A DNA stretch of 64,000 bases, from the NCBI RefSeq assembly GCF_009914755.1, contig NC_060925.1. One strand, given 5' to 3'. Position numbers and translations under genes: made by a program. Origin of the DNA: the human T2T-CHM13v2.0 reference genome, Homo sapiens. Positions 1 through 64,000 of this stretch are shown piece after piece (the first letter of the stretch is position 1; each line of letters opens with the position of its first letter). The notes below the pieces were generated by a model. That model saw nothing but the letters and a program-made list of their open reading frames with translations, searched no databases and was not told where the DNA came from.

Positions 1-3000
1 ACAATGTAATAATAAAATGTTAAAAGTTGAAAAATATCCTTTTAAAGCATTTAGAAACCCTGAGATTCTTTTTATAACTCGCAATTAGGTTAAACTATCA
101 ATATCACTGTGCACATAATCTATTCTATTGCAGATTTATAAAAGCCAGACAGAGGACAATTATTAAGTATGATCTACTTGCTTTATAGTCCATTTGGATC
201 TTTATCAACTACAATCTACTTACTTTAGAGTCCATTTTGATCTAGATGATCAAACAGTTTATCTTCTACTCAGGCGAAAGCAGGGGTGAAATATCAGATT
301 ATGCTTACAAAGGAGAGAATAATACTGTTTTGACACTGTGGTGGAATTTGACCAAAAGTCATTGATAGGAAATTTCTTCTCTATCAAGTGGTGAGAATGT
401 TTACTTCATAGCTAGGTATTGGGAAAGGGAAAGGAGAAGCATCACCCTGATATAAGAAGAAGTGAAGTGACTTGGGGTCTTTTTATTGTTTCCCTGCACT
501 CAGTCCTCACCATCTCCTTTTTCACTAGTAAGCCATTTTGACTCATGAAAACAACAGCATTGAAGTACCAGAAGAAAAAACTACAGGTTTAGTTTTCCCC
601 ATTTTTCATTTATTTATTTTACCATAGGACATAAAAGGCATTTATTTCAATGCAGACCGTAATACCCCAGTGAATAATTTTCCATGCCAGGACGAAGTCA
701 TCAAAAGTTCTGAGATGCCTTAGAAAATAATGAGTTTTTCTTGCCTTTCTCTGCTCATCCCACTCCCCATTGTCTCCTTCCCCTGAAGAATTGTAGCATC
801 AAGAGCTAATAAACTTTACTGAACACTCTGTCTTCCCTTGTGAGGTGCCAGGCATTGATTTTGTTCAAAATGCCATAGGTGGTGGCTACTTGCTCCACAC
901 TCTATGCCAATCACTGGAATGACAGACAGCGTGGGAAGAAAGAGAACCAGAGAACTACAGTGCAGGGAGGGAAGGAGGAGGTGGGGGTCAGTTCTTTACC
1001 TGTAATAGTCTGCTCCATGACAAAAAGGCAGCCAGAACTGTGGTTTTCCAACTGACAGTGAAAAAGAAACATCCATACTGTAGAGAGAGTGCTATAACAT
1101 TCTATCCCTCCTTGTCTCAATTATTTTACTTTTGTTCCCCAAAGAAATGGTCAGTTGAAAATACCAAACTATGTTGGGCCAAAGGATCAGCTTAAATGTA
1201 GCTTCCATGCATGTGGGAATAAAGTAAGAAGGGGGCAGTCCAGCAGAAGCTGAAAGCGGGAAGTCGTATCAAGGAAAGACCACCTCAAAGTTTCACTGTG
1301 GCAACCCAATCCTGGAGAACAGGCAGAAAATGAATTCCAGCACAAATGTTAATGTAACAGGATAAGTGGGGGGAGGTTGCCCTTGGCAAGAGAACTAAGC
1401 ATGTTCATTTTTATAATATAAGAGAGAGAACGAGAAGGAGATTGTGTGCTAGCTCACCAGGTGCACTTTGCAAGCTTTCCCATTTCCCATTTCATTAGTT
1501 CCTCTAATATTATTGCAAGAGGCTTCAAAGCTATATATAAAGAGGCTTGCCATCCTGCTGGACTCATTTTGACTTCTGTTTGTATTTCATGGTTTGCCTA
1601 TTAAAAAATATTTTTGCCAGAGGAAAATAAGAAGCATTTCAGAAATGAGCGAGCTTCTATTTACAGAGGTCAGATGCAAAAGTAAATTTCCAGTAATGTT
1701 TTTTAGAACCTGTGTGTCATGGGTTTACACAACTTATGGTCAAGTGAAATGTTTGTAGCATCTATGTGATGCCTTAGTTTTTATATACTGTTGTTTTATA
1801 AATTAAATAAAAATGCCATGGCAGAATATTTAGAAGTAGGTCATGATTTCTTTTCATGTAAATGCAGTGGAACAAATTTTTAATTTTAATTCAGTTTTAA
1901 TTTTTTGTCTTTTTCCTAAAGAATGTGATTTGTCTCCAGTATTTTCTCACACCTGTACCTTCCCACCTCACCCCACTGACCTGCATCCCCTTCACTCTTA
2001 ACTACCCCATGTCAGGCAATTAAGTATTCTGCTTTCATTTCTTTAGCAAAGACATGATGCAGAACAAATGCAGAAAGAGAGACCTTCTGTGGCTTCTCAG
2101 CTTCAAAACAAAAATTTCAAACCCATGGCAAAAAGTATAGTTTGAAAGCCCCTAAAGTTTGGGTTTGAGGAATTTCTAAAGTATTTGCTCAAAGGAAACA
2201 GGTATGCAATGATCAGATTTAAAAAATCAGCCATGTTTTTGGCTCTTAGCATGAGAAGAACAAAGAAGGAAGCAGAGGTTTGATAAGGAGTTGGAAGTTG
2301 GGGTGGGTCCCTGAGAGGTAGCCTTGTGTCCTGCCCTTTCTTCTTCTCCAGCAGTCCCAGACTTGAGTAAGTGAAAATAGAGGTGGGACTCTGTTTCATT
2401 TTCAGGTAAAATCCCAAAAGACAACAAGTATCCTCCTTGTCCACAATGGCTCAGGAGGAGTAAGTATCTATGGTGGGTCTAGCCAGGGAGGACTTATGAT
2501 CGAGACAGCATGATTTAGTTTCCTTCAAAAGACTGTGGCCTAAGACAGTGGTGAATGTTGTCTACATGCCCCACATGAGCGCAGAATCAACTAAGATGGA
2601 CAAGTCAATGACCCAGCAGAGACCACTGTAGACTCATGACTGGAGGTAGATGAAGCCTGATTATATCAGCAACCCATGAAAACTGATGATATGTAGGGAT
2701 GCTGTGTATTTCAACAAGAATTCCACAGTTATCTATGAGATTTCAACATCAACTGGATGGCAAAAAAACATCCTCATGCTTTCTAAAGAAAAACTCAAGA
2801 AACTCAAGAAATCTCAAGCTTTCTAAAATTTTTAGAGCTCTAAAAAAGACGGCATATTTGATGAAACGTGTGCATCTCCCCTCCCCAACTCTCCCTCACT
2901 CCCACACCCAGGTTGGAATGAGGAGCAAATGAAAAGGTAAACACAACTGGAAATTTCCATCCATTCCATCTCGACCCTTATCTACCTTTTTTCACTTTCA

Positions 3001-4454
3001 AGACAAGTTAATTTTTGTGGCAAGCAATTGTACAATTGATATTTACATTTACATGTGAGTACCCCGTCCAGTACTTACTGCTAAAGAGGCTTCACTGCTT
3101 CTAAACAAAGACAGAAGGACCCATATCTAGGTTTCTAGGTTTAATAGAGGTAGGCCAGCAGAAGGCAATGAAAACATTTTTTTCTTAAAGAAGAAAATTG
3201 CCTAAGAGGACAGTTGATGGGTCAATTAGAAGCAGTTCTTTGAATTTGGGAGAATACATAGTCAGTCTTCTAGTGAAGGCAGCTGGTAGTTTATTTTTGT
3301 GCTAGACTTTAATTAAAAATTGAAGATTTTTTTTTTTAATTTCACAAAGCATTAAATTGGGTTAGGTCTTGTCAATCTATACAGCTGGGACCTGCACTAT
3401 CAGTCATTGAACACAAAGGAAAACTTGTTTAATATTAACCTCAGAAATGTATAATTTGGAATGTAAACCTACTGCCAAAGGAGGGAGAAAAAAACCTAGT
3501 GCATTCCAAGGAGAAATAGAAAGTTGTTTCTTGAAAAAAAAAAAAAAAACTTGTGTATCAGATTACCTGGGCCACTACTTCATTAGTAGTATGGAGAACA
3601 GGATGTAAACTTATAATAATGTTGTATATTATTTAAACTCTCTCTGAGTATAAAGTAAGTTATTATGTGAGTAATGAAATGTTATTTTCTAATTGCATCA
3701 TGACCCAGGAATACAGACATGGGATTAGATTGTAGGAGGAGAGTTTTATAATAAACTTAAGACAGTTTGTAAAACCCTGGAAGGTGTTTCAATAGAGGTC
3801 ATGAGAATTGCCAAGAAGGTAAATCCTTGAGATGGTAACAAAAATATTAAAATTAAAGTGATACTGAAAAAATGTTAAATAGAAAACTGTTTAGGATTAT
3901 TGGAAAATAATTATTACTGGAAGAAGAGAAATTGAACAAATAACACAAGGCTCTAAGGCTTCAGAACTTCCCCGATAGAAGATCTAGTCTCTGATGTTCT
4001 GGCCAGCCTTAATGGAAAGAAGCCAATGACATGGTGAACCTGTGAAGTCCTTCCTGTCTTCAGCATCTGATTATAACACCAAATATTCTGAAAATATGTG
4101 CGATGTTTGGCTATGTTTTCAGCAATGAAACTTGTTGACCTTTTCACTAAATAAATACCAAATAACTTTAAAATAATTGAGATGCTAATGTTTTTACTCA
4201 CTATCATAAGACCTTTCAAATCTTAACCTAAAACTTCCTTTCCTTTTACTGTAGAAAATTACGATAGAGCAAAATCTTTAAGAGCTGATATACAAAAGCA
4301 AGATGACTTGAGAGAGTGAAATGCTTGTCCAACAAAAATTTACTTTGTCTTTTTTTGGGGGGGTGGTGTGTAGTATATTCCTCCAGGTATGTGCTTAGGA
4401 ATAAGAAAGCTGATAAAGGTTGGACTTTACCACCAGACAGAGTGTCAAACCCTG

Positions 4455-4615
4455 AGTTTCTGACCCCTGTATCAGAATCATTTCGGTGCTTTTTAAAAGT
4501 TCATATTACTGGGCTTCAACCCAGACCTCCAATGAGAATCTCTAGGGGTTCAAGACTCAATAATCTACATTTTAAATAAGATCAACGGATGATTTTTTAT
4601 GCCCTAAATTTATGA
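4455..4615. mobile_element. MER5-like (hAT-Charlie) DNA transposon relic
   Basis: Motifs 'tgtatcagaatca...', 'cccagacc...gaatctctagggg' and 'aatctacattttaaataag' resemble the MER5A consensus; boundaries approximate. Confidence 0.6.
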
Positions 4616-5959
4616 GTGAAAAGTCTTATAAAAATTATGTTGGGAAACTTTTTGTTCAGGTTCAGCTTACATTTTAAATAAAACATGGAGATGTTCAAAT
4701 TCTCCTGAATGTTTCAAATCAAATTAAAAATACTGGAAAGAGGGTGGATCATAGGTATTGGCACAAATGCAGAGCTGTCTTCAAACTATGTTCATTGTGC
4801 GAGAATTTTATAATTTATCCCCTAATCTCTGTCATGGTTTTGCACACATCTAATTTAACAGCCTTTTCTCTCTTTTTTTGTCTTTTTTTTTTTTTTTTTA
4901 CTGACTCACCTTCATGGAGTCTTACCTGCATATTCTATCTAAATTTCAAAAATGTATAATCTTAATGTGTACTTATATTTCATCAATTTATATAATATTT
5001 AATTAAAGTACATAAATACTTTAAAAGACAACTGGCATAACAAAATTTGGGGCAAACACGTGGACTCTAGACAACTAAACTGGTGGTAGCAGAAATATGT
5101 GAGAAATTAGCCTTCTGGAGCTAGGCATTCAGTTTACCAGTGAGTGTAGTTGATAGAGGAAATTCTGATCATTTAGTAAAAGTGATCCTACTGTATCATT
5201 GTTCCCTTTTAATATATGAGTTTACCATGACACTGAGAGTAAGCAATTAGGACACATGTTCTCTCAGTGACAGAGACAGCGATCAAAACCAAGTCATCCT
5301 AAGAGCAAGCCTCTCTCCTTTTTCCTACACTTGGACCTCCTTAACATAATTTCCTCCCTAAGACTAGCTTTATTAGTAGTTGGAGGAAGACACTCATCTA
5401 TTTGTGATTGGAGGAATCTTGCAATCCTCCCATCCAAGAAGTGCTTCCTCCTGCAGCATGTTGCAAGGTCTGGAATATCTACTTTCATTCTGTTGTCTAG
5501 CTCTGTGACTGACAGTCCAAAATAAAATGCAAAATACATTAGCTGAGAGGATTCAAACATAAAATGCTTAGACAATTATCTAGGGTAATGCAGATTTCTA
5601 AATAAAACCAAACCAAAACAAACAAACAAAAAAACTTGCCAGCACATTTTGGCACATTTTGGTTACACCTGGCAGACTGGCAGCATAGAGGCAATGTGAG
5701 AGAGATAGAGCCCCAGGGAGAGAGGTAAGAAAGGGAGGTAAAGAAGCAAAATCACTTTTCCCACTTCATGCTGAAGGTAGGACCTGATTTTTTCCAACCT
5801 CAACAATACTGAATGTCTAAGAATCCAAAACTTCTGCCCTTTATTGACCACATAAAGAGTTTTTTGGCATTCTTTTGCAAAAAAACTACATTGACTGTAG
5901 AATAATCCTTTTGAACTGATTTAAAAGCTCCATCATCCTCTGACCCCATTCTCTCCAGC

Positions 5960-6300
5960 CTCATCTTTCTCAGAATTCTCACCATTTCAGACTACAACAG
6001 GTTCTTCCGGGACTTTGCATAGAGTTTCAAATGACTCCTCTCAGAAAACCCCTGTTTTCTTGTGGAATCTGGCCAAATTGTCACCTCAACTATTGAATCT
6101 ACCTGTATACTTCTGGACAGAATTTTTCACTCTCCTGTGATCTCAGTATCACCTTGTGTATACTTCTATTGCTGACTTATTGCACTTTATTTAGTTTATC
6201 TGTTACTCGTCTGTCTCCCTAACAGGGCTGGGATGTCTATCTCATCTTTGTATTTCCAAAGCTACTTAGAAGAGTTGCTTATAAGTGAGTGAATTAACAG
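5960..6300. mobile_element. L2 LINE 3' relic
   Basis: 'ttagtttatctgttactcgtctgtctcccta', 'catctttgtatttccaaagc' and 'gagtgaattaa' are typical of an L2 3' end. Confidence 0.5.
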
Positions 6301-7769
6301 ATGAAAGCTCTAGGCCATCAGCATTTAATCATGGGCCTTTAATGAAAATGGAGTTAGGGAGTATTGACCCATATCTTAGATCTATAGTGAATAGGGTGAT
6401 AACATCACAGCCTCACCTGTTGGTGGCTGACCATGACAGCCACTGAGACCGAAATAGCCTTTGTAGGTGGTCATTCTAGGATGCTATTTCCCTTTTTAGG
6501 TTTGCGGTCTTGAAGCAGTTACTTTTGTCCCATTTGCAAATATATTTCCTGCTGCAATTCAGCCTGCCACTGATGCATTTCAAGAAACTCAAGCTTTTAC
6601 CATAAGGTCCTGCATCTAAAATATTTGTGAGAATTTTTCTACCTATCATGTTTGGGCTGCAATGCTTTAAACCCTGCAGAGCATGGCTGTTCTGTTCTCT
6701 GCCTCCTGCATTGCTTGCATCTTATTTAAGGGCATCAACAATTCTTCGGCACTGCAAATCAAACAGTGTGCACTAGTAAATCAAAAACTATGCTGGACAA
6801 TGCAGCCCTTTTCTAGGTTCATGCCTGAGAACAATTGTAAGCTTTTCATCAGAATTTCAAATGCTGCCAAAGTATTTTTTAAGACAAGTTATTCAACACG
6901 CAACAAAACAAGTTTCTGCACTTTTTTCTAGACTATGTGGGATAATTTTCCATATAGCCAAGAAAGCATAAGGGAGACAGTCATTAAATCCACCCCTACT
7001 TATTAACCTTCTCTTTTATCAACAGGATTATAAACTCATAAGAGTTATCAGTATTTCTGATTAAATTTGTTGGGGCTGGAGCAAGGAGAGCCAAAATCAA
7101 ATAAAGCTAGGTTTAAATCTAAGACTTTCTTCAAGATTAGATTTTCATTTACTGGAATTTTCTAGCCAATGTCTAAAAGAATCAAATTCAAATTAATAAG
7201 CAAAAATCTTTCTGAGGCTGCCATGTAGGAGCCCACTGAGGTTACAGAGATAATGTTGTTTCTTTGCCTCTAAAATCTGTTTTATATTTTTCATGTGACA
7301 TTTTTCTAGTCATTGGAGAAATGATCACCACAACTGGGAGAGATTTTTGTACTCGCAGGAGAGTCAGCATGGCCTATAGGAAGGCAGAATAAGTTCATAT
7401 CCCTGCACTATATTGATTCAGGCACAGGAACAAGAAAAGACCCAATCTCTCTCCCAGCCATCCCAAGGAACTCATACCAATCAATGTCTTGAAAAAGCCA
7501 GGGCTCGTATGAAGTACTGGTATTTGTTTCCATCCCACAGGCCTAAAACCAAACAAATAGTTGCATTTCAAGGGGCCTACAAAGGAACTTGTTTTAACTT
7601 CCACCACAGAGCTGTTAATTTCTAGTTAATGAAAGTCAAAGGTTCTTTTGGAATTTTTTTTCTTTTGGGTGCCCAGAACTTAAACTTGGGATGTTGTATG
7701 GTATTATAACAGCTTTTACTCAAAATTTAGCACCAGACTGAATGACATCTAAATTATGAGCTTTTGCTT

Positions 7770-7935
7770 CATGCGAGGCACCCTTTAAACACTTTGTGTA
7801 TGCTAACTCACTTAAGCTTCAGAATGAACCCAGTGAAACCCAGTGAAACCCCATTCTACAGATGAAGTCAAATAGCTTAAGTAAATTGCCTGAAGTTACA
7901 CGGTGAATAAGTGGCAAAAATAGGCTTCAGGGCCT
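7770..7935. mobile_element. MIR SINE
   Basis: 'ccccattctacagatgaa...ttaagtaaattgcctgaagttacacggtgaataagtggca' MIR core; contains a 10-bp tandem duplication (cccagtgaaa x2). Confidence 0.6.
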
Positions 7936-9114
7936 GGGTTAATAATTATGCTAATAATTCAAATTGGTGTTATTTATAAGATTTATGACTTTCTAGCCCT
8001 CCAACAATAGAAAATGAGAACATTAACTATATCTCATCTATACAACTGAAAGCCACATAGACACATATTCATGTAGGAAAAGTTTTCTCACTAATATGGA
8101 AAAATAAAAGCAAGTTTTAGAGCCCTATAACAGCATGCAATTTTTACCAGAAAGATAAATAAAATTATGTAATATATTTAAATGAACATATAAATGTTTA
8201 GCTAATTTATAAATATATAAAATCTAGAAGAACATATACGAAAAAGTTAACAGTGGTTCTTTGTGAGTGGTAGGAGAACGGGTATTTTTTCCCTTTTTGT
8301 TTAAATTTATTTTCCCATTTTACTACAATAATCATATTGTAGTAAATCAGATTGTTTGATTTAAAAAGTTATATAAAGTAAAAATTAAAAGGGGGCCTCT
8401 AAAAATAAGTGGTTTTGTATATAAAAAAAGGAGTTCTTCTGTGATAAGGCAGCAAAAAACTTGGATTTTATATTGTGGAATGGCAAACTAGCAACGAAGA
8501 AGGAAAATACTCCATGTGCCCATGGGAAAACCTAGAGAAAGGCCCGGGGGTTGGGTGATATCCCCGGCTACAGCTGAATTTCACAGACTTACTGGGCCCT
8601 GGTATCACATCTAGGCATTCATTTTTCCTAGACATCATATCTCATAAGAGATGGAAACAATCATTCTAAATTTAACTGATGGGAAAACAGGAAGAAACTT
8701 AGACAAGCCCATTGTATAAAGGAACTGTAATCTATGAAAGGCACAAAAGCCCATTTTCTTATGAAATGCCCACAATGGAAGTTTTTCGAGGCACAAAAAG
8801 TATCCTTGTCACTGACCCTTTACAATACTCTGAAAACAGTTTTTAATTTTCTCAACTCTAAAATAATAGAACCATTGCTTTTTGACTTGGATACTTAAGT
8901 TGGGGGGCAGCAACTAAGAAACGTGGGAGAGATACGTTTGTAGCGTATGAAGGGGTTGTGATTGCTTTGCTGCAGTTATGGTGTGGTATTTGACTTTGTA
9001 TCTTAGGGTCAAAAGCAATTCTCGATTGAGTAAAGGGCAATGAGTAAAGGGGCTAGACTGAGTCTGACTTTGACCCAGATCCCTTTATACATCCCTTCTT
9101 TAGAGACGTATGTT

Positions 9115-9410
9115 ACCTTAGATTTCCAGGCATGACATCGTCCTGGCCACCCTTTCTTTTTCCTTGTTTCTCCTTTTTTGCCCCATCTCTCACATGTCAG
9201 CATGTCCCAAGACCCTCTCTTCGGCCCTCTAATTCTGTATCTCACCTTACAGAGAACTCACCTCCTCTTCTGCCTTCACACCCGCACAAGTAATTGTCAA
9301 AGTGATGAGATTAGTCCTGGGAAAATCAGGGAAGGCTTTATAGAGGAGGCAGGCTTTTTGAGAGGTGATGACTTTCAGTTGGGAAACCGTGTGCAGGGGG
9401 AAAAGGCTCT
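9115..9410 (+). repeat. Left arm of a long inverted repeat (~296 bp)
   Basis: Reverse complement of 9992-10287, checked base by base: 9115-9331 identical, mismatches at 9332, 9341, 9349, 9353, 9372, 9403, 9408. Confidence 0.97.
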
Positions 9411-9991
9411 CAGATAAGGGAAACCGTACTAACTAAAGCACAGAGAGGTAGAGAAGTTCTGGGTCTGTGAGGGAGACTGCTAGTTTGATACGAAACTTGT
9501 TCATTGATCCTTAGAAACACTAATAAACCGTGCTTTCATTTTTCTGTCACACCTGCATGTTTCTTTCTTGCTTCTGTGTCCCCAAGTACCTTCCTGGACA
9601 AACGAAGCTTCCTGGTCCATTTGTGCTTCATTTACACACTGGTTATTTTTCTCACTTCTGAGTGTCTGAGGCCATCAAGGGAAAAATCCCAGTCTTTCCC
9701 TGCCGACTATTCAGACAAGAGCTGAGTTCTTCTCCTTCTTAACCCTTATTAGCCATCAGAGTTTATTCTGATGCTCAGTGTTTAGAGTTATTTGCTCATG
9801 TAATGTGTCTTTTTTATGGTTTGGTCTTTTACTCACAATTTTAAATACCTGGAGCTAGCAGGACTCTAGTGAGACAGCATTTACGGCCTTACGTTATACT
9901 TACTTAGCTTATTTTAGTCCGTACTTGAACCGGCAGGACTCATACATATATCTCCTATTGTACTGTTTTGGAATGTAATAGTCAAAGACCA

Positions 9992-10287
9992 AGTGCCTGT
10001 TCCCCCTGCACACGGTTTCCCAACTGAAATTCATCACCTCTCAAAAAGACTGACTCCTCTTTAAAGCCTGCCCTGATTTTCCCAGGACTAATCTCATCAC
10101 TTTGACAATTACTTGTGCGGGTGTGAAGGCAGAAGAGGAGGTGAGTTCTCTGTAAGGTGAGATACAGAATTAGAGGGCCGAAGAGAGGGTCTTGGGACAT
10201 GCTGACATGTGAGAGATGGGGCAAAAAAGGAGAAACAAGGAAAAAGAAAGGGTGGCCAGGACGATGTCATGCCTGGAAATCTAAGGT
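9992..10287 (-). repeat. Right arm of a long inverted repeat (~296 bp)
   Basis: Pairs with 9115-9410 (position sum 19402); the twin ORFs 9178+ and 9982- in the track share MPHLSHVSMSQDPLF... Confidence 0.97.
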
Positions 10288-10608
10288 TGTTTGATATAGT
10301 GTTCTTTGCAATGACCAACTCAGTTTAATTTGCTTGGAACAATATTCTACACAGCATTACGCAGAAATGGATACTTCATAGATGCCTTTTCACAAATATG
10401 ATATTGATGATCCAATCTTCATAAAGAACCTTTAGTTTCATGAAAAAGAAATCTTCTAAATAGATTAAATGAATGCAAATATACTTTTATTTAGAACTCT
10501 TACTCTCAATCATTTAAGAAGTAGTTTTACGAAAAAGTGTCTCGAATGAAGACATTCACTGAAAAAGTTTTAAGTTTCGAATCAAAATTACTTTTAAAAG
10601 CTAATACA

Positions 10609-10903
10609 GGCTGGGCACAGCCACTCACGCCTGTAATCCCAGCACTTTGGGAGGCTAAGGCGGGCAAATCACGAGGTCAGGAGTTCGAGACCGGCCTGGC
10701 CAACATGGCGAAATCCTGTCTCTACTAAAATACAAAAATTAGCTGGATGTGGTGGGGCACTCCTGTAATCTCACCTACTTAGAAGGCTGAGGTAGTAGAG
10801 TCGTTTGAACCCAGGAGGCAGAGGTTGCAGTGAGCTAAGATACATGCCACTGCACTCCAGCCTGGGTGACAAAACAAGACTCCATCTAAAAAAAAAAAAA
10901 AAA
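10609..10903 (+). mobile_element. Alu, full length (AluS, Sg-like)
   Basis: ggctgggc...tgtaatcccagcactttgggagg...atcacgaggtcaggagttcgagacc, A-rich linker and poly(A) tail. Confidence 0.95.
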
Positions 10904-10914
10904 CCAACACCTAA

Positions 10915-11050
10915 TATATGTTGAGGTCTTCTTAAATGCCAGACGTTTAATAATACCCTTATGACATAAGTATTATTACTACCATTTAACAGATGACAAA
11001 ACTGGGGCTATAACATTACTGTAACAGGAACAAGGTCATAGAGCTGGTAA
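10915..11050. mobile_element. MIR SINE
   Basis: 'tattattactaccatttaacagatgacaaaactggggct...caaggtcatagagctggtaaatg'. Confidence 0.55.
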
Positions 11051-11365
11051 ATGTTCAACAATAGTTAAGTAAATTATGTTACATCAACACAGGGGAACTA
11101 TTTAAAATCATTAAAGTGACCATAATACTGACTAAAGAAACATTAAAAAGTTCTTTAAAGTCTAATGAAAATTTCAACTATGGCATTATGTATACCTAAT
11201 GGTTATTGACATTTGACATTTTGAAATTATAGACACAAATTGTGATAGTCTAGGAAGGAGAAAGAAAATAAAATGGTTATATTGTTAGGATGATGGGTTT
11301 AGTGTTGTTTCATTCTTTTAGTCCAAGTTACTATTAATGTAATTTTATGTGATTTTAAACAATAA

Positions 11366-11707
<342 letters not shown>

Positions 11708-14700
11708 AATACCTCATGTTTCTGTAAGAATTCTTGAGAAAGATATTATAGAATTCCATATCTATCTCTTGTTTATTCCCATCTATATAGTATCCACTTT
11801 TGTAAATAATTATTCCCTCTTGGAAATGGAAAAATGATTGAGAGGGCAGAGCTTTGATCCCAAATTTATGTATTTTTTTCTCTGGTGTCTCTGAAAACTG
11901 CTTTGATTACATAGTCTAAAAGATATAAGAAATTGGAATATTACCTAAGGAACTGGGTTGAGTTGGATTGCCAATGTAGATTTTTGTATGAGTTGGACGG
12001 AAATGATTTTATCGGCTTCCTCAGTTTGCTTTGCAGATGTCTTGCTTCTTGTTGAAATGAGAAGGGAGAAACAACTTAGCTGTGGAAGCTTCCTTGTATG
12101 CCTGTTGACAAGTACTGTGCAACATATTTGACGTTTTTTGGGGTAGACATAATTATGGCTTTAGTTCCCCACCCTACCCCACCCCCACACACAAAGGGGA
12201 AAAGTACTTAAAGAGAAAACTACAAACAAACAACAGTATGGAAACAGACTTTATATGACCCCTGAAATAAAATGTTAATTTATTTGTATCACAATGAGGC
12301 ATAATCCGAAATAGCAGAAAAGCAACCTCCATAAATTGAAATAGGCAAAGACTCTTAAAAGAATAACAGCCATTTATGGAAGCATTTAAAATAATTGAAG
12401 GGAACTGGAGTGCAAAAACAAACTATATACCCATGGCTCCAAATCCCTGGTTCCAGAAAACAGGCAAGGACATTTGTTTCCGCACACATCTGGATCTATG
12501 ATGCCTGCCCCTCCACCCATTGACCGACACTCACAAAAGCTACAGGGATAACCTACCATCGAAGAGGAGGCTTTCCTACTTGTATGTAGTATGAAATCAT
12601 AAATCCTACATTATTTAGATGAGCAGTGAAAATGGAAACCTTTAAAGTTTGTACTTTCCACAGGAAGTCTCAATCCTCCCTGAACAGATGATTTTGATTT
12701 CAGAGTACACAGTGGGCCTTTAACTTCTTCAGCTTCAGGGGTATGTTAAATTCCAAGACTCCTTCACTATCCTAAAGAAACAGCAATAAAACATGTTTCA
12801 GGATTCAGTTCCTCCAGCTTCAGAGGCTGAGATGGATGAACTAGTTTGGGGGAAATGAGACATGACCCAACCCTTCACCTAAACAAAAATGACTCCAAAT
12901 TGAACTTTTTAGAAAGTTCAATACTATGTAATAGAAACTTTCTTAAAAAGAAATACTGATTTTACATTGTACACTATCCAATTCCCATTGTGCCTAGAAG
13001 TAGAAGACCTGAACTGAAATGGAAAGAAGGGATGGATTCCTTTCCTCCTACCAGTACAGGGAAACAGCCAGGAACACCAACAAAGAGACAGGGGGCATGT
13101 TCTCCTTGCAACCAGCCACTCTGGAAAGTTTATGCAAGCTATTCATAAGCACTCATTTGGTTAAAGATGAATCTTCATGGCAATTTTTAAGCCATTTATC
13201 TCAATGGATCCAAAGATATGTTCTGAATTAAGCTAACTTAACACCAATTCATCTTATAATTTCTTTTAATCTATAAGATAATTCTTCAAGCCATTGGAAT
13301 TGGCCATATATGAATTAGAATTGATGACACAGGACCATATAAGAAATTCTTTTATCAAAATAAATGAATGAAAAAGTATGTAAGTTATGCTTCCAAACTT
13401 TTTCAAATAGTGAGTGATTAATTTATTTTTTATCATCTCTGCAGTCTGATCTGTGAGCAACAGGCTGAACTATAAGACAACTGACCTGGATTTGAGGTAA
13501 TTCTATGGGTATTATGGGTATAGAAGAAAGGAAATGTTACTTGGTCTTATGAGGAGTGAACCTATATATTCAACTATTTAACACTTCATCGAGACAAAGA
13601 CCACAGAACTGCCAGTTACTTAGGAGGTCGTGCCACACAGTAGAAAGCACACTCGGACAGCTAAACTGGGAGTCAATTCCTGGCTATGTTTATGTGAAGC
13701 TGGACAAGCTACTTAATTTTTAAACTAACTCTCCTTTTTTAATTCATAAAAGCAGCAGAAACCTACTTCATTCCTTTGTAAAATGCCTACACGTAATAGG
13801 TACCATAAAATGGAGTATGCTAGCTCTACCAAGTTCTGATAGGCTAAGCTATTAAGACATTGATAGAAACAAGAAACCATTACCACACAGTAAGTAGTGT
13901 ACATTTTAAAAAGGCTACTTAAGCTTCATTCAAGAAAGGTCTTAATTCTCTAATTGTTTTTAAAGACCTGTTTTGTTTATTCTTTGGCAGCAAATAATTT
14001 AAAGTGTGCTCAGGAATGGCGGAGAGAAGGAGAAAAATGGAGCCAGGGAATGGAAAGGAGATACTCTTTAGGAATTAGTGGGTTCACTGACAAAGAGTAT
14101 CTGTCTGTGGGTTACAGTCAGAGGGAGGAGAGCATAACTGACTGCCTGTTAAAGGAGACAGCAGAGGAAAGCCAGGAAAGCCGGGGAAGTATCCTTTGGT
14201 AGGCGTCAAGACATGGGGAGGTATTATAGCTCTTTAGCAGTCTTAGTAGTAACTATCTCATTACAGTGCGGGGAGAAGGTGAGTGACTCATTTTAAGTAA
14301 AAGAAGATAGTGCTTGATGTAGGGAGGATCACAGAGACAAAGATGTGATACTAAGTATTTCACTCAAAGAAACCATATTTTAAAAATCCCCAGCAAAGCC
14401 TTCCTTTCTTCCTGTTTAGAAAGTTGAATGAGTTGACAGTGATTCTGTGGAAAGGGGTATCACAGAGGGGACAAAGGTATTGCTAAACTCAAACTATAAA
14501 CTCTATACTTCAAAAAAATATGTAAAATTAAAGTGTCTATTCATCATCTGGAACAAATCAGATACCTTCGGCAATTATTACACTTGATCTGATTATAAAG
14601 TTGACAAAAAGTGCATTTTAATGAAGCTGTCTTGTGATCACAATACCACAATGCTGTTCAATAAATTATCCTCTACACTTTTCTAAAAGCTTGAAATACT

Positions 14701-16183
14701 TCAGATGTTTTTAAATAAAAAATTAGAAAAGGAATTGTAAACATTACAGACACGCATGGTCTTACAAGTTCAGATAATCCCACAGGGGCAGTGTTTAAGT
14801 AATTGATTTCGAGTAACTTTGGCCTCAAAGTGAAGCCGTACTGCTTTCCCAAGTAATCTGGGGACTGTATGGGAATGCAGATGGTGTGATGGAAAATTGT
14901 AAAGACTTCACCTAAAATGCTCTATTCTTTTATTTCACCTTGTTGACTGGAACAAAATAAATCTACATGTCTGTAATTCCAAGAAGCATCTGTTTCTTGT
15001 GGATACACAAGGTCTAAAAATGTATAACATATGTTTAAGTTGCACCAAGAAATATGACCACAGTAAACTCAAGTAAACCTCAAACATATCTACCTCAAAT
15101 GGTTTGTGCTTGCATGTTTGCATGTAACGTGCCTAGGCGAGACCAAGTTTGCACCACTTATTATTAGTAGCATCATTTCTACTCGACTAGATTCTTGTTG
15201 TATTGTCATCTCTAGTTTTCTTAAGAGATTTAGGAGGGAGGATCTCATAGTCTGCACATAGTCAATGCTCTTTTCCTAACACAACTCCAACTCCAACCAA
15301 GATTTTCACGTCTTACGTAGGTTTTTTTGTGTGCTACTTTACTGACAATTTATAGCAACTTGTTTACTGAAATTCATCTGTTCTTTTCCCTCGCAAGTAA
15401 CTTCTTGGTTCACCCGTTTCTACACCTCATAAGTGATGAGTAATATTCACCACTGGCTGCATCATCAAAAAGTCATAATCAAAACCACGTTATTACAATG
15501 TGAGTTTTCTGTGTTAGTGAAATTTCCCAGCTTTATATAACCCAGTGGATGTAATTTTTACATAACCTCACACTGGTACGGCTCATAGTTACTCTGCATG
15601 ACCATAGTCATTTGCTTTTACACTACAGCTATATTTTACCTTTCCAGGAAGAAAACGTATTCCTTTTCAATCCCTGTATTATGAAAACCTCTCTGCTTTA
15701 TTTTTTCAGAGGGAGTTCTTATCTCCCCAAACTATTGAATGCTATGGGCAGAGAAAGCATTCTAAACGCATTCTAGTAAAATCTTCTCTAATGTCAGATA
15801 AGATACTGGTTTGCAATTCAATTGAAATATATTTCCATGCTGTAGATATCAAGTTACTATTTAAATCTTTAACAGTAGCCACCCTTCATAATTTGGAACC
15901 AAAGAAAAAGCATTGTTTATTTAATTTGTTTTGGAATTATTTAGCAACTGAAGCAGATTTTTAGGAATTCTTTTTTCTTTAGTATTGATCCTTTACCTAC
16001 TTACTGAAAATTCTTGTTTGAGAGAACTTCCAATAAGAGGTAGGCTGCATTTTCTTTTTTTTCTCTCTACTTTCCACCCCTAAATGATTCTGGTTCTATA
16101 CAGAACTGAAATTTTCCCCAAACATGAGGGCAGTTGACTTCACTTGTGCCACTTTAGGGAATGAAGAAAATGCTTAGTGGAAA

Positions 16184-16808
16184 ATTAGTCTTATTGCTGT
16201 TGTAAGAAACTACCATAAATTCAGCATTTTAAACCAATATAAATATTATATCACAAATCTATAGGTCAAAAGTCTGGGTGGCCTTGGCTGGGCTCTTTGC
16301 TCATGGTCTCACAAGGTCAGAATCAAGGTGTTAGCCAAGCAAACACTTATTAGGAGGTTGGGAGAAGAATCCTTCTCCAAGATCAATCAGGTTGTTGGCA
16401 GAATTTAGTTTCAATGCAGTTGAAAGACTGAGGTCCCTATTTCCTTGATGATTGTCACCCAGGAATCATTCTGGAAAACCACTATGTTGCTTGGCTTATG
16501 GTCCCCTTCTTCCATCTTTAAAGCCAGAAATGCAATAGAGACATCATACTTTAAATCCCTATGTCTCCCCTCATCCCCATCTCTTCTACCTCTTCTGCTG
16601 CTGCGTCTTGCTGACTACAGCAGGACAAATTTCTGTTTATGGGGGCTTATGTAACTGCTTAGGCCCACCTGGATAATCCAAGATAATTACCCTATTTTAA
16701 GATCCACACCTTAACCACATTGGCAAAGTCACTTTGGCTATGGGAGGTAATATATTCATTTCCGGGATTAGGGAGTGGAAGCTTTGAGGGGAGTGTTATT
16801 CTGCCAAA
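16184..16808 (-). mobile_element. MaLR solo LTR (MLT1E-like)
   Basis: 'ttattgctgttgtaagaaactacca...aatcaaggtgttagcc...ggcccacctggataatccaagataat...ttattctgcc'. Confidence 0.75.
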
Positions 16809-17699
16809 CTGAGCAGAAGAGGTTTTTCTTTTTCTGTTAATAGTGTGGGCATCAGGAAGACTTGAGAAAAACGGAATGTTTTCTTCTACTACAAATGTAA
16901 TTGCCCAGAAAAAAATACCAACTAGGTAAACTGGTGACTCTGAAGGTCCTGAGGAAATTCTTATGATGATGTTGAGAGATAGGAGTTCAGTTAGTTAGCA
17001 CGTGCATTCCTGAAATCTAAACAATTTGATAGTGCTTTTTGTTAATAATACTTTTTGTAAAATACTACATTAAGACCTATCAGGCTCACTTTCCCAAGGC
17101 TTAAGAGGGATTTCAACCAATAGAAGTGTCTGAGGCCTTAGTAAGTGACTTGTATTCTTTGTTTAAGGGTATATTTATAATATTTTACAAAAAGTGATTT
17201 TTTTGGTGTCACTTTTGGTACTGGAAGTGGGTGTTAGGTTGAAGTTTAAGAAAATATAAACTGGATTTGAAGATTATGGAAAGGAAACTCATATATACTG
17301 ATCAGTTCTGCCCTCAACTCTTACAAGTTTCAAAATATATGAGTGTGGCCTAGGTGAAGAATACAACTGAATCAACGCATGGTGACCCTCATGTGGATTG
17401 GTTTTAGGTGGAGATGACACTCAACAAGCTGAGGGCCAGGAATTTGCCAATTTTGAGGAGTTTTCTCAAACTGTGACCTCCCAGGCTTTATCTTCCCCTT
17501 GTCCTTCTCCCTAAGGCACAAGCCCTGCATAGAATTGACTAATGTTCGGGACCTAGGTTTTGACAGTTTCATTTTTCATACTTATATAACTTCCTTTTAC
17601 CTGCTCCTACACTGAAAGCTAGGGACTTCCATTTATGCTTACGTTGAGATTCCCCTGGGCTTGGCCCACTGCAAATACCATTAGGAAATGGGACTAATG

Positions 17700-17895
17700 A
17701 TTACATAGAACCTGCTATATGTCATGCATTGTTAACATACATTATGAAACTTCATTTAGGTTTAAATGATCCTATGAAGCAATAAGAAAGGTATTTTTAA
17801 TTTCCTCAAAATGAAATTGAGATACAGAGAGGATCAATGTCTTATCCAAAGTCACATAAATATCAAATGGAATTGGGGTGGTGATTTGAACCCAG
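17700..17895. mobile_element. MIR SINE
   Basis: 'gaaattgagatacagagagg...tccaaagtcaca...gatttgaaccca'. Confidence 0.55.
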
Positions 17896-20679
17896 AAATG
17901 TAAATGGCTATATGATTGCCTGGCACCCTTTCATCAGCAATATTAGAGCGAACTGCAAGCTTTAGGTAAAGAAGCCATTAAGGACGTTCCTCCTCTCATT
18001 CATAACTGATAAGTGAACTGATTACAGCAGATCTTTTCTTACTTAGTTCCTTAGACATGGGCCTCTAAGACACTTCTAAGGTTTTAAGCTTCTTTTTCTG
18101 TCCCAATGAATTTGAAGATATAATTTCAATTGAGTTATTTTCCTGGACACCTTTGGAACACTAGGGGTTAATTCACTTTTACTTTGTTTGTAAATCTTCG
18201 CTTAAGACAGTGAGCATGGGCATGGGCACCCCTCCCCCACAACACCCCTCCTCATTCCCCCAGAGAGAGGCCCAGCACCAGAGATTAACTGGGAGCTAAA
18301 TGCAGGCTGGTGGCCAAACCAGAGTGATAAGAATCCTGATTTTGATGGAACACTTAAAAATCATTTTAGCTTTTCCAGACCTAATCCAGTTAAAGGATGT
18401 GGGGGTGGGAGGCCTTCTTGTGGGTTATACAAATAACTTCACTCCAGTAACTCCTCTTAACCTAAGATTGAAGGGGCTGTGCGAATGAGGGGGAGGGGGC
18501 CCCAACTCTATCACGTGGCCTGCTTCTACTCTTCAACTGGGTGTTTTTTTATTTGTTTGTTTTGGTGGTTACACAACCTGGCTTATTACTGTCAGTCTAT
18601 TAAAAAATACCCCATTTTTCACAGAAGAGCTATGTGAGTGCAGGGCGTCCTGATTTACTGCACAATCTTTGGCTGCATAGTTAGGGCGCCATCTTACATT
18701 TGTCTTTCTGTTTATGTGGGGGCCATGATAAGAAGTGAGGCTGACAAACTCCAGGTCATTTCTGCAGATGAGGATCCTGAACAGGAAGCACTTTTTAGAG
18801 GCCTCCATGACAAGAATTTTCTCAGAAATCTATACTGATTGCATAGTTTTAAGAAGTATTATTGGCTTTTGTTGCAGTGGGAATTGTGGGAATGGACTTT
18901 AGCTAATGATGTCTGAAAGTGCAAGGCAGCTCTGAAAATGAGAGATTGAAGAAGGTGAGAGACCCAAGCCCCTTCTTTTGCTTATTATCAAAGCTCTACC
19001 CATTACTAGCAGTTTGAGGAAAACTGTGAAATTCTTCACACAAAGGCAAAACCCAGGCATGATTATGGTAAAAGCAATACTAACAGTGCTTGGTATTCCC
19101 AAACTTTCACGGTGCCCATCATCAGCATGGGCATTTCTGAGATAATAGGTAAAGCGGAGAGAAGGATAGAAATGAATTTAGCTCCTGCACGTTAGTGTAT
19201 AGCCAAGAGGTTTGTGAGAATATTGAAGTGCTCCTGTTACAGCTAGTACATAGTTTCTATAGTGGGCCCTCTAAGTGCCTTCTCTAAGCATCCTGACCCT
19301 CCCACCACTGTGATTTTAGCCTGTACTGTTTTTAACTACTTTCAATATTGTCCCTGAAGAAGAAGGAAAGCCTTTTGGATTTCCTTGGGTGTTGACAGGG
19401 GTTTGGGAAGCAGAGTATAAACTTAATTCATCTAAACAAAAGAAAATGCGTGGATCTGGGCTATGCTGAGGACCACATATATAAAATGGGAATAATATAA
19501 AGCTCATAGGGTAGTTTTAAGGATGTTTTTTTTTTCTGTTCAAAATGTACTAACCATCAGAGAGTTGGGGTGTGCAACACCTAGGTACCCCAGCACTGCA
19601 TAGGACAAGCCATGGTTTCACAAGGGATTTACAGGACGGCCCTATCATCCTTCTTCCTATGTCTTAAAGTTTTGCCCATTTTAAACCAGTTCCACTTGGT
19701 TCAGATTACTCCATTACTCCCATCTTCCTCTTGGTGCTTATGTGTTTAGATCCACAAAGCCCTAACCCATTGCTCTACGTGATTATATATTCTTTTTAGC
19801 GTTTCTTAAATCTTTCCTGTGCTTGAGCTTTCTCACCTCTTATGTTGGAAACTCCTTAGGATTGGGAGCATGAGATTTCCTGAGGACTCCACCTGCCCTT
19901 GGCCATCAGGGTTGGTGACTGACAGAGTGGCCCATGCATTCTGCCTAGCCTGGACATGGTTCACCATTCTCTCCTCAGAGAGCATTGGGCAGAGGAGTAA
20001 TATTGATCAGAGATAGCTACTATGGAATATATACAAAAGCCAGGGCTCTGTCACTTTGTTTAAACTCACATTACACTTGTGATGAAAGATACTTTTATTT
20101 CCACTTCATAGATGAGAAAACTGAGCCCTGAGAGGCTACATCAGTCATCCCAGGACAGCTGGCAGTTTCTCTTATCTCCCAGTGTGATGCTCATTTGACT
20201 TTTATCTCACCATCCCTCTGTGACCTTGTTCTCAGACTGTCTAGATGGCAGCTTGTTACTGGAGTCAAAGCTCTAATGGGTGAAATTGCAATAAGTTGTT
20301 GGGACAGCACATAATCCATCATAATCTGATATTGATTACCTTATTACCTAGACTTTTCATTACACTTCTCCTCGAGAAGGGTAATGCTTAAAGCACAGAG
20401 ATCATATGTCTAATGACACCCAGTGGGGGTGGTTCAGATAAGGAAAGAGTTAAGGGTCTACCAGGAAACCCTCAGATCATGTTACATGTTACCAAATTAT
20501 GGATTTGGGTAAAAGTAGAATTGATTGTGTCATGTGAGTAAGATTTTCGTAGCTGATTTTTCAACTCTCCAATAGACTGTCTTGCATGTACCAGGCTCAG
20601 AAGGGACACGGCACAGAGGATGCTGAGAGGCAGGGGAGGTGGTCAAGGAAGAGCTATGCAATGCTCAACTCCGAAGCCA

Positions 20680-20890
20680 TGTGGTCTGATGGAGAAGGCA
20701 ATCTGTGTTCAAATCTTAGCCAGGCCATCCTTTAGAAGTCAGATCTTGACAGAATCACTTCAAGCATCTGAGCCTCAGGTCTACTCATCTGTAAAATGAG
20801 AATAATAACTGCCACCAACTCCCTAGATTATGTTGAGGATTTGATTAGGTAGTGTTTATGGAGCATGGCACGTGTTCTCTACGTAACAGG
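20680..20890. mobile_element. MIR SINE
   Basis: 'gttcaaatcttagc...tctgagcctcagg...ctcatctgtaaaatgagaataata'. Confidence 0.6.
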
Positions 20891-21971
20891 TGTTTCCCTC
20901 TTACTCAACATTCCTTTATTCGTATTTAAAGGCAAAAATGGACTGACCAAATACTATGTGGTAAACAAATGAGAACCAAGCTCAAGGGATGGGTATCATT
21001 TTCTTAAACATACACAGACACACACACAGACTATGTGACAGGATGGGAAACTGAGAATCTAGATGAGATTTTATCCAAGGATAACAAGCCCAGTGTGGGT
21101 TTGGATGCCAAAAAAAAAAATGGTGACAATGCTACACTCTTCATTTTGGAGAGTCATGATGGCTAATGAGTCACCACTATGGTTATAGCTTTGCTTTGGG
21201 TAATGGAGATCTGCAGATATATCCAAGGGATCGAATTTTCCCTAGTAATGTTGAAAAAAGATGCACAGATAAACTTGTTTCTCTATCACAAGCTGCAGCC
21301 TTCTCTGTTCAGCAAAGAAGAAACGGTAATGTTTGAGTCCAAAGCTGGCCTGCCCTCCAGACCTGGAAAGTGCCCTCCATTATAGAATTCTGCTTGAGGT
21401 AATAATTTACATAAAAGGAAAGAACAATAAAATTTAGCTAAAAACAGCCACCCAAGTCCATCCCCCACCTCCGCTGCCATAAAGCTGATATAGCAACTAG
21501 GATTAAAATGTAACCTGAACCCAGAGAATTTTTGTAAATAAGATGAAAGCTGCCATTTAAGGTTTCTCAATGGCACCAACTGGATTAGAACTTCTCTTGA
21601 GATAGGAATCTTTTGACATTCCCCGGGAGCTGTATCTGCTTACTGGAAGGCACAGCTGATGCATGCAAAGTCAATTAAAAAGCTAACTGCATAAAAGACA
21701 GTGGCTGCACACGATTCATGCTATGCATTTCCCAGACAACCCTGGCTTTGTTTACTAGGGTTTTATGCAGAGTGGCAATGTGGGTAGTGATTTGAGACTG
21801 AAATCTGAAAGTCAAAAAATAAAAATAACCAAACTAATTCCTGACTGTAGAGGATCAGAGAAATTCTATACCTGCCATAGATATTTCTATAAATAATAAT
21901 TTAATCTGACATAGGACTTTAAAAAAATAAAGCCCTTTATATTGACATTTGAGTATATGTATGTATGACTC

Positions 21972-21992
21972 GTGTGTGTGTGTGTGTGTGTG
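21972..21992. repeat. (TG)n microsatellite
   Basis: About 10 GT units seen directly. Confidence 0.9.
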
Positions 21993-22899
21993 ATGCCAAA
22001 ATCTTAGGTTTTTATAACTTGTGTCATTTCTTGCAAACTGCATCTCTTTTTCAAAAATACTAGAGAATAGTACTTTCATTGTCAGTGGAGCCAATGATGG
22101 GTGAACTGGGCTCACTTACACACTATGACTCAGGTCTGGTCAATCAACATCTAATATTCAGGAATGTAAAAGTTCTCTCAAAGTCATTAGAAGCCATAAA
22201 AATTTGCTGAAACTTCTGGGACTCAGGTAGGTATTCTTTTCCCTTAGGCATAAATCTGAAAGAACGTAAGTTCTGGAGCTGCATTCATCATCTTGCCCTC
22301 AGGTGGAGCTTGTGGGCAAATAATACTAACAGCTAACCCTTACTGAGCACATGATAGGTGCTGGGCAGGGTTCTAAGGGCTTGATGTTTTTTAACTCATT
22401 CAATCTTCATGACAACCTGTGAAGTATTTGCATGCTGCTGCTATTTCATGCCTGCTGCTCTCAGGCTCTGCTTGCTTTGTGAAGCTTGTGTGATGACAAG
22501 AAGAACACACCCACAGAAACGAAGTCCTGGTGCCATTATCTGGGCTCTGCATTTAGCCATTCCTTAAACTAGCACTTAGAATTTTCCATTACATGAGAAA
22601 ATAAATAGTTTTTCATGTAGGCATGTTTTGGTTGATTTTTATGTCACTTGTAACTAAAAAAGTCCTAAAGGACACAGACAGACGCCACCAACCCAAGCCT
22701 TTCAATGTGCAAATAAGGAAACCGGGGCTCACAGAATTTAAGTTACTGCTCAAAATGACACAGCTAATTTAGGAGATGGGAACACAAGCTTCAGACTTCT
22801 AGTCAAATGTTCTTTTCCCTTTAACATTGATAACTAACCTTCATTGTGTACTCCTTATGTGACACACAGTTGTACACAACCATCCCCCTTTCCAGCTTC

Positions 22900-23409
<510 letters not shown>

Positions 23410-24659
23410 ATCAATGGGCATAATCTGGAAAAGTGTTCAACCCTTTTTGATCCTTTATTTTGCATCTAGCAGAATGGGCTTTACATTCTAGCCTAAAAGT
23501 TTAAAAATATTATTGAAATTCCATTAAAGTCATGCTGCTTTCCATTGATGCCTGGTAATAAGAATTAACATAGCCTTTTCAAGATTTTACTTAACTTTGA
23601 TTGATATTTTGAAAGAAGTTTCATGGTTCAGAGGAAAGCTGATGGTGCTGTTAGTCAGAATACATGAGCTTTAGTCTTGCCTTTCTGGGTTAATACTATT
23701 TTGATTTTAAGTTGTTCTTTAAATACTGAGACCTCAACTCTCCCCTCTGAACATTTAAAATGGTAAGTTAGTATAAGAGATTATATTTTACTAGAATTAT
23801 TTTTATTTTTAATGCTTACATTGACATATACAAAGACCAATGCCTTATAATTGTTCATATAATTTCTTGTGAGTTGGGAAGCAGAGACATTACACAAAGA
23901 GGAGGGGAAAAAACATAGTTTTCTCTAGTTTAGTGAATCGTTAGAGCTCAGAGCCTAGCATGCAACTATGCTGACTTGGTACAATAAGAATGAACATTAT
24001 CATTTGACATTTGTCATTGGCACCAACTAGATTATAGCAATTCATCTGGCAGTAGATAATTTTTTCAGGAGTGGAGTCTGCCTTTTTCAAATATAACATG
24101 CAAGTAGAAAATTTCGAATGACAGAAGGAAAAACAAATTGGGACATGATCAAAATGTCATTGATTGGCAACCCTGAAAACCGTAGTTTTTCCTCTTCATT
24201 TGCACCAGAAGAGGGAAATACCCTCTACTGGTATCTTCTTCAGGCCAGGAGTTGCTGGCGTCACCTCTTATTTCTGATCAGTTCGACAGAGGCTAAACTA
24301 TGGACGTTATGGTAATATCAGTGTAGGTCTAAGTAGATGCATTTTTTCCTCTCTCCAGTCTGCTTCACTAACCAGCTCTCCAGCTGTCTTCCCTCCCCTC
24401 CCATTTCACTAACCACACACCCACCTATGTGCACATACCCTTTGTCTCACATATACCAAACTGAGTGGCTAGCACCTCTAGAGCTCAGAGCTAGTCACGA
24501 ACATCTTTCTAATAGCATCATCACTGCTGTTGTGCTTGCTGTCATCATCATAGTCATCATCAGCACACCCGTCACCAGTATTATCTCTGATTTTTATATA
24601 GTAGTCCTTGGTAGTTTACAGGTTTTTTTCCATGAAATGCTCACAACAAACTTGCATGG

Positions 24660-25429
<770 letters not shown>

Positions 25430-26990
25430 CATGATGAGGAGAGCAACTGGTATTATCACTGGTTTAATGCAAAGAGAAAAGACTTTCTAGTTAAAAGGCC
25501 TTAGCTTAAATTCTGGCTCAGCCCAATTAAGCTCAGCATATGTGGATGAAGCATCACTTCCCAACAAGAGCTGTGCTTGGTCTTGGATTTCTTCAACCTA
25601 AAAAGTAGCTCACGTTGCCAGAGAGTACATGAACTGCCTCTCCTTCCCCTCACAATGCTAATGGTCTTTGTGGATAAATCGATGGTTCTCAATTTTGTGT
25701 CTCAGAGTCTCAAGGTGTTTACACAGGTGGAAATAGGGTCTTCAAGTTATTGTCAATATTTCAAAATTATAACCTTTACCCTGGAAATTGAACCTGACCT
25801 TCAGAAAACATTGCACAGGCTAACGCATGCATTTCTGAAGTGTTGGTTTTGCAGGGAGGCTTTCTATTTGACAGATTAAAGAACGCTTTGCTTACCACAG
25901 GACATAAATTCAGAGCTTTCTTTAACATGCCTGTCTAATCTTTTGCTGCTGTTCTATCCAGATCATTCAGTCCATAGTGCTAAACCTTCCCCAGGCAGCA
26001 TTTTCCAGAACTGTCAAAAACTGTGGTGGTGTCATGAGCCTGTTTGCTGTATGCAAGCCACGTCATTCCCAATTTTGTTTTTTAGTTCCAACACAAATGT
26101 GTTTGCAGAACTGAATACTAACTCTCCAGGGCCTGCCAGGGGGTTCTATTTAGGGAAACTGAGAAGCTTCTGTAAACTGAGGAGTTGGATTAAAATTTTT
26201 CCTCAGAAGTCCACAAACATCCATTCTACAATTTCTCTCTAAGTGAATAGTATTTAAGTTGCAGCAGTCAGTGGCATGGGGGAGTGGTATAGAAGGGGAT
26301 AGGGTGGGTATTTTGTCCAGGTTCAAATTGCAGGGCTGAGGCAAACACAGTGGCTGCCCTGGCTAGAAAATGGCCCTCACCTCACCCCAGGTCCCAGCCC
26401 CACCACAAACCTGAGCGAGCTCCAGCCACAGAATATGTGCTTATGAAAGTAGCTCACCTGCCCTTCTACTGGATCTCATACAATGGCTCAGCTCTTTGTT
26501 ACAGATGGAAGGAAACAGCTTCTGTGAGATCAAGCATTTTAGTCTTTGGAATGAACAAATTATTTCTGCCATAATTAAGTAAATCTCTCGTCAACTTCTA
26601 GTCAGTGGTTCACATCACTTGGAATAAAATGTATCAGGGGAAAAGGAGATTCACATTGCGAGTGGCATTATCATGCCAATCTCAGAGTACTTTAAAAAGT
26701 TAACATAAAGTCAGTACACACAAAGTAGGCTCAACAGTGACCCCAGAGGAGCCTTTTTCTCCTCTCCTACTGCCTACGAAGTAACCTGCAGGAATGACCT
26801 CAGATGACTACCCAAAGGTTACTGACACCAGTACCTTCATCTGCCACTGCAATGCTCCTTGCAGAACAAGGTCCTAGGAATACTTGTATGGGAAGGCTGC
26901 CTGTGTCCCTAGAGCCTTGTGCAGTCTGATGACATTACTAGGCCCTTAATATAGACTGCCATACCACATTTAATGTTAAATCATTATTAG

Positions 26991-27080
26991 TTTGCTAAGG
27001 CTAAGGGTAATGGCCTCCAGCTTCATCCCCAAACCTGCATATGTACCCCTGAACCTAAACTAAAAGTAAAAAAAAAAAAA
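26991..27080 (+). mobile_element. ~90 bp L1 3' fragment with 5' inversion
   Basis: Antisense L1 3'UTR piece 'tttgctaagg...taatggcctccagcttcatcc' joined to the sense terminus 'caaacctgcatatgtacccctgaacctaaa' plus poly(A); TSD aaatcattattag / aaattattcttag. Confidence 0.75.
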
Positions 27081-27214
27081 TTATTCTTAGACTAAATGAT
27101 AAACAATTTTCCAGGTGTCCAATGATTCCCTGTGTTGCTCTCATATGAAGCCGGAAAAAATAAAATTTGTTCTCATTTAAGTTTTTAGGATGTTGTTACT
27201 TTCATTTCTTTGAT

Positions 27215-27400
27215 ATACTGGAAAAATAGCTAGAAGAGAAGATTTGAAACGTTCACAACCCAAAGAAATGATAAATATTTAACATGATGAAGATCCTAAA
27301 TACCCCAATTTGATCATTACATATTGTATGCATGTATCAAAATGTCACATGTACCCCATAAATATGTACAATAATTATGTCTAAATTAAAAAAGAATAAA
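27215..27400 (+). mobile_element. L1MA-type 3' end fragment
   Basis: 'aaagaaatgataaatattt...ttgatcattacatattgtatgcatgtatcaaaatgtcacatgtaccccataaatatgtacaa'. Confidence 0.8.
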
Positions 27401-27552
27401 GCAATACATACATTTTCATAAAAAATGGAATGAATGTCTTGTAAGGAAAATAGCACCCATAATACCTTTTATTCTTCCTACCCCCAAAATCTTGATTGCA
27501 TACTGAGATTTTTCTGTGTGATTAAATTGGGTATTAGAGCAATGTATTTAAT

Positions 27553-28550
27553 ATTTTTAATTGAATATTCAAATATAGAAAAATGCATAGTTGTAAGTAT
27601 AAAGTTTAATGATTATGACAAACATATACAATTGTGTAATCAATACCCAAATCAACATATAGAATATTTCATCATTCCAGAAAGCCCCCTGTGCCTTATT
27701 CCAGCCCACTCTTCTGATTTCAATCATCATGAATAATTTTGCCTGTTCATGAACTTTATATAAATGGAATCATATACTATGTACCCTTCACTCTGCATGT
27801 TTCTGAGATTCATGTGCTATCAGTTGATTCCTTTTTATTACTAAGTGGTACTCCATTCTATGAATATACCATACTTTGTTTATGTATTTTTCTGTTAATT
27901 AATGTTTTAGTTGTTTCCAGTTTTTTGTTTTATGAGTAAAACTATTATAAATATTTGTATACAAGTCCTTATGTGGATATATATTTTAATTTATTCTGGG
28001 TTATGAGTAAAATTTCTGGGTCATAGAATAAGTACATTGTCCAAATTTGTAAGAAAATGTCAATACATTTTCTAGAGCATTCCACAATTTTTACAATCTC
28101 ATCAGCAATTTCTAGAGTTTAATTGCTTCCCATGGTCTCCAATATTTGGTGTTTGGGCTTATTTGCCATCTTAGTAGGTATAAAGCAGTTTCTTAATTGG
28201 CATTTTTCTGATGATTAGTAATGCAGAACATTTTTAAAGTGTTTATTGAGTATTTGTATCTCTTTGTATCTCTTCAATCTTTTGCTTAATATTTAAAACA
28301 TTGGTTTGTCTTTTTAATAATTGAATTTGTAGGAGCACTTTATATTCTGTAGTTATAAGTTATAGTTCAGATATATGTAATTGTAAATATTCCTCTCATT
28401 CTGTGTCTAGCATTTCAATCTTCTGAAAGATTTTTTTTTATAAGCAGAAAATTTTATAGATTTTGATGAAGTTAACTTTATCAGTGGATTGTCCTAGAGA
28501 AATCTTGGCCTAGTTAAGCCTTCAAAGATACCGTCCTATGTTTTTTCCTA
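27553..28550 (-). mobile_element. Old L1M (L1MC/ME-like) fragment
   Basis: T-rich antisense L1 motifs 'ttttgcctgttcatgaactttatataaatggaatcata' and 'gttgtttccagtttttt', 'catttttctgatgattagtaatg'. Confidence 0.7.
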
Positions 28551-28854
28551 AGTAAGTCTTAAATTTAACAACAGACAGCCTAGAACTCTAGCCCAGAATA
28601 TAGCCTCAGCTAAAGGCTGAGATGTCCAATGAAGTGAACTTACAAAGAGAATCCTGAGGATTCAGTAGCTCTGTGGGTCCTGAGCATTGGAGTATCATCC
28701 TTCACAGCATGACAAGTGTGAGGAGTTTCAAGGCCTTAATTTTGGTGTTATTTTTGGAGATGATGTGGGTTTCTGTAGTTCTGGCTTTCTCTAGGATCAG
28801 AGTCATGCTTTGTAGCAAAGGCTGCCAAGCTAAACTTTTCTCTGGGTGAGAAAG

Positions 28855-28872
28855 CACGTGTTTACCCACGTG
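28855..28872. promoter_or_regulatory. Tandem canonical E-boxes, CACGTG-N6-CACGTG
   Basis: cacgtg-tttacc-cacgtg seen directly; function inferred only. Confidence 0.4.
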
Positions 28873-29785
28873 CAGAGCTGAGCGCCAGTGTCTTGCTGTA
28901 ATTGCATCTGTAAAACCTCTTCCTCAAATATTACTCTTTGCCTCTGTGGAAAAACAGCATTTTTAGCAGAAAGGACAAGTGGGCAAAAGGTTTCTCCCGC
29001 ACCACCAGAGGGGTAGCATTTAAAAATGGAAGTGGCTTGTGTAACCTACTTTTCCTTGGTTTTAAAATAACAGCTCACAGATTTGCATTTGTTTTTAGTT
29101 ATTGGCCCTGTGACCCCTGCTTCTGTTTGACTTGATAAATTCCATCTCGCCTTCCACAGGCAACCATTCAATCCTGAACTTTTCCTGATGTGTTTCATCA
29201 ATCTAATTTTAGGTAAGTTACCAGTTTTCTATACTGGGAATTTTGCATTAAGAAGAAGAAAAGTATTTGTCAGTAGTATTTTATTCCTGGATCTCTCATT
29301 TTAAATTATTTTTATAGCTGTCTGATATAATTACTATGCATAATTAGGCAGTGTATAGAATACAATACAGAGGTCCTGGCAATTCTCTATAAAAGTGATT
29401 CTTTCCATTTTTTTGTTGTTATTCTGTAGCCAACTCTGAGTTAAAACACAACAAAAGATAAATCTTGTAGACTATCTATTTTGCCCACTTAAACACACGT
29501 TTACATATACAAATGTGTATGTGGCATGAATTTCATGAGAAAAAATAAAGGAAAAATCACTGTTTGAAAACAAAGAAATGACTAAGTAAATTGAGAATTA
29601 TTTCCAGAAACACAAGAACAAGCATCATTACATTATTTTCATTGATGAGAAAAAGAATAGCTCCATAGAAAGGTTTTAGGATCCCTAACAAAATTCTGGT
29701 GAATACATGACATGTAGATGGAAATCAATACGCATATACTATACAAACACTAAGTAGGCACATTTTTGTTACTTTTCCCAAAATA

Positions 29786-31059
29786 TTAGGTTAGTGAAAA
29801 AGTAATTGCAGTTCTGGACTGTGAGGTTTAAATCATTACAACTAGGCTCAAATACATCTTTATTAATCAAAATAGGAATTACTACTATCAACATATTTTT
29901 TGCTAATGAGAAATAAGTTTGCTCATTCCTGTAGAATAAAAATCCATACTTTGTGATTCAGCAAACTTTTGGGAAGCATTTTCTGCACCCTGCTGGTTGT
30001 GAAAGCGTTTTTCCTGCAAAAAGTTGTTGAGATGCTTGAAGTGGTAGTCAGCTGGCAAGAGGTCAGGTGAATATGGTGGATGAGGCGAAACTTTGTAGCC
30101 CAATTCATTCAACTTTTGAAGAACTAGCTGTGCAACGTGCAGTCAGGCATTGTCGTGGAGAGGAATTGGGTCCTTGGTGTTGACCAACGCCGGCTGCAGG
30201 CATTGCAGTTGTTGGTGCATCTCATCGATTTGCTGAGCAGACTTCTCAGATGTGATGGTTTCGCCAGGATTCAGAAAGTTCTAGTGGATCACACTGGCTG
30301 CAGACCACCAAACAGTGACCATGACCATTTTTTGGTGCAATTTTGGCTTTGGGAAGTGCTTTGGAGCTTTGTCTAAGTCCAACCACTGAGCTAGTCATCG
30401 CTAGTTGTCATAAAAAATCCACTTTTCATTGCACATCACAATTCGATGGAGACATGGTTCCTTGTTGTCGTGTAGAATAAGAGAAGACAACACTTCAAAA
30501 TGATATTTTTAATTTTTACTCAGCTCATGATGCACCCACTTATCGAGCTTTTTCACCTTTCCAATTTTCTTCAAATGCTGAACAACTATAGAATGGTCGA
30601 CCCTGAGTTCTCTGGCAGCTTCTCCTGTTGTTGTAAGAGGATCAGCTTCAACGATTGCTCACAATTGGTCGTTGTCAACTTCCGATGGTTAGTCACTATG
30701 CTCCTTATCTTCAAGGATCTGCTCTCCTTTGCAAAACGTCTTAAACCACCACTACACTGTACATTCATTAGCAGTGCCTGGGCCAAATGGATAGTTGATG
30801 TTGCCAGCTGTCTCCTCTGCTTTATGACCCATTTAGAACTGGGATAAGAAAATTGCTCAAATTTACTTTTTGTCTAACATTATTTCCATAGGCTAAAATA
30901 AATATAAAATAAGTAGCAAGTAAGTCATTAGCAAAAAAAAAGCAAGAAATGCACATTAAAATGATGTATAACATAACCACATTTATTAAGAATGTATTCC
31001 AATATCAAATGGCAAATTTCAACAATGCAAAAACTGCAATTATGCTTGCACCAACCTAA
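29786..31059 (-). mobile_element. Hsmar1 mariner transposon, near full length (1274 bp)
   Basis: Both TIRs match TTAGGTTGGTGCAAAAGTAATTGCGGTT (3 and 4 mismatches); TA on both flanks (29784-85, 31060-61). Confidence 0.93.
29863..30889 (-). pseudogene. Degenerate Hsmar1 DD34D transposase
   Basis: Begins MEIMLDKK* (early stop); motifs RIVMCNEKW (first catalytic D changed to N), LHDNA, PHPPYSPDLLPADYH, ends YFD*; 1027 bp is not a multiple of 3. Confidence 0.9.
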
Positions 31060-31414
31060 TATAAGTGTTCATCAATTTTTTTAATTGCAAAAGTATTCGT
31101 GCATATTGTAACATTTCAAGCAATTCAGAAATACTTACAAAAACAGTGGCTCTTTTCCTCAGTAGTCCCACCCCTGAGGAAAATAATATCAATTGCCTGA
31201 CTGTCTGGTGTACATCCCTTTACATAAACATATAAAATCATGTACATGCATAATTTATCATATTTTGCTTTTTATTCAAAACATAAAGTGAATCATACTG
31301 CGTATTACCCCAAAATTTGTTTTTGTCATTTATTAATTCACAAAAGGCATTTTCTGGTTCAATATATATATTTGAATTATTCCTTTTAATGGCAACATAA
31401 ATGAATTTACTCAC

Positions 31415-31773
31415 TGCATTAAGTCTGCTAGAGATGTCATAACAAAATATCCCAGACTAGGTGGTTTAAAGAGCATAAATTTATTTTCTGACAGTTCTAG
31501 AGGCTGGAAGTCTAAGATCAAGGTGCTGGTGGGGTTGGTTTCTGGTGAGGGCTCTCTTCTTGGCTTGCAGATGGCTACCTTTACTCTGTGTATGCACGTT
31601 ACTGGTATCTCTTCCTCTTCTTATGAGGGCATCAGTCCTACTGGATTACAGCCTCAGCCTATGACCTCATTTATCTTTAATTTACCTCCTTAAAGGCTCT
31701 ATCTCCATAAATAGTCACACTGTGGGGTAAGGCTCAACCTATGAGTTTTGGGAAAGACAATTCAGCCCATAAC
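31415..31773 (-). mobile_element. MLT1A-type MaLR solo LTR
   Basis: 'ataacaaaatatcccagactaggtgg...ggctggaagtctaagatcaaggtg...caattcagcccataaca'. Confidence 0.8.
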
Positions 31774-32064
31774 ACTGACCAATTCCTCTATTAATTGGCA
31801 CATAAAGTTTGTTTGTTGATCAATTTAACTACACCTTTCAAAATAACCTTAATTTTTGTAAAGATGATTTGCATACATCATATATATGTAACAGAAGAAA
31901 AAATGCAATGCATAGAGGGAAATGTAATTCCCCAAATTCCTTCATGCCAAACAAATCACTGTTAACATCTGGTAAACATTCTACGTAGCTATATGTAAAT
32001 AGACAGAAGGACAGATAGGTAAGTAAGTAGGTGGAACAATACATAGATATGAGATAAATTCTTT

Positions 32065-32357
32065 TCTTGGTGAAGGAGGTGTCAGTGAGTTCTACTCTAT
32101 TAGTTCCTACAAGAGCTGATTGTTAAAAAGAGCCTGGCAACTCCCCACCCTTGCTTCCTCTCTCACCATGTTATCTATGCTCACACCAGCTCCCCTACAC
32201 ATTCTACCAGGAGTGGAAGCAGCCTGAAGCCTCACCAGATGCAGAAGCCAATCTTAAACTTTTTAGCCATCAGAATCATGTACTGAACAAGCCTATTTCT
32301 TTTTAAATTACCCAGTCTCAGGTATTCATTTACAGCAACACAAAACAGACTAAGACA
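32065..32357 (+). mobile_element. MSTB-type LTR, 3' part
   Basis: 'gagtggaagcagcctgaagcctcaccagatgcaga...acccagtctcaggtattc...aaacagactaagaca'. Confidence 0.8.
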
Positions 32358-32689
32358 CCTTCTACCTCTTGTTCCCTCTTCTCTTCTCATCCCCAAGGAG
32401 ACACTGATCCACATCATGTTACTATAGATTCATTTGCATTTTCTAGAAATTTACAAAAGGAAATCATAGTGTGTACGCTTTTTTCCCTAGACTTCAAAAC
32501 TCGGAATAATTATTTTGAGAGTTAAACAGCTAGCTGCAGGTATCAATAGTCGGCTCATTTTTATTGTTGAATTGTATTTAACTGTATAGATATAACACAA
32601 TTTATTTATACAACTATCTTTTGATAGGCAGCTGGATTGTTTTCATTTTCAATTTTTGACTATCACAAGTAAATATTTGTGTACAAGTC

Positions 32690-32975
32690 TTTTTTTTTCA
32701 GAGTCTCACTCTGTCGCCCAGGCTGGAGTGCAGTGGCACGATCTCAGCTCACTGCAATCACCGCCTCCTGGGTTCAAGCAATACTCTGCCTCAGCCTCCT
32801 GAGCAGCTGGGATTACAGGTGCCTGCCACCACACCAGGCTAATTTTTGTATTTTTAGTAGAGACGGGGTTTCACCATCTTGGCCAGGCTGGTCTTGAACT
32901 CCTGACCTCAGGTGATCCACCCACCTCGGCCTCCCAAAGTGCTGGGATTATAGGCATAAGCCACCACACCCGGCC
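32690..32975 (-). mobile_element. AluS (Sx/Sq-like)
   Basis: Full body; perfect 15-bp TSD tgtgtacaagtcttt. Confidence 0.95.
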
Positions 32976-34099
32976 TGTGTACAAGTCTTTGTATGGATAT
33001 GTGCTTTCAATTTCTCTTGAGTAAGTTTAAGGAGTGCAGTGTGATAGGATCACATGGAAGGTGTGTGTTTGATGTTTTAAGAAACTGCTGAACTGTTTTT
33101 CAAAGTGGTTGTACCATTCTGACCAGTAATGCATAAGAAATCCAGTTCTGTCATATTTTTACCTTTATGGATGGGGGTAGTCTTTTTAAATTTAGCCTTT
33201 CTATACAGGAGTGTAATGATTACTCATTATGGTTTTAGTTTGAATTTCCTTAATGACTAGTAATGTTGAGCATATTTCAAGTGCTTATTTAACATCCATA
33301 TATCCTCTTTTGGGACATGTCTGTTCAAATTGTTTGCCCATTTAAAAGATTGAGCCTTTAATTTTCTTATTATTGAGTTTTGAACATTCTTCACATATTT
33401 TAGGAATAAGTCCTTTATCATATGCAAATAATTTCTGTCTGTGGCTAGTCTCTTGATTCTTTTAATAGTGTCTTTTAAAGAGCAGAAGTCTTAAATTTTG
33501 GTGAAGTCTAATTTATTGTGTTTTATGAATTGTACATTGTCATATCTAAGAAATCTGCCTAATCCAATATCACAAAGAGCTTTTCCTATGTTTTTATCTA
33601 GAGTTTTATAATTTTATGCATTACATTTAGATCTCTTATCCCTTTTGAGTTAATTTTTGTGAACGGTGTTTGGTGTGGACTGGAGTTCAATTTTTTTGTC
33701 TGTGTGTATCCAATCGACCTAGCCTTGTTTTTTGAAAAGACTATATGTTCTTCACTGAATCACCTTTGCCCCTTTGTCAAAAATCTCTTGTCTATATACA
33801 TGTGTGGGCCTATTTCTAGAATCTATTTTGTGTCACTGATCTAATTCTCTGTTATTTTACCTGTATCACACTGTCTTTATTACTGTAGCTTTATTCATAA
33901 TAAATCTTACAATCAGGTAAGATTAGTCTTTCACCTCTTTTAAAAACACTGTTTTGGCTATTATAATATGAATTTTGAAAGAGTGCATTTCTACAAAAAA
34001 AGTTTCAACTGGGATTTCATTGAATCTAAGACCATTTTGAGGAGAGTTGTCATTTTAACAATATTATGTTTTCTAACCTTTGAACAAGGTATATCTGTC

Positions 34100-34175
34100 T
34101 GTATTAGGGTTCTCCAAAGAAACAGAACCAATACAATGTCTCTCTCTGTCTCTCTGTCTCTCTGTGTGTGTGTGT

Positions 34176-34218
<43 letters not shown>

Positions 34219-34640
34219 GGTACATATAGACAAAAACAGAGAGAGAGGGTGAGGGAGAGATTTATTATAAAAAATTGGCTTACGTGATTATGAAGGCTGG
34301 CAAGTCCAAAATTTGCAGGGTGGATCCACATGCTGGAGACCCAGGAGAGCCAGTGCTGCAATTCCAGCCTCAAGAATGTTTACTGTAACACCAGAAAGAA
34401 CCTATGTTGCACATGAAGTCTGAAGGCAGTCAAGTAGAGGATTTTCTCTTGCTCAGGGAAGAAGTCTTTCAACTGACTGGGTGAGGCCCACCCACATTAG
34501 GGAAGGCAATCTGTTTGATTTGGTGTACAAATTTAACTGTTAATCTCACCCAAAACAACCTTGCAGAAACATCCAGAATAATGTTTGATTTAATACCTGG
34601 GCACTCTGTGGCCCACCCAAGTTGACATATAGAACTAACA
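34100..34640 (-). mobile_element. MLT2 (ERVL) solo LTR with internal (TC)n(TG)n microsatellite
   Basis: 'tgtattagggttctccaaagaaacagaaccaata...gaggccccacccacatt...ccaagttgacata'; TG run at ~34163-34215. Confidence 0.85.
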
Positions 34641-35263
34641 TATTCTTCATATATTTAGAGTTTTGATTTCTTTCAGCAACGTTTCATCATTTTTGGTGTA
34701 CAGGTTTTATACATCTTTTGTCAAACTTCTCTCTAAATTTTCAAGTTTTTGATGCCATTGCAAATTGTATTTTTGTTTCAATTTCCAATAGTTTGTTCCT
34801 AGTATGTATAAATGCATTTGATTTTTAAAAAATAAGTATCCAGAAAACTTACTATACTGATTCCTTTAATGTCTGACTTATCAGGTCAAGGTCAAGTAGA
34901 TTTTTTGTAGATTCCATCACATGTACATAGAAAATCATGTATCCTGAATATAAAGACAGTTTTACTTCTTTTTTCCAATCTGAATTTCTTTAATTTCTAA
35001 GGAATGACAGAATAAATCCATTTCTACATCTTTAAATTCTTCTGTAAGTGGACTTTTGGTTAGTGTTCTGAAAAAGGTTGTGTAGATATTCTGTTTTCTT
35101 ATCTAAATTTTAAGCTGTGTGAAATAGGGCAGGAATATATATTCTTTTTCATTTAGAGTTCATCAAAGTTCTCTGTACAAGGCAGATGCTCAGTACCTTT
35201 ATGATGACCAACCAGCCTAGTCAGTATTGTGGAGAATACAAATGGGAGAACTCAATTGCAGGG

Positions 35264-35313
35264 TGCTAAATTAAATATAAGCAGTGTATGCTAAATTAAA
35301 TATAAGCAATGTA
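35264..35313. repeat. 25-bp tandem duplication
   Basis: tgctaaattaaatataagcagtgta / tgctaaattaaatataagcaatgta. Confidence 0.9.
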
Positions 35314-37744
35314 TTTTGTTTCTATTGAAAGCCACTTAAAAAAAACATTCTCAGTGAGAAACATCAATCTATCTTTTTCCATTAAATTTATAAAGTTACA
35401 AAACTGAAGAAACAATACATTTTATTCCACTTTGTTCTTCAGTTGCATGTACAAATCCCAGGAAATAACTGGAGAGCAAGAGCTATAATTCAAACAACTT
35501 TCCATCTTCTGGGCTATAACACGGTAGTGTTTAAGAACAGAAGCCTTGATTCTATGCTTGTGTTTAGAACCCCAGCTCTCTTACTAAATAACATTAATAT
35601 TTTGAGCAAGACAACTTTTATGTACCACAATTTTCCAATCTGTAAAATGGAAATAATAATACAATTTTACATTTAAATTGAGACTCAGTGTTCTGGCACA
35701 AGGATTATAGAAACAACTATAAAAATTTTAAAATATGTATGTTTCCAGTCTGAACATTTAGTAATATATTTATTTGCTCTGAAAAAAATTAATTTTATCT
35801 TCATTTTTTCTGTTTCTCTGTGGCATATGCATTTGTTTAAAGGCAGATCCAATTTCTTTCGGATGAAATAATTTTGCCTCAACTTTTAAGTATATGCAAG
35901 TCTCAAGTATCTTGTTTTACAAAAGCCTTTTTCTAAATTGTTTAGAAATTTGACACACAGCAACCTTATAAAACATTTAAAAACAGCTGTAATGTGCATA
36001 ATCTGTTCAATAAGTATAGTTGTTCAGATTATGTCAAAGGGAAGATTCAAACTGAAACTCCAATTTTTTTTTCATTATACTTTGTGGTCTAATTTTTCCG
36101 AAAATGCACACACACATACATACACATAACCCCGGCAGCTAGAAAAGGAACTCTTTTTTGTTTCAGGACTAAGATTTCTACAGAATCACATATATTCTTC
36201 AAGCTGTAGCATCTATCATGATTCATTACATTTTAGTTTTATGGGGCCATCTTTTCTAGTAGACCATGAACTCCCTGAAAATGAGTTTCAAGTCCTATTT
36301 ATTTTATATGCCAGTCGCATATTGGTGTTTCATAAAGGTTTGTTGCACTCAATTCTTACAAGATTTTGTTGTTTTCTTTGGAAGATGATAGGTGTCTGGG
36401 GGTGAGCTTGGAGAGAAACTTCCTTCTCTCTTCATGTCACTTCTCTGCCTTTATTTTCTATAATCTGATAGGTAAAGATAAAGTTCTACATTTGCTTTGT
36501 GGTGAGTCTTTCAGTGCACAAAGAATAAAGTCTGATCGATCTTAATTTTCAGATTACTTGGTGTGAGATGTATGTATCCATGATTAGGGATGTCACCTGA
36601 AGAACCAGTTCCTTGGCTGAGGAACAGGAAGAAGATTGAGCACATGTGGCAGTTTATTCTCTTTCCATTTATTCTCTTCACACCAACCAGCGTTGTTCCT
36701 GAAGCTCACATTTTAGGGGATCAAGCATGGGAGTGTGTGTGGGGTGGGGACTGTGGTCAGAGGCAGGTCCATGAAATGAGAGTCAAGATAAAGGGGAAAG
36801 AGAAAATCTGAACTTGAATCAGCTCATAATGAAATGTAATAGTGCCTCTGTCATCCTGTTGCAGGGCTTGTTCCTGGAAATCCTTTTAATGCAGCCCCCA
36901 CAATGATGAATAAATGATATGATGGGTCAAAGTCTGGCTCATTAATATGAACAGTCATAATTGCATTAAATTAAGAGGAAACATGAGAGTTGATGTTTCC
37001 TAAGGCTTGGACAGGTCGGGATAGGGCAGAAGCATGAAGGGAAATGTTCCCTGGCCCATTCTGAAGGCCAGACCATGCTGAGACTGGTGCTCCTCAAAAC
37101 AGACCCTAACGAAGTTACCATAGTAAAGAAATGGTGTCATTGCCAAAATAGTAGTCATGGGCTTAATTTCAGAGATTAGGGCTTGCATTGAACAGAGGGG
37201 AAAGTCACTTGGTAGACTTGGGCACTCTGGATGGTCAAGAGAAAAAGGGCCAAACAAGAGCAGCAGATGTGGCTGGCTCAGGCATTTTACTGCTTCCCAA
37301 TCATATGCTCACTTCCTGTTGTAGCCCTGGGTGCATTTTCTACTAGTATTAAGGTTAACAGGACTTAAATAGCCCAGATATTCTACAAGTATTAAGGAAA
37401 TGCATTCACAGTTATAAATTCAACAGCTACAAGAGGACTAATGTAACTCTTGCCACTTTTATCCTAGTAACCTGGCATAGACATATCAATACAATGTGAT
37501 ATACCTAAGACTGAATACCATGAGTGTATTTTATTTCAAGGGTAACAGGACCCTAAGTGTATGCCATTGGCAACCTAAACATGCCCCTGTATAGCACATT
37601 TCTTACCCATGCATAAAAAGCCAGAATAGTTGTGGGCATATGAACGTGAATATTACTGCTAATATGTCCATGGATGTGCTTATTAATGCTGATGTTATCT
37701 AATTTACACCTAATAAATAAACATATTCTTTATGAAATGGAGAA

Positions 37745-38052
37745 AGATGTTCTCTTGCCCTCTTTTCTCCACCTTGGACGCCAGCAATTGAATCACTCTG
37801 ACCTTCTTTTGTCAACAAATCTCCTTCTCTGATTCTGACTCTGACTCTCTTTTCCACTTTTAAGGACTCTTGCGATGACATTGGGCCCATCCACACAATT
37901 GAGGATGAACACCCTATTTTAAGGTCAAGCAATCAGCAACCTTGAATCCATCTGCAAACTTAATTTCCCTTTGCCATGTAATGTACCATATACACCGATT
38001 CTGAGGATTAGGAGGGAGACACCTTCGGGGGACCATGATTCTTCCTACCATA
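37745..38052 (-). mobile_element. MLT1C/D-type LTR fragment
   Basis: 'taaggactcttgcgatgacattgggccca...ggattaggagggagacacc...attcttcctacca'. Confidence 0.7.
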
Positions 38053-38389
38053 CTCTGGATATTAGCAGGAGGGGTTTTTGTGATCTAGGCAGGCATTCTA
38101 GCTCTTTCTCAATCCTTGATTATGCTGTTTAAACAGAGGATTCCTCTCTCTTTGAATACCTAACTGATTGTAGTCTTCAGTTTTATTTGATGCAGACTGC
38201 AATGGATTGGGGAGGGGGGTGGTGGTAATGCACATGATGGGAAGGTGGCTACTATAAAAACTATGCAAATTATGAAATTGTTATAGTAACTACTTTTCAA
38301 CCCAAAGCAAAATAAAATAAAACATTTTCTTATATTGGTAGCTTTGCATGGTAGTTAGTCCCTCAAAATTCTTAATTCTGATATTTTAA

Positions 38390-38737
<348 letters not shown>

Positions 38738-39201
38738 ACTCATCTCTATTTTTAAGGATAAGACTACCATAAATATTCCACTCTTAATCCTGGAACAGAT
38801 ACAGTTTGGCTTTTTAAAGGAGTACAGCAATTCTCAGCAGACTATAAGCTGACTTGAGGTAGAATGACATTCTCTCTCTTAACCCTGTTTTATTTACCCC
38901 TTTGCAAGTGATACTCAGACTGTTCCCTGGAGCGGGTAAATCCCTGCAACCCCTACCACCAACTCTGGCCTCTCTGTTCCACAGCATAAAGCCCTGTGTG
39001 TGAAAGCTCACAAAATTTTGCTCTGGAAGGGGCCATGGACGTTATTTAGGTAAGTACAAGAGGGCCCTGGAGGAAGAAGGTGAAAAGAAATCTTCTTGCA
39101 GGATTATGCTGAGCAGTGGGACTCCACGGCCCATGCCATAGGGGCTCATTCCATTGTCTCCTTGTCTTACTTTTATTTAAAGAGGTCATCATAAAAAGTG
39201 G

Positions 39202-39554
39202 TATTTTAGTCCATTTGGGTAGCTATAACAAAATTAGCTTAGACTGAGCAATTTGTAAATCATAGACATTTATTTCTCACAGTCCCAGAGGCTGGGAAGT
39301 CCAAGACAAGAGCACCAGCAGATTCAGTGTCTGGTAAGGGGCTGCTATTTGCTTCCAAAATAGCACCTCTTGCTGAGTTCTCACATGGCTGAAGAGCAAG
39401 GCAGCTCCCTTCAGTCTCTTTTATAAGGGTACTAATCCCACTCATGGTGTTGGAGTCCTCATGACTTAAGTACTTCCTAAAAGACCCCGCTTTCTAATAC
39501 TATTAGTTTCCACCATATGAATTTTGGGGCAAAACTGATATTCAGACCATAGCA
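39202..39554 (-). mobile_element. MST (MSTC/D-like) MaLR solo LTR
   Basis: 'ttagtccatttggg..gctataacaaaa...ggctgggaagtccaaga...ttcagaccatagca'; 5-bp TSD agtgg/ggtgg. Confidence 0.8.
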
Positions 39555-40464
39555 GGTGGTTTTAATTTCACATCCCCTAAGAGGTTTGTAATGTAAGATA
39601 AGAAAGGGTGAAAAATTGCTGATTTGGTCTAATCCCATCATTCTGAAAAAGCTTCAGCCTTAAAGACAACACTTAACGAAAGTAACCAAGGTAATAGGTA
39701 GCAACGGCAGATACTCAGGCTCATACACATTTCTCTGCAATGAGAAAGTAGCACCCCTTTTTCCTAGTGCTTTTTCTCCTTAAAGTATGCTTCCTCCCCT
39801 GCTGATGATTTCTTAAGACATGGGAATATAAGCAAATTGTTCAATGGAAAGTCATAAAATATTTAGAGCCTCTTATTAACTATGTGTTCCACATTTGTAT
39901 ATTTTAATTATTTTTACAATGTAAGAAACTTTATAAGAAAAGCCAGGAATTCCTGCAATTTGTTTTTGACTCATTTTTTCTAAGAGTTTTAAACATACAT
40001 TTTTAAAACATTTTTAAACTTTTACTTAAAAAAGTAAACTCTGTTCTTTTCCTGGACATACAAGAAAAGTAACTTACTGAAGAGTATATGAAACAATATC
40101 TCAGGTCCATAACGAAAAACAGAAAACTGACTTTTCAAGTCCTTGTGGGTAGTTATCAAAATAAAATATAGCATTTTACTAAGTATTCACCATAAAATAT
40201 GTTTATCACAATGCTGTTGTAATTTTTATATTCTCAACATTTACTTAAAGCAGAATATATTGTAATGTCAACATTAAAGTGCTCAGTTGAAACCGTCCTT
40301 TCTTTTCTCTAGTGTGCCTCAGTTGAGACCTATATGAAAGTAATACATGTACTCATCTTCATAGGCTTAGTTCCATCTGAGAAGCTTTTGCTGTTTTCTC
40401 TCCTGCTCTCTGCTTGCATCTTCATGGTGATATGTTACTTGTCTAGTCTTACCTTAATTTAGAT

Positions 40465-40515
40465 AGCCATTGGCAAACTATGTTCCACAGGCCAAACCCA
40501 GTCCATAAAGTGTTT
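40465..40515 (+). mobile_element. MER58 5' part, split by the L1 insertion
   Basis: 'ttggcaaactatgttccacaggccaaaccc' matches the MER58 left end. Confidence 0.65.
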
Positions 40516-40954
40516 GTTATTTTATTTTTATTCTATGTGGTTTGTTTATAATTTTTTCTTTCAACTTTTATTTATATTCAGGAGGTATATGTGTAGATTT
40601 GTTACATGAGTAAATTGCATATCACTGGGGTTTGGTATACAAATGATTTTGTCACCCAGACAGTGAGCATAATACCTGATAGGTAGTTTTTCAACCCTTA
40701 CCTCCTTCTCATCCTCCACCCTCAAGAAGACACTGGTGTCTACTGTTCTGCTCTTTGTGTCCATGTGTAGTCAAGGTTTAGCTCCCACTTATAAGTGAGA
40801 ACATGGAACATGTGGTATTTTGTTTTCTGTTCTTGTGTTAGTCCACTTTCGATAATGGCCTCCAGCTACATCTATATTGCTGCAAATGACATTATTTTAT
40901 CCTTTTTTTTTATGGCTGTGTGTATTCCATGGTCTATATGTACCACATTTCCTT

Positions 40955-41248
40955 TCTTTTTTTTTTTTTTTTTTTTTGAGATGGAGTCTTGCTCTGTCAC
41001 CCAGGCTGAAGTGCAGTGGCGTGATCTTGCAGTGGCTCACTGCAACCTGTGCCTCCTGGATTAAAGTGATTCTCCTCCCTCAGCCTCTCGAATAGTTGGG
41101 ACTACAGGCATGCACCACCACACCCGGCTCATTTTTGTATTTTTGGTAGAGACAAGATTTCACCATGTTGGCCAGGCTGGTCAAGTGATTCACCAGCCTT
41201 GGTCTTCCAAAGTTTTGGGATTACAGGCGTGAGCCACCACACCCAGCC
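40955..41248 (-). mobile_element. Alu (J/S) within the L1
   Basis: TSD ccacatttcctt / ccacattttctt; small internal deletion and a tgcagtggc duplication. Confidence 0.92.
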
Positions 41249-43261
41249 CCACATTTTCTTTATCCAGTCCACCACACCAGTGATGGGCATCCAGGTTGTC
41301 TTCATGTCTTTACTATTGTGAAAAGTGCTGTGATGAACTGTGCATACATGTGTTTTTCTGGTAGAATGATTTATATTCTGGGTATATATCCAGTAATTGG
41401 ATTGCTGGGTTGAATGGTAGTTCTGTTTTAAGTTCTTTAACAAATCTCCAAACTGCTTTCCACAGTAGCTGAATTAGTTTACATTTCCACCGGCAGTGTA
41501 CAAGTATTCTTTTTTCTCTGCAACCTCACCAACATCTGTTATTCTTTGACTCTTTAATAATAGCCATTCTGACTGGTATAAGGTGGTATCTTATTGTGGT
41601 TTTGATTAGAATTTCTTTAATGATTAGTGATGTTGAGCATTTTTTCATATGCTTATTGGCTGCATGTATGTCTTCTTTTGAAAAGTGTCTGTTCATGTCC
41701 TTTGTTCACTTTTTAATGGGGTTGTTTGTTTTTCGCTTGTTGATTTGTATAAGTTCCTCATAGAATCTGGATATTAGACCTTTGTTGGATGCATAGTTCA
41801 CAAATATTTTCTGTCATTCTTTAGATTGTCTGTTTACTCTGTTGATGGTCTCCTTTGCTAAGCAGAAGTGCTTTAGTTTAATTACGGCCCAGTTATACAT
41901 TTTTATTTTTGTTTGCAATTGCTTTTGAAATCTTCATCATGATATCTTTGTGAAGGCCTATGTCCACAGTGATATTTCATAGGTTTTCTTCTAGGGTTTT
42001 TATAGTTTTAGGTTTTATGTTTAAGTCTTTCATCCATCTTGAGTTGATTTTTGGATATGGTGAAAGGAAGGGGTCCAGTTTCAATCTTCTGCATACGGCT
42101 AACCAGTTATTCTAGCACCATTAATTGAAGAGGGAGTCCTTTCCCCATTGCTTGTTACTATTGACTTTGTTGAAGATCAAATGGTTATAGGTGTGTGGCT
42201 TTATTTCTGGGCTCTCTATTCTGTTCCATTGGTCTATGCATCTGTTTTTGTAACAGTGCCATGCTGTTTTCGTATACAAAGTAGCCTTGTAGTATAGTTT
42301 GAAGTTGGGTAGTATTCTTTTTCCTTAGGTTTACTTTGGCTATTCAGGCCTTTTTTGTTGTTTAATTCCATGTGAATTTTAAAATAGCTTTTTTCTAGTT
42401 GTATGAACAATGACATTGGTAGTTTGATAGGAATAGCACTGAATCTGTATTGCTTTGGGCAGTATGGTCATTTTAACCATATTCTTCCTATCCATAAGCA
42501 TGGAATATTTTTCGATTTGTCTTTGTTGTCTTTGATTTCTTTCAGCAATACTTTATAATTCTCACTGTAGATATATTTCACTTACCTGGTTAGCTGTATC
42601 CTGTAAACTGAAGTTTCAGGATACAAAACTGAAACTGAAAACTGAAGTTTTCCATCCATTCTAGGAGACTTTGAGCAGAGACTCTGGGGTTTTCTAGGTA
42701 TAGAATCATATCACCCGCAAAGAGATCTAGTTTGACATCCAGTCTTCCTATTTAAATGTCTTTTATTTCTTTCTTTTGCCTGATTGCTCTGTCTAGGATT
42801 TCCTGTACTGTCTTGAATAGGAGTGGTGAGGGTGGGCATTCCTGTCTTGTTCTCATTCTAAGGGGGAATGCTTTCTGCTTTTTCCCATTCCGTATGATGG
42901 GAAGTATGAGGTTGGCTGTGGGTTTCTTATAGATGGCTCTTATTATTTTGAGATATGTTCCTTTGATGCCTACTTTTTTGAGGGTTTTTAACATAAACAG
43001 ATGTTAAATTTTATTGAGAGCCTTTTCTGCATCTATTGAGATGATCATCCTGTCTTTGTTTTTAGTTCTCTTTATGTGATGAATCACATTTATTGATTTG
43101 TGTATGTTGAAGTAAACTTGCAACCCAGGGATAAAACCTACTTGATCATAATAGATTAGCTTTGCAATGTGGTGCTGGATTCAACTGGCTAGTATGTGTC
43201 TATGTTCATCAGGGACATTGTCCTGAAGTTTTCTTCCCTCATTGTGTCTGTGCCAGGTTTT

Positions 43262-43614
<353 letters not shown>

Positions 43615-46051
43615 TGATGCTGCCCTCATAGAATGACTTAGGGAGGCATCCCTCCTCCTCAATTTTTTGGAATAGTTTGATAGGTTGATACCACCCTTCT
43701 TTATATGTCTGGTATAATTCAGTTGTGAATCCATCTGTTCCCGGACTTTTTCTGGTTGGTAGTTCTTTAATTACTGATTAGATTTCAGAGCTCGTTATTG
43801 GTCTGTACAGATATGCGATTTCTTCCTGGCTCAATCTTGAAAGTTGGGTATTTCCAGGAATTCATTCATTTCTTCTAGGTTTTCTAGTTTGTGTGCATAG
43901 AGGTATTTGTAATAGTCTCTGAGGGTTTTATGTATTTGTTTGTGGTCAGTGGTAATGTCACCTTTGTCATTTCTGATTGTGTTTATTTGAATCTTCTCTC
44001 TTTTTTTCTTTATTAGTCTAGCTAGAAGTATATTAATCTATTTATTCTTTAAAAGTGCAAACTTTTGGTTTCACTTGTCTTTTGTACGGGTTTTTATGTC
44101 TCAATTCCATTCAGTTCAGCTCTGATTTTGGCTCTTTCTGCTAGCTTTGGAATTGGTTTCCTCTTGTTTGTCTAGTTTCTCTAGGTGGGATGTTAGGTTG
44201 TTAATTTGAGATCGTTCTACCATTTTGATGTTGGCATTTAGCACTCTAAACTTTCCCCTGAATAATGCTTTAGCTGTATCCCAGAGAATCTGGTATGTTG
44301 TATCATTGTTTTTATAAGTTTCAAACAATGTCTTTATTTCTGCCTTAATTTCATTCTTTACCCAAAAGTCATTCAGGAGCAGGTTGTTTAATTTCCATGT
44401 AATTGTACAGTTTTCAAAAATCCTCTTGGTATTGATTTCAATTTTTATTGCACTGTGGTCTTTGAATGTGGTTCGTATGATTTTGGTTTTTTGAGTTTGT
44501 TAGGAATTGCTTTATGGCCGAACAGGTGGTCAATCTTGCAGTATGTGCCATGCGCAGATGAGAACATATATTCTGTTGTTTTGGGATGGAGTGTTCTGTA
44601 GATATCTGCTGGATCAAGTTTAGATCCTGCAGCTTTATTAGTTTTCTGCCTCAATGAACCGTCTAACCCTTAGAGTGGGCTGTTGAAGTTTCCCACTATT
44701 ATTGTGTGGTAATTTAAGTCTCTTTGCAGGTCTATAATAACTTGTTTTATGAGTCTGAGTGCTCCAGTGTTCGGTGCATATATATTTAGGATAGTTGTCT
44801 TCTTGTCGAATTAAACACTTTATCATTTTGTAATTCCCTTCTTTGTCCTTTTTGATCACTGTTGGTTTAAAGTTTGTTTTGTCTGACATAAAAATAACAA
44901 TCCCTGGTCTTTTTGTTTTCTGTTTGCTTGATAAATCTTTCTCCATTCCTTTTCTTTGAGCCTTTGGGTGTCATGGCATGTGAGATGGGTTTCTTGAAGA
45001 GTACACGCAGGTGGGTGTTACTTTTTCATCCAACTTCCCACTCTGTGCCTTTTAAGTGAGGCCTTTAGCCCGTTTACTTTCAACATTAATATTGCTTTGT
45101 GCGGATTTGATTCTGTCATTGTGTTGTTAGCTGGTTGTTGCGTAGAACTGATTGTATAGTTGCTATATTGTCAGTGGGATATGTACTTAAGTGTGTTTTT
45201 GTGGTGTCGGATAACAGCTTTTTGTTTCCACGTTTAGCAGTCCCTTAAGGACCTCTTGCAAGGCAGGGTGTAATGAATTCCCTTAGGATTTGCTTGTCCA
45301 AAAAGGATTTTATTACTCTTTTGCTTGGGAAGCTTAGTTCAGCTTGATATGAAATTCTTGGTTGGAATTTCTTTTTCTCAACGTTGCTTAATATAGACCC
45401 ACAGTCTCTTCTGGCTTGTACAGTTTCTGCTGAAAGGTTTGTTGTTAGGTTGTTAGCCTAATGGGGCTCCCTTTATATGTGACTTGCTCCTTCTCTCTAG
45501 CTGCCCATAATATTTTTTCTTTCATGTTGACAATGGAGAATCTGATGACTATGTGTCTTGGGGATGGTCATCTTGTATAGTTTCTTGCAGGGTTTCTCTG
45601 AGTTTCCTAAATTTGCATGTCAATCTTTCTAGCGAGGCTTGGGAAATTTTAGTGGACAATATCCTTAAGTATGTTTTCCAAGTTGCCTGCTCTCTCTCCT
45701 TCTCTTTCTGGTATGCCAGTAAGTGATAGGTTTGGTCTCTGTACATAATCCCATATTTTTGGAGGTTTTGTTAATTTTTTAAAAACGCTTTTTTCTTTAT
45801 TTTTTTCTGAGTTGATTCGAATAACATCAGTTCTGAATCAGGCTCTGAGATTCTTTCCTCAGCTTGGTCTCTTCTGTTGTTAATACTTTGATTGTATTAT
45901 AACATTCTTGTAGGGAGATTTTCAGCTCTAGAAGATTAGTTCAATTCTTTCTTAAAATGGCTATTTTACTTTTCAGCTCTTGCATCATTTTATTGGATTA
46001 CTTGGACTGAGTTTCAGCTTTCTCTTGAATCTCAAGGAGCTTTGTTGCCAT

Positions 46052-46330
46052 CATAGGGTGTTTTTATACAGCCTATATGCTAAAAATAGTTTTTAAGTTT
46101 TTACATTAAAAAATCAAAAGAAGATTTTTTGATATGCAATTACATGAGAATCAAATATTCACAATAAATGTTTCATTGGCACGCACTCATACCTATTTGT
46201 TTATATATTGTCTGTGGCTAATTTCCTGCTACAGGATAGAGTTACGTAGTTGTAACTCTGGCTGTGTGGCCTGAAAAGATGACAATAGTTATTATCTGGC
46301 CCTTTAGAGAAAAAGTTTGGTGACCCCTGA
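46052..46330 (+). mobile_element. MER58(B-like) 3' part
   Basis: 'catacctatttgtttatatattgtctgtggct...tatctggccctttagagaaaaagtttggtgacccctg'. Confidence 0.8.
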
Positions 46331-48949
46331 TTTGGACAATTTGATTCTGAAACTTATCTGGTTATTCCTACATCCTTAAATTATGCTGTTTTTCAAAAAA
46401 TTTTTTTAAATTAAGCTACACATATAATTTCCAACACTGGGTTTATGATACATACATGTGTCAGGATTCTGGGGCTCCCTGACTCATTTATTGTATCTAG
46501 TGGTAATCCTGGAAGATGGGCCCATATAGCTATCAAGTGGGGATTTGGATATTTTGATAAAGTGAATTATGCAACAGAGAAATAAAGTGTGAGGTCCACT
46601 ACCTCAGAGATAGAAAATAAATTGTTATATCTCTAGACAGACTTTGCAAGAACCCAGGGAAAATTGGGGACAAAACGACAACTTTAAGTAGTCTTCAGCA
46701 AAGAGATGACAATTGAAGACATAACAAAAATGTAATTAAAACCCAGGAATTTATACTCCAAAATGGACTATTTACATACAACCTAGAACAGATCCTCTCT
46801 CTACATTATAGTACTTTTCTGAAAAGGCTGACTACATCATTTGTCATTTTCTGGAAGTAAAAGGATGATGGTTCTGGTTGTTACTCATCTTCATTGATTT
46901 TTCCTTTTGCCAGAAATAGTTTAGGGTGGAGAAAAGAAACACTGGGCAGAATTGAAGAAGGAGGCATAAGAAGGGAAGCTAAGACTATTCTGGGCACATT
47001 CCTAACTTTTGTTGATGACTTCATGGAAAGCAACTTTTACATTCTCCAATAATTCATTTCCAGTATTAAAATAAATGCCAGGCCAGCAGCTTGATCCAAT
47101 GTAGTATTTCCAGATATTTGTGATTTTGTGCCCCAGTGTATCAAAGAGAAAATCATTAACTGCCTCCTAAGTGCAAAGCTGGCACTTTAGACTTTTCTCT
47201 CTCTTTCCATCAGGCTATAAGAATTTAAGATTGTGAGTAGCCTGAGGCCAGAGATGTCATTTTACTCATATGTGTTTCATACTCACCCTAACCCCTAGCT
47301 TAGCATATGGCAATGATATCATATGCCTGAAGGAATTAATTGTCTGGTTTATCTGCCTGCTGTGAAACCACTAGTTTGTTACCTTAATAGGTAAATAATT
47401 CATTTTTTGTGTGTGAACTTTCAATTTTTTTGTTCTTGTTTGTTTCTCCCCAGGAATAATGTATTACAGTCTTCCATACCATTAAAAAATTCTCTTTTAC
47501 ATCTTATAGCCTGCCATTTAGACATTCTGTCCTCACCATCTCTTTCCAAACCCTAATCTTTCACATGAAAAATGAACAATAATTGAATGCCTACCTGCTC
47601 AGCTCATTTTCAAACTTTCTAATCTCCTATTTACCTCTTGGCCTCTTATAATTTGGGTTCCACCATTCCTTAGTCCTATTCTCAATTTTTTCAGAATTTT
47701 CTATTTCTTTTCATGTTGGTTGTATTCTTTCTATAATTTTCTTTTTTTAGCTTTTTAATTTATTTTATAAAATATAGGCTTATTATATTAACTCTTTAAA
47801 AATCAAAGCTTTATTTTATTGAAATAATATTTAGACATGGATTAGAAAAAGATAAATATAAGTAGTATAATGAAGAACAATAGTTTTCTATGTTTTTCCA
47901 GATCCTGCATGTTTACTGCTCATCAGAGGAAACCACTTTCGCCCCCTTTAGATATTTCCTACGGTATTTGTCTTATATTTGAAAATAATAAGGATGTTTG
48001 GATGTATGGTCATTTCTCTATTTTTTTAGTCTCTACTTTGAAAGATGAGGCATTAAATCTTTTATCTAATTTACAACTCATTTTCTTAGTTTTCATCTTC
48101 CCAAAATAGTTACATCACACATTTGATTATTTATTCTTTTACTAGAATATAGAACATTATGTTCAAATGTAATCCCAAAATCTCTGCCAAAAATTTAAAC
48201 CATCTTTCAATATGGTCAAACAAGACAAGTTATCTTTCTGTCACATTATTCTTCTTAAAGACATATCTTGGAACCCTCAGTCCTTCTGTTCTAATTTGTT
48301 CTGGTTGTTCTCTAGACTGCCTGAAAAGGGAAGTCAATAGAAGATCTGTAATCTTCCTATCCCTCCTAGGGACACCTGAAGCAACCTTGACCTTGGACTA
48401 AAACACTGTGAAATGATGCCTGCAATACAAACACAGCTAAAAGATATATGAAGATTCAATGGAAATCACTGTATATTGATTACTGACCCAGGAATGCATT
48501 CAATAGGATGTACCTAGAATTTTTATTGTAAATTAGTCTGCAATTCATAGATTAATGGGCTATAGCTGCACTGGTAGTGGGAATTAGTCATGTAGTCAAA
48601 ATATGACTATGTGATAAGATTTATAAACTGAGTGACCCAAAAACTTAGCAGCTTTCCCGTGCTAGCTTGCATCATGCACAGAAATTAACCCAACACAACC
48701 AAAATGGGTAAGAGGCATAGGAAGCTGAGTCTTGTGGATTAGGGGACTCCCAGATATTGACAAGATAAAGGCTGTATGTGGCTCCCTTCTTGTGTTATTT
48801 GACAGTCATTACTAATTCTTGTGTTACCTCTGAGTCTAATTAGCTATCTGGGTCTTTGTGATCACACACTGCTACACAGCCAATATTCTGTTTACTCCAT
48901 CAATGGGAATTATCCTCATGTCTCTACTGTGCTGAATTCCCTCATTTGT

Positions 48950-49170
48950 TTAAGTGTATAGACTCCAGAGAACAGTTTCCTGGGCTTGAGTCCTGCTACC
49001 ACTTACTAGATGTTGTATATTACTTAGTTTCTCTAGCCTGAAATTCGCTCATCTGTAAATTGGGGATAGTAATATTTTCTATCACAGTAGAGTGCTATGA
49101 ATGAATTACATGTGTAAAGCATTTAGAGAAGCACATGACAAAATAGAACTGTGTAAGTAATAGCTATAAT
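48950..49170. mobile_element. MIR SINE
   Basis: 'ccacttactagatg...ctcatctgtaaattggggatagtaata...tgtaaagcatttaga'. Confidence 0.65.
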
Positions 49171-49174
49171 TAAA

Positions 49175-50000
49175 GCATACTCTCAATAGTTTCATGAGAA
49201 AAGATATATGAGAGATATATATTTTAAACCATCATGCTGAAAACTTTATTCTCACATCCTATTTGACATGATAATTTAGCAGTTTGGGGAATTGCAAGTT
49301 GGGAAGCACTTTCCCTCAAGTTTCAAAAAGTGTTTTTCCATTATTTCTAGTTTTTGTTGTTGCTTTTGAGAAGATCAATGTCACTTCAACTCTCAAATCC
49401 TTTATAAAGTCTTTTTTCTCTCTAAATGTTTAAAAATGTCTCTTTGCACATGGTGTTGCAAATTTTACAACGGCGTGTCTTATTATGAATCTTTTTCCTT
49501 CATCTTTTGAGCATCCAGTCAACTTTTTTAACCTAGAATTTAATGTTCTTCAATTTCAGATTTTTTGGAGTTATTCTTTCATTATTCCTGCTCTGTTGTT
49601 ATTGCTGTTGTTTTGCATTTTCATTTCTTAAATTTTTATTAGTCATATATTGGCTTCATAGATTAATCTCATTTTCTTATCAGTCTTTCTTATTTTTCAC
49701 CCATTTTTTCCTACTTTCTTAAGAGTTCTTTTACTTCAATTTTTTGCTCTTCTATTATAATTTTTATTTCTCCCTATATATTTCTAATTTCCAAGGGCTA
49801 TCTTTTTAGTTCTCTAAATGTTCCTCTTTATTGTGTCTTGTTCTTACTTCATGGTTCATAGAAAACTGTGTGTTTATACATATGTTTATACGTGTATATA
49901 AAGTAACACATGTAAACATACACACAGATAAGCACTCATGGCTTTTTGAGTTAAATGTTTTCCTCAAATATCTAAGGATCTTTGGCCATTTGTATTTCAG
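49175..50000 (-). mobile_element. Ancient L1M relic
   Basis: Strongly T-rich with motifs such as 'ttgttgcttttgagaag' and 'ttttccctcaag'; boundaries uncertain. Confidence 0.45.
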
Positions 50001-50084
50001 AGTGAGGCACTACAAAGACAATTGGAACCTATGGTAAATGAATCAGTGGTGAATATAGTAAGTACTACACTTACTCTTTTATAA

Positions 50085-50260
50085 ACTGGGCTATAAGAAT
50101 TGAAAAGGGCATGAGGTAAATTTCTAGATGCTGTTAATGTTTTTCTATTTCTTGGCCTGAGTGATGATTGTAATAGTTTCTTTCTTTGTCATACTTCATT
50201 GATCTGCATACTCATGATTTGCATTTTTTTCTATATCGTATTTCAATACCTCAACAAAAG
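50085..50260 (+). mobile_element. L1ME-type 3' end fragment
   Basis: 'gaaaagggcatgagg...gatgctgttaatgtt...tatttcttggcctgagtgatg...cattgatctgcatact'. Confidence 0.6.
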
Positions 50261-53200
50261 GCAGATTATCAAGGGCCTTTGCCAAGAAGTTGGCTTCATT
50301 ATATGATAATTAACCAGAAAAGGGTTTTTTTTTTTTTTGGTGGGCGGGGTGTTATTAATTGAGGCAATCCAAGTGTTGCTGTTGATCTAATCTCTTGGAC
50401 AATACCTTATACCATAAGAGTGGCCTAAGTTCTACCTGGGTATGTAGGCTAAGAATTAACTGCATTGTACTGGAAGCAAAATGGGGAGAGGAGCTAGACT
50501 TAGAGCCATTGTTAGTGGTTTTCACATAAACTCTTGTTTTTGGAGTGGCTCCCTGTCCTCAATACATCCTGGATACCCTGAGTTCAGTTTCTTATGCTCA
50601 ACCACTCTGGAGAATCAACCACTTAATCTCCCACCCCACTGGGAATGGAATATGCCTGTTGGCTGTATGGAATCGATATAGGAAAGGATATGGTGGTTTA
50701 ATACTTTATTTATTTATTTTTTCAGAATCTAAACCAGTCCTTCTGTATTCAGACCCACTGTTACCCCCACCTTCTAAGGCACCAGCCACCTGCAATTATT
50801 GAGCCTTTCCTAGACAGAGTTGTGAAATTTGGCTGTATTTTTGGCGTTGCCATACATGCTGTTACCTTCTTCATAATATTGGGTCAAGTACCACTTTTGT
50901 TGCTTTGTTTTCCAGCTTTTGAAATGTTGCTCTTCTCTTCTTAACTGTTCTTTTTGTTTAGAAGTTTCCTTTTAATCCTTTCACTGTCATTCTGGTTATG
51001 TTTTAGGAACAATCAGAAGTAACTGCATGTTTTCAATTTGCTCTGCTTGAGTAGAAGTGTTGATTCTCCCTGTTTCTCATCCCACTTGTCCTCGGATTTG
51101 AGCTCACACTTTCCCCAGACTTCATTGACCGCATTCATAATGTTGACTTCTGATTCTAGTCCTCTAGCCTTGACCTCTTCAAATTTCTAACCTTATGTTC
51201 CAAATATGTTCCATGTGAGTGAATCATAGGTCCCTCAGATTCATCTTGATCATAATTAAACCCATTATTTTACCTTACCACTACAAAAGATTGACGGATA
51301 TTTGACTCATTCAGCTTCCTCATTACTTCTCATTTTAATCCATTATCAAATCCTATACATTCTGTCTCCAGGATTTCTAGCAAATTTGACTTCTTTCCAC
51401 TCCTCTTGTTCTGCTTTGAATCTGGGCAGTCAAAATGGCTTCTTATACTTCCAGACTATTCTAAAAACATCTGCCAGGTTTTGATTATTTTAACTTTACC
51501 ATTATACTAGAAGCAAATCCAAACTTCTTGAGCTGGCAATTTGAGATTTTTTATTATGTCCCTTTAGAACATTTTTCTACTTTAATCTTTTATGATCTTT
51601 CTCTTAATTTACCCACAAATCTTCTGCTGTAGAACCTCTGTACTCACTGTTCTGTGTGTAATTCTTTCTCCCTCTTTCCTTAGTCAACTCCTGTTTTTCC
51701 TTCAGTGTGCACTTCAGTTGTCTAAGTCAGTTTTCTTTCATACAGTCTTTCTTAGTTTTTTTTTTTCTTTCCTGAGAATTCTTATTTCAGTTTGCTTTTT
51801 CAATACTCTGATTACCCTATTGAGGGTGGGGGTGAGGTTTTAAAAGACAGTAGTTATTGTAAGCTGATGACAATATTCTTCTGGCAGTAAATTTTCCCCC
51901 AGAGAACCAACGTTTATTGGACAATAATGAGATACTTTAAATTTAAACTTAGCACCATCTGTAGCTAAAGAAGAATAGTTGAAGAGAATGGCAGGTGACC
52001 AGCACATTCTGTTAGAAAATCCAAGTTGATTGTAGCCCTTTACAGTGATGTAAGAACCCAGTACCTAAGTCTTCCGGCTAAGAAATTATCACGAATGGTC
52101 TTTGGATGTCAAATTGGAAATATTCATATCTGAGCAAGATGAAAGTTTCTGAGAGAATAATCAAACACAACTGGAAAATACCATACCACAAACTTGGTGT
52201 CGTGATGACTTTACAATCTTTTATAACTATAAACCATTTAACGTTCTTCAATAAAAGCTTGGAAAAGGCCAAATAGCATGCAATTTTCTTTGGCAGAAAA
52301 AAAAAAGCCTGATTTAAGCACAGCGAAAAGGTTTGTATGGGTTCAAAAGGAGTGACAAAGACACTGCTTTTGCTGTATTGGCCTGCTTTCAACTTTTATG
52401 TCCAAAACAAATGAATCTGGATGGAAGTAGTTAAAACAGCAAAGTGAGCTAGTTCAATTCTTTTAAAGATATTATTGCTACACTATCCTCCCCCATTTGT
52501 AATCTGTGTCAGGAGATAGAGACCACTTCAACTCAATGAGTCACTTCAACTTCCTAGCCAGAACAATTAAAATTCTTGTATAAAACAAGACCTGAAGCCT
52601 GCCCTTCACCACATCACCTCACCTCAAAAAGGCCCAAGGGTCACATCTGACATTTAACAGCTCACAAATTCAATTTTGTAACTAATGAAGCCAACTTAAT
52701 GCTTTTACAAATGAATACTGGGTTATTGCAAATTTTCTTCTTCAACATTTGGGTAATATATAAAATGTATTGTCAGTTCAACTGCCAGCCTGAATAACAT
52801 TATATATGCCTCTTCATCATGATGGCATGATGGAGATAGCATTTGTAAGCCAGTGGTAGGGAGAATTAGAAGAGGATAAGACAGTCTTCCATCCCTCACT
52901 CTCCTTTCTCCATGCACAGACCCCCCCAAGGAAAGAAAGTAAGGAAGAGGAAGCCTCAACAAATACAGCCCAGAAACACAGATGTACAGTTTGTCTAGCT
53001 AGTACTCCTGCTGACTAGATGAAGACGGCACTAGCCTCAAGGATTAACTGCACTGCCCTACAAGTTACTGAAACAGTTAATGCAATTTGCAGATTTGCGT
53101 CTTCTTTATTGCTAGCAGCTGAGCAGCTTTTTTCCTCCTCCTCCTTTCAGTTGTTATTGATGTCTTGCCATATTTTGCATACAATCCCCTAAACAGCATT

Positions 53201-53989
53201 AGCTCATTTTTACTCCAGTCTTGCAGATTACCTCATCTGGGTTATGTTCTTTGGTGCGTTGGTGTTGAGTGTTGAATATGTCTTAATTTTTCATTCTTAA
53301 AGGCATTCTCAACCATAATAGGTACTTAATAAGTTTGATCTTCTTTTACATCATGTGTTTGACCTGCCTATGAGAAGGACTCCCAGATTTTCATTTCTTC
53401 ATTTGTTGGTATCTATAGTAGGTGGATTTATGTGGAAAGACAGAGGGAGTGTTATGTTACTTTCCTTTATTTCTCAGTTGTTTATGAAGCCCATCCTCTT
53501 CCTGGAATGTATATTTGACATGATTGCAATGAAGGTTCTATTTTCATCCAGCTTAAGATAACAAAGGGCTCTGCCACTTCATTTAAAAACAGATTTTTTT
53601 TCTAAGACATTTTTGATTACACTTTGTTCAATCATACTCTCTACATTTTCTACTCAGGACTCAGAACTCAGTTTTAAAGACAACCAAATTTAATTCAGAT
53701 AAATTAACCACATGTACTTGGGAACATGCTATTCCCTCCCCCAACCCTTGTCACATGCATACCGTGTTCATGCAGTCTAATGCAAATTTAATTACCACTC
53801 CTTTTTCCCCACTATGCCAATTAAATCTTAGAGTCGAAAACATGCCAAAGGTCTTGTGCCATCCTGCTTCTGAGCTTTTTCCCTTAGGTACTTGAAGCAC
53901 CATCTCTGGCTCTCTGTCACTGTCTCTATCTTTCTCTGTATGTATCTTCATCTCTGCCTCTGTGCCTTTATCTGTATCACCATCTACCT

Positions 53990-54430
53990 ACCTACTTGCA
54001 GTATGAATGTATAAGCCTTTATGGTTTCCTAGCTACCTATAAGGGACTGGGCAAAAAAGATAAGAGAGGCTCAGTCCCTTTCCTTCAGAAGTCCATAGCT
54101 GAGTGTAGAAGAAAGAGATGTTTAAAAAGACACATTTCAGTTAAATGGAGTAAGAGGAGGAATAAACAAAGTGGCATGAAAGCTGCATGAAAGACTGATT
54201 AGCTTTGCTTGTGAATTGGGTTAGGTTTTACAGAGTGGATGAAATCTGCTGACAGATGAGTAGGAGTTTGCAAAACAGAAGTGGGGGTGGTGGTAGTAAA
54301 GGCAGAGAGAACAGTATGTGCAAAGGCATACTCAGTTAAATGTTTAGTGTGTTTTGGGAATGGCAAGGGAGCCAATGTGGCTGGAGTTTGGGTTGTGTGG
54401 GAAGGAATGGCAGAAACCCAGGCTACAGGG
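53990..54430. mobile_element. L2 relic
   Basis: 'gatgagtaggagtttgc...ggcagagagaacagtatgtgcaaaggcat...gccaatgtggctggag'. Confidence 0.6.
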
Positions 54431-56699
54431 ATGGAAAAGACCCATTAGGTCATAGTCCCTTTTCCCCATCTCTTCCTTCTCTCTCTTCAAGCCAAAGTAT
54501 CCATGATGTTCTCATCCACGACTGGCCCAAGAAAATGTATTTAATCTCTTTGAACTAAAATAAAGGAGGTCAAGAATGGAGACAGACTAGAAGCCAGGTC
54601 ACAACCTTTCTTCTCAATAGCAAAAAAACTCTTTGGTTTTGCATGTGAATGTCTTTGTGCTTTTTAAATTTGAGTTACTCAGTGTTTGGGTAATGTTCTA
54701 TTTTTAATCTGTTTGCTAAAGTCAGCCATTCCTCATCCTTAAGACCATTTATCTAGATCTACAAAAGGATAAAATGTCATTTGATGTATCTTTATGAAAT
54801 TGCAATTGACTTATTATTTGAGATTCAGAGCTGGCATTAACAGGAGTGATGAAAAACAAATTATTTACTGAGTCTTTCCTCTTTCCTCCCCACACACAGT
54901 CAAAACATTCTTCTCTCCCCCAGAGCAACCAAGCAAGCTCTATTATACCTCCACTAAGGGACGATTTAATTTCTTCTTCCATTTAGTCCAAGAATGACTG
55001 CATGCCTTTTAATTATAGGAGGTATTCCTTTGTAATGATGGCAGTAGAAATTGCATAACTATAACTTCAGATAATACTCATTAGATTTCTTATTTAGGAA
55101 AACTTCAAATTGTGCTGCAAGAGACAGCAAGAACTTAGTTCATGAGATCCTTTTACCAAAAGTACTAAAATCTTTAAAGAGCCAAGAGCGCTTTTTCCAT
55201 TTGTAGATATTAAGTTAACCATTAAACAAGTATTGTGTTTTGCAAGATACCAAAAAAGGAAGGCCAAGTTGCGTTTGAGAATCACGTTAAAAGCCAAGAT
55301 TAGAGCTAAAAGGTATGACGGTGTCCTAGGAATCATCTAGTAATATGGACGGAAACAAGAAATTTAAAAGGAATTTTTTAATTTGAATAGGCTGGCTGAA
55401 ATGTCAAAAGTCGATATCAAAATACACTAAATGAAGTCTCATGCATATGGCATGAAGCACAATTCCTACTATAAAGCAATTCCAAGAAAATGTGATAAAA
55501 TTAGAATATCATAAAAAATTAGAAATATAAATCAGAATATAGTTTTTAGTGAAAAATATTTCTATTTAACCTTATTTTTTCTAAACATTTAGAGAAATCG
55601 ATTTTTTTCAGTATGACTTTTAAGGTGTTCTTATTCACAATCTTACTTAAAATTTAATATCAAATGCATTTTACAGCAAGATGATAAGTATCAAAATTAA
55701 TTTTTATGATCTATAATTGCCTATTTTAAAACATGTGATGTACAAAGTGCAATTCATCATTATTAGTGTTCACACACAAATTATACTGTACAGTGAGACT
55801 ATGTTTTAGTTATCTTTGTTCTTTTTCCCTTAGTGATTTTATGTAACTACATAATTAAAAAAAGAAAGAAACAAAGCATAATAGTCATTCATTATAAGCC
55901 CTTCATAAAGAGTGTAAAGGTTAATATATACTGTACATATATGTGTGTATGTAACAATCACTTTGTGCCAGGCATTTTGTCAATTGCATACATCCAATGT
56001 AAGCCTTAAAACAACTCCAGAAGAGAGGTAACATTAATCCAATTTTGCCGAAGAGAAAAAACATGAGTCAGAGAAAAGTTTTAAGTACCCAGCCTGAGTT
56101 CAAGGGGCCAGTAAGCAGCAAAGCTTGAATCTGACATGTCTGTTAAGGCTTACTTACATCCAAGCTCTTAGTCACTACTGTGTATAACCTTGCTGCCATT
56201 GAGGGAGTGGGTGTGTAATTCTTGGTTGACACACAAAGTGGTCCTGATTTATTTCTTATTTTGAAATAAAAATGGGCAATCTTTGGGTTATCAACAGTAG
56301 AAACTAATGTAGGGAGAAACATAAATATTCAAATTAATGGTCTGTAAATAGAATAATTTCTATCCTTAATTATTTCCTTTCAAAAAGGAAACACTGCTTA
56401 CTATCTTCACAGTTTGTTCTAAGAAACTGGGAATTCAAAAGTTCTGTATGTTTTTTTAATCTACCTAATCAAAGTCATTCTTGCTGTCATTTGAATGTAT
56501 ATTCTTTTCCCTGCATCATTTTAAACAAGGAAGCCAGGAATAATTGCTACTTAACTGTCTATTCTACATGATTTATTTTAACTCTGAAGTCATTGCTTAA
56601 TATTTTTTTCTGAAATTCTGATTTATATCATCAATTTTGAAAGAGAGAAGATCATGAGACATGAAGAATTTTATAAACTCTTCAAAATATAATCTAGAT

Positions 56700-56810
56700 G
56701 TGATGTGTGTTATTTGAGTGATGGATATTCTAACAGCCCTGACTTTACCACTATGCCACCTATACATGTAACAAAATTACACTTCTACCCCATAAATTAA
56801 TGCAAATTAT
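56700..56810 (+). mobile_element. Short L1 (L1PB/MA-type) 3' end
   Basis: 'gtgatggata...ccctgactttaccactatgc...atacatgtaacaaaattacactt.taccccataaatt'. Confidence 0.7.
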
Positions 56811-58910
56811 ATACATACACACATGCACATATACACACACTATATATATGTATACAACCTGAAGAGTAAGGTGTTTAAAAATAAAAACTATTTTCTTAAA
56901 AAATCTTATTAAAGTAGATTGCATATTTCCCTACTTTCAGAAATAAAACATTTTGAACATAATTGAATGCCTTCTGCATTCAGAGCCATTGCAATAATAT
57001 TATACTATCATGATGTCAGCAGAAAGTTGACTGTCATGCTTTGATGGTCCTGGATTTTTGTACTTTTAAAATTTTAGTGTCTTTAAAAAAAATTTAGTTT
57101 TTCTGTTGTGTCACACTGTGAGGGTTCTGTCTTTCTGTCATTGAATGTTAAAAAGACGATAGTCCCAGTCCTATTTCCAAAAGCCCTACTTATTTTCTCT
57201 GCTTATGCATGAACAGATTATTGAAAAAAAGAAAAGGAATTAATCCTTAATAAGTACCTCTGGTGTGCTAGATATTGTGATAGATGCATAACTTGTGTTA
57301 TTCCATATAGTCCTAATTACCCATTTGTGAAGTTAGAGTTATTAGCTCTAATTTTCACATAAGCAAACAGGTGCAGGTGGCTAAGTAACCTGTATATGCT
57401 TGTTTATGAGTCCGTGAGAAAGGTGTCCACAGCAAATGCTTATGTGTTTCTCTTGTATGTAAAGTGCACAAGTACTACTAAGTTGCACAAGACTTTCATT
57501 TCACATTCTTCATGCTTCTTCTGCTGTGACCCAGATGGGTGATGTTGTTGAACCATGCAGATGTTTCTCCCTAATGTGGTACCTGAAGCCCAAAAAAAAC
57601 TTCTTATTTTTGAAATTGTTCCCTTTGTGAGAAAGTAGGGGTGGGGCAGTTAAAACCTGTGCACGTTTGTAAACAGATTATTAGCAAAAGCAATAATAAT
57701 ACTGATACAATATAAGCAAAGCTTAAAAGTATTTTGAATTTATACTAAATAAATACCATGGGAAATATCAGACAATACTTTAGAAATAAAGTAAAAGACA
57801 GCTTGCTGAAAGCAATACAAAGGAAGGCATTACAGGGCAGAAGGATGCTGAGTTATAGAGACAAGGGTCAATGAACAAAAAACAGGGAGAACTACTCAGA
57901 AAGCACAAAACGTACTGCCAAACTGAGCCAGTAGAAGGAACATGGGGTGACTGGGCATGGGGGACCATGCCATGTTCCTTCATGCGTTACCATATTCAGC
58001 TGGCTTGGTATACTTTGCATTCTGTTGCTGTGACTACTTGGCATAAAGTTGTAACATGTGAGGGGAAATTGTGTATGAACAGCAAGACTTCTATAGTATC
58101 CTGACATCATACCTTTACTTCCCAATAGGCTATCATTAATTTATGTGTCAGAAACATTTATTATACTAGAGTAGACTGTGTTGCCCTCATAGGTGAATGG
58201 TATGGCATTGTCTTTTTTGGTTATATTTTATAAAACATCTGGTAGTATGACTGTAGATTGTTAAAAATACACAAAGGCAAAGCCTTAGGAGAGTAAATCA
58301 ATAAGTCCAATAATTAACAGAATATATGTTTTCTCAAACAATAGTTGGTATTGATTTATTTTTTTTTTTTTACTCCAAAGGGTTGATTTTTAAGAGTATT
58401 CCTAGGTATTGAAAGCAAACAATATGTGAGCTCCCTATGCTTATTCCTTGGGTATAGGAATCAGTGTTCAGCATGGGCTGTTAACCAGGGACTTGGATGA
58501 AAACTGATGCCATTACTGAAGAAGCTGCACTGGCTCCATCATTCACTAAGTATTTACTTAGCATTCTCTTGCATTGAAGGCCTCTCTTCACTGACTCCAA
58601 ATCTTGCCGCCTTGGCTGTAATCTTGCTGGTGCCATATTTTAGTGGGGTAATCAAATGCACCAGATAGAGAGGGACTCAATTATGTCCTACAATGTGAAT
58701 GGTAAGAACATGGCTAGAATTTTTTAGGCTCTGTGATTTTAGACAAGTTATTTAATTTTTCTGAGTCTTACTTTCCTCAACTGCAATATGGAGATTAACA
58801 GTTCTCTTATAACTTCCTATGATTACCCTGAGGTTAATTTGTAAAAATGAATGTGAAGTGAAAAGATTCACAACTAAAACTTACTCAATAAAACGTGGTG
58901 GTGGTAATCA

Positions 58911-58946
58911 CTACTACAACTACTGCTGCTACTACTACTACTACTA
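58911..58946. repeat. Imperfect (CTA)n microsatellite following a MIR relic
   Basis: ctactacaactactgctgctactactactactacta. Confidence 0.8.
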
Positions 58947-61900
58947 GAAGAATGGCTGATTGTTTCATGGATTTTGATATGTCAGCTATCACACCACATG
59001 CTTTCTGTTAGATACATTCCCTAAACTTTACTATGTATATCATGATTAGCTAAAGATGAATTGTTCAACTGGTTTATAAAACTGAGGTTATAACTTTATT
59101 TTAACAAATTTACTGAAAGAATTGCCAGGAACTTTTGATAAAGACTGCATAGAAATTAATAAAACCTCTTTCTTATTTTGAAGGAGCTGATGAATCAGTG
59201 GCAATACCCTGTAGACAGCAGTGTTGTAGAGTCACAGAAGTGAACGAGGTTACAAAAAATGCAAATTATAGTAGTTGACCAATCTGGGTTCAAAAGTCTG
59301 CTCCACTATTGACCTCTGCAGAAGCTGATTAACCCCCAGGCCTCCATTTCTTTATCCTCAGGTAACATGAACCTATCTTTGGATAATTAAAAATCAAGTA
59401 TGTAAAAGGCAGGCACTGTTACAATGCCTGGTACACAAAGTTGTTCAATGGACAATGACAACAATTAGCTAAAGGACACAGTAGATAATTTTGATGGGGA
59501 GGGATTAAAGAAGGATTTATATACAGAAAAATGAAACTTAAATTGGGCCTTTAATGAAAGACCATTTTAATATCATTTGTCTAGTATATATTAATGTGTG
59601 TTTTTTTTCAGTGATTGATTTTGCATAATGTGCAATTGCTTAAAAGATCAAAAGTAAGTTCATCAGTCAGGTCAAAAATTCAGGGTTGATCTTAAGAAAA
59701 AATAAAAGAAAAATAATCAAATAAATATGAGATGTATAAGGAAAAAATTTAATTTTTTTTAAAATTTAAAATTTAAAATTTAAATTTTTATTTGAAGTGC
59801 ACTTTAGGAGGCCTTAACTCCTACATGGAGGAGTTACTTCCTCAACTCACTAGGAAGCACGTGCTTGTCCTGCTCCCTGTGGCTCTGTTAAGAACAGCTA
59901 GACCTCGAGCACAGCTCTGCACTCTGTGGAAAAGAGACAGCACAACAGGAGTTCTGTGATTGATTTCTCCAATTTTTTTAAGGTAGAAAAAAAAAATGTT
60001 CTAAGACAGACACAGGGCTCAACAAGTTGAAATTGGGATTTATTCCCGGTATTACTTGGATTTTCAAGAATTTTTGGAAATCTTGCCTTTCGGCCACAGC
60101 TCTCCTCAGCATTATGAGTTATTTGCCAGATTCATTTCAAGCTCTTGAATTTACGGTTAAAAGAGAAATAAAAAGTCTTTCATTTGTTCCTAAGCTGTTT
60201 ATTTTGCTTATAAAACCAATCATAACATCTACCCAATAAAAAGAGAAATGCATAAAAGTTATAACTCCAGAAAAGTTAACTGTTGAAGCCTGAAATTCCC
60301 CCAAGCAAAGCCAGAAGTCATTTTAATGAGACAGAATTTTCTCTTTGAACTTGGGAGGGCACACGAAACAAACTTGCTGAGAAAATTCTTCTTTTATCCT
60401 TCTCTAGAACTCTCCCCTTCAAGTCAGACTGTGGCTAAGCTTGGGATTGGAATTACTGGCCTAAGCAGGCAGAAACCTAGAAACAGTCTTCTACTGTTTT
60501 GTAGCACAAGAAAAACTGCTTAAAGGGCAGTGTGATGTGCATGGTACAGTATGGCACAGGACAGCCTGCTGCAGGGCGGTGCGTACTGTGGGTGTGCTAT
60601 TGACCCCACCCCTCCTCTACTCGTGCCCTATCACATAAACACCAACTCTCACTATTGCACACACAGACACACACCCGCCCCCCTCCCCTTACAGAGCCAG
60701 ACTGGACATCTGTGCGTTTGGAACCTAAGATACTAAAAGTGTTATGAAATGGCCTTCTGCCTCCTCTCCCCCTGCAGCTAAAACCCCAGAGCAAGGCTGA
60801 TAAGCTTACTGAGCAGCAAAACCCTCACAGAAATGAGGAGAAACAGAACAGCCAAATCTAAAAGGTGCATCATCCAATTTGTTTCAGACCTACTAAGACC
60901 AGCACTGGCCATATGGGATCCTGTTTTGCAAAAAAATTGGACACAAATCAAGGGTTTTGTTTTCTTGGGTTTAAAAACTTTTCATCACTTTTTCCTTCTA
61001 GCATAAAAATACAACACTAACTACTTTACCAGGAGAAGCAAAAGCGTTTGAAAAATAATTTCACCCCCTACCAGCGCCTGCTATTGAGATCAGTGTCGGT
61101 TCCAATTTGTTCCTGACTCTCAAAATATTTTTTTTTTCTCATTGGGAATTTTCTCCTTATGTGACTACTGAGGCAGGGCATCTGTGGCATACAGAGTCAA
61201 AGAAGTGAATAAAATAACTTTATATGTGGAAGCTATGCTCTTGAGGATGGCTTTCTCTCTGGACTTTCTAAGATCTTCCTTTGTATGATACATTTCAGTC
61301 CACAGAGTAATTCCCATGCAAGGAAGCAGCAGCTCAGTGGTTGGGCATTCCCGAGATGGGGCAGAGACAACGCTTTTGGCTGCATCATGAAATAACACAC
61401 ATTAAGTTCATTCTTTTCATCTTCAAAGAACAACATAAATCTTCATCCTTTAATTCTTCTTGCGGGGTGGGATCATTGTTATTGCTGATATTATTGTTAT
61501 TACATCTTTTGTAACTCTTTTTACTACTTACCCTCTACTTGCCTTACCCCTTTTTACTGAAACTGAGGCACCAACTTGCAGAATAGAAGACCAAACAAAA
61601 CCATACCAAAGGAAGAATGCCGTTAAGGCTCCCAGACATGCCCTTTCCATTTTCTGTGCTGTGAGGACACCTGGGTCCCTCAAATTATCTCTCATTGTTG
61701 TAAAGTGTGTTCCACGTAGTACAGCAGAGATCCATGAGATAAAATATCCCCTTGTGGTGAAGAAGATGTATTTCTTCAGATAACACTTTGGAGAAATATT
61801 TAAGAACAGGACTGTGACCCAAGGGTGACAGATCTCCTGTAATATCAGAGAACATAGGAGCACAGAGATTTTTCAGGGTTCACTTGACCACTTGCTCACA

Positions 61901-62433
61901 CATGTCCTTGAGATAGTTACTTACTTGCTCTAAATCATAGGTTCCTCACGTGCCTGGCATTTGAAGAAGATTTAGCAAGGTTAAGCATGTAGAATGCTTA
62001 GCACCATGCCTGGAGCATAGAAAGGGTCCAATAGATGTGAGCTGTGATTGTGCTATGGTGGTAAATTCACTTGCTAGTTGGTGCCTTTTTGCAGGCAACC
62101 ATGAAATTCTTGAAGATCTATTTGCACTTTAACACAAAGTAGTGGGTTAAAGTAGATTGAACATGATCTCCCAGAAATGGATTGAATATCATTCCTTCAT
62201 ATGAGGGCTTTGCCAGCAGTTCTACCTCCATCAAGAAATGTGTATTCTTTGAGCTTTTACCTGTCCCAGGGTTATTTGAGGCTGGAATAGGATAACATAA
62301 TTAAATTGCTCAGCTAACATTAGGCTCTCAGCAAATGCAGATTTCCTTCCTATACTTGTCATTCTTATAAGCAGAGATAGCTTAGAAATTTGCATGACTG
62401 AAACTATCCTTTTTTGCATTTGTTTCATGTCAC

Positions 62434-62905
62434 TTTTTAAAAAATTATTTTACTTTAAATTCTGGAATACATGTGCTGAACGTGCAAATTTGTTACATAG
62501 GTATACATGTGTCATGGTGGTTTGCTGCACCTATTAACACGTCATCTAAGTTTTAAGCCATGCATGCATTAGGTATTTGTCCTAATACTCTCCCTCCCCT
62601 TGCCCCCCACCCCCTGACAGGCCCCGGTGTATGATGTTCCCCTCCCTGTGTCCATGTGTTCTTATTGTTCAACTCCCACTTATGAGTGAGAACATGCAGT
62701 GTTCAGTTTTCTGTTCCTGTGTTAGTTTGTGGAGAATGATGGTTTCCAGCTTCATCCATATCCCTGCAAAGGACATGAAATCATTCTTTTTTTATGGCTC
62801 CGTAGTATTCCGTGGTGTATATGTGCCACATTTTCTTTATCCAGTCTCTCATTGATAGGTATTTGGCTTGATTCCAAGTCTTTGCTATTGTAAAAAATGC
62901 TGCAA
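62434..62905 (-). mobile_element. L1PA7/8-type 3' end (segment 1 of a rearranged L1)
   Basis: 'tactttaaattctggaatacatgtg...ttttaagccatgcatgcattaggtatttgtcctaat...tttgctattg'. Confidence 0.9.
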
Positions 62906-63646
62906 CAAATCCAGCAGCACATCAAAAAGCTTATCCACCACATTAAAGTGGGCTTCATCCCTGTGATGCAAGTCTCGTTCAACATAAGCAAATCAATAAA
63001 CGTAATCCATCACATAAACAGAACCAACGACAAAAACTGCATGATTGTCTCAATAGATGCAGAAAAGGCCATCGATAAAATTCAACACCCTTCATGCTAA
63101 AAACACTCAATAAACTACATATTGATGGAACATATCTCAAAATAATAAGAGCTATTTATGACAAATCCATAGCCAATATCATACTGAATGGGTAAAAGCT
63201 GGAAGCATTCCCTTTGAAAATTGGCATAAGACAAGGATGCCCTCTCTCACCACTCCTATTCAACATAGTATTGGAAGTTCTGGCCAGGGCAATTGGGCAA
63301 GAGAAAGAAATAAAATGTATTCAAATAGGAAGAGAGGAAATCAAATTGTCTCTGTTTGCAGATGACATGATTGTATATTTCGAAAACCCCATCGTCTTAG
63401 CCCAAAAACTCCTTAAGCTGGTAAACAACTTCAGCAAAGTCTCAGGCTACACAATTCATGTGCAAAAATCACAAGCATTCTTATACACCAATAATAGACA
63501 AGGAGAGAGCCAAATCATGAGTGAACTCCCATTCACAATTGCTACGAAGAAAATAAAGTACCTAGGAATACAAGTTAAAAGGAACATGAAGGACCTCTTC
63601 AAGGAGAACTACAAATCACTGCTCAAGGAAATAAGAGAGGACACAA
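62906..63646 (+). mobile_element. L1 ORF2 reverse-transcriptase region, inverted (segment 2)
   Basis: [36 protein letters not shown] and [10 protein letters not shown] motifs, with a frameshift. Confidence 0.93.
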
Positions 63647-64000
63647 ATATTAGATGGATCAATGAGACAGAAAATTAACAATGATATCTAGGACTTGAAC
63701 TCAGTTCTGGACCAAGCAGACCTAATAGACATCTACAGAACTCTCCACTCCAAATCAACAGAATATACATTCTTCTCAGCACCACATTGCACTTATTCTA
63801 AAATTGACCACATAATTGAAAGTAAAATACTCCTCAGCAAATGCAAAAGAACAAAAATCACAATGAACTGTCTCTCAGACCACAATGCAATCAAATTAGA
63901 ACTCAGGATTAAGAAACTCACTCAAAACCACACAACTACATGGAAACTGAACAACTTGCTCCTGAATGACTACTGGGTAAATAACGAAATGAAGGCAGAA
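63647..64000 (+). mobile_element. L1 ORF2 endonuclease C-terminal region (segment 3, runs off the window)
   Basis: Encodes [28 protein letters not shown] and [14 protein letters not shown], which lie upstream of the RT domain in an intact L1. Confidence 0.9.

What the first reader, a model, noticed from the sequence alone, without database searches (positions are those of the whole stretch)
9115..10287. 1.17 kb non-Alu palindrome: ~296 bp inverted arms around a 581 bp spacer
Seen: 9115-9410 is the reverse complement of 9992-10287, with no indels and a perfect outer 217 bp. I recognise no transposon family in the arms apart from an L2-like inner end, so this is not a chance pair of dispersed repeats. 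Inference: it could be a recurrent ~0.6-1.2 kb inversion substrate, a hairpin- or cruciform-forming fragile site, or a ~300 bp near-perfect dsRNA stem if transcribed (ADAR, Dicer or MDA5 substrate).
Basis: partly seen in the sequence, partly recalled or inferred. Interest (0 to 1): 0.8.

Follow-up and report, generated by a model that had tools for sequence, protein, structure and literature searches.

The report
Local inverted duplication forming spaced palindrome
A 296-base stretch of unique human DNA was copied backwards and pasted 581 bases away, giving a real but probably functionless palindrome whose copy carries an odd cluster of seven transversion changes next to one junction.

Summary
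Window 9115-9410 is the reverse complement of 9992-10287: 296 nt, no indels, 7 mismatches, 581-nt spacer.

It is not a pair of dispersed repeats. In the whole T2T genome the arm has only these two copies, plus one 50-nt fragment hit. The spacer and both flanks are single-copy.

An old multi-copy repeat, L2-like by recall, runs from the left arm across its inner edge into the spacer. It does not continue on the right-arm side. So left arm plus spacer is the old arrangement, and the right arm is an inverted copy.

All 7 differences are transversions, all lie in the 79 nt nearest the spacer, and at 5 of 5 informative sites the right arm carries the derived base.

Best reading: a young local opposite-strand duplication made by a pair of template switches or a templated insertion. 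This is a known class. The transversion cluster would be a scar of low-fidelity synthesis.

- Cruciform extrusion is unlikely with a 581-nt spacer.
- Spacer inversion and fold-back in single-stranded DNA are possible but untested.
- No RNA family or annotated gene lies here.

Interest is modest.

The parts
9115..9410 (+). Left arm: the source copy, contiguous with the spacer in the old arrangement
   Evidence: Arm limits. The repeat-family consensus aligns collinearly across 9410|9411. The left allele is the commoner family base at 5 of 5 informative mismatch sites.
9115..9331 (.). Outer 217 nt of the arms, perfectly identical to 10071-10287
   Evidence: first mismatch at arm position 218.
9307..9483 (+). 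Fragment of an old multi-copy repeat (L2 3' end by recall) that spans the left arm's inner edge
   Evidence: nhmmer hit at 9307-9352, E 1.5e-5. Local alignment 9393-9483 to consensus 225-314 scores 19.5, reached by 4 of 1000 dinucleotide shuffles. 15-mer: 84 genome hits against 0 control. 16-mer: 612 against 0.
9411..9991 (.). Spacer, 581 nt, single-copy in the genome
   Evidence: one match only, to itself.
9992..10287 (-). Right arm: the derived inverted copy
   Evidence: 98% match to the left arm, one of only two genomic copies. The repeat family does not continue beyond its inner edge: 377 of 1000 shuffles reach the score.
9994..10070 (-). Cluster of 7 transversion differences in the spacer-proximal 79 nt of the copy, at right-arm positions 9994, 9999, 10030, 10049, 10053, 10061, 10070
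   Evidence: positions and bases; polarity.

Best explanation
This is a young, local, opposite-strand (inverted, non-tandem) duplication. A 296-nt stretch of unique sequence (9115-9410), holding part of an old L2-like repeat, was copied in reverse complement and laid down 581 nt away (9992-10287), leaving a spaced palindrome.

In the four-point template-switch notation the order is 3-2-1-4: synthesis left its template at about 9991, restarted on the opposite-sense template at 9410, ran back to 9115, and returned at 10288. A templated insertion at a break would give the same product.

The seven transversions, all in the 79 nt of the copy next to the spacer-side junction, are most simply a scar of low-fidelity synthesis or repair at that junction. 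The other 217 nt were copied faithfully and have not diverged since.

Shown: the structure, its two-copy status, which arm is the copy, and the mismatch pattern. Inferred: the replication or repair mechanism, that the mutations arose with the event, and the age. With a recalled rate of about 0.5e-9 per site per year, zero differences in 217 nt suggests under roughly 14 My at 95%. Nothing indicates a function.
For: - Two copies only in 3.1 Gb; spacer and both flanks single-copy. No other local duplication within window 1-25000.
- The repeat-family consensus aligns collinearly over 9393-9483, across the left arm's inner edge: score 19.5, with 0 of 300 mononucleotide shuffles and 4 of 1000 dinucleotide shuffles reaching it. 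Identity is 46/78 in the spacer part and 71/114 in the arm part. On the right-arm side 377 of 1000 shuffles reach the score.
- Mismatches are 7 of 7 transversions, all at arm positions 218-294. By my arithmetic, (79/296)^7 is about 1e-4 for the clustering, and (1/3)^7 is about 5e-4 for the type, using a recalled transition share of two thirds.
- Polarity, family copies carrying the left allele versus the right allele: 9332, A 23 of 28 versus C 0 (independent locus set); 9341, T 14 versus A 6; 9349, G 34 versus T 4; 9403, A 12 versus C 1; 9408, T 8 versus A 1 (independent set).
- All 4 CpGs of the arm are kept in both copies.
- Literature, passages read. Opposite-strand non-tandem duplications were 21 of 166 local rearrangements in one human genome (PMC5829575). 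The 3-2-1-4 pattern is one of the two majority patterns that create inverted repeats (PMC7954356). Paired orientation-reversing switches need little or no homology, and a low-fidelity polymerase was proposed (10.1101/2020.03.06.980458). Breakpoint-associated hypermutation is mostly transversions (PMC5413072). SNP density is raised in phase with deletions (PMC4937565).
Against: - No outgroup or second human haplotype could be examined, so the empty site, the age and the polarity rest on one assembly.
- nhmmer with the family profile aligned only 9307-9352 and did not itself reach the arm edge. The crossing alignment rests on a Smith-Waterman test of modest strength (4 of 1000). The spacer part alone is weak (39 of 1000).
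- At 9372 the right allele A is the commoner family base (A 18, G 14, C 2). I count this site uninformative because any transversion from C gives A or G, but it could be a change on the left arm. Site 9353 could not be aligned reliably.
- Seven changes in 79 nt (about 9%) is far above the densities in the breakpoint-mutagenesis passages I read.
- No microhomology of 1-7 nt was found at either junction. That fits end-joining capture as well as template switching.
- A crossover within the perfect outer 217 nt would invert the middle and give the same internal sequence. So which flank adjacency is ancestral cannot be told from one haplotype.
Confidence: 0.7

Rival explanations
1. An older inverted duplication whose outer 217 nt were recently made identical by arm-to-arm gene conversion, while the inner 79 nt kept accumulated divergence.
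For: There is a sharp split between a perfect outer block and a 91%-identical inner block. Arm-to-arm conversion is well known for larger palindromes (established knowledge, recalled).
Against: Ordinary divergence should be about two-thirds transitions; here it is 0 of 7. The changes are one-sided: 5 of 5 informative sites are derived on the right arm. The CpG in the inner block (CCGTG, around 9389) survives in both arms. Edge effects on conversion should act at both ends of the arm, yet the outer end is perfect to its last base.
Confidence: 0.13
2. An assembly or sequencing artefact in T2T-CHM13: the right arm is not in the real chromosome.
For: Only one assembly was seen. Palindromes are a known source of chimeric reads (recalled).
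Against: Read-level fold-back artefacts give spacer-less palindromes, not a 581-nt unique spacer with two clean junctions in unique sequence (inference). Seven base differences between the arms are not what a mis-joined duplicate read would give. A 1.2-kb structure lies well within single long reads (recalled).
Confidence: 0.03
3. A mobile element: either a DNA transposon or MITE with 296-nt terminal inverted repeats, or two independent insertions of one repeat family in opposite orientation.
For: A 4-nt direct repeat TGTT flanks the whole unit, at 9111-9114 and 10288-10291. Part of the arm belongs to a multi-copy family.
Against: There is no other full or near-full copy of the arm in 3.1 Gb; only 50 of 296 nt match elsewhere. 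The family part is about 60% identical to its consensus while the arms are 97.6% identical to each other. The family fragment runs on into the spacer on one side only. A 4-nt flank match is weak.
Confidence: 0.02
4. A functional hairpin-RNA locus (long hairpin, endo-siRNA or miRNA-like precursor) kept by selection.
For: As a single strand the arms pair end to end (DNA fold -426.8 kcal/mol). PMC5398296 reports that 7.8% of human intergenic inverted duplicates are expressed (abstract).
Against: No Rfam match lies within 9115-10287; all 6 weak matches lie in the Alus at 10606-11500. No gene is annotated in the window (hub note). ORFs are at most 72 aa. The structure looks too young for conservation to be assessed.
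Confidence: 0.03

Closest known systems
Localized non-tandem duplication on the opposite strand (Frith & Khan 2018, PMC5829575)
   Same: A segment of a few hundred bases is copied and inserted nearby in reverse orientation with the source kept. That survey reports it as a recurring class, 21 of 166 rearrangements.
   Different: Here the event is read from a single assembly with no ancestral allele. It also carries a junction-proximal cluster of transversions, which the passages I read do not describe.
Short-range template-switch mutations, four-point model pattern 3-2-1-4 (Loytynoja & Goldman; Walker et al. 2021, PMC7954356)
   Same: The order of points is the same, and a new inverted repeat is created. 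The copied template lies behind the departure point, so intra- or inter-strand switching is possible.
   Different: The scale differs. That model searches templates within 'tens to hundreds of nucleotides' and usually explains small mutation clusters. Here the copied piece is 296 nt and lies 581 nt away.
Paired orientation-reversing template switches (replication U-turns) (10.1101/2020.03.06.980458)
   Same: Two switches restore the original direction. Little or no junction homology is needed, and a low-fidelity polymerase is suggested.
   Different: Most reported events lie under 50 bases apart, and paired ones mostly under 400 bp.
Inverted-repeat-flanked polymorphic inversions formed by NAHR (PMC3961182)
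   Same: Highly identical inverted arms flank a unique segment.
   Different: The validated inversions there span 5.1-226 kb, with candidate IRs up to 40 kb. Here the arms are 296 nt around 581 nt, and no second orientation has been seen.
Cruciform-prone palindromes and closely spaced inverted Alus (Lobachev laboratory; PMC10164571)
   Same: Long, nearly perfect inverted arms able to pair within one strand.
   Different: The 581-nt spacer and centre-proximal mismatches are both features said to suppress cruciform-driven instability in duplex DNA.

Membership tests
Local opposite-strand duplication / template-switch product | Exactly two copies, inverted, close together, of otherwise unique sequence | tested here: met
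Local opposite-strand duplication / template-switch product | One copy is continuous with its old surroundings; the other is bounded by new junctions | tested here: met
   The old repeat crosses 9410|9411 (4 of 1000 shuffles reach the score) but not the right arm's inner edge (377 of 1000). The outer junctions could not be polarised; the upstream profile failed.
Local opposite-strand duplication / template-switch product | An ancestral allele without the copy exists in an outgroup or in other haplotypes | not testable with these tools
   No primate or other human assembly is held. The junction 31-mer gave 0 matches in genome contigs and viral contigs.
Local opposite-strand duplication / template-switch product | Junctions with no or short microhomology | tested here: inconclusive
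   None of 1-7 nt found, assuming no deletion at the target. The target sequence before the event is unknown.
DNA transposon / MITE with terminal inverted repeats | Multi-copy family sharing the terminal repeats | tested here: not met
   Only the two arms match in 3.1 Gb.
DNA transposon / MITE with terminal inverted repeats | Target-site duplication flanking the unit | tested here: inconclusive
   TGTT lies on both sides. Four bases is weak evidence.
Inverted pair of dispersed repeats (Alu, L1, L2) | Each arm matches a repeat family along its length, and arm-to-arm identity is no higher than family divergence | tested here: not met
   Only about 9307-9410 of the arm is family-like. The arms are 97.6% alike against about 60% to the consensus.
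Cruciform-forming palindrome / fragile site | Very short or absent spacer and a perfect centre | tested here: not met
   Spacer 581 nt, with mismatches at the centre-proximal ends. Criteria from the introduction of PMC10164571.
NAHR inversion substrate | Uninterrupted identity at or above the minimal efficient processing segment | tested here: inconclusive
   217 nt perfect, against 134-232 bp mitotic and 300-500 bp meiotic estimates (PMC2583991).
NAHR inversion substrate | Both spacer orientations seen among haplotypes | not testable with these tools
   Only one haplotype is held.
Hairpin-RNA / miRNA locus | Match to a curated RNA family, or evidence of transcription | tested here: not met
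   No Rfam match in 9115-10287 at E up to 1. No annotated gene (hub note). Expression data are not available here.

The most novel reading that the evidence does not exclude
The palindrome is a frozen record of a polymerase hand-over during a template switch. The first ~80 nt laid down after the switch were made by a very low-fidelity, transversion-prone polymerase: 7 errors in 79 nt, no transitions and no indels. The next 217 nt were copied without error. If other young inverted duplications in human and ape T2T genomes show the same junction-proximal transversion gradient, it would be a germline signature that dates and orients such events. It would also measure the length of the error-prone patch in vivo.
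Probability: 0.3. Interest if true: 0.5.

Novelty: new member of a known kind. Interest (0 to 1): 0.3.

Why it matters
By itself this is one more small structural quirk in a gene desert with no sign of function.

Its value is as a clean natural example. The sequence is unique, there are two copies, the junctions are sharp, and an old repeat happens to tell source from copy. All differences are transversions packed against one junction. That makes it a convenient test case for the idea that replication- or repair-based rearrangements are made partly by error-prone polymerases. It is also a simple locus at which long-read population data could show whether a 296-nt inverted repeat around 581 nt flips or folds back at a measurable rate.

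Tried and rejected
- Pairwise BLAST of both arm contexts against 28 family copies gave only 28-53-nt alignments, too short to test continuity.
- The first two family profiles, built from 28 and 24 sequences, were too weak. The 53-sequence profile still gave nhmmer hits only to 9307-9352, so I used a consensus alignment with shuffle controls.
- An upstream extension of the profile, meant to polarise the outer junctions, was swamped by Alu sequence and was dropped.
- A first read-out of family columns was off by one register and was discarded, then redone with context anchors.
- The junction 31-mer was sought in genome contigs and viral contigs, hoping for stray human sequence from another individual. 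It gave 0 matches in each.
I therefore have no density estimate of my own for such repeats.
Warburton et al. 2004 is not held.
- TRF found no tandem repeats in 8500-10900. ORFs are at most 72 aa. The composition profile shows nothing beyond slightly higher G+C in the arms.
- Transposon, dispersed-repeat-pair and cruciform readings were rejected on the membership tests above.

Full report
**Observation**

The inverted repeat is exactly as described. The arms are 9115-9410 and 9992-10287, 296 nt each and 98% complementary, with 581 nt between them (sequence read).

A base-by-base comparison finds 7 mismatches and no indels. The mismatches are at arm positions 218, 227, 235, 239, 258, 289 and 294, so the outer 217 nt are perfect. 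Neither ungapped nor gapped alignment extends the arms at either end.

It is the only inverted pair above 86% identity among the 10 pairs of at least 80 nt in the 64-kb window; the other nine are 74-85%. It is also the only non-Alu self-match in window 1-25000.

**Copy number**

The window's own assembly (3.1 Gb, 24 contigs) could be searched.

- The arm matches only itself, the other arm (98%), and one 50-nt stretch at 86% elsewhere on the same chromosome, covering arm positions 186-235.
- The spacer, 715 nt of left flank and 313 nt of right flank each match only themselves.

The tool warns that very common words are skipped, so old diverged repeats can be missed. A family of full-length copies would not be. 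This removes the 'two insertions of a repeat family' and 'transposon with long terminal repeats' readings.

**What the arm contains**

- The 15-mer at 9325-9339 occurs 84 times in the genome, against 0 for its reversed control.
- A conserved 16-mer seen downstream in several of those copies occurs 612 times against 0.
- From 58 fetched loci I built a profile of 53 aligned sequences and a consensus.

I recognise this family as the 3' region of L2. That name is recall, because no repeat library was available.

**Which arm is the copy**

nhmmer aligns the profile to 9307-9352 in the left-arm context (12.6 bits, E 1.5e-5). It aligns more weakly to the right-arm equivalent (3.2 bits, E 0.011). It does not reach the arm's inner edge in either context. 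Part of that left-over-right advantage is circular, since the first set of loci was chosen with a left-arm word.

A Smith-Waterman alignment of 9350-9560 to the consensus gives a collinear match of 9393-9483 to consensus 225-314, which crosses the arm edge at 9410|9411.

| Segment tested | Score | Shuffles reaching it |
|---|---|---|
| Left span 9350-9560 | 19.5 | 0 of 300 mononucleotide; 4 of 1000 dinucleotide |
| Right-arm equivalent | 11.5 | 377 of 1000 |
| Left spacer part alone, 9411-9560 | 14.0 | 39 of 1000 |

Identity to the consensus is 71 of 114 aligned positions in the arm and 46 of 78 in the spacer.

I conclude, with moderate strength, that the old repeat runs unbroken from the left arm into the spacer. 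The left arm plus spacer is therefore the old arrangement, and the right arm is the inverted copy.

One caveat follows from the symmetry of the structure. A crossover within the perfect outer 217 nt would invert the middle and leave the same internal sequence. So one haplotype cannot show which flank adjacency is ancestral.

**The mismatches**

All seven are transversions. Left versus right, in left-arm orientation, they are A/C, T/A, G/T, G/T, C/A, A/C and T/A.

By my arithmetic:
- Seven random positions all falling in the last 79 of 296 has probability about 1e-4.
- Seven of seven transversions has probability about 5e-4, if two thirds of ordinary substitutions are transitions (recalled).

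I compared the alleles with the family copies. Where a column had been used to choose loci, I used the independent locus set.

| Site | Left allele (copies) | Right allele (copies) | Note |
|---|---|---|---|
| 9332 | A (23 of 28) | C (0) | independent set |
| 9341 | T (14) | A (6) | |
| 9349 | G (34) | T (4) | |
| 9403 | A (12) | C (1) | |
| 9408 | T (8) | A (1) | independent set |
| 9372 | C (2) | A (18; G 14) | counted uninformative |
| 9353 | not scored | not scored | no stable alignment |

At 9372 the right allele is the commoner one. Any transversion from C must give A or G, so I count this site as uninformative, but it may be a change on the left arm.

So 5 of 5 informative sites put the change on the copy. 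A first read-out was one column out of register and is discarded. The profile emissions point the same way.

**Mechanism**

The product is a local, opposite-strand, non-tandem duplication. In the four-point notation the points lie in the order 3 (9115), 2 (9410), 1 (9991), 4 (10288). That order is one of the two majority patterns said to create single inverted repeats (PMC7954356, passages).

Because the copied template lies behind the departure point, two routes fit:
- a nascent strand folding back on itself;
- a leading strand switching to the lagging-strand template within the fork.

Such paired orientation-reversing switches are reported to need little or no homology, and a low-fidelity polymerase has been suggested for the restart (10.1101/2020.03.06.980458, sections 6 and 14). 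I found no microhomology of 1-7 nt at either junction, assuming nothing was deleted at the target. Capture of a copied fragment by end joining would fit equally well.

Opposite-strand non-tandem duplications made up 21 of 166 local rearrangements in one human genome (PMC5829575, passages). The kind is therefore known.

For the transversion cluster, the closest support I read is:
- the statement that hypermutation near rearrangement breakpoints in tumours is mostly transversions (PMC5413072, discussion passage);
- the raised density of in-phase SNPs around germline deletions (PMC4937565, passages).

Seven changes in 79 nt is much denser than those reports. The link to the event is an inference, not a demonstration.

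**Age**

No difference in 217 nt, and all four CpGs kept in both arms, point to a young event. With a recalled rate of about 0.5e-9 per site per year, zero differences is expected with 5% probability at about 14 My. The copy could therefore be human-specific, shared with African apes, polymorphic, or private to this genome. None of this could be checked, because no other human or ape sequence is held. The junction 31-mer is absent from the two collections I could scan.

- *Hairpin or cruciform.* As a single strand the unit folds with the arms paired end to end (-426.8 kcal/mol, DNA parameters). In duplex DNA, lengthening a spacer from 12 to 20 bp already lowers inverted-Alu recombination about 40-fold, and a centre-proximal mismatch lowers it further. 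In long single-stranded DNA, spacers up to 30 kb still allow fold-back (PMC10164571, abstract and introduction). A cruciform-type fragile site is therefore unlikely. Fold-back after resection or during break-induced replication is possible.
- *Inversion.* The 217-nt perfect block is near the 134-232 bp mitotic threshold and below the 300-500 bp meiotic estimate. Close repeats may need less (PMC2583991, passages). Validated IR-mediated human inversions in the paper I read span 5.1-226 kb (PMC3961182).
- *dsRNA.* No Rfam match lies in the palindrome; all 6 weak hits lie in the Alus at 10606-11500. ORFs are at most 72 aa. There are no tandem repeats, and the hub lists no gene in the window.

**Verdict**

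This is a real, clean and probably recent inverted duplication of unique sequence. It belongs to a known class and shows no sign of function. Its one unusual feature is the one-sided, junction-proximal, all-transversion cluster. That feature deserves a look in population and ape assemblies but does not make the locus remarkable. Catalogues I read use other thresholds: LIRBase requires arms over 400 nt, and Chen et al. count 4.3 million with arms from 10 nt.

Noticed in passing
window 10606-10912 and 11413-11712: Two Alu-like elements in opposite orientation about 520 nt apart, roughly 79% alike (283-nt alignment). Weak Rfam SRP and Alu-derived miRNA-family hits fall on them. This is an ordinary inverted Alu pair right beside the palindrome.
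   Followed up: partly
window 42642-44492 versus 62908-64000: Several inverted matches of 95-257 nt at 74-80% identity, about 20 kb apart. They look like two copies of a dispersed repeat in opposite orientation and were not identified further.
   Followed up: no
window 9111-9114 and 10288-10291: The 4-nt direct repeat TGTT flanks the whole 1173-nt unit. It is too short to count as a target-site duplication, and no mobile family exists for the unit.
   Followed up: yes
G000 C19:12401752-12559709 and C1:13694701-17154587: The family words used as probes occur in local clusters. The 15-mer has five hits within about 160 kb on contig 19, and the 16-mer has eight hits within 3.5 Mb on contig 1. This suggests the old repeat copy was carried along by segmental duplications there.
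   Followed up: no
window 9202-9417 (+) and 9982-10200 (-): Mirror-image short ORFs of 71 and 72 aa lie in the two arms. They are a trivial consequence of the duplication.
   Followed up: no
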